Shown here: piece after piece, positions 1-64,000 of the stretch
How positions within the stretch are numbered: position 1 is the stretch's first letter
How the letters are laid out: the number at the start of each line of letters is the position of its first letter
NCBI GenBank assembly: GCA_000004695.1
Contig: CM000150.2
Location: 352,001-416,000 of the forward strand
Reading direction: 5' to 3'
Source of the DNA: Dictyostelium discoideum
Lineage: Eukaryota
DNA length: 64,000 nucleotides
Translations under genes and position numbers: made by a program
The notes under the pieces: model-generated
Told to the model about the DNA's origin: nothing
Database searches by the model: none
Seen by the model: only the letters and a program-made list of their open reading frames with translations

Positions 1-2465
1 TTTTGTTTACGAGCAGCACCAAGTTCACAAGAATTAACTTTAGCAGCGAAACGAAGACTACTTGTTGATTCTTGTAAATCTTTTAATTCTGGAGAGATAT
101 TTACAAACATTAAAGTTTTTGAATTACCACCAATTGAATTTTGTAAGAGAAAAGTGAGTTTACTATTACGATAGGGTATATGTTGTTCTTTATTTGCCAA
201 TGCTGAAATTACATCACCAAGTGATGATAAACTTTTATTGATTGCTTGAGTTTCTTTGAGTTGTTTACCTTCTACACCAGATCTTGAAACACGTTCTGAA
301 CCAGCCAAATCAATAAGATTCAAAAGACCTTGAGTACGTTCAGATGATTGTTGATTATAACCAATTAATTTCAATTGGAAAACCGTATGAGAACGTGATG
401 ATCTCTCATTACAAAGTGTTTTTGCAACTGATCTATTTTTATTTGCCAAATTGAGTAATTCATAGACTTGAGATGGATGTGTAACTGGTACAACTGTCAT
501 ATTAGTAACAGTGGTTACATTTGTATCTGGATTATGTTTAATTTCATATTTTATTTCATTTGATTTCGAGTTACCTCCAGTAGTAGTGGTAGTAGTATTT
601 AAAAGATCATTAATAGTTTCATTATAAATCTCTAAAAAGAAACATTCAATTTGATAAGTCCAACCTTTTTCAGTTAGATCTTGAATGGATGAGAAAATCT
701 TTTCAACAGTTCTTGGTATCATACCACGTTGTGATGGTACTTTTAGGTCACCTAAAATACTATGAGTTTTACCTGAACCAGTTTGACCATATGTAAAAAT
801 GCAAGTATTATAACCATCCAATGAAGATTGAACCAATTGTGAAATATCTTCAAACACCAACTCTTGAGTTGAAGAAGGACCAAATACACGATCAAATGTA
901 AACGTTGATTTCTTTATCGATGCTTCACCATTGAAAGAGTCAATGGTTGGTGATTTCACTTCAACCAAATTATCAGTACCTGCTGGTATATTGAAAACTG
1001 AGCCGTTTGCACCCTGGCCTGAGGAGAAGTCGGGTCTAATCCTACAGAAAACTCTAATGTTTCCTTTAAGTTCTTGAATTGTATTATGTAATTTTCTACG
1101 AACTTTTTCATCGGATCTACTCTTTTCCAAGAGTTCCCTATTCTCTTTCCTCAATGACTCAATCTCGGTATCCCTTTCACGCACCAACTGATTCAAACGT
1201 AATATTTCATCATCAAGATCCTTTGTAACATCTTTCATATTATTGAATTTCTCATCGACTTGAATGGCTTTCAATGATGATGATCTAATCTCATGTTGTA
1301 AATCCAATATCATTTGATTGGATTGTTGTAAATCTCTCTCCATATTATCCTTTAAAACTGAAACTTGACTAACCTTATAATGAGCCTCCATTAATTCTTT
1401 TTCTTTTTCTTTTAATGATTGTAAAACATTTTTTAATTCTAATTTAATTTTTTCAACTTCTTTATTTTTTTCTTCAAAATCTAATCTAGTTTTAATATCT
1501 TGAATTGAAAGTGATACTAAAATAAAATAAAATAAAATAATTAATTAATTAATTAATTAATTAATAAAAAAAAAGTTACAATTGTATATTAAATTTAAAT
1601 TTTAAAACATACATCTTGGTGGCTTTAATTGTTCACTTATATTATCGAATTGAGATTGTAAATTACCTCTAACAGTTTGAGTGAATTGATCGATTTTATT
1701 CATTCTTTCATGAAGTGCATGTTGTTGTTGTAAATCAAAACTACTATTATTACTGCAACTACTACTAATACTTATATTATTATTATTATCATTATTCAAT
1801 GTTGTTGATGTTGTTGTTATTGTTGTTGGAGAAGAATACATTGTTGAAAAGAAATTTGATTTTTCAAATTTAATCGAAGAATTTAATAAATTACTATTTG
1901 GTGATATTGTATTATTTTGTACTGGTGATAATATATTATTATTACTATTACTACTATTATTACTATTGATATTGATATTGTTATTTTTATTATTAATATT
2001 ATTATTATTCATATTTGTATTTAATTTTGAAATTGGAGTTATAGGTTTTTTAAAATTTGAAGTTAATGGTTTATGAGTATCGTCTAATTTCTTTTTAACA
2101 GTTGGTCTAATATTAGTTGTTGGATTATTTCTTTTTTGCATTAATAATGCTCTACTATGATGTGATGAATTTAATTGTGATATTTGCATACTAACATTAT
2201 TAATGCTATTTTTAAGTGGATTATTATTGCTACTACTACTTTCAATATCTTCTAATTTTATATCTGTATTCGTTAAAAGTGGTTGGTGGTATTGTTGTTG
2301 AATGAATTTTGAATCTGTTGAGGGTGGATATGAAATTCTATCGTTTGATTGTGACGATGATGATGCTGGTTTTCTTAATAAACTTGGTCTACTATTGATT
2401 GTATTAGTAATTATATTTAATGGTTGAGATTGTGATTGAGATGAATATAGTTGTCTTTTTTCCAT
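1..2465 (-). CDS. Kinesin-14 family motor protein (C-terminal motor), 5' part of gene. Exon 1 is 1613..2465 (ATG at 2465); a ~95-nt intron spans 1517..1612 (GTATGT...AG); exon 2 is 1516..1 and continues past the window edge, with the stop just off-window.
   Basis: Joining the exons on the minus strand gives a continuous kinesin motor: neck RVFCRIRP, P-loop GQTGSGKT, switch I NERSSRSHTVF, switch II LNLIDLAGSERV, C-terminal SLRFAAKVNSCELG. The N-terminal exon is Asn/Ser-rich and a coiled-coil precedes the motor, consistent with minus-end kinesin-14 (possibly Dictyostelium kif2; symbol not asserted). Confidence 0.85.
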
Positions 2466-3118
2466 TCTAATCTTTCTATATTTTTTGAGTAAACGTGAAT
2501 TAAAAATCCTTTAAAGAAATAAATATAGAAATACCTTTTATTTTATTTCTATATTTATATATATATTTTAATAAACTAAGGAAAAAAAAAAAAAAAAAAT
2601 CAAAAGATTTAAAAAAAAAAAAAAAAATTAAAAGTATATACAAATGAATTTGATTTTTATTTTATTTTATTTTATTTAAATATTCATACAAATAATAAAA
2701 AACAAAAAAAAAAAAAAAAAAACAAAAGAAAAAAAAAATTAAAAGCCAATTTCATAAATTATGAAATTTTTAAATTAGTCGTTGATTTTTTTTTTTAAAA
2801 ATTTGGGGGGAAAAAAAAAAAAAAAGATAAACCACACGCTCTAGGTTATTATTATTATTATTGGTAATGTATTATGTTTAGGCTATTATATAATTCAATT
2901 TGTTATCATCATGGTTGTGTTTATTCTTTCATCCCCCCCCCCCCCCCCCCCAAACAGATTAGTTTCAATGGTTTAAAAATTGTTGTATTTATATTTTTTT
3001 TTTTTTTTAATTTTTATTTTTATTTTTAATTTTAATTATATAGAGTGAGTGAGATATATATTAGTTTTTTTTTATTTCTTAGACAAAAAATTGATTACTT
3101 TAATTTTTTTTTTTTTTT

Positions 3119-3150
<32 letters not shown>

Positions 3151-3158
3151 TTTTTTTC

Positions 3159-3773
3159 TTATGGAGACATTTCAATTAAACATTTAACAAAATCTTTTTC
3201 ATATTGAGAATTTAATAATAGATCAGTTGTTAAAACTGTTGATCTTAAAAGACCAGGACTGAAAACCATAGCAACATTATCGATATCCATTTTTGAGTAT
3301 TGAGCATAATGAGGTTGAGAGACATTCTTTAAGAAAGGTATTAAGAAATTGAGTACCTCTTTATTTTGATCTGGGATCAATGAGATGATACGTGAGACCT
3401 CCTCTTTGGAACGACTTTTAATGGCATCATTATAGAGTTCGGATGGAATGATTGGATGAACCAATTCTCTAAGCCAAAGTTTCAAAAGACCAGCCAATAC
3501 ATGAGGATCCTGAGTATCCAATGAGAAATCATGTTCATTAATTTGTTTCTTTAATCTATTCACCTCTGTACCACTACCAGTTATACGGAAAATACCCTCT
3601 GTATAGGGACCATTTAAGCTCATAATACTCTCTGTCAACAATTTAAGTATCAATGGATAAGGTAATGATGATGGTGATAAAGATTGAGCATCTCTTTGAT
3701 TCTCCATAATTTGTGATAATGTATTATTAAAAATATTTTGATTTACAATTGTGTTATCGGATGATGATTTCTT

Positions 3774-3804
<31 letters not shown>

Positions 3805-5213
3805 GATTTCTTTTCTTCCTCTTCTTTCTTTTTTTTATCTTTTTTCTCTTGTTCTTCTTTTTTCTTTTTATCTTTTTTCTCTTGTTCTTCTTTACCTTTT
3901 TTCTCTTTTTTCTCTTTCTTTTCTGAATCTTCTTTCTCCTTTTTAATACGTTCACGTTCTCTACGTTCACGTTCTTCTTGATCACGTTTCTCTTTTAACT
4001 CTGCAGACTTTGAAGCTGATCCTAAAATTTTATCATCAAAAAATGGTGTTGCAACTGGTGGTGATAAACCATGTTGTAAACGATTAACTAACATTGTATT
4101 TAAATCTTGTGATAACCTTTTATTTACAACTGAATTATCTATACTATTACGTTTTAATGGTGATATCGATACAATTGGTGGTGGTGTTGTTGATTGTTGT
4201 TGGTTGTTGTTTGATGGTATATATGGAACAAAATTATTATTATTTATATTTATATTTGGTGGTGGTGGTAGTATTATATTATTATTATTATTGTTTATAT
4301 TATTTATATTATTTGAATTATTTTGATTTTGTTGAGGTTTTATAAATTGACCCATTTGTTTTGGATCTAATGATGCTGATCTTGTTGGTACTGGTGGTGG
4401 TGGTGGTTTAAAATATCCTACTGAATTTTGTGATTGTAAACTTGGTGAGCCATTTGATGATGCACTATTAACAAATGATCCACTGTTGTTATTATTATTA
4501 TTGTTATTATTAAAAAAAGATGGAGGTGGCGGTATGCCTCCGCTAGTACTTAAGTTTAAACTATTTATATTATTATTACTATTGTTATTACTATTATTAT
4601 TATTATTAGCACTTCCATCACTATTTCGTAATATTCTTGGAGGTAATGGAACACCACCACTTAGATTTAATGAAGATGATGATGGTGAAGTTGTTGTTGA
4701 TGAAGATGGTGACAATGTTGGTGGTGGTGGTAAATTGGTTGGTGGTGGTGGTGGTAAATGTACAATTGGTGGAGGTGGTGGTGCCGTATTTCCATTTAAA
4801 GGTGGTGATGATACAATTCGTTTTGGTAAAATTGGTGATGATGATGGTGAAAGTTTCTTTATAAATGCTGGTGGTGGTGGCATTGTTGTCGTTGTTGTTG
4901 TTGTTGTTGTTGGTGGTCCACCATTATTATTAGTTGGTGTTGGTGGTACTTTTCTTGCTACATTTGGTGATGATGATGGTGATTGTCTAATTGACGATGA
5001 TGGTGATGACGATGATGATGATGGATTAATATTATTCGATGGTGATTGTGGTGATAGTGATGTTCCTACCTCTCTTGGTGAGGTATTTGATGCTAATTGT
5101 TGTTGTGTTGGTTGAGGTGGTGGTCTAACTGGTTTTAATTGTACACTGTGTAATGATGGTAATTGAAATCCTTGTGGTGATGATTGAACTGGTGGTGGAG
5201 GTAATTTACTCAT
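3159..5213 (-). CDS. RhoGAP-domain protein with a long proline-rich (FH1-like polyPro) N-terminal region and a Lys/Glu-rich charged linker
   Basis: Single 684-aa ORF. C-terminal domain [21 protein letters not shown]...[15 protein letters not shown]...[12 protein letters not shown] matches the RhoGAP catalytic core including the arginine finger (GIFRITGS). The N-terminus holds PPPP runs and a poly-Thr tract. Confidence 0.8.
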
Positions 5214-5367
5214 TTTTGTTTATTTTTTTTTTTACTATTTACTATTTACTATTATAACTTTAATATATTAAATTTTAATGATTATTACAATGAATATTAT
5301 ATATATATATATATTAAAAAAATAAAAAATATAAAATAATAATAATAAAATGTTAATATTTATATTG

Positions 5368-5398
<31 letters not shown>

Positions 5399-5815
5399 AT
5401 AAATAAAAAAAAAAAATAAAAAAAAGAAATAATTAAAAATGTTTGTAAATAAAAAAAACTATAAAAGTGTCAATAGACAGATATATATAAATATATAAAT
5501 ATATATAAATATAAATACAGTTGAAATGTCTATAGGTGAATTATGTTATGATTGTTGTATGATGACTATTATTGCTATTTTTAGAAGTAAATACTAATAA
5601 TCTTGAAAGAAAAAACTTTTTTATTTTTATTATTTTTTATATTCTTTTTCCTTTATGATTTTTACTCCTCCTTTTTAAATTTGTAATAATTATGTATATG
5701 TATTGTTTGCTATCAATTATATTTAATTTTTTATTATTTTTTTATTATTTTTTTATTATTTTATTAATTTTTTAATTTTTTAATTTTTTAATTTTTTTTT
5801 AATTTATTATTATTT

Positions 5816-5846
<31 letters not shown>

Positions 5847-5897
5847 TATTTTTTTGGACAATGGCATAAAAGAAATTATATACTTTTTAAAATGATA

Positions 5898-5931
<34 letters not shown>

Positions 5932-6108
5932 AAAATGTGGGTGGGTATTAAAAATGTTTTGTGTGTGTGTCATTAAAAATGTGTGTTTTGTTTTTTTTTT
6001 TATTATTTTTATTATTATTTTTATTATTATTATTATTTTTAATTACTTTTTTTTGTTTAATAATATTGTTGATATTGGTATTCTTTTCTTTATTTATTTT
6101 TATTTTTT

Positions 6109-6142
<34 letters not shown>

Positions 6143-6199
6143 AACGATTATATAGGTATACAATAACAAGGCTAAAAAATATAGTAAAGAAATGATAAA

Positions 6200-6237
<38 letters not shown>

Positions 6238-6282
6238 AAAAAATAAAAAAAAAAAAAATTAAAAAATAAAAATCGTTTAGAT

Positions 6283-6735
6283 TAGAGGTTGCCTCATAAT
6301 CTCACAATCAATCGTGAATCTGTTTTTTTTCTTTTTCAAAAATTTGAATTTTTTTTTTTTTTTTTTAGTTTTTGTTTTTTTTTGAAATCAATGAAACATA
6401 GTTTTTTTTTTTTTTTTGAGTGGTTGATTAAAAAAAGATAAATAGGTACAGAAGATATTTATATACTTACTTTACTTTTAATATAAATAATAAAGAAGAA
6501 AAAAATTTAAAAAAAAAATTAAAAAAAAAAAAAAAAAAATTTTTATTCGAAGAATGGGATGGCATTTTAGAGAGTTTAAATTTTTTTATTTTTATTTTTT
6601 TTTTATTTTTTTTTATTTTTTTTCAGTTAATTTTGATGTTTAAACATTTAGACTTTGATTCACTGACAAAATGTGTGGTTAGCGGGGGGGTAACAATTTC
6701 CAATTTTTAAACTTGTGAGATTATGAGGCGACCTT
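6283..6735. mobile_element. Candidate MITE-like non-autonomous element: 21-bp terminal inverted repeats (aggtYgcctcataatctcacaa) flank ~410 bp of non-coding AT-rich sequence
   Basis: 6286-6308 aggttgcctcataatctcacaa and the reverse complement of 6712-6733 (aggtcgcctcataatctcacaa) match 21/22. The interior has no ORF but contains a G7 run (6685-6691). The GC-containing TIRs stand out from the surrounding A/T homopolymers. Confidence 0.35.
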
Positions 6736-6849
6736 ACAATGCCAGAATTTAATTTTTTTTTTCTGTTTTATAATAAAAAAAAATAAAAATAAAAAACAAT
6801 AACAACTGGTTAAAAAAAAAAAAAAAAAAAAAAAAATTGTTATAGGATT

Positions 6850-6883
<34 letters not shown>

Positions 6884-6931
6884 TTTAGAAAAATAAAATT
6901 TTAAATATAATATAATATAATTTAATTTATT

Positions 6932-8995
6932 TTAAATTAAAATTAATGACGATGATAATAATAAAATTAAAATAAATGAAATTGATAAAATTGAAGATTC
7001 ATTTGGAATATCTAGCTTACTACTATCATTGATAGTACTACCTGTAGTTGTGGTAGGTGATAATTTTACAACTCTAACGAATAAGATTTCAATATCTTTT
7101 GAACCTGTGTTGATGATTTCAAAATCAGCATTTCTGCCAACTGAAATTGAGTTTGTGAATTGAATTGATGTGAAATTAAATGTAGCAGTATAATAAGTAT
7201 TTGTAGTACCAACAGATACAGAAGAGGTGTTAGATACCACGTTATTGCTATCTTTATATCTAATTAACCATTGAGTAGATTGTAAATCTAAATAGGTTAC
7301 TTTAATTTGAACATTTGAAATTGTACCAAATGAAAAATCGTCATCTACAAAGAACGACATTGTATTATTACCAGTTACCAAATCAGTTTGTCTACCTTCA
7401 TAAGAGATACCTAAATCAGTATTTCCACCATAAATATTAGTTTTTTTTACACTGCCATTCTTTGTGTATGCACCGCCCTTGATATCCCTTTGAAGTAAAT
7501 TAGTCTCCAAATTCTTAATATAGGGCTTACCAGGCCAATTCAATGAGGTGTCGTAAATCCAGAACGTATCTTGTGCATTTCTGAGTGTCGCCCATGCATC
7601 GAATGCTGTTGTCGATTGCTTTCCTAATGAATAACGCATCCAATTGTAAAAATCGGGGTAGGTGCTTAGATAACTACTAGATGCCACTAAATATAGCCAA
7701 TTTACACCCATTTGTAGTGCTTTCAAATTCGACATTTTCACAGCATAATAAATATTTGATGATGCAACTGTAAAACCACAATCATTATAACACTCATTCT
7801 CAGTACCAATAACTCTATTTGGATTTGCTTGAAGTAACCATGACTTGTTAAATTTTAAATATCCACTAGTTGTATCAATCGTTACACCATATGCTGGAAT
7901 TTCTGATAAATGAAAATTAAATATCTCTGTAATACCATTTCTAATACCCATACCTTTTGAAACTGCATCTCTTGCTAATAAATTCTTTCCACTTGGCCAA
8001 CTATCAACATCAAATGGATAATCTTCACCTGTATAAACTAATTTATAACTATATGGTCCAAATATATCAACTAAATCTTTCATTGCTTGTTGAAACCATG
8101 TATTAAATGACTTTTTTTTTTTTCAAAAAATTAATTAATAAATAATTATTATTTTTAAAAGATTCTTAAAGTGTGTGTTAACTTACAGCATAAGAATAAC
8201 CTGTTGAAGTTGAATAATTTCCAATTTCAGTAAAATCAAATTCACACCAATTAAAAGCACCTGGTACATAAATGAATTTTAATCTTGGATCAGCACGCAT
8301 ATTTAAATCTAAAAATATCTTTTTTTTTTTTTTTTTTTTTTTAATTTTTTTTGATTTAAAATTTTAATTAGTTTTTTTTTTTTTTTTTTTTTTGGAAAAT
8401 CTCTGTTGGATTTTTTTATAATAAATAGTTACATGTGAATACATTTTTTTAATTTCTCCCCAAACACAAGAATTCCAAATTGGTAAATGAGCATCACCGT
8501 CATAATCTTGACCAATACTAGCGACATTACAAAATGATTGAATCCAAGTTGGTGCCCAATTTACACCAGAATTCCAAATTCTCATCCAAAATTGTTTAGT
8601 TGTTGAATTTTGAGAATTGAATGAACTAAATGTCATATCTTTTACAGAAGCACTTGTTGTAAAAGTGTAAACATCTTTTGATGGATTAATTTGTTTCCAA
8701 GCAATATCAAATACTCCTACATTGATATTAACATTTGCAGTTCTTTCCTCTGAAAAGAATCCAGAATTTGTTGTTATTGTTGCCCAATTTGGTACTGTCC
8801 AATCATCACCTGACTTTTTTTTTTGAATTTTTTTTTAATTTTTAATTATTATTAATATTACTATTATTTTTATTATTATTATGTTTAAAATAAAAATCTT
8901 ACTTTTAAATCAGGTCCACTAACTGTACCATTAATAAAAGGTATTGAAACAATTGTTAAAAAAATAAAAATAAAAATAATTGTCAAATATTTCAT
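6932..8995 (-). CDS. Secreted, probably GPI-anchored protein (~594 aa), putative glycoside-hydrolase-like. Four exons: 8903..8995, 8433..8813, 8187..8318, 6932..8110.
   Basis: Exon 1 encodes signal peptide MKYLTIIFIFIFLTIVSIPFINGTV with a GTAAGA donor. Exon phases are all 0 and exon lengths are multiples of 3. The C-terminus ends with a Ser-rich stretch plus hydrophobic tail (ILSISFILILLLSSSLILI), typical of a GPI signal. Trp/Tyr/Asn-rich mature region (NWAPTWIQSFCNVASIGQDYDGDAHLPIWNSC; NWCEFDFTEIGNY). The exon 2 donor is non-canonical GTAACT, so that junction is less certain. Confidence 0.6.
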
Positions 8996-9027
8996 TTTAT
9001 TTATTTATTTAAAAAAGAAATATAAAA

Positions 9028-9058
<31 letters not shown>

Positions 9059-9554
9059 ATTTTTCTGAAAACCATTGGTTTTTTTAAATTAAAAAAAAAA
9101 AAATAAAAATAAAAATTAAAAAAAAAATAAAATAGATATTTGTTTTGGAAAAAAAAAAAAAATCAAAAAAAATCTGGTTTCAAATCTTTTTTTAATTCCA
9201 TAATTTGTTTAACAAAAAAATAGAAATTTTTTTTTTTTTTTTTTTTTTTATTATTTATTATTTTAGTTTCCATTCAAGTAATTGATTTTATTGAAAATTA
9301 TTAGTTTTTATTAATATTGAAAAATAGTCTGAATTCCCAAATTAAAATTTAATAATTACGAATAAAAAAGTATATAAAAAAAAAAGGAATGTCATTCTTT
9401 TTTTTTTTCCATTTAATTAGTAATGATTTATTGTTTTGTTTTTTTATTATTTTTTTTTATTTTTTATTTTTTTATCTTTTTTTTTTTATCTTTTTTTTTA
9501 TCTTTTTTTTTTTATGTTTTTTTTTATCTTTTTTTTTTTTTTTATTATTATAAT

Positions 9555-9752
9555 TTAATCTAAACTTGCAACAGTTGTATTATTCCAAGAATTTGAAGTA
9601 TAAACTTTTTTGGTAGCTTTCTTTGGTTTTTGTTGAGGACCAGATGCTTCAATAATATGTCTCTTTTGTAAACTTTGATATCTATCTTTAAGTGGATTAT
9701 AATTATTCTATAATATAAATAAAAAAATAATATTATTAGTATAAATTATATA

Positions 9753-9789
<37 letters not shown>

Positions 9790-10932
9790 ATTTACATTTC
9801 TTAAAGTTGATAATGATTTTGGTAATTCATGAGTTAATAAAATTGGTTCAGAAGAATCAGATAATTTATATTTTCCTAAACGTCTTGGCATATTATTTAA
9901 AGATTTCTTTTCAACACGTTTTTTATTTAATTCTTTTGCAACTTGTTCAGCTTCAACAACCTCTTGTAAAGTATCAAGAACTTCATCAACTTGTTTATTG
10001 AATTCTTTCTTTTGTAATGCTAATTTCTGTCTTTTCATTTCTTCAGCTCTTCTAATTCTTTTATTTTTCTCTAATTTTGTAATTCTTTCACCTGGTTTTC
10101 CAACATTATTATTATCAATATTATCAGTATTATTATCATCATCTTCAATAGTATCATCTTTTTCATATTCAATATATTCTGGATTTAAAACTTTATCAAC
10201 ATTTTCAACATATTCTAAAGCGATAATTTCTTTTGCTAATGCAACACCCAATGTATCTTGATGATCTTGATAGGATGGATTATAAGACATACCAGGTTCA
10301 GCGATTTCAAGACTATCAACTTTTTTAATAACTGATGGATGATTTACCATTTTAGTATGTTTAATAACTCTATTCTCTAAAAGATTATTTGTAACGAAAT
10401 CATTATTTTTATCAATAATTGTTGTTATCTTTTTAAAGTTTTTATTTATTTTAATTTTCTTTTCTATATTTTCATTATTATTTTCATTACTATTATTGTT
10501 AGTAGTGCTAGTGCTACCCCAAAGATCAATTGATTGATTTTTTAATTTTGATTTTTGTTTTCTTAATGTTGTTTTTGCAGGTAATAAAGATTTTTGTTTT
10601 TTTAAATTTGTTAAGTGTTTTTGAAATTTCATTTCAACAGGTGCTAATAATTTCTTTTCAACTTTTTCATGTTTTGTACCTGTTGACATTGAATCAATAT
10701 TTGGATTTGCTTGTAATATCTTTTCTGATTTTGTTAAATATTCTACACTCTTATTTGATGAACTTGTTGTAGAACCACCTTTTTTATCAACGAAAAATAA
10801 TTGATTATCTTTTTTTTCACTAACTGGTGCACCATATTTAATTCTATGTTGAACTTCTTTTTCCATAACTTCCATTGCAATTGTAGTTTGTTCAACTCTT
10901 GCTCTTTGTTTTTGATTTTTTTTATGTACCAT
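9555..10932 (-). CDS. Nop53/GLTSCR2-family ribosome biogenesis protein. Two exons: 9796..10932 and 9555..9707, with a GTAAAT...AG intron.
   Basis: Basic N-terminus MVHKKNQKQRARVEQ. The C-terminal region ...RLGKYKLSDSSEPILLTHELPKSLSTLRN|NNYNPLKDRYQSLQKRHIIEASGPQQKPKK resembles the conserved GLTSCR2/Nop53 C-terminus (RLG+LKY..., DRFKSLQRRNMIEPR). Exon lengths fit the frame (379 codons + 51 codons). Confidence 0.6.
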
Positions 10933-11103
10933 TTTTTTTTTTTTTATTATATATTTATATATTAATATTTATTTATTTATTTATTTATTATTATTTACAA
11001 ATTGGTGGTATCTTTCGTTTTTTTTTTTTTTTGATTTTTTTAAAAATAAAAATAAAAAAAAAAAAAAAAATTTTGTCGTTTTTTTTTTTTTTGAATTATT
11101 TTA

Positions 11104-11134
<31 letters not shown>

Positions 11135-11409
11135 ATTTTAAAAGTTTATTTGAGGTGATCAAAACAAAAGTAGAAAATGAAATAACAATAATAAAAAAAA
11201 AAAAAAATAAATAAAAATAAAAATATATTTTTGAAAATAAAATAAAATAAAAAAATGGGGTTTTTTTTTTTTTTTTTTATTTTTTTTTTTTTAATATTAT
11301 AAGAATAAAAACACACACACAATAAACAAATGATATATTAAATAATTGTAATAGTAATAAAAATAATAATAAAAATAATAATAAAAATAATAATAGTAAT
11401 AGCATAATA

Positions 11410-12574
11410 ATGAACAATAAATATTATTCAATAGTTTTAATGATATTTATAATTTTATTAAAAGTATATTTTTTTTATATTGAAAATATATATTTTTTAT
11501 GATTTCTAATTTCTAATTTCTAATATTTTTTTTTTATTACCCATTATTTTTTTTTTTTTTTTTTCACAGATAAAATTTAACAAAAGTTATACAACACATT
11601 ATAATGTTAAAACAATATTAAGATATGCAGATAATCATGAAGATACATTTCTATGGGCAAGTAATCAAACTGCATGGGATAGAGATTGGAAGAATAAAAT
11701 TGGTATTGTTTCAGTTGATACATGTCCATTTGTAAAATCAGTACTGATTCCAAAAGAGAATACATTCTATTGTGTATTACCTTACAATGATTTAGACCAA
11801 TTTGGTAGAAAAGCAAATGCATATCAAATTCCATGGGCCACATCCTCAGATCCTGATGAATATTCAATATTAAAGAATCGATGGATTAAAGTATCCCATA
11901 AGGATGCGATGGCATTCTGCCAATATGAAGACGTGGGTCCTCAATACGATGATGATTTCTCCTATGTTTTCGGTACAAGTCATAGTTTACCAGAGTCTCA
12001 ATATGGTGGTTTAGCAATTTCACCACATGTAGCTCAATTCCTAGGTATCTATGAAAGATTTAAACCAGTTGCAAAAATTGAAGAAGATGACGACAATTCC
12101 TCAATGTTTTCAAATAGTTTTTATTCATTCCGTTTTAATGATATTACAATGTCACCAATTATAAATTCAACATCATCATCATCAAATTCATCATCATCAT
12201 CAAATTCATCATTATCATCAGAATCATTATCAGAATCAAATTCTCATGATATATCAAATGAAAATAATAAAGTTAGTAATTCAAATAATAATGGACCAAT
12301 AATTGAAATACCAAAATATGATCCACAAACAGTTTTAGATTTTGAAAGTAGTACATTAACAGTGTTTTCAACTACATCTACTTTGAAAAAGGATGATAAT
12401 GATGTTAGATGTACTTGGCAATTTATGGATGATAAGGATGTACCTGATGGTCCTTGGAAAAAGATTGTAACTACCTCTCAAAGTGATAGAATTTTAAAAA
12501 GTTTTATTCGTCATAATGAAAAAGATATCGTTGGTGAAGCGTTAGATAAACCTCCTTCAATTTCATCTTCATAA
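11410..12574 (+). CDS. Secreted hypothetical protein (~352 aa). Exon 1 is 11410..11463 (signal peptide MNNKYYSIVLMIFIILLK); the intron ends in ttcacag; exon 2 is 11570..12574.
   Basis: The ORF frame stays open upstream of the listed 11909 start back to an acceptor at 11569. An N-terminal hydrophobic exon sits upstream. There is a Cys/Trp-containing globular domain (CPFVKSVLIP...YQIPWATSSD...GGLAISPHVAQFLG, weakly DPBB/3D-like), then a Ser-rich linker and C-terminal domain. The exon 1 donor GTATAT is atypical. Confidence 0.5.
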
Positions 12575-12625
12575 ATTTCAAATTGCGTGGGCGTGTATGT
12601 GTATATATAAATAAATAGAAAATTC

Positions 12626-12657
<32 letters not shown>

Positions 12658-12677
12658 TTTTTTTATTAAAATACAAA

Positions 12678-12708
<31 letters not shown>

Positions 12709-12770
12709 ATATGGCTTTTTTCTTTTACTTTTTCTTTTTCTTTTTTTTTAAATTTTAAATTTAATCCTGT

Positions 12771-13279
12771 TTATCGAAAAAATCACCTCTTTCACCTTTA
12801 ATGGCAGAAATTAAAAATACTACTGCACTTATATCCATTACCATAGCTGCTAACATGGTTGGTACTAAAAAGTAACATAATACACTAAGTCCTGCCATTA
12901 ATGCTGCTGCGACATAATATTGATGAAAAATTGCTTTTAATGGTCCTAAAAATGAAAGTGGGTATAATAATGGATATAAAACACCACCAACACAACTTCA
13001 TATTTTTATTTTTATTTTTATTTTTATTTTTATTTTTATTTTTATTTTTATTTTTATTTTTATTTTTATTTTTAAAATAAGTATTTATTAATAAATTTAA
13101 AATTTTCAAAATATAAATATAAATATAAATCTTAATAATAATAAAAATATAATTACATTGAATAGATTGCTATATATCTTCTTTCATACCAAATACCCAT
13201 AATTCCACCTGCAATTAAACACCAACATGCAGCCATTCCAATCATTGCTGCCCAATTACCAAGTTTAAATTTTCCCATA
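12771..13279 (-). CDS. cybA: Cytochrome b-245 light chain (p22phox, NADPH oxidase subunit). Exons 13157..13279 and 12771..12995; the intron GTAATT...AG contains (TTTTTA)11.
   Basis: The spliced product MGKFKLGNWAAMIGMAACWCLIAGGIMGIWYERRYIAIYSICVGGVLYPLLYPLSFLGPLKAIFHQYYVAAALMAGLSVLCYFLVPTMLAAMVMDISAVVFLISAIKGERGDFFDKQD aligns with the p22phox transmembrane core (NYYVRAVLHLLLSV..., IASGIYLLAAVRGEQW). Confidence 0.8.
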
Positions 13280-13465
13280 TTTTTATATTACTTTTTTTTA
13301 TTTCCTATTTATATATTTTTCAAGAAAATACTGTTTTTTTTTTTTTATTTTATAACTTTTGAAAAAAAAAAATAAAAAAAAAAAAAAAAATTAAAAAAAA
13401 AAATAAAAAAAAAAAAATAAAAAAATAAAATATTTTTTAAAAAATCTTTTTGACACTCCGCTTTT

Positions 13466-13505
13466 TGTGTGAAAATTGGTTAGTTTTAAAACTAACTTTC
13501 ACACA
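13466..13505. promoter_or_regulatory. Near-perfect 40-nt hairpin/palindrome between divergent cybA and the PGAM-like gene
   Basis: tgtgtgaaaattggttagtttt / aaaactaactttcacaca: an 18-bp stem with a short loop. It lies ~190 bp upstream of the cybA ATG and ~440 bp upstream of the 13942 ATG. Confidence 0.3.
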
Positions 13506-13941
13506 TTTATTGATTTAATGTTAATGTTGAGGAGATTTATTTATTAATTAATTTTTTTTTTAAATTTTTTTTTTTTTTATTATAATCTAATTAAATTACT
13601 GATTGGAGTATTATTTAAATTTAATATAGTTTACAATGAATTATTAAATTAAAATAATATTTTCTAAAATATTAAATTTAGACAAAAGTAATATTATTTT
13701 CACAAATTTGTCTTTTCCAAAAGTTTTTTATTTTTTTTTTTAATAAATTTAAAAAATTAATTAATATTTTAATTTAAAAAAAATATAAAATTATGAAAAA
13801 AAAAAAAAAAACACAAAAAAAAAAAAAAAATATAAAAAAGAAATTTTTTTTTTTTATTCATTTTTTTTTTTTTTCTATTCATCAACTATACACATATCAA
13901 AGAGAGAATTAAAAAAAAACATACACAAATAATTAAAAAAA

Positions 13942-14312
13942 ATGACAGTTTATTTAACAAGACATGGTTTAAGAGAGGATTGGATTAATAAATTATGGAG
14001 ATCTACAGCATTAAGACCATCAGATCCACCTTTATCGGCACGTGGATTTCATATAGCTAAAGAGTTGGGTATTTTCAGTAAAACTTTAGGATTAAAACAT
14101 ATTATATCATCACCAATGGAGAGATGTATTCAAACAAGTACAGCAATAGCTGATGAATTAGATTTGCCAATTAAAATTGATTATGGTGTTATTGAATGGG
14201 TTGGTTCTGATCCAAGACCTGATGATATTTTAAATCCACTTTCAAATGGTTTGTAGTAATAAAAAATTAAAAAATAATTTAAAAAAAATTAAAAAAAATT
14301 AAAAAATATTCT

Positions 14313-14368
<56 letters not shown>

Positions 14369-14747
14369 TTATATAGAGGAATTAAAATTAAAATATCCAA
14401 GAATTGATTTAGATTATAAATCAACAACAAATAATATACCAACAAAAGAATCAATTGAAGAATTACATGAAAGAACAAAGATATCAGTTGATCAAATCAT
14501 TGAAAAGTTTAAAGATGATGGACCAATCATTATCGTTTCTCATGCCGCTACAATGATTGCTTTAGGTAGAGGTATTTTAAATGATAATAATGCACCATTA
14601 AGATCTGGTGTTTGTAGTTTATCCAAATTTAATTTTAATACTACAGAAAATAAATGGGAACTTGAATATACTGGTAAATCTGATTTCATGGAAGATGGAG
14701 AACAATCTCATTGGACTTTTAAACGTCCAGTAATTGAAAAATCTTAA
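13942..14747 (+). CDS. Histidine phosphatase superfamily (phosphoglycerate-mutase-like) protein. Two exons, with the intron at ~14249..14376.
   Basis: N-terminal catalytic RHG motif (YLTRHGLRED) and a second-His region IIVSHAATMIALGRG in exon 2. Exon 2 shares the frame of ORF 14553..14747 back to an acceptor near 14376. The donor is either GTTTGT at 14249 or GTAGTA at 14253 with AG at 14401; both are atypical, so the junction is uncertain. Confidence 0.65.
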
Positions 14748-14852
14748 TAATAATAATTATAAAATAAAAATTGTAGTAATAAAAAAAAAAAAAAAAAAAA
14801 TTAATAATATTATTATTTATTTTTTAAAAAAAAAAAAAAATTTTTTCGAATT

Positions 14853-14885
<33 letters not shown>

Positions 14886-14914
14886 TTTCATTTTTTTTTT
14901 CATTTCATAATAAA

Positions 14915-15540
14915 GTGCGAAAAAAAAAAAAAAAAATGAAAAAACAACAAACAAATAATAACAATAATAAAAGTGTAAATAATAAAAGTAATAGTGGCAA
15001 TGTAAATAATAATAATAATAACGATGTAAATAAAAAAGTTGAAGAAATGTATTTAGAAAAAGAAGAATTAAGAGAAGATATTATTATAGATAAAAGAAAA
15101 GTAAATTTTCAAATAATAAATAGATATTAAAAAAAATAAAATTTAATATTAATTCCATATTTGGAAAAAAAAACTTACATTTATAAAAAATATATTTTAT
15201 TTTATTTTTTATTTTTTTTATTTTCTTATTTTTTTATTTTTTTATTTGTTTTTTTTAGATTTTAGATTTAGATCAAAGAAATAATTTAAATATAGAAGCT
15301 TTGGATAATATTGTAAATATCAAATCTGAAAATAAGAATAAAAATGGTAAATTATGGATATATACAGGTGATATTTTTATTCAAATGAAAGAAAATAATG
15401 CAAAGGAATTAATAATTAAAGAAAACGATGCAATTGAATCAGAAATTGAATCCCTTCAAAGTGGGTTGGTTGAAAAACAACAAAATTTAAAAAAGTTAGA
15501 AATGGATTACCAATTAGAGAGAAATAAACTATTTACATAA
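14915..15540 (+). CDS. PDRG1-like prefoldin-type (beta-class) small coiled-coil protein. Exons 14915..15100 and 15259..15540.
   Basis: GTAAAT donor after ...IIIDKRK, then acceptor ttttttag. The product ...IDKRKILDLDQRNNLNIEALDNI...NGKLWIYTGDIFIQMKENNAKELIIKENDAIESEIESLQSGL parallels human PDRG1 (ADKRQIVDLDTKRNQNREGLRAL...GNMFIKMP...KEMIEKDQDHLDKEIEKLRKQL). Confidence 0.6.
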
Positions 15541-15623
15541 ATTATTTAAAATTCGTTTTTTTTTTAAAAAAAATATTTATTTATTTATTTTATTTTATTT
15601 TATTTATCTATTTTTAATTTCAC

Positions 15624-15656
<33 letters not shown>

Positions 15657-15739
15657 ACCCCAATTTCACTTAAAAAACCAAATTTTCAAGTTTTCACCAA
15701 AACAAAAAAAAAACTTGATTTTATTTTTATTTTTATTTT

Positions 15740-15776
<37 letters not shown>

Positions 15777-16154
15777 CCATTTATGTAAATTTATAACCTC
15801 TAAAAAAATGTGAAGTCACTCGTTTTGCTATTGTTGGGATACTGTCTTTTGTAAATGGAAATGGATTTTATTTTTATTTTTTATTTTGTTTTTTTTTTTT
15901 TTTTTTAATTATAATATTTTTAATTTTTTTTGTTTTTTAATAATTTTTTTTTTTTTTTATTTTTTTTTTTGTTTTTTTTAAGTTTATCTTAATAAATATT
16001 AAAATAAAAAATAAATAAAAAAAATAAAATAAAATAAAATACTTTCACAAAACAACCAATTATAAAAAAAAAATAAAAATAAAAAACAAAGAAAAAAAAA
16101 AAATATTTAAAAATTAAAAAAAAAAGTAATTAAAAAAAAAAAAAAAAAAAAAAA

Positions 16155-16942
16155 ATGTATTCAATTAATACTCTGTTATGTAATAATTTTGGAGATGTTA
16201 AATCAATTTTACAAAATGATACATTTAGAATATTATCATGTTATGATTCAGAAAGGGATCAAAGAATAGGATATGATGATGCATTATTATTTTTTCAAGA
16301 TTCTGGAACACTTGACCCTCAAACTGATGTCGATCATTTATTTGGTGAAGATCATTCCAAAGTTTTAACCTATATAGAAATATTTAATGTAAAATATCTT
16401 TAAATATTTAAATTTAAAAATAATAATTATTAATTTCTTTTTTTTTTTTAAAATTTTAGTATATATTTGATCAATTAAAAAGGAATATTTTTATTTTACA
16501 TAGAGATTTCTTAGTATTTTTGAAAAATAATGAAGATAATGTTGATGATATTGTTTCTTTTAAAGATCTAGAAGATTATGTTAAAGGAAAGCAAGTGAGA
16601 GCACATGTAAATCCTCGTATTGCCTCACTCAATTTAATTTTGGAAATTAATGGAAATGATGATAGTTTTAAATGTTCAATAGAGAAAATAAGAGTTGTAT
16701 GTATTAAATATTTAAAAATAAATAATAAAAAAAATTCAAAGGAATATATTTTTTTATAATTATATAAAATTTCTAATAAAAAAGTAATAATTACTATTAA
16801 TACTATTTTTATATTTATATAGTATATAACCGGAAAATTACTTGAATACGATTTAAAGGTAAAAAATGATATTGACAAAGAAATTACCAAAGAAGTTCAT
16901 AATAAAAGTAGTATTGAAAGGATAGGAAACCCCGTCCAATAA
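16155..16942 (+). CDS. Hypothetical protein, paralog A of a tandem pair (~196 aa). Exons 16155..16388, 16460..16696, 16823..16942.
   Basis: Donors are GTAAAA and GTATGT, all exons are phase 0, and exon lengths are multiples of 3. Conserved with the downstream gene: N-terminus ...NDTFRI.S.YD.E....G...AL.FF.DSGT..P..DV..L.GED..K and a middle exon ...VNPRIASLNLILEINGND. Confidence 0.6.
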
Positions 16943-16964
16943 TAATAATAATAAAAATAATATT

Positions 16965-16999
<35 letters not shown>

Positions 17000-17406
17000 A
17001 ATTTGGATAACATATCTCTTAATTTCTCAAGGATATTATTTTTTTCAGAATCTAAAAAACAATTAAAAAAATTTATAAATAAAAAAAAAAAAAAAAAAAA
17101 AGATAAAAAAGATTTTATTTAGTCTTTTCATTTTTTTAGATTTTAAATTTTATTTTTTTAATTTATTTTTTTATTTTTTTTTACATTTTAATTTATTTTT
17201 ATTTTTAATTTTTTTTTTTTTTTTTTTTTTTATTTATTTATTTTTTTTTTTCCAAAAACAATAAAAACAAAAAATTAAATCCAATTGAAGTTATTTTTTT
17301 TTACAAGTACAAACTAAAAATAAAAATAAAAATAAAAATAAAAATAAAAATAAATATAAAAATAAAAATAAATATAAAAATAAAAATAAAATTAAAATAA
17401 ATTAAA

Positions 17407-18016
17407 ATGTATACTATTCATACTGGTCCACGATCGTTTGAGGAAGTTAAATTATTTTTAAGAAATGATACGTTTAGAATTATTTCACACTATGACACGG
17501 AAAAGATAAATAGTGTGGGTTTCTATGAAGCACTTTCATTTTTTGAAGATTCTGGTACAAATTTCCCTGAAAAAGATGTTTATGATTTATATGGTGAAGA
17601 TATTTATAAAAGATTATATTATAATGATATTTTTATGGTAATTACTATTTTTTTTTTTTTTTTTTTTTTTTTCCAAATTAATAATTTAAAATATTAAAAA
17701 AAATATAAATATATATATATATAAATAGCATTTAATAGAGCAATTAAGAAAGAATATATTTCAAATTTATAGATTTTTTCAATACTATTTTGAAGAATTT
17801 GATTCATATATCATAACAAGCAAAGAAATTGAAGAATTATTTAAAAAACAATCAATTGTTCGTATAAATCCAAGAATGGCTGCTTTGAATTTAATTCTAA
17901 GAGTAAATGGAAATGATCATCTTGTTACAAATACTCATAAAATTAATACTGTATGTTTAAATTATTTTTAGAAAAATATCTATAGATACTAATTTTATAT
18001 GAATAAATATTAAAAT

Positions 18017-18059
<43 letters not shown>

Positions 18060-18211
18060 CCTAGTATATTGATTTTACATTAAGAGAACATGATCGAAAG
18101 GTATTAAAAGATTTAGAAAAAGAATTTAAAAAGGAAAAAAGAATTGAAGAAGATATTGAATTTAAATTACCAAAATTTTCAAAATTCAGTCAACCCATTT
18201 CACAGCACTGA
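17407..18211 (+). pseudogene. Paralog B of the same family, with an apparent +1 frameshift in exon 2, so possibly a pseudogene or a sequence error. Exons 17407..17637, ~17728..17949, 18065..18211.
   Basis: Intron positions match gene A. Exon 2 begins HLIEQLRKNIF in one frame and continues QIYRFFQYYFEEFDSYIITSKEIEELFKKQSIVRINPRMAALNLILRVNGNDHLV in the +1 frame. The switch lies in the T-run at ~17757-17761 (atatattttcaa); removing one T restores alignment with gene A (NIFILHRDFLVFL vs NIFQIYRFFQYYF). Confidence 0.45.
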
Positions 18212-18401
18212 TTTTAATTAAATCTATATAGATTTAATTAATAAAAAAATAAAAAATAAAAAAAAAATATAAAAAAAAAAAATAAAAAAAAAAAATAAAA
18301 AAATAAAAAAAAAAAAAATATATTTTTTAAATTAAAAATCAATCATTTTTGATTTAAAAATAATAAACAAAATTGTTTTTATTATTATATTTAAAAAATT
18401 C

Positions 18402-18440
<39 letters not shown>

Positions 18441-18812
18441 TTTTTACCATTAAATTTTAAATAAAAAAAAAAATTTTAAAATAACCCGATTTGCATTGCA
18501 ATGTTCAAAAAAAAAAAAAAAAATATTTTTTAATTAAATTTAAATTTTTTTGGGCAATTTTTTATTTTATAAAAAACCTTGATTAAAAAAAAAAAAAAAA
18601 TTTTTAAAAAATTAAAAAAAAATTGAAAAAAAAAGCCTCTCCGATTATTTTTTATTTTTTTTTCCGACTATCAAAGTCAAAAAATTCTTTTTGATTTACC
18701 TGGTCAAAACGGGACTTATCCTCTTTATTTTATTTTTTTTTTATTAAAATTTTTTTTATTTTTTATTTTTTTTTTTTAACCCATCAATAAAAATTATTAT
18801 TTTTATTTTTAA

Positions 18813-18849
<37 letters not shown>

Positions 18850-19017
18850 CACTCCATTCGTTTTCATTATATTAATATTAATTTATTATTTGTAATAAAG
18901 AAAATTTTTTAAAGAAATCAAAATTTTTCTTTTTTTTTTTTTTTTTTCTTTTTTATAATTTCTTTTTTTTTTTATATAAAATAATTTTTATTTTTATAAA
19001 TAAAAAATTATAATAGA

Positions 19018-19288
19018 ATGGGAGAACAAAAATATGATAGATTAAACGAAAGCGAATCAATTAACGTTAAAGTTCAAGATATTAAAGAATATGAAGAGGC
19101 ATCATCAGATAATATGAGAGCTCAAGATATCAATTATCAAACTCAACATAATACAGATACTACAGGTAGTTTAATTAAATTTATGTTTTGGTTATTTTGT
19201 GTTTGTTTCTCATTAGCGGGTGTACAATTTGTTTGTAAGTATTTGAAAATTTTTTTTTTTTTTTTTTTATATATCAATTCATAGGGAA

Positions 19289-19381
<93 letters not shown>

Positions 19382-19778
19382 ATTATTAAAATTATTAATA
19401 CATATTATATTATATTATTTTATTTTATATTATATTATATTATATTATAATATATTATATTATGTTATATTATATTTAAATAATAAATAGATTCAATTCA
19501 ATTTGCATTAGGTACACCACTTTTTATTAATAAATTTAAATTAAGTAATTCAACAACATCAATTATTCAATCAATTGCAGGTCCAGTATCTGGTTTTCTA
19601 GTTCAACCAATTATTGGTGTATATTCCGATAGTTGTAAAAGTAAATGGGGTAGAAGAAAACCATATATCGTTTTTGGTGCTGTTTTTGTTGGTATGTTAT
19701 ATAATTTAATCAATTTTTTTTATTTTATTTTTTATTTTTTACTTTTTTATTAATATCTTTATAATCATTTGATTGTTA

Positions 19779-19859
<81 letters not shown>

Positions 19860-21018
19860 GTAATTGGTTTATTAGTTATTGCATTTTCACCACAAATTGG
19901 TGAATTATTTGGAGATAAAGCTGATGGCGCAACATCATCTGATCATAAATCAGGTTTAGCAATTGCTATAGCAGGTTTTGTTGTTATGAATCTTTCAGTA
20001 AATATTATGCAAGGTCCAACAAGATCATTAGTATCTGATGTTTGTCCAATGGATAAACAAAATCTTGCAAATTCAATGGCTGTCAATGTTATGGGTTTTG
20101 CTTCAATCATTGCAAATGTTATTGGTTCATTCTTTGCAACAAATGAAAATTCATATAGAGATCTTTTTGGTAAATAAATAATTATTATCTCAATTTATTA
20201 ATTTTTTTAATATATTATTAATATATATATATATAATTAACATATTTATAATTAATAATAATAAAGTAATTGGAGCAGGATTTGTAGCATTTTCAGTTGT
20301 TCCAACAATTATAGTAGCAAAAGAGAAACAATTAGATTCAAGTATTAAATCACCATCATCACCATTAGAAGCATTTATAAGAATTAAGAGAGCATTTGCA
20401 ACCATTCCAAAAGAATTGGCATTAATTTCATTGGTATTCTTTGTATCATGGTTTGGTTTTTCACCATTTATGGTTACCAATACATCATATTTCCAACAAA
20501 ATGTATTCAATGGCGAAAGTGAAGGTTTGAAATTTGGTTTCTATGGTCAAGCTGTTTTCTCTGCAGTTTCATTCTTTTTCTCATTCTTCCTCTCTGGACT
20601 TTGCAATATTTTCGGTGAGAAGATCATTTACTCTGCAAGTCAATTGATTGCTGGTGCCTCTTTAATATTATTTTTGGTTTTCGATCACGCTCAACCATGG
20701 TTAGCAATCTTATTGACTGGTGTCGTTGGTATTAATTTCTGTGTATTCAATGCGATCCCATTCGCTATGATGGTCAAAGTTATCTCAAGTAAAGATATTG
20801 GTTTATATATGGGTGTTTTAAATTCTTCAGCTGTAGTAAGTCAAACCATCTCTATCTTTACCTCTGGTAGAGTTGAAGCTGCAAAAAATCAAAATGTTGC
20901 TTGGGGTATTGCATATGGTGGTCTCTTTACATTATTGGGTGTATTTTTAGCTTTTATCTTACCAAAATCAAAGAAAGTAACAGAACAAATTAATGAAGAA
21001 TCACCATTAATTAAATAA
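19018..21018 (+). CDS. MFS transporter of the GPH/SLC45/plant-SUT sucrose-H+ symporter family. Four exons: 19018..19234, 19491..19691, 19861..20169, 20267..21018.
   Basis: All junctions are phase 1 with GTAAGT/GTATGT/GTAAAT donors, and the exon-length arithmetic is consistent. The signature GPVSGFLVQPIIGVYSDSCKSKWGRRKPYIV matches the SUT/SLC45 motif GPLSGLLVQPLVGxxSDRCTSRFGRRRPFI. There are 12 predicted TM stretches. Intron 1 carries an ~84-nt poly-A and intron 2 a (TTA)28. Confidence 0.75.
19296..19379. repeat. ~84-nt poly(A) homopolymer in intron 1 of the MFS transporter gene
   Basis: Uninterrupted A-run. Other long homopolymers: T62 at 59411-59472, A60 at 45722-45781, A57 at 54201-54257, T49 at 27784-27832. 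Confidence 0.9.
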
Positions 21019-21178
21019 AAAATAATAATAATAATAATAATAATAATAGATTAAATAATATATAATTTTTGTATTCATATTCATATTTATTAGATAAAAA
21101 TAATAGTAAAAAAAAAAATTAATAAAAAAAAAAAAAATAAATAATAAATTATATAAATAAATTATTTATATTTAAAAA

Positions 21179-21228
<50 letters not shown>

Positions 21229-21252
21229 CTTTTTTTATTTAATTTATTTAAT

Positions 21253-22947
21253 TTATTTATCTAAAATTGTTAAATTAAATTTTAATTTTACAGTCATAAT
21301 TTTTAAAGGTGGACCAACACATTTTACAATTAATTGATATTCACGAACAAAAGAAGCATCAACACCAGTTACTTCAGATGGTAAAATATTAGGAGGTATT
21401 GAATAAAAGAAATCACCTTCGAAACGATCTTTAATTAATGGGAAACGATTTGAATGATGAAATTCACATCTACCCAATTTTTTAATGGTTCTTTTTGGTT
21501 TTCTTTCATAGGCAGTACCAGTGATTTCCATTCTAGTTTCGGTCATTAATAGATAGGCTACAACCTTTTCAACTTTTTTAGTTGTACCATTATCAATTGT
21601 GAACCCAAATTGAATGGTTTCACCGGCTCTATAGAATTTTCTTTGTAATTGAATTGAAAAGAATAATTGTTTACTCGATCCAACAAATGTACGAATTTCC
21701 TCTTGTGATAAACCAGTGGTAGATTCAAAACACATTGGATGATAGGCTCGATTATCCTTTACCTTTAATGAAAGATTTGAAAGAGCAAATGGTTTTTGAC
21801 ATCCTGCACAAATAATTGAAACTTGAAAACATTCAGCATGCCAATTTCTATCCAATGCTTTAATAGAATTGGTCGAAAGTAATGCATCACATGCTGCACA
21901 TTTATCACCACTAAATGTTAATGGTAATGACGATGTTGCATTATTAAATGAATTATTACTTTGATTAAATTGATGATTTTGTAAAAAATTTTGTTGTGCA
22001 ATTGGCATATTTGAATTTGTTAAAATTTGATTAAAATTATTATTACTATTATTTAAACTATTATTTAAACTATTTGTACTACCATTAAATGATGGAAATG
22101 ATGATAACATTGATTGTGTTGAATTATTATTATTATATGATTGTTGTTGAAATTGTTGTTGTTGAGGTTGTTGAGGTTGAGGTTGTTGAGGTTGTTGTGG
22201 TTGTGGTTGAGAAGCAGCAAATGGTTTAAGTACTTCTATTCTATCTAAATAAATTTTAGCTTCATCACTAAGATTCTTTTTTAAAGTTGGATCAGGTTCA
22301 CTTTTAATTGCCATTAAATAATAATTACATGCTTCTTCATAACATTGACTTGCACCTCTATAATTTTTAACTTCTTCTTCTTTACGACCTTTAAGTGAAA
22401 AGTTTTTAGCTGCTTCATATGCTTCAACTCTGCTTAATTGCCTATTGGTTGATTGATTATTACCAATTGATAATGAATTTAATTTTGAAAGTTGTTCATT
22501 TTTATTTAAATTTGGTGGTGAAAATCCATTACTTGTATTATTATTATTATTATTAGTATTACCTGCTGATGGAAATGATGATAAAATACTATTATTATTA
22601 TTATTAATTTGTTGTTGTTGTTGTTGTTGTTGTTGATTTATTGATGGTGAAATTGATGAAGGTACAGATGGAAAACTAAATTGTGATTGTTGTGGTTGTG
22701 ATGGTTGTGATGATTGTGGTTGTTGTGATAATAAATTTTTAATAAATTTATTTCTTTGAGAATATTCTTCAATTTTTGAAGAGATTAAAGCATTTTTTGA
22801 TGGTTCTCTCTCTGCTACTAATGCTAATTTTAAATTTAAAACCGCTTGATCATAAAGATTACATGCTAATGAATAATTTTTTTGATTATCTGCATCAATT
22901 GCTGATTTAACTAATTGTAATCCAGTTTGTAATATTTCGCTTGACAT
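21253..22947 (-). CDS. MIT-domain protein: two MIT-like helical domains, Gln/Asn-rich linkers, a Cys/His-rich (LIM/zinc-finger-like) segment and a C-terminal beta-sandwich (arrestin/Ig-like) region
   Basis: Single 564-aa ORF. N-terminal MSSEILQTGLQLVKSAIDADNQKNYSLACNLYDQAVLNLKLAL...EEYSQR is MIT-like. A second copy is RVEAYEAAKNFSLKGRKEEEVKNYRGASQCYEEACNYYLMAI. A CAACDALL...WHAECFQVSIICAGCQKPF Cys cluster follows. The C-terminal domain call is tentative. Confidence 0.6.
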   Translation of the reverse strand: MSSEILQTGLQLVKSAIDADNQKNYSLACNLYDQAVLNLKLALVAEREPSKNALISSKIEEYSQRNKFIKNLLSQQPQSSQPSQPQQSQFSFPSVPSSISPSINQQQQQQQQQINNNNNSILSSFPSAGNTNNNNNNTSNGFSPPNLNKNEQLSKLNSLSIGNNQSTNRQLSRVEAYEAAKNFSLKGRKEEEVKNYRGASQCYEEACNYYLMAIKSEPDPTLKKNLSDEAKIYLDRIEVLKPFAASQPQPQQPQQPQPQQPQQQQFQQQSYNNNNSTQSMLSSFPSFNGSTNSLNNSLNNSNNNFNQILTNSNMPIAQQNFLQNHQFNQSNNSFNNATSSLPLTFSGDKCAACDALLSTNSIKALDRNWHAECFQVSIICAGCQKPFALSNLSLKVKDNRAYHPMCFESTTGLSQEEIRTFVGSSKQLFFSIQLQRKFYRAGETIQFGFTIDNGTTKKVEKVVAYLLMTETRMEITGTAYERKPKRTIKKLGRCEFHHSNRFPLIKDRFEGDFFYSIPPNILPSEVTGVDASFVREYQLIVKCVGPPLKIMTVKLKFNLTILDK

Positions 22948-23317
22948 TATTATTGTTAATATTATTATAATTTTTTTTTTTTTTTTTTTTTTTAATAAAT
23001 AAATAATAAATAATAAATAATAAATAAATAAATAATAAATATATAAATAAATAAAAAATTAAAATTAAAACAAGATATTATTGGTTCTGTTTTTTTTAAT
23101 AAAAAAAATAAAAATAAAAATAAAAATAAAAATTTAATTAATATGTAAATTCAAAAAAAAAAACAAAAAAAAAAAAAAAAAAAAAACAAAAATAAAAATA
23201 AAATAAAATTTTTTTTTAAAATTTATTAAAAAATCTAATTATTTGAAAATATTCCAACCCTCATATATAATGCGTTTGTTATAACCTTCAACAATACTAT
23301 TTTTAAAATATTTTTAA

Positions 23318-23347
<30 letters not shown>

Positions 23348-23349
<2 letters not shown>

Positions 23350-24736
23350 GAAATCAATTAATTTTCTAAATAAAACCAAAGGTATTTTTAATTATTATAA
23401 TAATTTTCAAAGAAATCATTGTAGTATTGTTTTAAATGGAAATAAAGAAAATAAAATTTCATCATTGTATAGTTGGGGTTGTAATAAAGACGGTAAACTA
23501 GGTAATAATAATGAATTGGTTGATTGTGAAGCATTTCCTAATAGAATCTCAAGTTTTCAAATTAATAATAATCAAATAATTGATAATCAATCATTTAGTA
23601 ATATTGGTATAAAAGATATAGAATGTGGTCATTATCATACAATGATAATTGATAAAAATGATAACTTATATCAATGTGGTTGGACCTCATTTGTAGGTAT
23701 TAATAATTTAACAAAAAATAATAAAAATCTAATACCAACTATTATAAATCCATCATCATCATCATCATCATTTAAAATTAAAAATGTTAGTGGTGGTAGA
23801 AGACATACATTAATATTAACAAAAGATGGTAAAGTTTATTCATATGGAATTGGATCAGAATATCAATTAGGTCATGGTGATAATCAGAATAGATCAGAAC
23901 CAACTGAAATTGAACAACTTTCAAAATATGCTATAATTAAAGTTGTAAGTGGATGGGGACACTCAATAGCATTATCAAATGATGGTAAATTATATTCATG
24001 GGGATTTTCAAACGATTCTCAAACTGGTCATGGATTCTTAATTGATAATCCAATCAAATCACCAAAATTAATCGCCAGTGATTTCAATTTCAAAAATGTT
24101 TTCTCTGGTAGTGATTTCGTAATCACAATCACTGATAAAGGTGAACTAATTACATTTGGTTCAAATGAATTTGGTCAATTAGGTAATGGTACAATCATTA
24201 ATCAAGAATTTCCAATCAATATAATTAATAATCATTTTGGTGGTGGTGGTGGTGGTGGTGGTGCTAATTCAAAATTTAATAAAATTATTGAATCAGCAGG
24301 TAAAGGTAAATTTGATAAAAGGATATCATGTGGATTTTCACATTGTTTAATTTTAAATGATGATGGTGAATTATTTACATTTGGTTGGAATGGTAATGGT
24401 CAATTAGGTATTGGACGATCCAATAGTAATAATAATAATACATATGAATCAATACCGATAAAATTAGATTCAAGTTTATTTAATGGTGAAAAGATTGAAA
24501 TGGTATCTGCTGGTAGAAATCATTCAGTTGCTTTGACTGAATCTGGTAGATTATATCTTTGGGGTAACTCAAATCATGGTAAACTTGGCAATGGTACTGT
24601 ATCTGGTAATATCTATGAACCAACGGAATTATTTGATTTCGATGAATCTGTACCACAATCATTTCCACTAGAATTTCAAAAAGTTTTAAATATTTCAACT
24701 GGTTTTGATCATACAATTATAGAATTATTAGAATAA
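23348..24736 (+). CDS. RCC1-repeat (RCC1-like domain) protein
   Basis: Single 462-aa ORF with at least 6 RCC1 blades: GRRHTLILTKDGKVYSYGIGSEYQLGHGDN, GWGHSIALSNDGKLYSWGFSNDSQTGHG, SDFVITITDKGELITFGSNEFGQLGNG, FSHCLILNDDGELFTFGWNGNGQLG, NHSVALTESGRLYLWGNSNHGKLGNG. Confidence 0.8.
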
Positions 24737-24991
24737 AAACAAATAAATTAATAAACTTTTTTTTTTATTTTTTTATATTTCTTTTTTTTTTTATTTTATT
24801 TATTTATTTAATTTTTTTTTTCAATTAAAAAAAACACAATTATTTTAATATTTATTTGTAATGTTATATATATTTTTTAAAAAAAAGTAATGATTGACAA
24901 TTAGTATTATTATATTATTAAAATTATTATTATTATTACTATTTGGTTTGATTTTTTTTTTTGGATTTTAGTTTTTTTTTTTTTATTATTA

Positions 24992-27294
<2,303 letters not shown>

Positions 27295-27573
27295 TTATTA
27301 TTATTATGATGATTCTATATTTACAAAAAAACTAATTTTTTTAAAAAAAAAAAAAAAAAAAAAACTAATTGTGTTTGATTGATCCTGTAAAATTTTTTTT
27401 TTTTGTTATTTGTTTTTGTTTTTTTCTATTACCAAAAAATATTAATATATTATAAAATAAAATAAAATAAAAACAAATAGGAAAAAAAAAAAGAAAGAAT
27501 TAAAATAGTAGTACAAAAATATAAATAGGTGAAAATACAAATAAAGAGGGAAAAAAAAAAAAATAATAGCTGG

Positions 27574-27610
<37 letters not shown>

Positions 27611-27782
27611 ATAAAATTTTTCAAAAAATGGTTTTTTTTTTTTTTTATTTTTTTTTTATTTTTTTTTATTTTTTTTTTATTTTCAAACGGCTAGGTATGG
27701 TGGTGAGATATCACAACAAAAATACAAGTTACCAAAAAAAAAAAATTTTACACCAATGTTATAACACCAATCAGTGCCATAC

Positions 27783-27832
<50 letters not shown>

Positions 27833-28426
27833 CTATACAATTAATAAATAAATTAATTAAATAAATAAATAAGTAAATGAATAAATAAATATAAATAAAG
27901 AAATATAAATAATAAATATAAATAAATAAATATAAATAAATATAAAAATGGTTTTATAAACCAATTAATACAAGAGAAAAAAAAAAAAAAAAAAAATTTG
28001 GTTTAAAAAAAAAAAAAATTTTTATTATATACTATTACTATGGTAAGTGATAATTATTTATTTTTTTTTTTAAAAAAAAATTAATTAAATAAGAAAAAAA
28101 ATAGGGTACCTAGGGATTAATTAATTGGATAGTGTGTGTGGTTTTAATAAAATAAAACAAAAAATTGATACTACTAATATTTATTTTTTTTTTTTTTTTT
28201 TTTATAATGGTTTATTTTTTTTTTAGATCAAAAGACACCCCTTTTTTATAATTTGTTTTACATGTAAATATACATACACACATAATTACTACAATGATTG
28301 AGCGATACTAGTAATAATAATAATTACTTCAAAATAAATATAATTAAAAGAATAAAAAAAAAAAAATTATAATTTATCCACTTACTCTTTTAGATTATGT
28401 ACATTAATTAATTTTTTAATTATTTT

Positions 28427-28472
<46 letters not shown>

Positions 28473-29028
28473 GAAATTTTATTTTTGTTTAATGTTTTTA
28501 ATTATACTATTTATGTAATTATACAAATATTTTTAGTATTATATTATTAATGTACACTATTATTTTAAAAACAAATTTAAAATAAAATAAGAAAAAAAAA
28601 AAGAAAAAAAAAAAGAAAAAAACAAAAAATTGTTGATTTAAACGTCTTTTTTTAAAAAAAAAAAAAAAAAAAAAGAATAAAATAAAATAAAAAAATAAAA
28701 TAAAATAAATTTATAATCAAACGTCATTGGTTATAAATTACTTCATTTATTTTGGTTTTGGGTTGCATGTGTAACTCTTTTTTTTTTTTTTGTTGTTTGG
28801 TGGTCTAAATTTAGGTAAAAATAATTAAAAAAATTTATTTAATATTCCTATTACCAAAATAATATTGATAAAACCAAAAATTAAAATTAAAATAAAAAAT
28901 AATTTAAGAATTGAATTTTCCATAAAAAAAAAAAAATATATTATCATAAAAATATTATTATTATTATTACTTTTTATTATTATTTTTTTATTTTATTTTT
29001 TTATTTTATTTTTTTATTAAAAATTATA

Positions 29029-30632
29029 TTATAACATTTTTTGAATCCTCTTATTATTATTTTTTAATCTATCATTTGCATGATCAACTTTATCAGTTAT
29101 TCTATCAAGTTGTGAAGAACTACGTTCAGCTTCATCACCAATTGTTTTTGCTATATTACTAATATCACCTAATAGATCAGAGATTTCATCTAAATCTTTA
29201 TCTTGTTCGATTAGAGCATCTTTAATATCATCAGAGGCATCTTTTATGAAATGACTTGTACCTAAGGTTGAAGCTCTAGTGAAGAGGGAGCTTTGTTGAG
29301 ATCTACCAGAGGAGGGAATGAAACGAATGGTTGGGTTGCCATAGATAAACTCTTTGATACCAGGTTCAAAGATAACTTGTGGGGCTTTGCCATACTTTCC
29401 ATTTGAACGTAAAACGATCTCATTGACAACGTTTTGAATGTAACTGCTTGCCATTCTAAAACGTGGGTATTTATTATTAAAGAATCTGACATCCATATGC
29501 TGAGGACGTGCACGAATCACCAAATACTCGACACTGTCGAAAGTGTAGGTCGAGATGATCTCGGTTCTGGGCTTCCTATTGGCATCCAATATGATGAATC
29601 TGTCGTTGTGAATTTGCACGAAACCTGGTATCAAACTATCGTTTGCCAATTTCTCCAATATGTCGATCTCAATGGGAGGTTCGTCCCTTGGTCTGACCTG
29701 CAACGATCTATCCAAGGGGGCAAACTCCTTTCTTGGTCCGTTGGTTGTATCTTTACTGAAATGGTTGGACAAGGCTCCCCCCACACTCTCAATTCCTTTC
29801 AACAATCGATCGGATCTGTCGAGATTGGCATGAATGTTGTCCATCTTTGCCTCTATCCCATCGATCACCTCTGCCTGATAGGACAACTCGTTCAAAGTTG
29901 CTATACCCGTCTCCTTTGTCTCTGTGGCCAATTTCAATGCCAACTTTGTCGATTGTGTATCCACTCTAGATGAAAGTTGTTTTTGTTTCTGTTGTCCAGC
30001 ACCTCGAAATAAATTCTTTTCATCTAAATCTTTATCAACTGAATTTGGATTATATATAAATGGTGGACATTTCCAAAGATGATAAATCAATGTAAATGCT
30101 TCATCCCTATGTGAAAATGTACCAAATGATACTAACTGTTCTGCTGTTTTAAATGTTATTGCATTATTTACAAATAATGTTGTATCTTTTTTCATCTCTA
30201 AAATTTTTCTTAATGGTATTGTTTCCTAAATTTGTATAATTTTATATAAAAATCAATTAATAAATTAATTAACTAATAAATCAATTCATTATTAATTATT
30301 ATATTTACAGTTGTACTACCAATTGAAGCTATAAATGATAAAAAGTTTTCTGTAATATACATTTTTCCTAATGTTACTTTATTTAAAGCACATGAGTAAT
30401 CTTGAATAACATTTTCTGTTTCTGGATAATTAAATGTTCTTCTAACAAGTTCTGTTTTAACTTTTAAATGATTTGCTTTATCTGCTGGTGATGTCTATAT
30501 ATTTATTTAATTTTATTTTTTATTTTTTATTGTTAGTTTTATTATTATGAATAATAAAAAAAAAAAATTTTAAAAAAAAAAAAAAAGATAATTATAAATA
30601 AAAAAAAATTTTAATATTCCAAACCATACCAT
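29029..30632 (-). CDS. GRAM-domain SNAP-25-family Qbc t-SNARE (~461 aa). Exon 1 is the bare ATG at 30630..30632 with a GTATGG donor; exon 2 is 30309..30494; exon 3 is 29029..30225.
   Basis: Exons 2 and 3 encode a GRAM domain across the intron (LVRRTFNYPETENVIQDYSCALNKVTLGKMYITENFLSFIASIGSTT|ETIPLRKILEMKKDTTLFVNNAITFKTAEQLVSFGTFSHRDEAFTLIYHLWK). A Qb SNARE motif TQSTKLALKLATETKETGIATLNELSYQAEVIDGIEAKMDNIHANLDRSDRLLKGIES aligns with the SNAP-25 N-terminal helix. A PH/GRAM-like middle domain follows. The C-terminal Qc motif DKDLDEISDLLGDISNIAKTIGDEAERSSSQLDRITDKVDHANDRLKNNNKRIQKML ends in KML as in SNAP-25. The start-codon exon is inferred and least certain. Confidence 0.6.
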
Positions 30633-30679
30633 TTTTTTGTTAAAATGTTGTGTGTGTTAAATTTAAAATAAAAAATAAA

Positions 30680-30718
<39 letters not shown>

Positions 30719-31062
30719 AAAAGTGTTGGAATTTTTTTTTTTTTTTTTTTTTTTGTTTTGTTTTTTTTTTTTTTGTTTTAAAATATAATTATAAAATAAA
30801 ATCGAAAATAAAATAAAATAAAATAAAATAAAATAAATTATTTATTTATAATTTAAAAAAAAAAAATATTGGGACAAACTATTTTTTTTTTTTTTTTTTT
30901 TTTTTTTTTCCATTGTTTACAAAGCTTGAAAAAATAAAAAAATAAAAAATAAAAATAAAATAAAAAATATTTTTTTCAAAAAGTTGAAAGATATTTCAAT
31001 GACATCATTTTAGAAAGCCAAGAAATTAAGGAAATAATAAAAAAGTAGTACAGTAATTATTC

Positions 31063-31099
<37 letters not shown>

Positions 31100-31249
31100 T
31101 TTTAAAACACCACTTAATTTTTTTTTATATTTTTTTACCATTTTAAATAAAAAGTTATAAATCAAACCGAAATAAAAAAAAAAATTTGAAAATAAAATAA
31201 AAAAAATTTAAAAATAAAAAAAAAAAATCGCACACACTGTTGATCCTAT

Positions 31250-31284
<35 letters not shown>

Positions 31285-31615
31285 TTTTATTTGAATAAAA
31301 TCAAGTTCAGTGTCTGAATGAAAAATTCTATAAAATACCATTTTTTGATAGGATATGATGATTACATTAATTTTTATTTTTATATTTTATTTTTTTAATT
31401 TTTTTTTTTTTTGGTTGAGTGCAAAAAAAAAAAAAAAATATCTTCGCCAATGAAAAATAAAAATAAAAATTAAAATAAAAAAAAATTAAAAAAAAAAAAA
31501 ATGATTGATCAGAATTTTGTGTAATTATAAATTATTCTTTTTTTTTTTTTTTTTTTTTTATATATATACTGTATTTTTATTTTTGTATTATTACTATTAT
31601 TTTTTAAAAAAAAAA

Positions 31616-33211
31616 ATGGAACCAAATATTAAAAATGGTGATGATGGTAAATTAAATATTGCAATTATTGGTGGTGGTATTTCAGGTATGTCATGTGCAT
31701 ATCTTTTAACTATGGGTGGACATAATTGTACAGTTTTTGAAAAAGGAAATTATTTAGGAGGTCATACAAACACTGTTCAAGTTAAATTTCAAGAAGAGAC
31801 AGTAAAGATTGATACAGGATTTCTAGTGTATACACCACAAAAGTATCCAAATTTAATGACCCTCTTTAAGAGATTAGGTATTAAAAATGGTGAATCCGAT
31901 ATGTCATTTGGCTATTCATTGAATGCTAGACAAGGTATTGAAAAAACTGTAGAGATGGAAGTTGTTGCCAATGAAATCACCACAAATCCAATTAAAGCTC
32001 CAATTAGAAGAGAGATTGAATGGTGTTCAGATAATTTATCAACGATTTTCGCACAATGGCAAAACTTATTCAGACCATCATTTTGGAGATTATTAATTGA
32101 TCTTTACAGATTCTCAAAAGATGGTCCATTGATTGTAACACCAGAGAATTTAGAAAAGTATAAAAATATGTCAGTTCGTCAATATTGTGAAATCAATGGT
32201 TACTCTAGAGCATTCATAGAATACTATTTAATTCCAGTTGCATCAGCAGTTTGGTCAACAAGTTTCAAAGAAGTTGACCTTTTCCCAATTGTTACATTGG
32301 CACGTTTCTTTCAAAATCATGGTCTTTTTAAAATTGTAAATCGTCCACAATGGAATTCTGTCCAAGGTGGTAGTTATCAATATATGGAAAAAATTAAAGA
32401 ATTTTTAGAATCAAATGGTGGTAAAATTTTATTATCATCACCAGTTTCAAAAGTTGTTAGATCAAAGAATACTCAAGATGGTGTTTTCATTACAACAACA
32501 ACTACAACTACCAATGGTACTACTACTGATACTGCTACTACAAATACTCAACATTTTGATAGAGTTGTATTTGCTTGTCATACACCAGACATTTTCCCAA
32601 TGTTAACTGATATGACATATCCAGAGAGAAAAGTATTGAGTGGATTTAAATTCACTCATTGTCTTGCATATCTTCATAGTGATCCATTGTTAATGCCACG
32701 TCGTAGAAGTACATGGTCAAGTTGGAATTATATTTATGATGATAGTTCATTGACAGAGAATAAATTATGTTGTACCTATTGGTTAAATCGTATTCAACCA
32801 TGGGTGAATGCAGAAAAGTATCCACTTTATTTAACTTTAAATCCAGTATTTCAACCAAACCCATCACTATTACATCGTGTCATTGAATATGATCATCCTT
32901 TGATTTGTCCCGAGAGTGATAAAGCCAAATCTCGTTTACCAACAATTCAAGGTATTAGAAATTCATTTTATTGTGGTGCTTGGACTGGTTATGGTTTCCA
33001 TGAAGATGGTATCACCTCTGGTTTATTGGCTGCTCAATTAATTGATCCAAGTTTAAATAAACTTTGGAAAGTTGATGTCACTCGTTATATCGATGAATTC
33101 CCTTCAAATCCTGATAAAACAACTTTAACAATCTTTAAAAATATTTTATATTTTTCAACTTTATTAACTTTAATTTATTATTCAAAACCAATTTTAAATA
33201 AATTTAAATAA
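31616..33211 (+). CDS. FAD/NAD(P)-binding amine-oxidase-like oxidoreductase (bacterial COG2907-type predicted NAD/FAD-binding protein), ~531 aa
   Basis: The true start is MEPNIKNGDDGKLNIAIIGGGISGMSCAY (Rossmann GxGxxG) inside the listed ORF, then ...GGHTNTV...IDTGFLVYTPQKYPNLMTLFKRLGI... and a C-terminal ...CGAWTGYGFHEDGITSGLLAAQLI typical of amine-oxidase-fold flavoproteins. Single exon. Confidence 0.7.
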   Translation: MEPNIKNGDDGKLNIAIIGGGISGMSCAYLLTMGGHNCTVFEKGNYLGGHTNTVQVKFQEETVKIDTGFLVYTPQKYPNLMTLFKRLGIKNGESDMSFGYSLNARQGIEKTVEMEVVANEITTNPIKAPIRREIEWCSDNLSTIFAQWQNLFRPSFWRLLIDLYRFSKDGPLIVTPENLEKYKNMSVRQYCEINGYSRAFIEYYLIPVASAVWSTSFKEVDLFPIVTLARFFQNHGLFKIVNRPQWNSVQGGSYQYMEKIKEFLESNGGKILLSSPVSKVVRSKNTQDGVFITTTTTTTNGTTTDTATTNTQHFDRVVFACHTPDIFPMLTDMTYPERKVLSGFKFTHCLAYLHSDPLLMPRRRSTWSSWNYIYDDSSLTENKLCCTYWLNRIQPWVNAEKYPLYLTLNPVFQPNPSLLHRVIEYDHPLICPESDKAKSRLPTIQGIRNSFYCGAWTGYGFHEDGITSGLLAAQLIDPSLNKLWKVDVTRYIDEFPSNPDKTTLTIFKNILYFSTLLTLIYYSKPILNKFK

Positions 33212-33334
33212 AAAAAATTTCTTTTTTTTTCCAAATTTAATTATAAAAATAGTTTTTTTTTTTTTTTTTTTGAATATGCAATGAGAGGGGTGGGGTCATT
33301 GTTTTTTGATTTTTTCACTTTTTTTTTTTCACTA

Positions 33335-33365
<31 letters not shown>

Positions 33366-33502
33366 TTTTTTTTTTTTTTTTTTTCTAATTTTTTTTTTTT
33401 AATTTTTTTTTATATTTTTTTTTATTTTAGCGAATCATTATAAAAAGTTCTCAACATTTGAATAAATTAAATTTATCAAATTTAAATCTAAATATATATA
33501 TA

Positions 33503-33941
33503 ATGTCACAACAAAAACAGCAACTTACAGAGAATCAAATTATTGAACATTATAAAGATTTAAAATCACAACAACAACAAATTATAAGTAGAATTTCAGA
33601 GTTTGAATCAGATGTAGGTGAATATGGTTTAGTTATAAATGCAATTCAAAATTTAGAATCAAATAGAAAATGTTTCAGAATGGTTGGTGGTGTTTTGGTA
33701 GAAAGAACTGTTGGTGAAGTTTTACCACAAATTAAACAAAATAGAGATGGTGTAACTATTTTTTTTTTTTTAATTTTCAAAATATTATTATTATTTAATT
33801 TAATAATACTAATTTTTTTCAAAATAAATAAATTTATAGATTAAAGAAGTTGTAAAGAAATTAGATGAAAATCTTTCAATTAAAACAAAAGAATTAAATG
33901 ATTTTGTAGCTTTATATAAAATAAAAATAACTTCACAATAA
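33503..33941 (+). CDS. pfdn2: Prefoldin subunit 2. Exons 33503..33751 and 33840..33941.
   Basis: MSQQKQQLTENQIIEHYKDLKSQQQQIISRISEFESDVGEYGLVINAIQNLESNRKCFRMVGGVLVERTVGEVLPQIKQNRDG|IKEVVKKLDENLSIKTKELNDFVALYKIKITSQ. RKCFRM(V/I)GGVLVERTV is the conserved PFD2 beta-hairpin. The intron donor is GTAACT and both junctions are phase 0. Confidence 0.75.
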
Positions 33942-34295
33942 ATTAAAAAAAATAAAAAAAAAAAAAAAAAAAATAAAATAAAAATTGGATTGAATCTTTT
34001 ATTTTTATTATTTGTTGTTTATATACCAAAAGATAATATTAATTTTGGATAATTGGGTTTATTATATATATTTCAATTTAAATTATTATTATTATTTAAA
34101 TTTAATATATAATATTTCAAAAGTTGTGGATAAAAATAAAAATCAAAATCAAAATCAAAATCAAAATAAATATTTATTTAGTTTAGTTTTATTTTATTTT
34201 ATTTCTTTTTAAAATTTATTTATTTACAAAAAAAAAAAAAAAAAAAAAAAAGAGATTTTTTTTTATTTACATTTTTTGATATTTTTTAAAATTAA

Positions 34296-35553
34296 TTAAA
34301 TATCAAGATTGATTAAACCTAAAGATTTTAATAAACCCTTATTTTTACAATGATTTTGATGAAAACAACAAATACAACCCAATTCATCAGATAAATGAAC
34401 ACCTTTATCACAATTTTCTTCACAACTTGTACATTTATTCAATTCTGAAGATTTACTAATGATAATACCTAAATGATCGAAAATTTCTTCACAACTACCA
34501 GTACCACCTTCAACAGAGTCAACTAAAAACATTGAATTTGAGGAAGAATCATTATTATTATTATTACTATTACTATTAAAAGATAATGATTCTAATTTGG
34601 TTATAAAATTTAATGATTCTTCAATATCATTCTTTGGTGAAATTACTAATGGAATAGTCGAAAGTATTTGATGAATCATTGTATGTAATGAAACTCTTGT
34701 ATCACCCATCTCTAAAAGATCAAAAATCTTTGAATCATATTCTTTTCTATCAATTGTTAATGATCTTTGAAGTTTATTTCTTAATTCTTCGATTTTTTTA
34801 TTAAAAATTGGTTTAAAAATATCTCTTTTAAAATTATAATTTTAAAATAAATAAATAAATAAATTAATATAAACATATATATTTTTTGTTTTTTTTTTAA
34901 CAAATTAATTTTATATACTTTACCTAGTGGAATTTGTAAATGAAAATTCAATACATGGTGCTTCAAAATTAATTTGTAATGGTTGTTTTAATTGAATATT
35001 TTCAATTTCAGGTTTTGATTGACGATTTTGATCATCATAATTATTTGAATTACTAAAAGTTTTCTTTTCATATGAACCAACAGAAGTTGTATAGATACCA
35101 ACACCAAATGAAACTAATAATTTTACTTGAGAATTTGATTTAAAATTGAAAAAAGATTGTTTTAAAATTTGTTTCATTTCAACTGTATTTATTTTATTTG
35201 CAGTTGTAACAATACGAACACTCTTTGGAAAATGAATTGGTTTTACAATTGCAAAACTATTTGAATATTCATTATTATTATTATTATAATTTTTATTATT
35301 GTTTGTAGTATTTAATGAAAGTTCTAAAACTTCAAAATGTGAAATTGGGCCACTATTATTTCTAAAACTTTCAGTATTATGAGTCATAAATATTGAACCA
35401 GGGAATAAACGTGTTATACTTTGAGATTTTGAAACTTTTTCAATGATATCACCATTAATTGAATTTAATTTAACATTTACAATATCATTTGTACCTGAAC
35501 CACCTCTTAATGATATTGATAAATGATGATAATCATTAGATTTCCATAAACCA

Positions 35554-35594
<41 letters not shown>

Positions 35595-37333
35595 TATTGA
35601 TTGTAAATAAATTTTATTATTATTTAATAAATTTTGTAAAATTAATTGAGAATTTGGACCAAAAAGTTTTAAAAGATAATTATAATTTGATTGTATACCA
35701 ATTTCAGAAGTTGCACAAAGTAAATGTGATGATAAAATATTTGGAAAATCACCATTGAATGAAAGTTTTTCAGCTTCACCTTCATAGAGTGACATTGGAT
35801 TATTTGAAAAGAATTTGTCTAATGGACTATAGTAATCTGGTATGTATAGTACTAAACCAAGTTTTGATCTACCTACTCTACCAACACGTTGTTTCCAACT
35901 CATTTTACTACCAGGATAACCAATGATTAGACATGCATCCAACTCTGAGATATCGACACCTGCCTCCAATGCATTGGTTGATAGGATTACATTTACATTA
36001 CCACGTTTCAATTGTTCCAATGTTTCCTTTTTATGAGCGGCTGATAACGATGCGTAATAGGGTCTTACCAATTTAGCTTTCTGTGAGAATTTACCATCAT
36101 TTGAAAAACTTTCATATAGAGTATTCAATGATTTAATTGTATTAAAGAATACAATACCCTTTATACCATACTGAATCCAATTGTTTATAATTATCGATGG
36201 TAAATAAAATGAATTTTTAGTTGGTCTAAGTGTTAGAAATACTTTTCCAAATGATCCCGAACCATTTCTATCGATTAAATGTAATCTTTGAGGTGACTCA
36301 TTTTGTCTACTAATGGTTTTTAATCCAATTTCAATTGGATTACCAACTGTAGCTGATGCCATTAAAAATTGTAATCTATTACTATTTAAAAAATTGATTT
36401 TTGAATTTAAATTAAAATGATAGTTTTGAATACGTCTAATTAAATTTATAAAATGACAACCCAATGCGCCAGAATATGTATGAATTTCATCTAAAACTAT
36501 GAAACGAAGATCGCTGAACCATTTTCTCCAACTATCATCCGAACCACTTTTTAAACCACCTCTATAGAGTTGATAATGTAACCAATCGGGACTTGTTAGG
36601 ATGATGTCGGGTTTGGTTGACTTATTTGAAAATAGTCTTGATAATGAATCTTTTTGAGTATCACGACTAAAACTATTAATATTTAAACGTAAATCAATGG
36701 GTAACATTTGATTCAACCTATTGATTGAGTTTAATTGATCATTTGCCAATGCATTCAATGGTACTAAAAACATTGCACTTGGAGTTTTAATTAAGGGTTG
36801 TTTTAAAACGTTTTGAGAGATTTGTAAATTCTTTAATTTTGCTTTTAATATCTCTTCAAATATCGGTAGAAATAAACAAAGTGTTTTACCACTTGATGTT
36901 GGTGTTGTAATAATAACATCATCACCTTGTATTACCTTTGAACGACATTCCAATTGATGACTATAAAGTTTATTATAACCCATTGATCTTAATACTCCAC
37001 TCAATATTGATGGTATCTCTTTTGGAATTTCCAATAAATTTGGTTCTTGATGTTCCGTACAATATAAATGAGTAATTGTACCTTTTAATGAAATTGCTAT
37101 CTTTTTAAATGGTTCATGTTTAATATTTTCTTCAATTTCTTCTTCTTTAATTAATATTTCATTATTATTATTATTATTGCTATTGTTATTATTAAATAAT
37201 TTATTATTTAATAATGATTCATTAATTTGTTGTTGTTGTTGTTGTTGTTGACTCGAATTTGATTTATATGATTGTATGAAACTATCAAATGATTTATTTA
37301 TATCTTCATTCTTACTTTTTATACTATTTATTG

Positions 37334-37421
<88 letters not shown>

Positions 37422-37785
37422 TACACTATTTACACTATTTACAATTGAGTTACTATTTGAATTACTATTTCTATTATCCAAATTATTTATATCATTAAAA
37501 TCATTATCATCAAATTCAAACTCGAAATCATCTTCAATTGTTACCGATGTTGTATCAATGTTTGATTGTTTATTATCATTATTGCTATTATTATTATTAT
37601 TATTATTGACATTAATTTTATTGTTGTTACAATTACTATTTTTATTTTCTTCATCATCGTCAAAGGGATCAAATGGTTTTGTTGAAGTTGGTTGGTTTTG
37701 AATTAAAGGTGTTGTTCTTTTTTGAAATGATATATGGTTTGATGCTTTATTGAAGTTATTATTATTATTATTATTATTAATATTG

Positions 37786-37822
<37 letters not shown>

Positions 37823-38186
37823 TATTATTATTGTGATTACTTATATTATTGATATTAACATTATTATTAGGTATTAAACTGTTGAAGGATAGAGCAGGTA
37901 AATCAAATGGTGATAAATCAGAATCTGAAATAGGTTGGTTACTACTATTGTTTTGTTGTGATGGAAAATTTAGGGAATATTTTGCTTTATTTTCGTTATT
38001 ATTATTATTATTATTTATATTATTACTATTATTAGTTGAGAAAGAACCAAATTGTCTTTTTGAATTATTTCTAACATTTGAATCTAAACCATTTAATAAT
38101 TCTTGTTGAGAAAATAATCTTTTCTTTGGGTTTATAAAATCATTTTTATAACTATCACTATCACTAATTTTATTATTTATATTCAT
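34296..38186 (-). CDS. Hrq1/MrfA(YprA)-type DExH helicase with a C-terminal 4-Cys (MZB/DUF1998-like) domain, ~1260 aa. Exon 1 is 34924..38186; a 99-nt intron runs GTAAAG...AG; exon 2 is 34296..34824.
   Basis: Helicase motifs: I ITTPTSSGKTLCLFLP, Ia VPLNALANDQ, II VLDEIHTYSG, III MASATVGNP, V ILSTNALEAGVDI, VI QRVGRVGRS. The long Asn-rich N-terminus includes (TTA)33. The listed stop after ...FTNSTR is a donor (actag|gtaaag). The phase-2 junction continues in frame into an exon encoding ...CTSCEENCDKGVHLSDELGCICCFHQNHCKNKG, which is the 4-Cys Zn module. Confidence 0.7.
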
Positions 38187-38201
38187 ATTAATTTAAAAAA
38201 C

Positions 38202-38244
<43 letters not shown>

Positions 38245-38445
38245 AAAAAGTGTATCCAACCTATGAAAAAAATTATTTTAAATAAACCAAAAAAAAAAAA
38301 TAAAATAAAAAAAAAAATAAAAAAAAAAATAAAATAAAAAGTGAAATTTTTTTTTTTTGATTTCCTAGAAATCTAAATGGGTTATTTTTAAAATATGTTA
38401 CCAAAAAAAGAAATAAATAATTATCAAGTTTTGATTTTGTTTTTA

Positions 38446-43584
<5,139 letters not shown>

Positions 43585-43593
43585 TATAATTAA

Positions 43594-43631
<38 letters not shown>

Positions 43632-43714
43632 GAAGATTAAAAAAAAAAAAAAAAATTGAGTTAATTAAATTAAATATATGTTTTAATTCTTTTTTTTTTT
43701 TTTTATTTATTTTT

Positions 43715-45021
43715 TTAGATTATTGAAAATTCTTTTTTTTCATCACCATCATCAAAAGGTAAAAAGAAAGAATCAATAAAAGATTGATTTATATCATATA
43801 TTGATGAAGGTGAATAAATTGGTTTATGAGTTTTATCAATTAAAGTTTTGAAAACACCTTGAGTTAAATCTTGTCTATTGCCCAATCTAGTACCAACCCT
43901 GACTTCCATTTGAAAGATTTGATCAATATTCATTTGTAAAGCACGTTTAATAATTTCAAATGAGACACAAACTGATGTCGGACATAATTGATCTAATAGT
44001 ATAGATAATGTTTTTGAAGCCCATTCAATTTCATCTTTATTGTTTTTATTATCCACATTTTCAATCTCCACTTTCAATTGATTCAATATCTCTTTCACTG
44101 ATTTAAATTCTTTATTATTAAAACATCTATTAATTATTGATTGATAAAGAACTAAATGAGAAGACTCTTTATCAGGATACAATGTCTTTCTATACTTATT
44201 TAAAATGAATTCAATTTGTCTATAACCTTCAATATCATCATCATTACATAACTCTTCCAATGTTCTTTCAAATAATTCATTTGGTATATAATGAGTTGCC
44301 AATTTCACATTTATCAAATCTTTTGAATTTATCTTTACCCCAACCATTGCTAAATATAATCCAATTGAACCAAGTCTAGATAAAAAATAACTTGTACCCA
44401 CATCTGGAAAATATCCAATTCTATTCTATATTTTCAATAAATTTATATTAGAGAAACATAAGATCCTATGTAGTAGTAGTAGTATTAGTAGTATTGGTAG
44501 TGTACACTTACTTCAGGCATTGCCCATTGAACATTATCACCTATAATTCTATGACTAGAATGTATGCTTAGACCTACACCACCACCCATGACAATACCAT
44601 TAACGAATGATAGAATTGGTTTATTAAATGTATGAATTAAATGATCCATTGCATATTCTACTCTAATGAATTCATTAACACCAGCTGATGAGCGTGACAA
44701 TTGTGAAAACTCTTTAATATCACCACCTGAACAAAATGATTTCTCTGTACTACTATTTATTATTACAAATTTACAATTATCATCATTATTAAATTCTTTA
44801 AGTTTTTCTGATAAAAATTTTAACATTTCCATAGTTAATGAATTCAATGCTTCACTTCTATTTAATATTATTCTTTTACATCCATTTTTATATTCTATAA
44901 TTTTAATTTTATTATTTTCCATTTCTTTTAAAACATTATTATTATTATTAAATTGTTTTTGTTGTGGTTGTGGTTGTAGTTGTGAAAATAATAAATGGTT
45001 TTTAATAATTTCTATTCTATT

Positions 45022-45024
<3 letters not shown>
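43715..45024 (-). CDS. 3-hydroxyisobutyryl-CoA hydrolase-like (enoyl-CoA hydratase/ECH_2 family) protein, copy 1. Exons 44512..45024 and 43715..44425.
   Basis: ...KFVIINSSTEKSFCSGGDIKEF...FVNGIVMGGGVGLSIHSSHRIIGDNVQWAMPE|NRIGYFPDVGTSYFLSRLGSIGLYLAMVGVKINSKDLINVKLATHYIP matches the HIBCH signature (FCAGGDI..., [21 protein letters not shown]..ATHFV). GTAAGT donor after MPE; phase 0. Confidence 0.8.
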
Positions 45025-45063
<39 letters not shown>

Positions 45064-45720
45064 TTAAAAATATTAAAAAAAATGAAAAAATACAAATAAA
45101 GCATTAAAATGAATTTTATTATAACATTTTTTTTTTTTTTTTTACACAAAAATTTTTTTTTCTAATGAAAAAACTTTTTTTTTTAAAAATATCTTTTTTA
45201 TTTTTATGACGATAATGATCGGAAATTAAAAAAAAAAAAAAAATTTTGAAAATACATATGTATTTTTTTTATTTTATTTTTTTTTTATTTTCGATTATTC
45301 AAATAAGGGGAATCGCATAGAAAATAAAAAAAAAAAAAAAAAGGCGACAAACCACTTTAATGCCGAAATTTTTACATCCAACCACCCTTATATTCAAATT
45401 AATAATATTAACTTTTTTAAAAAAAATATTATGACTCAATCTGTGAATTATTATATATATATTTTGGAGTGTTTCAGATATTATCTTTGGACATTCCAAA
45501 CATGTTATCTTACTTGGCTTAGCTCAAAATAGAACCATAGGTACAGGTAGAATTTTATCAGTTAATATTTATGAATCATGTGAGATGACAACGCTATCTA
45601 ATGGCTGTAAGATACGAGTTGTACTAGATTTTAAATTAATCATGTTTATTAAATATCTACAATTTCCATAAAACAAATAATTAATTTTAATTTTTTTTAT
45701 CTTTAAAATTTCTCCTTTTT

Positions 45721-45784
<64 letters not shown>

Positions 45785-45839
45785 TTTACAATTAGATTTA
45801 ATTAAATCTATAGCAAATATCATACTTTAAATAATTAAA

Positions 45840-46340
45840 TCTTTTTTAAAAAAATTTTATCTTCCCTCCACCCCTCAACCCTTTTTTATTTTTAAAAAGA
45901 GTTTAAAAAAAAAAAAAAAAAAAGTAAAAATTGTTTAAAATAGAAATGTAATAATTAGTATTTTATTACACACTTTTAAATATTTATTATTTTTAAAATT
46001 AATTATTAAATTTGAAATATTGTGGAAATTAAAAAAAAAAAAAAAAAGTTTAAACTTTATCCACTCCTTATTTCTTATAAAATTTCTTCGCTTTTTTCAA
46101 AATAAAAAAAAAAAATTCTTTTTTTAAATAATTATTAGATGCCATATAATAAAACTGAAATAAATTTTCATACTTAATTAAATCTTTTTTTATTTTTTTT
46201 CAAAATTTTTATCTCCTTTTTAAAATAAAAAGTCAAAATTGTTTAAGAATTGAAAAATTAGTATTTTCACACATTTGAATAATAATATTTTTTTATTTTC
46301 AAAATTAATAAATAAATACCTCAATTTTAAAAAAAATAAA
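45840..46340. repeat. Local tandem duplication (~190 bp x2) of intergenic sequence between the two HIBCH-like genes
   Basis: 45830-46030 (ttaaatcttttttaaaaaaattttatcttccctcc...gtaaaaattgtttaaaatagaaatgtaataattagtattttattacacacttttaaatatttattattttt) recurs at 46177-46330 (ttaaatcttttttt...ttatctcctttttaaaataaaaagtcaaaattgtttaagaattgaaaaattagtattttcacacatttgaataataatatttt). Confidence 0.5.
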
Positions 46341-46416
46341 AAAATAAAAAAAATTTTAAAATTTATGATTATTTACTTCTTATTTTAGATAGATTTTTTT
46401 TATTTCTTTTTATTTT

Positions 46417-47601
46417 TTATTTATATAATTTTTTATGATAAAAAAGTTCTTTTTTTTCATTATCAAATGGTAAAAATAATGAATCAATATATGATTGGTC
46501 AACGTCATATATTGATGAGGGAGAGAATTTTGGTTTAAAAGATTTATCAATTAAAGCCCCATTGATGCCTTGAAATAAGTCTTTTCTTGAACAAATTCTA
46601 TTACCAATTCTATTGTCATTAATTAAAATTTCTTTTAAATCTAAATTTAAAGAACGATGTACACTATTGAATGAAACACAGATTGAAGTTGGACATGAAT
46701 TCATTAAAGTAGTAACAGTTTTAACTAACCATTCTTTTTCATTTGGATTATTATTTTCAAGTAATTCTTTATTCAATTTATTAAATATTTCTGAAACTGA
46801 ATTAAATTTTGTATTAAAACATCTTTGAATAATTTTATTATATTTCACAATATGGGATGTCTCTTTAGTAATTTTTAAATTTCTTTTATATTTATTTAAT
46901 ATAAAATCAATATCATTTTTATTTGATATATTTGGTGATAAACACAAATCATTTGTAACTTGATTAAATAAATGAAATGGTATATGATTTTGAACAAGAC
47001 CAAGCTTTAATAAATCTGGTGAATTAATAAAATTTCCAACCATTGCCAAATATAAACCAATTGCACCTAATTTAGAAAGGTAGTAACTAGTACCGACATC
47101 TGGAAAGTATCCAACCTTATTCTTAAAATTTTAAAAATTTTATAATTAGTAAAAATGAAAATAATAATTTAATATTCCCCACCAACTTACTTCTGGCATT
47201 GACCATTTAACATTTTCACTAACAATTTTATGACTACAATTAATACTTATACCAACACCACTACCAATTACAAATCCATTGATTAATGAAATAATTGGTT
47301 TTTTAAAATTGTGAATTAAATCAACAAGAGAATACATTGATGAAAGTATTGGAGTGACTCCTTCTGATGTATTTGATTTTTCAACCAACTCTTTTAAATC
47401 ACCACCAGTGGAAAATGATTTATTATTGTTACTACTTAATAAAACAAATTTAGTTTCCGGATCATTATTATATTCATTTAATTTATTAAATAAATCAATT
47501 GACATATTTAAATTTAAAGAATTTAATGATTCACTTCTATTTATTAATATTTTTCTACTTCCATTTTTAAATTCTTCAATTAAAATATTTTTTAAATTCA
47601 A
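46417..47601 (-). CDS. HIBCH-like paralog, copy 2 (tandem duplicate in the same orientation, with the intron at the homologous position), lacking an ATG at the homologous start
   Basis: Exon 1 ...KFVLLSSNNNKSFSTGGDLKEL...LINGFVIGSGVGISINCSHKIVSENVKWSMPE + GTAAGT; exon 2 NKVGYFPDVGTSYYLSKLGAIGLYLAMVGNFINSPDLLKLGLVQNHIP...; the rest of the ORF is intact. The first in-frame codon after the upstream poly-A is TTG (LNLKNILIEEFKNGSRK...), whereas copy 1 has ATG GAA AAT. The first in-frame ATG lies ~30 codons downstream. Confidence 0.55.
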
Positions 47602-48225
47602 TAATTTTTTTTTTTTTTTTTTTTTTTTGTTTTTTTTTTTTTTTTAATTTATTTTTTTAATTAATAATAATAGAAATTTCTATTTAAAATTATTGTATTT
47701 TTTTAGATTTTGTTATTTTTGTTTTAATTAAATTTGTTTTTTTTTTTAAACTAAAAATTTTACTTAAGTTTTCTGTTTTCTGGTTTTTTTTTTTTTTTTT
47801 CGGAAAATAGCATTACTTTAAAAAAATAAATATTAATTTATTTTAATTAAATTTGGAAAAAAAATAATATATTAGATCCTACCAACAGGATTTTTTTTTT
47901 TTGTAAAATTTTAGTAGATAATTTGATTAAAATTTTAAAAGTGGGAAAAAATAAAGTGGGAATTTTTGAAAAAAAAAAAAAAAAAAGAAAATAAATAATA
48001 AAAATATGGAAATTTGTCGCCTATTGTATGGGATTATAATTTTTTTATAAAATTTAAACTATTAAGATTAAAATTTTTTTTTTTTTTTTTTTTTTAAGGC
48101 CAGATAATGAAATACCTAAATATAAAATTAACAAGTAAAAAAAAATAGAAACTTAAAATTTATTTTAAAAACATTATTTCCTTTTTTTTTGTTTAATTTT
48201 ATTTTATTAAAATTAAAAATTTAAA

Positions 48226-48262
<37 letters not shown>

Positions 48263-48349
48263 TTAATTAATTTTTTAAATTTGTTAATTTTTTTATTTTA
48301 TTTTATTTTATTTTTTTTTTTTTTATTTTTTTAATTATATTTCCTTTAT

Positions 48350-51300
48350 TCAATTTGATTCATTTCCAAATGTAATTGAAGAATTTTTATTTGATTTTGA
48401 ATTAATTGAAGAAGAATTTAAATCAGTTGAGGAGGAAGAAGAACTTGTATTTTTCATTTTAACAATTGACCTTATACTCTTTCTTGTATATTTACCAAGT
48501 GGAATTTGATTATTTGTTACAAGTAATACAATGACAGGAATCATTTCAGTTACGATTAAACCAACAAAAGAGAAAATAATATTACTTGGATTAACAGAAA
48601 CCAAGATTACAATGAAAATACAATGTAATACAAAACCGGTACCACATAAAACTGTGATAACAAAAGTTCTATTTCTTTGTTTATTTGCAGAGGTTTGAGA
48701 GGTTTTACTAGAGAGAGCTGATAATTTATTATAAATTTGTCTACCATAATAAATGAAAGCAATACCAATTGCCAAAGAAAGACAAGCTTGTAAAACTGCA
48801 TAAAATATTGAAACTGCATTTTGTGGTGTAGTCTGTTCCAAATTAATTAATAATCTACCACCACATGATTTTGGTGTTGATTGTTTAGTGAAATTGTAAA
48901 CTATAACAATTATAATGAAAACTATATAAAGTACAACATTGATTAAAAACACCATCATATTAATACGACCGTAAATATCATTACTAAACGATGATGCGTT
49001 ACTTAACATATACCAAATTACAATTACAATTGTAAAAGCAGTGAAATATAAAAATGTTGGTAAAACCACTAAAATATAATTTCCAACGGTTGTAGTCTCT
49101 GTAATGATACCATTTGGTAAAATGAAGAAATAAATTGATCTAATCAAAGAGAATGCAGTAAGTACTAAAAATAAAAGATGTACTAATTTAAATGGTTCAG
49201 TTGATAAAACTTTTTGAATTGTAAAGAAACCAAGATGTAATAAACCATAAATACCTAATAAACAAAATAAAACTGCTAAAACATATAATAAACCTGATGA
49301 ACTATTATTAAATGGTTTAAAATTTTCATTTTCCCAATTTGAAATTCTTTCAATTAAAAAGTATGATCTTTTACCAATTTCAATAAAATTAATTATTTCA
49401 CCACGGTCATTTAAAATTTCATCATCATCATCGTTGTCATTAGTTTTTTGATTTGAATTAAAACCATTTGAATTTTTAAAATTAATTAAACAACAATATC
49501 TATTTTTTTCATCAATTTCAATTAAACATTCTAATGGTATTAATTGACCTTGATCATTATTTTCTAAATAACCAAAATCAATAATTGGATTCTTTTTTGA
49601 ATTTCTTGAAATTGTTTGTGACATACAAATTTTAAAATTTATAACACCCTGATCAAAAATTTCTAAATTTATACCATCATTTAATAGTTTACCAATTACT
49701 GCTTTTTTATTATTAAAGAATGAATAATCATCAGGTTTATCAAATGATACAAAAGTTGAAGATAATGAAATCACTTTTTTAGATAAGAAAGTTTCTTTAT
49801 AAATTTGACCAATTGAAATTGAAACACAAGAACTTTCATCGATTGAACCCAACGAAAATGATAATGAACCATCATTGAAAATGGTAGTATTTGATGGATC
49901 ATAACATGGTTTTATAACTTTTAAAACTGGTGTATCTAAATCATTATAACAATCATCACCAATACCATCGGATGAACAACCACATGATAATGCCTCTAAT
50001 GAATTCTTTGAATTTGATGTACGACATAAAATTTCAGATTTATATAATAAATTGGTTCTACTTTGTGCTGCATTATCAAATGATGTGAAAAATCTACCTA
50101 AATCCAATGACAATTGAAAGTTGGCAATATATTTAACAGGTTCATCATTTTTAATCCATTTTAATGGTACAGCCACTGCAGGTGTCCAAATACCAGATGT
50201 CCAGCTAAATGGTTGTTTCCAAGTTTCACCAGCATATTTACAATCATTTTCATTCTTTTCATTAAATCTAAAAGTTAATGGTAGTAAATAACCACCTGGT
50301 GATCTATCAATACCATAACATAATGGTTCATATTTTGTTTGTTCACATTCATCTCTATTGGCAGCAGGTAAAGTCCACCACCATTTTCCACCAGTTTGTT
50401 CGCAAGTGGTTTGATCTATAAATGTTAAATTGAAACAACCAAATGGTGAATCAATTTGAGTTTGAAATTCACAAGTTGGTAAACTTGCACCAATCAATGC
50501 TTTACTAGTACGTGGATATAAACATTTTGGTTGATAAGGATTACTATCACCGATTTTATAATTAAAATAATATTGATCATCACATTTACCAGAGTTTTCA
50601 CAATCAATTTTATTTGTACATGGAATTTCATATAATCCACAAAATAAACCAAATGAATTACAACCATTAACTAAATCATTACAATAAGTACATTGATCAT
50701 ATGAAAAATCACCACAATTTTTAAATACTGTATTTGAATAATCAGTTGAACAAGTACTTTCATTAATTGATGTATAAATACAATACATTGTTGATGATGA
50801 TTCATCAAACCATTTTTCATGTGATTCATTATTAATTTCTGGACAAACTGTAACTCCAGTTCCAAATGTTGATAATGGTATGAAACAACCTGTAAATTGT
50901 GAACATTCTAAACCACAACCAACTGTACAACTACCATAATTATCTGAACATTCACTTTCATCATTTACAGTAAATAAATCATAATCTACAAATTTATCAT
51001 TACTATGATCTTGTTTATAACAAACAAAATTATTGTTACCCGATTCACAAGATGATTGATTTAAAAAGTTTGAATCAACATAACAATTTCTAATTGGATC
51101 AGTACAATCACCACAGAAATAATCTGGTGGATTATTATTTAAACAATCATTAATTAAATTTGTAGTATCATAACCATCATACCAATTCATTGTACCTTGA
51201 TAATCTAACCAATTACAACGTGCTAAAGCTAAACAAGAATCCTTTGGGAATGCTTCAACTAACCATGTGAAAATATTTAAACCAGTGAAACAACTATCAT

Positions 51301-53975
51301 AAACTATTGATGGTGTAGTTTGATCTAAACCAATAACCAATGGAAAACAAAAACCATTTGTAGAGGTACTTGATGAATATGCAAAACTTTTTCTAGCCCA
51401 TGATGAAGTACCCAATGGATAATTACAATCATTAGTTTGATGTTTTTTCATTAATTCAATTGATAATTCTCTTTCATTTTCAAAATTATTATTTAATAAC
51501 CCCAATATTGATAAAACATCAGTTCTTAATGGTGTTGAAATATTTGATAATATACAACTTACAAAATTTAATTCCAATTCTGAATATGCAATTAAACATA
51601 ATCCATTTCTTTTATTACAACTAGTTGTAATATTTAAATTTGAAGAGTTATAATAATTTTCACAATCTAAATCCTCTTTACAAACAATTGGATAAATTGA
51701 TGGTTTACAAGCTCTAAAAACTTTATAAAGTGAATCTGTATAATAGTTTTGTTCATCTTGAGTTACACTACATTGTTCAAATTGTGTACCTGTTATAGTT
51801 TCAGAGAAAGTATTTAAAACTGATTCTGTACAATCTGGATATGAACATTTTTCATTCATTTGATCGTTATTTACACCATTGAATACTGTTGTTGTAATAT
51901 TTTGTAATCTTGGTCTACAAACTGATTTAAAAGTTGCATAAAAACTACAACATGGGTCATTGTAATAGTTGTTAATATCATTGGTTTCCGAGCAAAGTGT
52001 TGTATTTATTAAGGTTGTAGTTTGATTTAATATTAATAAATTCTCGGCCATTTTCTGACAAGAATTATAATCATCATAAAAACTTAACACATCTAAATAG
52101 TAACGTAATCCACTTATAGTTGATGAAGTTGCATTATCAATTGATTTTAAAACTGAATCGAAAATTTCATTAATTTTTGAAAATTTATTAAATGTACATT
52201 CTGGATTAACTTGATTACCAATTGATTTAGAACCAACTATTAAACTACCATTACCATAGACTAATCTATTTTTAAATGTTAATACTGTACTTGACAAATC
52301 CTCTTCATTAAAGAAATTATATGTATTACCATCAACTGTCAATGATATTATTAATCCAAATTGATAAGTATTTTTTAAAACTAAATTTGATGTGGTTTCA
52401 TTAAATGCAATACCATTAAATTTTGGTACATTTAATGAACGTTCACCATAAATTGATGGTACTGGATATAATGGATTTAAATTGGTTCTTGGAAATGTTG
52501 GTAAATAAACTGTACATTCAACATCATAATTTTCACAATTATATTTTTTACCACCATTTTTTTTAACTTCTAAAAAACTTGTACCTGCTAATGCCCAAGT
52601 ACCAGATAATGATGGATTATTTGTAATATCTCTTAATTTATATTTACCAAATGTTGAAATATAAAAATAAACATCTGATTCATAAAATGTATAAATTCCA
52701 AAAAATAATGTTTTATTATTTTCACCTTTATTTGGACATAATTGAATTATTAAATTATCATCCACTAAATAATAATAATAAAAAAAAATAAAAAAAAAAA
52801 AAATAAAAAATAAAAGTTAATAAAATTTCAACTCTTGGTCTTATTATTAATTTTTTCAAAAAAAAACTTACAAGAAAATGTTGAAGACCATTTATAATTT
52901 GTATTTGAAAATTCTGATAATTCTAAAATATTATCAGTTGCAAATATATCAACATCATTTTGTAAAACAACATTTGAAATTGTTATATTTTTACATTGAT
53001 TAATTGTTAAAGAATATTTTAAAAATGAATTAACTGGTACAAGTGTTGGTATATAAACTTCTTCACCATCATTTAAGCATTGATAATCTGGATGAACATT
53101 TGTACAAGTTGGTGATGGTGATGGTGATGGTGATGGTGGTGATGGTGGTTGAATTGGAATTTCTTCAATTAAAACTTTATAAATTAAATCAGAACCAGCA
53201 CCAACATTTTTAATAGCAATATGAACTGTACCATAAGGATATTGTGAACGATAGTGACCTGCATAAGTTGTATTTAAAGCTGGTGATGATGGACACATTA
53301 CAATTGATGCATCACATTCTTCAGATTGTACAATTCTAGATGCACCATTTGCCAATGGATAGAATGGATAAATATCTGATGAAATTTCACCTAAACCTTG
53401 GATGGTTTTAAAGGTGATTTTATAACCTACACATTCTGATGACGCATAAAATCTATAAAGTTGATAGGATTGGTAATAGGTGTCTATGAAACCTTGAGTT
53501 TCATTACCAATTTCAATATCTTTCCAATTCATTTCACATGGTGTATAGAAAAATCTTTGTGAAAATAATTCATCACATACTTCGCATTCTGGTGGTCTAT
53601 CATCATATCCAGCTTCACAACCTTTATGTGTATAATCACATGGTGGACATTCACTTGGATATGGTGGACATGTTGCATTTGGACATGTATAACTTTCTAA
53701 TAAATAAATTGGTTCTTCAAAATAAATTGAACCACTAACAATTTTAATATTTGTATCTAATAAATTTAATGATTTAATTGTATAATTTGAATTTACATTT
53801 TTTAATTCAATTTCTTCACAATTTATAATTTTTAAAACTTAAAAAAAAAAAAAAAAAAAAAAGTTAATGGAAAAAAGTTAAAAATAAATTTTAAAAATAT
53901 CATTATTATAAAAAAAAAATAAAAAATCTTACCAATTATAAAAAAAAATAAATAAATAATTAATTTTCTAATCAT
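48350..53975 (-). CDS. Large receptor-like membrane glycoprotein (~1750 aa): signal peptide, long Cys-rich extracellular region, C-terminal multi-pass (7-9 TM) domain. Exon 1 is ~53933..53975; exon 2 is ~52872..53836; exon 3 is 48350..~52765.
   Basis: Exon 1 MIRKLIIYLFFFII + GTAAGA (phase 1) joins exon 2 VLKIINCEEIELKN...CPNATCPPYPSECPPCDYTHKGCEAGYDD..., then an SPPSPSPSPSP linker. Exon 2 ends ...STFS + GTAAGT (phase 1). The exon 3 acceptor tatttag lies immediately before the listed ORF, whose first codon is GTG not ATG. Dozens of Cys and many N-glycosylation sites follow, and the C-terminal 400 aa hold repeated hydrophobic helices (LLYVLAVLFCLLGIYGLLHLGFF...). Confidence 0.6.
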
Positions 53976-54197
53976 TATTTTTTTATTTTATATATATTTT
54001 TAAAATGGTGACTTTTTGTTTTTTTTTTTTTTATTTTTCTTTATTTTTTAGATTTTTTTCAGATTTTTTAAAAAAATAAAAATAAAAATAAAATAAAAAT
54101 AAAAAAATTCGTTTTTATAAAACAAAAAAAATATAAAAAATTAAAAAAAACCTTTAATCGAAAATTTGATAGGTTATTTTTATTTATAAATAAATAA

Positions 54198-54260
<63 letters not shown>

Positions 54261-54607
54261 GAAAAGAAAAAAAAAAAAAAAATAAAAAAAATATAATAGT
54301 AATAAAAAAAAAAGTCTGTTCAACGAAAAAGAAAATATCTTTTTTTTTTTTTTTTTTTTTAAAAAAAAGTAAAAAAAAAAAAAAAAAAAAAACATCACAC
54401 TTTTTTTTTTATTATTTTTGTTGTCATGATGGTTTTTTTTTTTTTTTTAAGAATACTTTCCACTGCCAAAGATTTTTTTTTTTTATTTTTTTTTATTTTT
54501 TTTTTTTACTTTCACTTTTTTTTCTTAAAAATAATTTCAAATAAAAGAATTGTTATGTGTGGATTATGGGGGTGTTATGTGATTGGTAAAAAAAGTTTTA
54601 TTTTTAG

Positions 54608-54644
<37 letters not shown>

Positions 54645-54647
54645 TTT

Positions 54648-56225
54648 TTATTTTTTATTTAAAGGGAGAATAACTTTTTGATTATTCATAAATGGTTGTA
54701 AAACTTTTGGAATTAAAACTGAACCATCAGATTGTTGATTATTTTCTAAAATGGCTAAAATTAAACGTGGTATAGCACAAGCTGTACCATTTAAAGTATG
54801 AGTGAATAATGGTGGTATTGAATTATCAATTTCATTATTATTATTACTATTATTATTATTATCATCATTTAAAATTTGTGGTGATGGAATAATTTTATAA
54901 TTATTTTCAACAAATTGTTGAATTTGGAAATCATCTTTTGTTGATTGATATTTTATATTTAATCTTTTACTTTGATAATCGGTGCAATTTGAAGCACTGC
55001 TGATTTCACCATATTCTTGTTTTGAAGGTATCCAAACTTCTATATCATATTTTCTGTATGCTGGTGCACCTAAATCTTCAGATGGCATATCTAGCACTCT
55101 GAAATGTAGACCTAATTCACTGAATAATTCAATTTGAATTTTTAAAAGTTCCTCAAGAATCTCATTAGATTCGTGTGGTTTTGAAATGATAAACATCTCA
55201 ACCTTACTAAACTGGTGTACCCTATAGATGCCCTTATTTTGCAAGCCTCTGCCAGCCTCGGGTCTGAAACAGTGTGAATAGCCCACCATTTTAATAGGCA
55301 ACTCTGCAGATTGCAATGGCTCCTCATTGGCGTACATACCCGCTAATGGGATTTCAGAAGTTGCCGATAGGCAAAGATCCCTATCCTTAATCCAAAACAA
55401 TTGGTCAGCATCTGAACGTGCATGAAACCCACAAGCTTCTGCCAAATTTGGGTGAATCAAATCTGGTGTTATCACAGACTGAAATCCGTATTTATAAGTT
55501 AGTTTAGAAAATGCCCAATAGGACAACGCCATTTCCAGCATGGCACCCTCCCTTGTGAAATAGTAGTATTTATGACCGGTGGTCTTTGAAGCCGATCGAA
55601 TCACTCCTAAACTCTCACCCAACTCTAAATGATCTTTAATTGGTTCATCTGGTTTTAAATAATTTGGTTTCTCACCAACCATTTTAATAATGTTTGCATT
55701 GGATTCTGCTCCTATTGGCACTGATGGGTGTGTATTATTTGGTATTTTCAAAGCTTCACTTGTGATCTCATTGAAGTATATATCATGTTTCTCTTCCAAT
55801 GCTATTAAATCCTCTTTCACTTGTTTACCTTGTTCAACTAATTCCAATCTATCATTTTTATTACTTTCACCACCACCTTTCATCATTAATTTCATCTTTG
55901 ATGCAATTTCATTTCTTTTTGCTCTAAATGTATCCAATTCTTTCTTTATAATTCTATATTCATCATAATTTTTAATTAATTTCTCTAATTCAACTGGTGA
56001 TTTTCTTTTTATAATATTTTCTTTAATTTGATTTTCATTATCTTTTATAAATTGAAAATCAATTCTTGGTTTAATTTGATTAACAATAATATGTTGTTGC
56101 TGTTGTTGTTGATTAATTTCATTTTGGTCAATTTGCTTAATTTTACTTGTATAATATTTTAATAAATTTGAATTTAAATTTAATTTATTATTACATTGAT
56201 TAAAATTTTTAAATAATTTTAACAT
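54648..56225 (-). CDS. Seryl-tRNA synthetase (class II), organellar/mitochondrial-type with N-terminal extension
   Basis: 525-aa ORF. N-terminal coiled-coil arm. Class II motifs ...YYYFTREGAMLEMALSYWAF..., motif 2 HCFRPEAGRGLQNKGIYRVHQFSKVEMF, motif 3 ...GTACAIPRLILAILENNQ. Confidence 0.8.
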   Translation of the reverse strand: MLKLFKNFNQCNNKLNLNSNLLKYYTSKIKQIDQNEINQQQQQQHIIVNQIKPRIDFQFIKDNENQIKENIIKRKSPVELEKLIKNYDEYRIIKKELDTFRAKRNEIASKMKLMMKGGGESNKNDRLELVEQGKQVKEDLIALEEKHDIYFNEITSEALKIPNNTHPSVPIGAESNANIIKMVGEKPNYLKPDEPIKDHLELGESLGVIRSASKTTGHKYYYFTREGAMLEMALSYWAFSKLTYKYGFQSVITPDLIHPNLAEACGFHARSDADQLFWIKDRDLCLSATSEIPLAGMYANEEPLQSAELPIKMVGYSHCFRPEAGRGLQNKGIYRVHQFSKVEMFIISKPHESNEILEELLKIQIELFSELGLHFRVLDMPSEDLGAPAYRKYDIEVWIPSKQEYGEISSASNCTDYQSKRLNIKYQSTKDDFQIQQFVENNYKIIPSPQILNDDNNNNSNNNNEIDNSIPPLFTHTLNGTACAIPRLILAILENNQQSDGSVLIPKVLQPFMNNQKVILPLNKK

Positions 56226-56246
56226 TTTAATAATAATTGATTTTGG

Positions 56247-56293
<47 letters not shown>

Positions 56294-56721
56294 GACAATT
56301 AAAAAAATTAAAAAAAAATAAAAATAAAAAAAAAAAAATAAAATAAAGTGATTTCTTTTTTTTATAAAAAAAAAAAAAAAAATTAAAAAAATCAATGAAA
56401 TCTCGAAATAAATATTCTTTAATTTGTAGAATTTAATTAATTTTTTTTTAAAAAAAAAAATGAAAAAATAATTATAAATAAAAAAATCTGATTTTCAAAA
56501 AATTAATAATAATAATAATAATAAAAAAAATTGATAAATCAAATAAATAGTTTTTCGTTTTTTCAAAATATGGAAAATTAAAAAAAAAAAAAAATTAAAA
56601 AAAAAAAAAATTAAAAAAAATAAAATTCTCAAAAACGAGAAATTTTTATTTTTATTTTTTTTTTATTTTTTTTATTTTTTTTTTTATCATCAATTCACAC
56701 ACATATATATAAATAAAAAAG

Positions 56722-56830
56722 ATGGCAAGAAAACCAGGTCTTGCACCAAAAAAAGTTCCATTACAAAAATTAAATAAAACAAACCCGTAAGTTTTCCATA
56801 TGTTACAAAAATTTTTATTATTATAATACT

Positions 56831-56864
<34 letters not shown>

Positions 56865-57582
56865 GAAATTTTTCAAATAGACAAAAACAAATACAGAGAA
56901 GTAAACAAGAAGATGAACATAGAAAGAAATTAGAAGAAATGTAATATATTTTAGAAATTTATATTTATTATTATTATTATATATATTAATTAGTTTTTTT
57001 TTTTTTTTTAAATAAAATAAATTTAATTAATAATAGACCAGAAGATAATACATCACATATGTTTTTTTCATATAATGAAGCATTAGTACCACCATATCAT
57101 GTTATTATAGATACAAATTTTATAAATTTCTCAATTTCACATAAATTAGATATTATTCATTCATTAATGGATTGTTTATATGCTAAATGTATACCATATA
57201 TTTCAGATTGTGTAGCTGCAGAAATTGAAAGATTAGGATCTAAATTTAAAGTTGCATTAAAGTAAAGATTATTAAAAAATTAAAATTAAAAAAAAAAAAA
57301 GAAATTTTTAGAAAAATTTATTAATAATTTATTAAATTATTATTATTATTTTTTAAATTTAGAATTTCAAAAGATCCAAGATTCCAAAGATTAACATGTT
57401 CACATAAAGGTACATATGCAGATGATTGTATTATAAATAGAATAACAATGCACAGAATGTTTATAGTTGCAACTTGTGATGCAGATTTAAGAAGAAGAAT
57501 TCGTAAAATTCCTGGTGTACCAATTGTTTATCTTAAAGGAAAGAAATATACTGTTGAAAGAATGCCAGATTTATTACAATAA
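56722..57582 (+). CDS. fcf1: rRNA-processing protein FCF1 (PIN-domain nuclease of the SSU processome). Four exons: 56722..56786, 56866..56940, 57037..57261, 57363..57582.
   Basis: The spliced product [22 protein letters not shown]|[24 protein letters not shown]|[76 protein letters not shown]|[73 protein letters not shown] aligns with human FCF1 ([21 protein letters not shown]...[56 protein letters not shown]...[13 protein letters not shown]). All junctions are phase 2 and lengths are consistent. Confidence 0.85.
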
Positions 57583-57669
57583 AAAAAATAAAAAAATAAT
57601 AATAATATATATATTTTAAATTTGTATTTTATTTTATTGGTTTATTTTTTTTTTTTTTTTTTTTTTTTT

Positions 57670-58341
57670 TCAAAGACAAACATATTGCGAAGAATATTGA
57701 TTTGGATTATTTAGACGACAAGTTATTTCACCTTGAGCATGACCAATTGGACCACCTTTACAAGAAGTACCAAAATATTTTGTAGTTGAATAATTTGTTG
57801 AATTACAAGTTTGAATGAATGAATAAGTTTGATCTTCATTGATACATGTATTTAATGGAGTGATTTCTAAATTGACTAAATCCTCTTTACTACCACAATC
57901 ATCGTCTTGTGATGTATAAACTAGGAAACCACTTGTTGGAATTTCAATACTATCAACACATGAATATACTGTTGGATAAGATTGAGATGAATTTGTATCA
58001 CAAACATCATTCTCAATTACCATACTAAACACTATTGAACCATTACAATTATATCCTTCATACATATCATATATAATTTTACCATCATCTCTACATGTAA
58101 AAACATTACCAAAATAACATGCATTATCAATTGAATAAACTGTATTTACAACTTCTTCTGAACATTTATCATCAATAAAATTATATCCTTTTTGTACTAT
58201 ATATTTTTTATTTAATGATGATGAAGAAGAAGAAGAAGAAGTAGATAAAGATATTCTATTATTTGATATTATTGATGTTGAAAAATTTGGTGTTATATTA
58301 TATACAGATATTATTATTAAAATTAATAATATTATTTTCAT
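57670..58341 (-). CDS. Small secreted cysteine-rich protein (223 aa), unknown family
   Basis: Signal peptide MKIILLILIIISVYNI, poly-Ser tract, ~14 Cys in the mature region, ends in Cys-Leu. Single exon. Confidence 0.55.
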   Translation of the reverse strand: MKIILLILIIISVYNITPNFSTSIISNNRISLSTSSSSSSSSLNKKYIVQKGYNFIDDKCSEEVVNTVYSIDNACYFGNVFTCRDDGKIIYDMYEGYNCNGSIVFSMVIENDVCDTNSSQSYPTVYSCVDSIEIPTSGFLVYTSQDDDCGSKEDLVNLEITPLNTCINEDQTYSFIQTCNSTNYSTTKYFGTSCKGGPIGHAQGEITCRLNNPNQYSSQYVCL

Positions 58342-59404
58342 TTTTTTTTATTATTTTTTATTTTTTATTTTATTTTATTTTTTAATATACATCGAAAATT
58401 GTTTGGTTCGAAATAAAATAAAAAAAAAAAAAAAAAAAAAAAGATTGCTCGTTTTTTTTTTTTTTTTTTTTTTTTATATGGAAATTAAAGCTTCAAATTA
58501 AGTACCTCAAACATACTTTGAAATAAAAAATAAAATACAAAACTTAAAATTTTTTTCTTTAAATTTTTAATTTTTAATTTTTAACCAAAAAAGCTCTTTT
58601 TTTTTTATTTTTTTTTTATTATCACAATAAATAAAATAAAAATAAAAATAGTAATAATCAATATAAAATTAATAGATTTTATTTTAAAATGAAATATTAA
58701 ACTATATATTAGTTTGAAAAAAGTGGTATAGTTTTATATCATTAACAATTTCAAATAATATAATTAATAATAAATATTATTTGAAAATTGGTTAAATAAG
58801 TAAATTGGTTTATAATAGAATTGTAATTAATGTTGGTGGAGGTGATAATGATGATTATAGTTTAACTATAGATTTAATTTTATTTAAAATACATACGAAT
58901 ATATATTAAATGAAAATTCAGAAATCATATCAAATTTATTTGATAAAATATTAGAATTAAATTATGATTATTTGCAAAGTAAGAATTATAATCCTCCAAA
59001 CCACCTTGAAAGTAATAATAAGAAATATACTGAAATAATGTTTTTTTTTTTGTAATTTTTACAGTGAGTGTTTATTTTTATTAACAAAATGTATATTATT
59101 TATTTGATTTTTAATTTTCTTTTTTTTTTTTTGTGGAATTCAACCCACGAACAATTACACTAAAAACTTAAAAAAAAAAGATATATTTTAATTAAAAAAA
59201 AGAATATTCCATTCCAATTAATGAAAATCCAAAAAAGAAATTTTCTCAATTTCAGATGAAGGAAAGAAGAAAAATTAATCAAAATTTTTCCAGGGTAATT
59301 TTTAAAATTAAGAAAAAATAAAAAAATATATGGATTTACACATAAAAAAGTATTATTATTATTATTATTTTTATATAACTTTAATTAAAATTAGAATAAA
59401 TAAA

Positions 59405-59476
<72 letters not shown>

Positions 59477-59511
59477 ATAATATTTGAAGTGTAAAACTGA
59501 TTCAATAATTT

Positions 59512-60435
59512 TTAAGGTAAAACTGATTCAATTAAATTTGAAATTGGTGTATTTTTAACTTTTGATAATAACCAAGAATTATAATAACGTTCAATATCAT
59601 CAATTAATCTTGGTTGTAATGGATAATAACCAATTAATAAATTTGATTTTGAAAATGAAAAATTTTGATTAAAAGTTAAAACTTCAGTGAAAACATTATC
59701 ATTTGATTTTGGAATATATTGAATTGTTTTATTTGAATTACCAGAGATGGAAGCAATTGAAGTCACAATATCTTTAATTTTTTCATTAAAAGAATTTGCA
59801 ATTAAAGTTTGACCTTTTAATAATAAAGCATTTTTAACAACCAATTGATAAAAATGAACAAGATCAAAGATATGAATGAAACCTTGAACTAAATTTTCAT
59901 CACCATAAATTTTAATAGAATCATTTGATTTGGTTGCAGCTTCAAAGAAATAACCACTAAATGATTGATTCTTTCCATAGAGAATGGTTGGTTGAATGAT
60001 GATTGCACCCATTTCATTATAGGTTTTTTCAATTTGAACTCTCCAATCAATAAATTTATGAGAGAAATAAGGAGAAGATTCATTTGATAGAGTTTTACAA
60101 TTACCATAAATTGTTGAACCAGATGTATAAATAAAGATTGTATTTGGTTTTTCTTTATGAACTTTTAATAAAGCATCTTGAACAATAAATGGTGTTGTAA
60201 AATCAACTAAATCTGCAATTGTATCAATAATAATATCAACTTTTAAAGCAATTGGTAACCATTTTTCAACTTGTTTTGCATCTGCAATAATTGGAATAAT
60301 TTCATTCTTTAATAATTGATTTGCACTTTCTTCTTTTCTAGTTAAACCGTAAACTTTATAACCATTTCTAACTAATCCTAATGAAATTTCTGATCCAATA
60401 AATCCACTTGAACCTAATATTAAAATTTTTATCAT
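59512..60435 (-). CDS. NAD(P)-dependent epimerase/dehydratase family (atypical SDR) protein
   Basis: 307-aa ORF with N-terminal Rossmann motif MIKILILGSSGFIGSEISLGL, then ...VYGLTRK...IIIDTIADL... consistent with the NAD-dependent epimerase/NmrA-like fold. A 27-bp direct duplication (gtaaaactgattcaat) sits at the 3' end (59491-59533). Confidence 0.65.
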   Translation of the reverse strand: MIKILILGSSGFIGSEISLGLVRNGYKVYGLTRKEESANQLLKNEIIPIIADAKQVEKWLPIALKVDIIIDTIADLVDFTTPFIVQDALLKVHKEKPNTIFIYTSGSTIYGNCKTLSNESSPYFSHKFIDWRVQIEKTYNEMGAIIIQPTILYGKNQSFSGYFFEAATKSNDSIKIYGDENLVQGFIHIFDLVHFYQLVVKNALLLKGQTLIANSFNEKIKDIVTSIASISGNSNKTIQYIPKSNDNVFTEVLTFNQNFSFSKSNLLIGYYPLQPRLIDDIERYYNSWLLSKVKNTPISNLIESVLP

Positions 60436-60548
60436 TTTTTTTTTTTAAAAAAATATTAAAATATATAATTAATTTTTTTTTTTAATTTATTTATTTATTT
60501 ATTTTTTGATTATAAATTTTTTTTTTTTTTATTTTATTATTTATACCA

Positions 60549-60579
<31 letters not shown>

Positions 60580-60659
60580 TAAAAAATAAAAAAAAAATAA
60601 TTAAATTTAAAATTATATAAAATAATAAAATAAAAGAATTAATTAAAAATTCCAATGGA

Positions 60660-61230
60660 AAAATGTCAATCAAATAAATTTTTCATATAAATTCCAATAT
60701 TATAAAAAAGGAAAAGAATTTTAAATAAAAATCTGTTTTTTTTCAAAATTCAAATATAATAAACATGTACAAAAATAAAATAATTTTAAGATATTATTCC
60801 AATGCTATTTTTAAAATTTTTTTATTTTTTTTTTTATTTTTTTTAAATTCCAAAAATAAAAAAAAGGAAAAGAATTATAAATAGCAACATGATGGTTTTT
60901 AAAATTTATTTTAAAATAATACGTAATATTTATTTTTAAAATAAATAAAAAATAAAATTAAAATCAAAAAAGGAAAAGAATTGTTTCCAATGGAGAAAAA
61001 AAAAAAAAAATTAAAAATAAATTAAAAAAAAAAAAAAGATATTTTTTGAGGTTGGAAAAAAAAAAAAAAAAAAAAAAAGATATTTTTTGAATGATTATTT
61101 TTTTTCAATCCAAATATTCAAAAAAAAAATGAAAAAAAAATAAAGAGAAATAATTTTATTTTTATTTTTATTTTTATTGTAAAAAAGAATTTATGTATAA
61201 TAAAAAAGATAAAAATAAAATTGGATATAG

Positions 61231-61267
<37 letters not shown>

Positions 61268-61460
61268 AACTTTTTAGAATGTAAAGTTTAAATTTTTTTT
61301 TTTTTTTTTTTTTAATTATTTGAGTTTTTTTTATTAAAATATCTTTTGATGACGATTTTTTTTTATGATATTTTATCAAAGTATTAAAAAGACTAATTTT
61401 TTAAATTAAAATATCTTTTGATGATAATTTTTCATATTTTCAATAATTTATGATAACTTT
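60660..61460. repeat. Cluster of short tandem duplications in the divergent promoter region between the epimerase gene and the Cys-rich gene
   Basis: Three copies of aaaaaaggaaaagaatt(t/a/g)t spaced ~130-145 bp (60706, 60853, 60970). gatattttttga occurs twice (61035, 61078). ttaaaatatcttttgatga(c/t)(g/a)atttttt occurs twice (61334, 61407). Confidence 0.5.
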
Positions 61461-61650
61461 TAAAAAGAAATTTCTTTTTTTTTTTTGTTTTAATTTTTTA
61501 AGTTTTTATTTTAAAACAAAAAAAAAAAAAAGTATAAATAAAAATTAAAAATAAAAAAAAAAATATCAAAATCTAAAAAACAATAACTATTAATTAAATA
61601 AACATATATATTATATATATAATAAATAAAAAAATAAAAAACAAAATAAA

Positions 61651-62280
61651 ATGAAAATTATTTATTCATTAATTTCAATAATTTTAATAATTTCAATTTG
61701 TAATGCAATTAAAATGAAAAATTCAAATAATGATGCAAAATCATTATGGATTAATTTCCTTCCATATGATGAAAATTGTGAAAAACCAGTTCCAGGTATG
61801 GGATTTGGTTCATTAGGAGCTGGACCTTGTTCACTCAATTATACTGCTGAAACATCAGGAAGTCAATGGACATTTTTCGTTGATGATGATACAACCTATG
61901 CAAATTTAACAACATTCCAAGATGAATATTGTAGTGTTCCAGGTCCAACCAAAGTATTTAAAGTTGGTCAATGTGCACAATATGATAATTTACAAAATAC
62001 CAATTATATGGTAACAGTAACAAAAGAACCACAAATTCCAAATGGAGTTTATTTAATTTATAATAAGGATGAATTTTGTCTAGCTTATCAAAATTATTGG
62101 TTTTATACCCCAGGAACTGAAATTAATAACTTTGATGGTAATCAAACTATGACTTTTTCTTGCAAACATGGTGTTGCTTATACAACTCAATGTGTTACTG
62201 AATCAAATTGTTTAACATTAAAGAGCTCAACAACTTGTGGTTTTTTAACTGGATATTATGCTGATATTTATTGCACTTAA
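61651..62280 (+). CDS. Small secreted cysteine-rich protein (209 aa), possibly related to the 57670..58341 gene
   Basis: Signal peptide MKIIYSLISIILIISICNA, 12 Cys, C-terminal ...YCT. It shares the G(F/V)(L/Y)(V/L)(Y/I)...D..C...Q.(Y/M)(S/T)F..C pattern with the other Cys-rich ORF. Confidence 0.55.
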   Translation: MKIIYSLISIILIISICNAIKMKNSNNDAKSLWINFLPYDENCEKPVPGMGFGSLGAGPCSLNYTAETSGSQWTFFVDDDTTYANLTTFQDEYCSVPGPTKVFKVGQCAQYDNLQNTNYMVTVTKEPQIPNGVYLIYNKDEFCLAYQNYWFYTPGTEINNFDGNQTMTFSCKHGVAYTTQCVTESNCLTLKSSTTCGFLTGYYADIYCT

Positions 62281-62525
62281 AAAAATAAAAAAAAAAAAAA
62301 AAAAAAATAAAAAAATTAATAATTATTTTTTTTGTTAACAATAAAAATAATAAAAAAAAAAAAAATATTTACCAAAATATATATATATATATATATATTT
62401 TTTTTAGTCTTTATTTATTTTTTTATTTTTTTATTTTTTTATTTTTTTATTTTTTTTTAATAATAATTATTTTTTTTTGGTTAATAAAAATTTCAAAAAC
62501 TGATATTATTTCTTAAATTTCTAAT

Positions 62526-62556
<31 letters not shown>

Positions 62557-62979
62557 CAAAGACAACATCACCAATCAAGATTAATATTTATTATTGGACC
62601 ACTCCAATTTTAAATCTGAATTTTTTACAATAAAAAAAAAAATAAAATAAAATAAAATAAAAAATTTTAAAATTTTAATAAATTAAATGTGTGGGAGATA
62701 AAGTTTTAAAAAATCTTTTTCTTCTTTTTTTTTTTTTTTTTTTTTGACAATTTACAAAAAAAACGGTAGGTTTTGAAAATCAATTTGAAGATTCATTTAT
62801 AAAAATAAAAAAAAAATTATTTTTAAAAAAAAAAAAAAAAAAAAAAATCTTTTTTTTTTTTTTTTTTTTTATTTTCTTTTTATTTTTTTTTAATTTTTAT
62901 TTTTTTTTATTTAAACCAAAGATCAAAAATTTTTTTTTTTTTTTTTTCATTAATTTAACAAATTTCAATAAATAAAAAA

Positions 62980-64000
62980 ATGACTAAACCAGTTGCTTCA
63001 TATGAATTAGATGAAAAAAGATTCCTTACATTATTAGGTAAATTAATTGGTGAAACTGAAAATCTCCAAAATAGACCACCAGCTTTAATTCCAATTGAAG
63101 ATAATGCAGGTCGTCATGTCATTGAAGTAATTATCAAAAAAAAAAAAATAAATAAATCAAAAAAAATTAAAAAAAAATCAAAAAAATTAAAAATAAATTA
63201 ACAAATATAATTTTTTTATTTTTTTTTTTTATTTTTATTTTTAATATTTCAAAAAAAAAAAAAAAAGGCTTTAACTCCATACTTAAAAGCAAATGGTGGT
63301 GTTTTAGAATTAGAACAAGTTCACTGTGATCCAGTAAACTATCCAAAAAGAGGTAACATTATTATTGAATACCCAGGTACCTCCAAAGGAACTAGTTCAC
63401 CAAAAACAATTTCATTTGTTGGTTCACATTTAGATGTAGTTCCAGCTGATAAAACTGCTTGGGATAGAAGTAAGTAAATATAATTTATAATTTTATAATT
63501 TATTATTCATTTATTAATTTTTTTTTTTTTTTTTTTAATTTAGATCCATTCCAATTAATTATTGAAGGTGATAAATTATATGGTAGAGGTACAACTGATT
63601 GTTTAGGACATGTTGCATTATTAACAGATTTATTTATTCAACTTGCAACTGAAAAACCAGCACTTAAACATTCAATTTTTGCAGTATTTATTGTAAGTGA
63701 AGAGAATGATGAAATTCCAGGTATTGGTGTCGATGCATTAGATCATAGTGGAAAGATGAATCCATGTAAGAATGGACCAGTTTATTGGGTAGATTCAGCA
63801 GATTCACAACCAACCATTGGTACTGGTGGTGCACAAACTTGGAATTTAACAGCTCATGGTAAGAATATGCATAGTGCTATGCCATATAGAACTGTAAACT
63901 CTGTAGAGTTGGTCAACGAAGCATTGGCTGAGATTCAACGTCGTTTCTACATTGACTTCAAACCACATCCAAAAGAAGCCGAATATAAATTCGATTGTTC
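62980..64000 (+). CDS. argE: Peptidase M20 family acetylornithine deacetylase (ArgE-like), 5' part. Exon 1 is 62980..63126; exon 2 is 63268..63469; exon 3 runs from 63544 past the window edge.
   Basis: MTKPVASYELDEKRFLTLLGKLIGETENLQNRPPALIPIEDNAGRHVIE|ALTPYLKANGGVLELEQVHCDPVNYPKRGNIIIEYPGTS...ISFVGSHLDVVPADKTAWDR|NPFQLIIEGDKLYGRGTTDCLGHVALLTDLF... The M20 metal-binding signature HLDVVPA...W..DPF and GRGTTDCKG-like motif are present. Donors are GTAATT and GTAAGT, with phases 0 then 1. Confidence 0.75.

Follow-up and report, generated by a model that had tools for sequence, protein, structure and literature searches.

Two adjacent genes in Dictyostelium discoideum DNA pose a problem that is easily stated. 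The genes resemble each other, and an earlier note, made from the letters alone, read them as tandem paralogs with conserved intron positions of which the downstream copy, gene B, carries a +1 frameshift in a run of T's near position 17757. Is the reading frame of gene B broken? If it is not, what kind of protein do the two genes encode, and how did there come to be two of them? Positions are given here for the window, the whole stretch of 64,000 nucleotides that was analysed.

The answer that we reach for the pair as a whole, and hold with considerable confidence, is that A and B are intact, functional tandem duplicates without a frameshift. Their products, of about 195 amino acids, are predicted to be all-helical, with four EF-hand-like units of Cbp stock; the calcium loops depart from the canonical pattern. 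The significance is mainly one of annotation: a lineage-specific tandem duplication with asymmetric divergence, and a frameshifted copy that does not exist. What is new is that two 'hypothetical proteins' and their orthologues can probably be placed as lineage-restricted, loop-degenerate EF-hand proteins of the Cbp type.

Structure of the gene pair and the reading frame of gene B

The window has about 22% GC, long intergenic poly(A) and poly(T) tracts, and short GT..AG introns. Three-frame translation and explicit exon models place both genes on the plus strand, with three exons each and 464 bp between them. We take the loci to lie on chromosome 1 of D. discoideum AX4. Gene A (DDB_G0267578) spans 16155-16942. 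In the ATG-to-GT model, exon 1 (16155-16388) holds codons 1-78 and the first EF-hand-like pair, with loops at residues 31-42 and 64-75. Intron 1 (16389-16459; 71 nt, 6% GC) runs from GTAAAATA to AATTTTAG in phase 0. Exon 2 (16460-16696; 237 nt) supplies codons 79-157 and the second EF-hand-like pair, including NPRIASLNLILEINGND. It is followed by intron 2 (16697-16822; 126 nt, GTATGTAT to TTATATAG, phase 0) and by exon 3 (16823-16942), which ends in the stop codon and encodes a charged C-terminal helix (residues 152-190 in the AlphaFold2 (AF2) model). A minus-strand ORF of 104 amino acids at 16576-16890, lying across intron 2 and parts of the flanking exons, is of low complexity and was set aside as a chance ORF in AT-rich DNA.

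Direct reading of the spacer between the genes (16943-17406) finds AT-rich sequence with poly(A) and poly(T) tracts and (AAAAT)n-like repeats. Gene B (DDB_G0267580) then occupies 17407-18211. Its exon 1 (17407-17637) carries codons 1-77, and intron 1 (17638-17728; 91 nt, 5% GC, phase 0) runs from GTAATTAC to ATAAATAG. Exon 2 (17729-17950; 222 nt), which contains the alleged frameshift site, translates as one open frame. Intron 2 (17951-18064; 114 nt, phase 0), with a long poly(T) tract, extends from GTATGTTT to TTTCCTAG, and exon 3 (18065-18211) encodes a charged C-terminal extension and the stop codon. The spliced products are 196 (A) and 199 (B) amino acids long.

All four introns are GT..AG and phase 0, with 5-9% GC against 22-28% in the exons. 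They interrupt the two proteins at equivalent places: IFN/YIF in A corresponds to IFM/HLI in B, and IRV/YIT to INT/YID. The proteins are 43% identical over 189 residues (blastp, E 7e-43). Adjacent, on one strand, significantly similar and alike in intron positions and phases, A and B are tandem duplicates, and this part of the earlier description was borne out at a level well beyond chance. Of the motifs quoted in its support, NDTFRI.S.YD, FF.DSGT and NPR.A.LNLIL..NGND are present, but 'VNPR' occurs in A only, B having 'INPR'. In the 64-kb window tblastn found these two copies and no third. A blastn comparison of the A locus with the B locus was dominated by low-complexity A/T matches and is uninformative on non-coding similarity; ARAGORN found no tRNA in the window.

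The reference annotation already contains both genes with these exon models, and names each protein 'hypothetical protein'. An exact-sequence look-up identified the A product over its full length with XP_647143.1 (DDB_G0267578, Q55GP1) and the B product, residue by residue over its full length, with XP_647144.1 (DDB_G0267580, Q55GP0). A full-text literature search found no mention of either gene identifier.

What, then, of the frameshift? The earlier note quoted a 12-mer with four T's, atatattttcaa, as the place where the frame changes. This string occurs nowhere in the window. The sequence at 17754-17764 is ATATATTTCAA, with three T's at 17754 rather than the longer run, and it is in frame within exon 2, whose single-frame translation reads HLIEQLRKNIFQIYRFFQYYFEEFD...KINT (in full, HLIEQLRKNIFQIYRFFQYYFEEFDSYIITSKEIEELFKKQSIVRINPRMAALNLILRVNGNDHLVTNTHKINT). 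When one T is added in silico at the 17754 site, the original frame reads QLRKNIFSNL and stops, and QIYRFFQYYF appears in the next frame. This is exactly the split of QLRKNIF from QIYRFFQYYF that had been described, so the 'frameshift' is a one-base reading error: one T was miscounted in the earlier reading, and the window carries no frameshift. The misreading was possibly helped by the site's spanning a 10-base block boundary of the printed sequence. With the frameshift go the three explanations offered for it, a young pseudogene, programmed or unusual splicing, and a homopolymer sequencing error. Single-base frameshift calls in AT-rich, homopolymer-laden DNA need mechanical re-reading before they are interpreted.

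The longest run of A or T within the coding exons of either gene is 6 bases. Homopolymers of about 30-50 A's or T's do occur in introns and flanks (17951-18064, which is B intron 2; 15625-15654; 15745-15774; 16969-16998). Indel-prone tracts are real near A and B, but lie outside the reading frames.

Orthologues, selection and the age of the duplication

Besides AX4, four loci were fetched: those of another D. discoideum assembly (GCA_054859385.1), D. citrinum, D. dimigraforme and D. firmibasis. Exon models rebuilt for each locus show A and B orthologues intact and adjacent in all four. Throughout the five genomes every A and every B gene has three exons, with an exon 2 of constant length: 237 nt in A and 222 nt in B. 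Homologue searches returned consecutive locus tags for the A and B orthologues in another D. discoideum assembly, D. cf. discoideum and D. firmibasis, and B-type proteins in D. citrinum and D. dimigraforme too. The order His_Phos_1 gene, small gene, A, B, MFS transporter is common to the four fetched loci.

By the Nei-Gojobori method (NG86; ten species pairs for each gene), dN/dS is 0.09-0.26 for A and 0.14-0.38 for B. These ratios indicate that A and B are both under purifying selection. Between AX4 and D. firmibasis dN is 0.08 for A and 0.21 for B, and non-synonymous change in B runs about 2-2.5 times faster than in A.

Could gene B nevertheless be a young pseudogene, or depend on programmed frameshifting or a micro-intron to get past a +1 shift near 17757? 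We give this next to no credence. Nothing in the sequence speaks for it, the split appearing only after an extra T is inserted, and much speaks against it. The window reads ATATATTTCAA and lacks the string with four T's. B has an uninterrupted ORF of 199 codons over three exons, as it does in the four other genomes, and the open 222-nt exon 2 is kept in all five. Its product is identical to the annotated XP_647144.1. Finally, its dN/dS in the ten pairs lies well away from the value near 1 of neutral evolution; under such purifying selection B is not a pseudogene.

In D. purpureum a single gene, DICPUDRAFT_82317 (XP_003291649.1, F0ZW64; 173 aa), occupies the syntenic site, with the small gene on one side of it and the MFS transporter on the other. 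UniProt names its product 'EF-hand domain-containing protein'. A tblastn search found no second copy at the locus, and the spacer after the gene is only 564 bp. The protein is 40% identical to A and 33% to B. Like the pair, it has the same flanking genes, the motifs NDT.R, FF.DSG, NPR and NGNDD, and an intron 2 at the same position and in the same phase. Unlike the pair, it is a single copy, it lacks most of the charged C-terminal helix, and its first intron interrupts codon 20 (phase 2), that of A and B following codon 78 or 77. It is also somewhat nearer to CbpH, a calcium-binding protein discussed below, than A and B are.

The simplest reading of these comparisons would be a tandem duplication within the D. 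discoideum species group, after the split from D. purpureum, followed by asymmetric divergence in which B was the faster-evolving and more degenerate copy. Alternatively, a copy may have been lost in D. purpureum, in place of a later duplication in the D. discoideum group.

The introns have a history of their own. Intron 1 of A and B (16389-16459 and 17638-17728; after codon 78 or 77, phase 0) is missing from the D. purpureum orthologue. The D. purpureum intron in codon 20 (phase 2; locus positions 8060-8169) aligns to the codon of the first cbpH intron (codon 14, phase 1; the D. firmibasis cbpH was compared, locus 3041-3120), with the two one base apart. These first introns could be an old shared intron whose boundary has slid, or the agreement could be coincidence.

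Several further observations concern the assemblies and the neighbourhood. Between AX4 and GCA_054859385.1 (locus 1781-3813), which is labelled D. discoideum, dS is 0.065 for A and 0.10 for B, with protein identities of 96% and 92%. Given the diversity of D. discoideum, such dS looks high between strains of one species, and the assembly may represent a cryptic sister lineage. The neighbour order His_Phos_1 gene, small gene, A (and B), MFS transporter, MIT-LIM-Arrestin_C protein, RCC1-repeat protein (window 13942-26233) is common to D. discoideum, D. firmibasis and D. purpureum; next in the window is a PIP5K gene (24992-26233, minus strand). The small gene just upstream of A (15301-15540, plus strand; upstream ORF 14915-15130) encodes 144-179 amino acids in related genomes, has no Pfam match, and keeps its position in all five other loci. 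Farther upstream, Pfam recognises a C-terminal RhoGAP domain (E 4e-31) in a minus-strand ORF of 684 amino acids (3159-5213), which also contains long runs of proline, serine and asparagine. The GC-skew spike of +0.44 at 4001-6000 arises from the minus-strand proline codons of this ORF.

Family placement and predicted fold

The earlier note called the family unrecognised. For Pfam this holds: A, B and the D. firmibasis orthologues have no match to models of the clan EF_hand, such as PF13499 and PF00036, at E of 1 or below, and no family scores above threshold. The D. purpureum protein comes nearest, with a match to PF13499 (EF-hand_7) at E 0.23 and 12.3 bits, below the gathering threshold of 30. 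Matches to DUF5398, Chap-C, Glyco_hydro_4C and Vip3A_N among A, B, two orthologues and the D. purpureum protein were far below cutoffs and inconsistent between paralogues, and were rejected as chance. Among PDB sequences a profile search found nothing at E of 10 or below. For profile and fold methods the statement does not hold, and both point to EF-hand relatives.

A HMMER profile of ten family members, run against 1.84 billion (1.84e9) representative proteins, retrieved four clusters only. Three are the family itself, namely A, B and the D. purpureum gene (E 1.7e-27); the fourth (E 1.1e-4) includes 'Calcium-binding protein H' of D. discoideum (CbpH, Q966Q9), which has 165 amino acids and four EF-hands. 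Aligned by hhalign to the CbpH orthologues, the family gave a probability of 97.3% and an E of 2.4e-11, with 142 collinear columns over all four EF-hand units. A word-indexed search for homologues of CbpH yielded only four close orthologues, so the Cbp profile in this comparison is shallow. In pairwise blastp the D. purpureum protein matches CbpH directly (E 6e-15). A second alignment of the two pairs the N-lobe with the C-lobe, as expected of an internally duplicated EF-hand protein.

The structure predictions run in the same direction. With the 10-sequence family alignment alone, AF2 reached a pLDDT of only 51, and Foldseek matches to that model were not significant (best E 0.69), although the top ones were mostly EF-hand proteins. 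When four CbpH sequences and that of D. purpureum joined the alignment, pLDDT rose to 83.1 and pTM was 0.76; this confident model is partly circular, being conditioned in part on four true CbpH rows. It shows the paired helix-loop-helix arrangement of the EF-hand fold, in four units each with a short antiparallel strand (37-38, 71-72, 109-111 and 149-151), and a long C-terminal helix (152-190). Searched against the PDB with Foldseek, its best 50 matches are all EF-hand proteins, including centrin, Cdc31, troponin C and calmodulin (probability 0.82-1.0), at E-values of only 2e-3 to 2e-2 and TM-scores of 0.3-0.4.

Might A and B instead be true orphans with a novel helical fold, their likeness to CbpH a product of skewed composition? 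The negative Pfam and PDB sequence searches and the low confidence of the family-only model would fit this view. Dictyostelium proteins do have skewed composition, and for this reason a shuffled and reversed control was run. The real hhalign score was 73.5, against 12.9 +/- 2.1 (maximum 20.8) for 100 column-shuffled CbpH alignments, which keep composition, and 11 for the reversed profile. The alignment is collinear across four EF-hand units, the low-confidence model itself retrieved mainly EF-hand proteins, and plain blastp suffices to link the D. purpureum member to CbpH. We regard an orphan fold as very improbable. Homology to a bona fide EF-hand protein is supported by hmmsearch, by hhalign and by the shuffled control, and sequence and model together argue that the A/B family is a divergent branch of EF-hand proteins whose nearest relative is Dictyostelium CbpH.

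Calcium loops and comparison with known systems

Do these EF-hands still bind calcium? A scan for the PROSITE pattern PS00018, which describes the canonical 12-residue calcium loop, found no match in 11 family members, against three in each CbpH control. Loop 1 of A is DSERDQRIGYDD, where positions 3 and 12 are Glu and Asp; that of B is DTEKINSVGFYE, and all B orthologues have Ile or Val at ligand position 5. The D. purpureum protein has Gly at position 12 of this loop. Just ahead of loop 2 three residues are deleted, and at position 1 of that loop A and B have Gly, the D. purpureum protein Asn. Loop 3 reads EDNVDDIVSFKD in A; in B it is shortened by an internal deletion of three residues. Loop 4 has 13 residues in A and D. 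purpureum (NGNDDSFKCSIE), one too many, and in B His or Lys stands at the place of the bidentate Glu. The most conserved positions of the family are largely not ligands: N21, D22, R25, S28, F46, F47, S50, G51, P55, N129, P130, R131, N142, G143 and D146. D31, D66, N142 and D146 are invariant.

All four calcium loops are off the canonical pattern, and calcium sensing appears to have been largely given up, almost certainly in B and plausibly in A. The opposite case is that A and B are working calcium sensors with non-canonical loops, functioning like other Dictyostelium Cbp proteins; in the form that is the main rival to our account, at least A would retain Ca2+ or Mg2+ binding through loops 1 and 3. 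There are EF-hands that work although position 12 is Asp or the loop is of odd length. In A those two loops keep oxygen-bearing side chains at most ligand positions, several of them acidic, and A may on that account still bind Ca2+ or Mg2+; there are also the four invariant Asp and Asn residues, and the nearest relative has three canonical loops. Set against this are the failure of PS00018 to fit any loop in the 11 members, the Gly or Asn at position 1 of loop 2 with three residues gone just before it, the overlong loop 4 of A, and the Ile or Val in loop 1 and the deletion in loop 3 of B. The strongest conservation, moreover, falls outside the ligand positions. On balance we consider both the sensor reading for the pair and retained ion binding in A unlikely, to much the same degree.

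If calcium sensing was indeed lost, what might the proteins do? A and B would descend from the stock of small Dictyostelium calcium-binding proteins (Cbp), with CbpH/CBP8 the nearest recognisable relative, and would have gained the charged C-terminal helix. They may serve as calcium-insensitive or low-affinity adaptors or regulatory subunits with an EF-hand fold. A target helix could be bound through the conserved surfaces NDTFRI, FFxDSGT and NPRxAxLNLIL..NGND together with the C-terminal helix. More tentatively still, and at somewhat less than even confidence, we suggest that the family is a 'dead' EF-hand subfamily limited to the D. discoideum/purpureum lineage, in which calcium sensing gave way to new surfaces and a C-terminal helix, and that the pair acts as a calcium-independent adaptor, for example as a heterodimer. 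If this is true, the pair would be a small example of neofunctionalisation, in which a calcium sensor took on a new role once it had been duplicated in tandem.

How does the pair compare with known systems? CbpH/CBP8 (Q966Q9, EAL63115) belongs to the small Dictyostelium calcium-binding proteins that have four EF-hands (Sakamoto et al. 2003, cited in Kollmar 2006, PMC1634994). The set of 35 Dictyostelium CBPs collected by iterative TBLASTN from calmodulin includes CBP8/cbpH (EAL63115); EAL73242 and EAL73243, the accessions of A and B, are absent from the text and table of that set (Kollmar 2006, PMC1634994). CbpH shares with A and B its genus, a similar size and the collinear layout of four helix-loop-helix units. 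In the multiple alignment it is 21-26% identical to family members and has loop-flanking residues in common with them (YD...A..FF..G..P...LF and E..P....D..Y). The differences are as clear. CbpH has canonical loops and strong Pfam EF-hand matches, and A and B have none; its intron positions are other, and cbpH lies at an unrelated locus. A and B, for their part, have a charged C-terminal helix of 35-45 amino acids, the motifs NDTFRI, DSGT and NPR.A.LNLIL, and deletions in or beside loops 2 and 3.

Outside this stock, calcium-insensitive EF-hand folds are found in myosin essential light chains, in the calmodulin-like domains of alpha-actinin, spectrin and dystrophin, and in the 'defunct' EF-hand domain of calcium vector protein (1j7r). 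Beyond the fold, these proteins have no detectable sequence relationship to A and B. The resemblance would lie in mode of action: like them, A and B may bind their targets without calcium.

Follow-up and report, generated by a model that had tools for sequence, protein, structure and literature searches.

A probable SNAP-47-type Qbc SNARE of Dictyostelium discoideum with an N-terminal GRAM domain and a PH-like domain between its SNARE helices

The window, that is, the whole stretch of 64,000 nucleotides of Dictyostelium discoideum DNA analysed here, is extremely AT-rich, with a G+C content of 22%. Its minus strand contains a SNAP-47-type gene with an in-frame CDS of 1386 nt (461 codons and the stop). 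The spliced 461-aa product is the same as the D. discoideum AX4 protein XP_647149.1 / UniProt Q55GN5 (100% identity over 100% of the length), which is labelled 'GRAM domain-containing protein' at NCBI and 'Synaptosomal-associated protein 47' at UniRef. Public databases already contain the gene, the gene model, and the family assignment. The features of the locus are the following.

30632-30630, minus strand: exon 1, consisting of the ATG start codon alone, with the donor GTATGG next to it
30495..30629, minus strand: intron 1, 135 nt, GT..AG, 7% G+C
30309..30494, minus strand: exon 2, aa 2-63, encoding an N-terminal helix and the first half of the GRAM domain
30226..30308, minus strand: intron 2, 83 nt, GT..AG, 8% G+C, interrupting the GRAM domain
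29029..30225, minus strand: exon 3, aa 64-461 and the stop codon TAA (29029-29031)
30070..30446, minus strand: GRAM / PH-like N-terminal domain, aa 18-115, with intron 2 inside
29770..29970, minus strand: Qb SNARE helix, aa 149-215, with the zero-layer Gln180 encoded by CAG at 29875-29877
29359..29685, minus strand: internal PH-like domain between the Qb and Qc helices, aa 244-352
29032..29238, minus strand: Qc SNARE helix, aa 393-461, ending in ...RIQKML, with the zero-layer Ser432 encoded by AGT at 29119-29121

The first-pass annotation of this DNA had proposed splice junctions at 30225/30309, a first exon reading ATG|GTATGG, and a product of 461 aa, all of which, together with its coordinates, agree with the annotated XP_647149.1 model. 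Both introns are of the GT..AG type and AT-rich (7-8% G+C), matching what is expected of Dictyostelium. An in-frame TAG abuts exon 2 on its 5' side and therefore the start codon must be spliced on from upstream. Within the 600 nt upstream (30495-31100) two mutually overlapping ATG-GT sites are present, at 30632 and 30627, the former being the one that yields the annotated product. The orthologues all start with M-[AST]-SP, and at the junction of intron 2 (IGSTTE|TIPLRK) the protein is uninterrupted relative to them.

The possibility that the gene model is an artefact, with a GRAM exon taken from a separate upstream gene and a real SNARE protein limited to the 388-aa ORF starting at MKKDTT, can be set aside almost completely. 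A version consisting of this ORF only does exist among database proteins (P0024), from assemblies with prokaryote-style gene calling, but the ORF starts midway through the GRAM fold, at aa 74, and would give a truncated domain, while exon 2 connects to it in frame via the canonical, AT-rich 83-nt intron. The nearest gene upstream, encoding a flavin amine oxidase, begins at 31616 on the opposite strand, and the GRAM exon is therefore not part of a separate upstream gene on the same strand. Orthologues also have a contiguous GRAM-SNARE protein, including transcript-derived ones of the Physarum type (Trinity), of Mastigella, and of Paramoeba (MMETSP).

The AF2 model of the full-length protein (mean pLDDT 68) is low in confidence only in three linkers. 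Its four modules are two beta-sandwiches, each with a helix (aa 1-118 and aa 248-349), which alternate with two long helices (aa 154-218 and aa 395-460). The order GRAM - Qb - internal PH-like - Qc, as originally proposed, was right for every module tested. Cysteines occur only at positions 36 and 116 and none lies in the linker of about 180 aa between the helices (216-392), which is thus devoid of a palmitoylatable cysteine cluster. No transmembrane or hydrophobic segment was seen in the 461-aa protein, with a 19-residue hydropathy maximum of 1.0.

The N-terminal domain is a GRAM domain by sequence and by fold. Pfam GRAM PF02893 matches aa 18-115 with an E value of 1.8e-15 and 57.2 bits, against a gathering cutoff of 23.6. 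The AF2 model displays a PH-like fold of seven strands plus a helix at 103-115. In a Foldseek search of the PDB the best match was the PH-like (GRAM) domain of Lam6 (5yqr; E 1.5e-07, 27% identity over 107 columns), a structure also matched by phmmer against PDB sequences, followed by the tandem-PH proteins FARP DH-PH-PH, the Pob3/Spt16 middle domains, and BBS5. The likeness, in both fold and sequence, concerns the N-terminal domain and extends to Lam6/Ltc1 and GRAMD1-type proteins, which are sterol transporters anchored in the membrane, carry StART-like domains, and lack SNARE motifs. The GRAM domain had initially been ascribed to two short upstream exons. The domain is real, but exon 1 provides only the ATG; aa 2-63 come from exon 2, and exon 3 supplies the remainder of the domain, aa 64-118.

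A second PH/GRAM-like module had been predicted between the helices, and its PH fold was borne out. The internal domain adopts the PH-like superfold, a beta-sandwich of seven strands with a C-terminal helix as its cap, like solved PH, PTB, and FERM-F3 domains. The residues best conserved in the whole family lie in this domain: K255 and H306 are invariant, and conservation is 90% or higher for R301, R303, D308, R318, R320, R336, F349, and E350. At the level of sequence we reject an origin of this domain by internal duplication of the GRAM domain, for which hhalign gave a probability under 1%.

The two SNARE helices resemble those of SNAP-25. The first-pass annotation had aligned them with the N- and C-terminal SNAP-25 motifs, including a C-terminal KML, and in this it agreed with phmmer against PDB sequences and with the register of the layers. 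By phmmer both SNAP-25 helices were matched, full-length SNAP-25 with an E value of 1.2e-12, its C-terminal helix with 1e-05 to 2e-06 (isolated chain 1sfc_D, 1.9e-06), and chains of the N-terminal helix with about 5e-04; the C-terminal ...RIQKML was aligned with ...ATKML of SNAP-25. The heptad layers of the first helix (Qb) read TAATGTLQIIMILSLI, compared with TMVSGTLQLIMIMALL in SNAP-25, and those of the second helix (Qc) read LILIAIASLIVALNIM, compared with LVILAMIQIIANIAAM. A Pfam check, also proposed at first pass, succeeded for the GRAM domain and for V-SNARE_C (aa 161-209; 36.5 bits, cutoff 27.1), but the SNARE profile PF05739 remained under its cutoff at the Qc helix (aa 435-460; 21.6 bits, cutoff 26.8), where phmmer does match SNAP-25.

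The "zero-layer Gln context" noted earlier applies to the first helix only. Gln180 is the Qb zero layer, a position at which all 53 homologues have Gln, but the Qc zero layer is Ser432, which is aligned with Q390 of human SNAP47, and the nearby Gln sits three residues downstream. Gln at both zero layers, as in the human protein (Q143, Q390), is thus not found in the Dictyostelium protein. Among the 53 homologues the Qc position is occupied by Gln in 32, by Ser in 15, and by other residues in six, which indicates that Ser432 is a lineage variation and not a reason for exclusion from SNAP-47. The close relatives Acytostelium, Cavenderia, and the Physarum type retain the Gln. Serine at this place makes the ionic layer 2Q:1S:1R, a lineage-variable feature by which assembly or disassembly may be tuned.

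The serine can also be read as the mark of a non-fusogenic regulator which, like tomosyn or amisyn, would fill the Qbc positions and hold syntaxin and VAMP in an inactive or slow state, the ionic layer being weakened by the loss of the canonical Gln; the variable residue at the Qc zero layer across homologues suggests relaxed constraint. We consider this very unlikely. All remaining layers are hydrophobic and SNAP-25-like, the Gln is kept in the close relatives just named, and some fusion-competent SNAREs also have a residue other than Gln at the Qc zero layer. Mammalian SNAP47 has been linked to delayed modes of exocytic fusion (PMC7941186), but it supports the fusion of liposomes and that of autophagosomes with lysosomes (PMC10968809; bioRxiv 10.64898/2026.08.08.743640).

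Several known SNAREs share part of this organization. Like SNAP-25 and SNAP-23, the best sequence matches for both of its helices, the Dictyostelium protein has two SNARE helices per chain with the same layer pattern, a Gly in the first helix at layer -3, and KML at its C-terminus. SNAP-25 and SNAP-23 have a short, palmitoylated linker (CxCxCxC) and no globular domains, whereas the Dictyostelium protein has neither a short nor a palmitoylated linker and carries two PH-like domains; it does not belong to SNAP-25/23 in the strict sense. Like SNAP-29, which acts in autophagosome-lysosome fusion, it is a soluble, non-palmitoylated Qbc SNARE, but both of its helices match SNAP-29 weakly (7bv6, 4wy4), less well than SNAP-25. 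SNAP-29 is not known to have PH or GRAM domains. The same logic, an anchorless SNARE recruited by a lipid-binding module, operates in the yeast proteins Vam7, a Qc SNARE with a PX domain, and Spo20, with a lipid-binding N-terminus. The lipid-binding folds are different there (PX and an amphipathic helix, respectively), Vam7 has only one SNARE helix, and neither protein is known to be homologous to the Dictyostelium one outside the SNARE motifs.

The fusion of these modules is widespread in Amoebozoa. An exhaustive profile search retrieved 139 representatives with E values below 1e-30, and with HMMs for the individual modules the order GRAM-Qb-PH-Qc was found in 62 of 172 proteins. The named carriers of all four modules are all Amoebozoa: dictyostelids, Physarum, Balamuthia, Stygamoeba, Mastigella, Pelomyxa, and Paramoeba. 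Entamoeba displays the first three modules, with Qc under threshold. Several of the relatives' proteins were assembled from transcripts, and the fusion is therefore real at the mRNA level in these organisms. A word-indexed search of proteins that started from the 53-sequence alignment gave only Amoebozoa among the matches listed. A homologue from an 'archaeon' MAG (P0155), a candidate prokaryotic SNAP47, lies on a 5-kb contig with a weak DDE_1 transposase match and was judged a likely eukaryotic contamination.

The arrangement had not been recognised at first pass as that of a described family, a view that does not hold: it is the arrangement of SNAP-47, the name UniRef gives to this same protein, and both the published hallmarks and an end-to-end profile alignment agree with it. 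The SNAP-47 family was described in 2006 (Holt et al., as cited in PMC7941186 and PMC12864822). SNAP-47, a Qbc SNARE, combines a long N-terminal extension or PH domain with a Qb-Qc linker and lacks palmitoylated cysteines (PMC7941186, PMC12864822, PMC11718230), and Q390 of the human protein is its ionic-layer residue (PMC11718230). The Dictyostelium protein likewise has Qb followed by Qc in a single chain, an N-terminal PH/GRAM-like extension, and a long, structured linker, with neither a palmitoylatable cysteine cluster nor a transmembrane segment. It is of similar length (461 aa, SNAP47 419-464 aa), at about 20-24% identity to mammalian SNAP-47.

For a comparison at the profile level, 53 amoebozoan-type proteins were set against 12 vertebrate SNAP47 proteins, all of them database sequences. 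With a vertebrate set of very low diversity (Neff 1.8), hhalign gave a single colinear end-to-end alignment of 399 columns (probability 99.3%, E 1.3e-20), within which the internal domain is colinear as well. Taken by module, the N-terminal domain aligned with a probability of 97.7% (E 2e-12), Qb with an E value of 3.5e-10, and Qc with 4.5e-09. BLASTP against Bos taurus SNAP47 found GRAM and Qb colinear (E 2e-09) and Qc with 7e-06. A search with the human SNAP47 sequence, 100% identical to database protein P0175, gave 543 matches; among the best 120 of these, all source-named ones are SNAP47. The amoebozoan GRAM HMM matches 119 of the 120 vertebrate SNAP47 sequences listed, and some vertebrate SNAP47 proteins themselves exceed the Pfam GRAM cutoff (24.6 against 23.6 bits). 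The N-terminal domain of Dictyostelium is a much clearer Pfam GRAM (57 bits) than that of SNAP47 (about 24 bits), its helices are more SNAP-25-like than those of the mammalian protein, and the Qc zero layer has Ser in place of human Gln390.

An alternative is independent accretion, in which an amoebozoan plasma-membrane Qbc SNARE of the SNAP-25/Sec9 type gained the GRAM and the linker PH domains by itself and is analogous, not orthologous, to animal SNAP-47. With the amoebozoan helix HMMs, SNAP-25 scores 49 and 54 bits and vertebrate SNAP47 only 33 and 33, in line with the best PDB matches being SNAP-25, and with the GRAM HMM, unrelated multi-GRAM proteins reach 59-79 bits, above the 39 bits of the vertebrate SNAP47 N-domain, so that this domain is nearer to generic GRAM domains. 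The internal domain taken alone does not match the vertebrate linker significantly, either by hhalign (probability 1.6%, P 0.03) or by HMM searches in both directions (best E 0.03-0.05 in a set of 179), and one SNARE phylogeny placed SNAP-47 as metazoan-specific (PMC6143360). Against accretion, the module order is identical, spacing and length are similar, and the profiles align colinearly from end to end. The weak matches of the internal domain are all in the correct register and have in common an RF...[FY]R[LM]xS motif, the cysteine cluster of the linker is missing in both groups (PMC12864822), and vertebrate SNAP47 is plausibly just fast-evolving. Independent accretion is considered unlikely.

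The preferred reading, which we hold with good confidence, is that the locus is the SNAP-47-type gene of D. discoideum (Q55GN5), encoding a soluble Qbc t-SNARE. Orthology with animal SNAP47 is proposed because of the shared, otherwise unusual architecture more than on sequence distance, and the UniRef name supports the assignment. In contrast to the metazoan-specific view (PMC6143360), the SNAP-47 architecture is widespread in Amoebozoa.

As a gene, this is an ordinary, annotated one with the architecture of a known family, in which the internal PH-like domain has been little discussed. The SNAP47 papers found describe a single N-terminal PH domain, and no description of a second one in SNAP-47 was found in the literature searched. 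Pfam PF28207, precomputed on vertebrate SNAP47 at residues 126-167 or 224-329, as judged by the isoforms carrying it, is a newer family that may already cover the internal PH-like domain. Neither the presence of a conserved PH-like domain as the "linker" nor the amoebozoan spread of the architecture was evident in the literature found.

By analogy with the SNAP-25 family and mammalian SNAP47, the Qb and Qc helices would assemble with a Qa syntaxin and a VAMP7-type R-SNARE into a four-helix bundle driving membrane fusion. Because a covalent anchor is absent, recruitment through the PH-like domains is proposed, which would bring the soluble protein from the cytosol to its target membrane. The N-terminal PH-like domain of mammalian SNAP47 binds PI4P and PI(4,5)P2, and when it is deleted the protein neither binds liposomes nor is recruited to the plasma membrane (bioRxiv 10.64898/2026.08.08.743640). 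The beta1-beta2 loop has fewer basic residues in Dictyostelium, where the KRR loop of vertebrate SNAP47 is not conserved, suggesting that phosphoinositide binding may not be conserved. The Arg/His-rich, conserved internal PH-like domain probably adds a further surface for lipids or proteins, by which both helices are positioned; from its basic cluster one may speculate that an anionic ligand is bound there too.

Mammalian SNAP47 is recruited to autophagosomes by its PH-like domain together with LIR motifs that bind ATG8, and there forms part of the STX17-SNAP47-VAMP7/8 complex (PMC11718230, PMC10968809). By analogy, the most likely role in Dictyostelium would be in endolysosomal or autophagosome-lysosome fusion and/or in regulated exocytosis. 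No experimental work on the Dictyostelium SNAP-47-type protein was found in the literature searched.

A broader proposal, to which we give slightly less than an even chance, is that SNAP-47 is an ancient "double-PH" Qbc SNARE older than the split between Amoebozoa and Opisthokonta, with the inter-helix PH-like domain and its invariant basic cluster (K255, R301, R303, H306, R318, R320) as the most constrained ligand-binding module, in a segment that is commonly depicted as an unstructured linker. If this is true, descriptions of SNAP47 as a single-PH protein omit half of its targeting machinery. The inter-helix region is a well-folded and highly conserved PH-like domain rather than a passive linker. 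If the proposal holds, Dictyostelium would be a simple genetic system in which to dissect it, with a natural Gln-to-Ser variant of the zero layer. Mammalian SNAP47 is at present being investigated for its part in autophagosome-lysosome fusion and AMPA-receptor exocytosis, and an amoeba orthologue that is tractable and has a clearer GRAM domain could be of use in defining the ligands of both PH-like modules.

The middle of the Dictyostelium discoideum SNARE gene has an unusual base composition. Positions 29251-30050, which correspond to about residues 150-390 of the minus-strand coding sequence, have the highest G+C content in the whole 64-kb window, with a 300-nt maximum of 0.47 against a window mean of 0.22 (sd 0.08). 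The only other stretches of the window in which the 300-nt G+C content reaches 0.40 or more are 4651-5000 (0.41) and 55051-55650 (0.45). Third codon positions follow the same course, GC3 being 0.5-0.7 at residues 150-300 and 0.00-0.13 towards either end of the exon that encodes them. A comparable G+C-rich block occurs in the orthologue of Polysphondylium violaceum, where GC3 rises to 0.73, whereas the D. purpureum orthologue is devoid of such a block and its GC3 is at most 0.23. As guesses at the origin of the block, one can put forward gene conversion with a bias, or recombination concentrated locally in a hotspot. An antisense open reading frame of 179 aa (29434-29973, plus strand) lies wholly within the D. 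discoideum block, where stop codons are sparse, which probably accounts for its presence.

The D. purpureum gene occupies positions 10-1623 of the stretch taken from GL870989.1. It is labelled “partial” because this contig begins 9 nt before exon 2, thus leaving the 3-nt exon 1 off the contig. The gene also differs from that of D. discoideum in having an additional intron near the C-terminus, after residue 444.

The following genes surround the SNARE gene in D. discoideum:

23348-24736, plus strand, RCC1-repeat protein
24992-26233, minus strand, phosphatidylinositol-4-phosphate 5-kinase (Pfam PIP5K, E 3.8e-100)
31616-33211, plus strand, amine oxidase, divergent from the SNARE gene and with a promoter region in common with it
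33458-33844, plus strand, prefoldin
34296-34709, minus strand, open reading frame with an MrfA Zn-binding domain (MZB)
34920-38186, minus strand, DEAD-box helicase

The MZB reading frame and the DEAD-box helicase perhaps form a single spliced gene. The PIP5K gene lies about 3 kb downstream of the SNARE gene, the mammalian counterpart of which is recruited by PI4P/PI(4,5)P2; this proximity is probably a coincidence.

Some homologues carry misleading database names. The Pelomyxa schiedti protein KAH3759813.1 (P0044), named “delta-aminolevulinate dehydratase”, and a JGI protein (P0068), named “uncharacterized coiled-coil protein SlyX”, both have the full architecture. P0155, a protein of 528 aa entitled “MAG: hypothetical protein [archaeon]” (GCA_030685055.1, contig JAUXWV010000403.1; 2520-4106 of stretch L001), matches the GRAM, Qb and middle domains. 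Its 5-kb contig, in which a second gene has a weak DDE_1 transposase match, most likely comes from a eukaryote and was placed in the archaeal MAG by binning. In Physarum polycephalum, transcript 01565 (P0014) encodes Qb-PH-Qc preceded by a NECAP PHear domain (PF07933) in place of GRAM, whereas a second transcript (P0017) encodes GRAM and Qb. The assembly could be chimeric, the gene could use alternative 5' exons, or there could be a paralogue in which one PH-like head has replaced another.

Among precomputed Pfam matches, PF28207.1 is listed for every one of the vertebrate SNAP47 proteins (P0174-P0293) but not for the Dictyostelium protein. It persists in SNAP47 isoforms from which the N-domain, the Qc helix or the segment 168-223 is missing, and its position in the primate SNAP47 of 419 aa must therefore be either 126-167 or 224-329. 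PF28207.1 would thus represent either the Qb helix or the linker domain of SNAP47, more likely the linker domain.

Follow-up and report, generated by a model that had tools for sequence, protein, structure and literature searches.

Why does the middle of one large coding exon in an AT-rich gene of Dictyostelium discoideum switch abruptly to codons ending in G or C, and then switch back? The exon belongs to a gene on the minus strand of the window (the whole 64-kb stretch of DNA that was analysed) that encodes a SNAP-47-like Qbc-SNARE of 461 amino acids (P0001, XP_647149), named 'Synaptosomal-associated protein 47' in UniRef. The protein matches the Pfam families V-SNARE_C (3.5e-9) and SNARE, and its residues 142-208 and 387-461 match SNAP-25 in the PDB. 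On these matches the single polypeptide contains both a Qb and a Qc SNARE motif, the arrangement that defines the SNAP-25 family of Qbc SNAREs, and its N-terminal GRAM/PH-like domain is as in SNAP-47; these likenesses concern the identity of the gene only and do not explain its composition. The very short first exon (Table 1) is also found in relatives, and orthologues show alignment gaps and insertions of 2-60 amino acids at the low-complexity linker.

Table 1. Features mapped in and around the GC3 island of the SNAP-47-like gene, in window positions.
Feature	Position	Strand	Description	Basis
Exon 1	30632..30630	-	ATG alone; GT donor at 30629	Minus strand reads ACAAAAAAATG followed by GTATGG
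Exon 2	30494..30309	-	N-terminal part, GRAM domain; GC3 about 0.05-0.10	
Exon 3	30225..29032	-	Holds the island	Spliced protein mapping onto the window
Linker	29971..30018	-	Low-complexity, indel-variable (NLFRGAGQQKQKQLSS); directly 5' of the sharp island border	
Island core	29518..29952	-	Codons 155-299; most of the Qb SNARE motif and first half of the central region	Change-point, third-base counts
Island tail	29236..29517	-	Codons 300-393	Only C-ending codons enriched (C 0.28, G 0.06)
Precise intron loss	29085..29086	-	Between codons 443 and 444; 150-200 bp 3' of the island	
Stop codon	29029-29031	-	Directly after exon 3	
Antisense ORF, 179 aa	29434..29973	+	By-product, not a gene	

A three-segment maximum-likelihood change-point model of third-position GC (GC3) places the island at 29952..29281 on the minus strand (codons 155-378), with GC3 passing from 0.08 to 0.51 and back to 0.10 across the exon and a log-likelihood gain of 53.6. 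The same discontinuity appears in sliding windows of 20 in-frame codons, where GC3 stands at 0.10 as far as about 29960, ranges over 0.35-0.75 between 29955 and about 29270, and is 0.00-0.15 beyond. A four-segment model divides the island into a core with GC3 of 0.59 and a tail with GC3 of 0.34; third bases in the core are G 0.32, C 0.28, A 0.23, and T 0.18. GC1 and GC2 hardly differ between the island (0.43/0.38) and the flanks (0.40/0.34), and the compositional shift is synonymous only. A sequence-only reading of this DNA had described a GC-rich patch inside an AT-rich gene, at 45-50% against about 25% GC. The patch is confirmed, and total GC is 0.44 over 29281-29952 and 0.46 in the core against 0.26-0.28 in flanking exon sequence; those figures were therefore accurate. 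The island has the highest GC of all 200-, 500-, and 700-bp stretches in the window. It lies entirely within one exon, with no intron or intergenic DNA inside, and contains no G-quadruplex motif that might have seeded a hotspot. Bias of the same kind was looked for elsewhere in the window and was found in five neighbouring genes, whose patches are all shorter and weaker (23-65 codons at GC3 0.4-0.5, against 158 codons at 0.57 in the island). PIP5K is among the genes with such weaker patches.

Across dictyostelid orthologues the pattern changes by degrees inside the D. discoideum clade and is absent from D. purpureum and T. lacteum, where the same conserved protein is encoded at a uniformly low GC3. 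Amino-acid identity to D. purpureum is 0.80 inside the island and 0.83 and 0.80 outside it. The GC3 of the island, 0.07-0.2 in D. purpureum, climbs to 0.5-0.7 in AX4, and the G/C endings are nested phylogenetically along the series D. purpureum, D. dimigraforme, D. firmibasis, D. citrinum, D. cf. discoideum, and AX4. With G/C written as S and A/T as w, and species ordered as AX4, cf. discoideum, citrinum, firmibasis, dimigraforme, purpureum, the core third positions fall into the patterns SSSSSw (16 sites), SSSwww (9), SSwwww (15), and Swwwww (5). The tail is older, and every one of the five D. discoideum-clade species has it. A GC3 island overlapping codons 218-345 also occurs in P. violaceum and in a metagenomic relative; that of P. 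violaceum, unlike the AX4 core, consists of C-ending codons only.

Third-position changes were polarised by parsimony at this single locus, with few GC→AT changes to count. Since D. citrinum, the core on the AX4 branch has accumulated 18 AT→GC and 1 GC→AT substitutions; with D. purpureum as outgroup the corresponding ratios are 35:3 and 41:4. Per A/T site, AT→GC change reaches 0.367 in the core compared with 0.018 in the flanks of the same gene (p=1.5e-10), and GC→AT change per G/C site is 0.05 compared with 0.36 (p=0.04; small counts). Against a background of about 2,700 synonymous codons from seven syntenic neighbours, the island rate of AT→GC change is 0.165-0.196 per site versus 0.032, or 5-6 times higher (p=7e-7 to 3e-10), and GC→AT change is about four times lower, with 2 substitutions observed and 8 expected (Poisson p=0.013), again from small counts. 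Redefining the patches from the GC3 of D. firmibasis or D. citrinum rather than AX4's own, which carries a risk of ascertainment bias, left the result unchanged. The same codons evolved at background rates in D. citrinum (0.04 and 0.11-0.13), and the ratio of AT→GC changes on the AX4 branch to those on the D. citrinum branch is 21:4 for island codons and 77:97 for background codons (p=2e-4). Between AX4 and D. cf. discoideum, synonymous divergence of the island is 0.145 per site whereas intergenic DNA diverges by 0.05-0.07; silent change in the island is faster than neutral. The locus presents three marks of biased clustered substitution, namely an AT→GC skew, local clustering above the neutral level, and depressed GC→AT change. 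Transitions in the island are balanced (10 A→G and 10 T→C), and the amino-acid differences among D. discoideum strains in this protein all lie inside the island (T223N, I287V, I357V; V183I, A196S, I357V). Taken together, we conclude that the island arose in place, by replacement of silent A/T endings with G/C over roughly 0.45-0.7 kb, with GC→AT change suppressed and the protein unchanged, and that this replacement has been long-running and was strongest on the branch to D. discoideum.

The deficit of GC→AT changes (2 versus 8) points toward fixation bias and not a raised mutation rate. The reading that best accounts for the locus is a fixation bias specific to this lineage, and the driver we infer is most likely GC-biased gene conversion (gBGC) at a local repair or recombination hotspot, to which we assign a probability of about one half. 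On such a model, double-strand-break repair or recombination would be initiated recurrently in or near the exon, AT/GC mismatches in heteroduplex would be repaired to GC, and G/C alleles would behave as though under positive selection; the scaled strength B that this implies is about 5-6. Such a hotspot would belong to one lineage, operating in D. discoideum while D. citrinum stays at the background level. Conversion tracts that end at the indel-prone low-complexity linker may account for the sharp 5' edge, and the proneness of this region to breaks may also have promoted the cDNA-templated loss of the intron nearby. D. discoideum has no known Spo11.

The classic case of clustered substitutions attributed to gBGC is mouse Fxy/Mid1, which straddles the pseudoautosomal boundary; human accelerated regions such as HAR1 are others. 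The island resembles these cases in its intragenic GC3 break with an unchanged protein, in an AT→GC burst confined to one lineage and missing from its sisters, and in a rate above neutral; here too non-preferred codons are hit and the amino-acid changes of AT→GC type are few (three I→V). It differs from them in having no known change of recombination context, in being a tract of only 0.45-0.7 kb that is exonic throughout and so is seen in coding DNA alone, and in its host, an extremely AT-rich amoeba with no genome-wide gBGC reported. A published genome-wide study stands against gBGC: it saw no sign of the process in D. discoideum, no correlation of GC with recombination was present in 5-kb windows, just 0.4% of the variation in GC3 was explained by intron GC, and the frequency spectra of intron SNPs were no different for AT→GC and GC→AT changes (PMC8321536).

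The sequence-only reading had offered an expression-linked codon-bias patch, gene conversion, or a recently acquired segment as possible origins. Expression-linked codon bias in D. discoideum is said to have been described by Sharp and Devine in 1989. Translationally preferred codons are very unlikely to account for the island as a whole. With the 1000 most highly expressed D. discoideum genes as reference (de Oliveira et al., 2021, Table S3; PMC8321536), the codon adaptation index (CAI) is 0.28 in the core, which is 2.5 times below the flanks (0.71 and 0.69), and 0.53 in the tail. GAG and TTG make up 87% and 83% of their families in the core but 15% and 13.5% in highly expressed genes. Of the core's 85 GC-ending codons, 68 are relatively, if weakly, enriched in those genes, and the other 17 (TCG, ACG, CAG, GTG, GGG, CCC, AGG) are strongly avoided at high expression. 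Every degeneracy class is shifted toward G/C, avoided codons included; two-fold codons of the core end in 35 G versus 12 A and in 18 C versus 17 T, and enrichment is greater for A→G (74%) than for T→C (51%), a slight asymmetry between strands that counts against gBGC. Equally conserved flanks, covering SNARE and GRAM sequence, remain at GC3 of 0.1 or below, and D. purpureum lacks the pattern. The island shares with expression-linked bias in this species (de Oliveira et al., 2021; PMC8321536) a rise of TTC, ATC, ACC, and CTC, mostly in the tail, whereas its core is led by G-ending and avoided codons in part of one exon only. A preferred-codon patch is accordingly rejected for the core by its low CAI and by the dominance of GAG and TTG. 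The proposal survives for the C-only tail, where TTC, ATC, ACC, CTC, TCC, and TAC are favoured at high expression and 26 of 30 GC-ending codons are relatively enriched in highly expressed genes; this 3' tail probably represents an older, ordinary preference for C-ending codons. The sharp 5' border and atypical composition might instead suggest a foreign or ectopic origin, a one-time paste from a GC-richer species, allele, or paralogue, but this we consider extremely unlikely. The island is not an acquired segment because amino-acid identity is unchanged and the G/C endings are nested and graded over six species. Its leucine and arginine codons are still TTR and AGR as elsewhere in Dictyostelium (TTG 15, TTA 1, CTC 2; AGA 9), leucine having moved from TTA to TTG rather than to CTG while AGA was kept, and its protein sequence is closest to group-4 orthologues. 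These identity profiles, the retained codon families, and the nested site patterns rule out a foreign or introgressed segment. A donor paralogue or repeat was likewise dismissed, with no paralogue in the protein search and no second copy of the segment within the window. Gene conversion stands only as GC-biased conversion that would have recurred in place; a single conversion from a donor has left no sign. The idea that a real gene or RNA on the opposite strand imposed the composition has practically no chance of being correct. The 179-aa antisense ORF exists, as the sequence-only reading had noted, and is spurious, as it had also supposed. It runs in register with the sense codons, so that stops can arise only from sense TTA, CTA, or TCA, and it is long because these codons are nearly missing from the island; the open frame is a mechanical consequence. 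The stop-free antisense length is 186 amino acids in AX4, 119 in D. cf. discoideum, 46 in D. citrinum, 65 in D. firmibasis, 46 in D. dimigraforme, and 35 in D. purpureum, which leaves the ORF broken in all relatives, with D. cf. discoideum a partial exception. The broken ORF and the lack of any Pfam match to its translation exclude an antisense gene, and a structured or known RNA is excluded by the lack of any Rfam match in the island and by an ordinary folding energy (z = -1.3).

Two other explanations accept that the island formed in place. The main rival, possible though on balance doubtful, is selection on silent sites for higher GC in the mRNA or DNA that was strengthened in the D. discoideum lineage; possible targets include mRNA stability or export, a run of slow codons aiding folding between the SNARE motifs, and nucleosome placement. 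Raised AT→GC together with lowered GC→AT change would be produced by selection as well as by gBGC. That the effect is confined to an exon agrees with the published finding that exon GC3 and intron GC are uncorrelated (PMC8321536), most of the enriched core codons have a positive if weak expression-associated preference, and the P. violaceum and metagenomic islands overlap this one. Selection is argued against by the joint movement of all degeneracy classes, including the avoided CCC, GGG, AGG, TCG, CAG, and GTG, and by the low CAI of the core. D. purpureum and T. lacteum maintain the same protein at uniformly low GC3, no pressure of this kind is seen in D. citrinum, there is no excess of RNA structure, and the P. 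violaceum island differs in its C-only endings. A local mutational bias or hypermutable patch acting without fixation bias, for example through error-prone repair synthesis with a GC-favouring spectrum, we judge unlikely. It would fit the silent divergence of the island above the intergenic level and the location of all strain amino-acid differences within it, but it is contradicted by the reduced GC→AT change per G/C site, seen both against the neighbours and within the gene. The balance of A→G and T→C also speaks against processes of the transcription-coupled or RNA-editing type.

Work on codon usage has relied on the D. discoideum genome as a 'gBGC-free' reference in which selection can be told apart from neutral forces. 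This locus shows a strong local GC-favouring fixation in that genome, with a 5-6-fold AT→GC drive that exceeds intergenic divergence in one lineage. Should selection be the driver, the island would be an example of silent-site selection that is unusually strong and has unusually sharp limits. Should gBGC be the driver, GC3 islands could indicate where recombination or repair starts and could help to explain introns lost near GC-rich exons. Tentatively, D. discoideum may carry hotspots of GC-biased repair or recombination that are strong (B about 5), shorter than a kilobase, and embedded in exons, and that turn on or off from one sibling species to the next. GC3 islands, including the weaker patches in PIP5K and other neighbouring genes, would then form a fossil map of unconventional meiotic or repair breaks, and such breaks would be linked to cDNA-mediated intron loss. 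For annotators, a practical point is that long antisense ORFs arise automatically in islands of this kind.

The precise intron loss near the 3' end of the gene bears on the proposed link. The intron, 74-95 nt long, is present in D. purpureum, D. dimigraforme, D. firmibasis, and D. citrinum and is absent from AX4 and D. cf. discoideum. Dictyostelium exons next to lost introns are GC-richer, and the survey that reported this took it to indicate hotspots of gene conversion (Ma et al., 2015; PMC4683709). The codon-443 loss does not appear in Table S1 of the survey, probably because the intron is absent from the outgroups used there. The present locus resembles the published cases in belonging to the same genus and in having its precise loss on the branch with the largest jump in island GC, and the conversion-hotspot idea fits it. 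It differs in that the survey considered GC content only, with substitutions unpolarised, and in that the flanks of the lost intron itself are AT-rich here. In these immediate flanks GC3 is 0-0.1 and A/T was gained, the codons around the lost intron having changed from AAG (intron) GTT GAC to AAA GTT GAT, while the island lies 150-200 bp upstream.

The window, from Dictyostelium discoideum AX4 chromosomal DNA, has an overall GC content of 22%. The translated ORF of the SNARE gene matches XP_647149 (GRAM domain-containing protein in NCBI, Synaptosomal-associated protein 47 in UniRef) end to end at 100% identity. In this protein a GRAM domain comes first, and a central region separates a Qb SNARE motif (residues ~142–208) from a Qc SNARE motif (~387–461). 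In-frame third-position GC (GC3) rises from ~0.10 in the first 150 codons to 0.35–0.75 and falls to 0.00–0.15 in the last 70; GC1 and GC2 are flat throughout, island included. A maximum-likelihood change-point fit placed the island at codons 155–378, with GC3 of 0.08 before, 0.51 within and 0.10 after it, and a four-segment fit resolved a core and a tail. Total GC is 0.44–0.46 in the island versus 0.26–0.28 in adjoining exon sequence, and no other 200-, 500- or 700-bp stretch in the window is richer in GC. The 700-bp GC-rich codon island described in the sequence-only reading is thus correct in coordinates and numbers by GC3 windows, change-point and total GC. The GC3 jump is clear, and patches in other genes of the window are shorter and weaker (23–65 codons, GC3 0.4–0.5, versus 158 codons at 0.57). 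We conclude that the island is real, with strong statistical support. Its 5' border is sharp and adjoins an indel-prone low-complexity linker.

SNARE gene exons, island segments and GC3 patches in the window
Feature	Position	Strand	Properties
SNARE exon 1	30632..30630	minus	ATG alone
SNARE exon 2	30494..30309	minus	
SNARE exon 3	30225..29032	minus	
Island (change-point)	29952..29281	minus	
Island core	29952-29518	minus	GC3 0.59
Island tail	29517-29236	minus	GC3 0.34
PIP5K gene (ORF 24992..26233)	25568-25969	minus	three short GC3 patches, 0.39-0.49, G- and C-ending
ORF 54648..56225	55182-55601	minus	second-strongest GC3 patch; 65 + 37 codons, GC3 0.46-0.49, enriched in both G and C
Short GC3 patch	7478-7606		
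Short GC3 patch	3351-3431		
Short GC3 patch	38956-39027		
Short GC3 patch	43057-43125		Thr-rich run, mostly ACC; C3 0.61, G3 0; signature unlike the SNARE island

Third bases in the core are G 0.32, C 0.28, A 0.23 and T 0.18; the flanks have G 0.06 and C 0.03. All degeneracy classes are shifted (two-fold R-ending codons 74% G, two-fold Y-ending 51% C, four-fold 56% G+C), and CCC, GGG, AGG, TCG and GTG are all present. Leucine codons remain TTR and arginine codons AGR, so the core looks like Dictyostelium codons with an altered last base and not like codons from a GC-rich organism. As reference for the codon adaptation index we took codon frequencies from the top 1000 D. discoideum genes by expression (de Oliveira et al., 2021, Table S3); the index is 0.71 for the N-flank, 0.28 for the core, 0.53 for the tail and 0.69 for the C-flank. 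Although 68 of the 85 GC-ending core codons follow the direction of a weak expression-associated preference, the core shift is ~6 times larger than that preference, and the remaining 17 are strongly avoided codons. GAG and TTG, which make up just 15% and 13.5% in the top-expressed genes (de Oliveira et al., 2021, PMC8321536, Table S3), dominate in the core (GAG:GAA 13:2, TTG:TTA 15:1). Selection for preferred codons, one origin proposed from the sequence, is therefore effectively excluded for the core. It probably does apply to the tail, which differs in being enriched in C-ending codons only, mostly the classical favoured ones, and which probably reflects an older, ordinary preference for them.

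The direction of substitution was determined by taking as ancestral any state on which D. citrinum, D. firmibasis and D. dimigraforme all agree. Core third positions on the AX4 branch underwent 18 AT→GC changes and 1 GC→AT change. AT→GC changes per A/T site were 0.367 in the core versus 0.018 in the flanks of the same gene (Fisher p=1.5e-10), and GC→AT changes per G/C site were 0.05 versus 0.36 (p=0.04). A larger control comprised 22-kb syntenic regions of D. citrinum and D. firmibasis, with ~2,700 synonymous codons in seven neighbouring genes; D. firmibasis is a fair outgroup, since its distances to AX4 and D. citrinum are equal (0.206 and 0.206). Background AX4-branch rates were 0.032 AT→GC and 0.13 GC→AT, compared with 0.165–0.196 and 0.02–0.08 in the island (p=7e-7 to 3e-10), and the AT→GC excess was robust to delimiting the island by AX4, D. 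citrinum or D. firmibasis GC3. The same codons evolved at background rates in D. citrinum (0.04 and 0.11–0.13); the AX4:D. citrinum ratio of AT→GC changes was 21:4 within the island, compared with 77:97 outside it (p=2e-4). Silent third-position divergence between AX4 and D. cf. discoideum was 0.145 in the island and 0.05 and 0.02 in the flanks, and per-site divergence in the core (0.06–0.07) equals the intergenic level even though two-thirds of core sites are protein-constrained. Judged from the rate ratios, the scaled strength of the fixation bias would be ~5–6. Amino acid differences between XP_647149 and its D. discoideum-strain and D. cf. discoideum homologues (P0016, P0021) all fall inside the island (T223N, I287V, I357V; V183I, A196S, I357V), and several of them exchange I and V through A/G at the first base of the codon.

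Orthologous loci were fetched and their spliced coding sequences rebuilt. Within the D. discoideum clade, core-region GC3 is graded: 0.07–0.2 in D. purpureum, 0.2–0.4 in D. dimigraforme, 0.25–0.5 in D. firmibasis, 0.3–0.5 in D. citrinum, 0.4–0.7 in D. cf. discoideum and 0.5–0.7 in AX4. With species ordered AX4, cf. discoideum, citrinum, firmibasis, dimigraforme, purpureum (S, G/C; w, A/T), third positions showed the patterns SSSSSw (16), SSSwww (9), SSwwww (15) and Swwwww (5), nested as the species tree predicts for stepwise gains. This nesting across six species excludes a single acquisition or a single donor conversion. A recently acquired segment, also raised in the sequence-only reading, is contradicted as well by the retained TTR and AGR families and by amino acid identity to D. 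purpureum that is unchanged inside the island (N-flank 0.83, island 0.80, C-flank 0.80); foreign origin is effectively excluded. In the broader comparison, GC3 is flat and low across the orthologue in D. purpureum and Tieghemostelium lacteum, Cavenderia fasciculata has yet another profile, and Polysphondylium violaceum and a metagenomic relative carry a C-ending island at codons 218–345 in D. discoideum numbering (GC3 up to 0.77; C 0.42, G 0.13), which partly overlaps that of D. discoideum and may be of independent or shared origin. Two D. purpureum contigs carry the gene (as a partial 462-aa model and as the 463-aa model P0023, >90% identical); the two are haplotigs duplicated by the assembly or stem from a recent duplication. 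The annotated T. lacteum orthologue (392 aa) lacks the N-terminal GRAM part and has a poorly matching 21-residue first exon; this gene model is probably truncated.

The 179-aa antisense ORF (29434..29973, plus strand) lines up exactly, codon for codon, with the sense frame and is open because its stops can arise only from sense TTA, CTA and TCA, which are nearly eliminated in the island. It shrinks to 35–65 codons in relatives and matched no family, so that an antisense gene is effectively excluded and the ORF is spurious, as had been supposed. Searches of the island gave no Rfam family match, no remarkable predicted RNA structure and no G-quadruplex motif, and the window contains no second copy. 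Downstream, an intron after codon 443 (29086/29085; 74–95 nt in relatives) has been precisely lost in AX4 and D. cf. discoideum and kept in D. purpureum, D. dimigraforme, D. firmibasis and D. citrinum. At the loss site the exon-end AAG became AAA, the G relaxing to A, and GAC two codons further on became GAT. The published catalogue of intron losses in D. discoideum does not include this one.

Taken together, these results demonstrate a long-running, lineage-specific fixation bias favouring GC that acted in place and was confined to 0.45–0.7 kb of one exon. Pure mutational bias is a less likely source, since the island underwent 2 GC→AT changes where 8 were expected at the background rate (p=0.013), which does not fit a simple rise in mutation rate; equal numbers of A→G and T→C changes (10 each) argue against RNA-editing-like or transcription-coupled processes. 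We infer that the driver is GC-biased gene conversion, which would act at a local repair or recombination hotspot; of the gene conversion suggested earlier, this form alone survives. Biased conversion would account for an excess of AT→GC changes alongside a deficit of GC→AT, for a rate above neutral, for a shift that ignores codon preference, for turnover between lineages and for an extent on the kilobase scale; it also agrees with the association reported between intron loss and GC-rich exons in Dictyostelium (PMC4683709). Counting against it, genome-wide signatures of such conversion were reported absent in D. discoideum (PMC8321536), and the island lies wholly in an exon, with no non-coding DNA inside it in which the predicted GC rise could show. 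Selection for GC at silent sites is the serious rival, and the mechanism could be either of these two. The phenomenon itself, a hotspot of biased, clustered AT→GC substitution, is known, and the island is most fittingly regarded as a new case of it in an organism where it was not expected.

The PIP5K patches, which were defined from AX4's own GC3, underwent 8 AT→GC versus 2 GC→AT changes on the AX4 branch (D. citrinum, 0:2) and, with that definition, are a weaker version of the SNARE-island behaviour. By eye, the translated 55182-55601 patch has a tentative likeness to a class-II aminoacyl-tRNA-synthetase core. In an 8-kb comparison, AX4 and D. cf. discoideum diverge most at 26251-26700, in the PIP5K low-complexity part and intron (0.10–0.12 per site, ~2 times the level of other non-coding DNA); this peak probably reflects alignment noise or slippage in low-complexity sequence.
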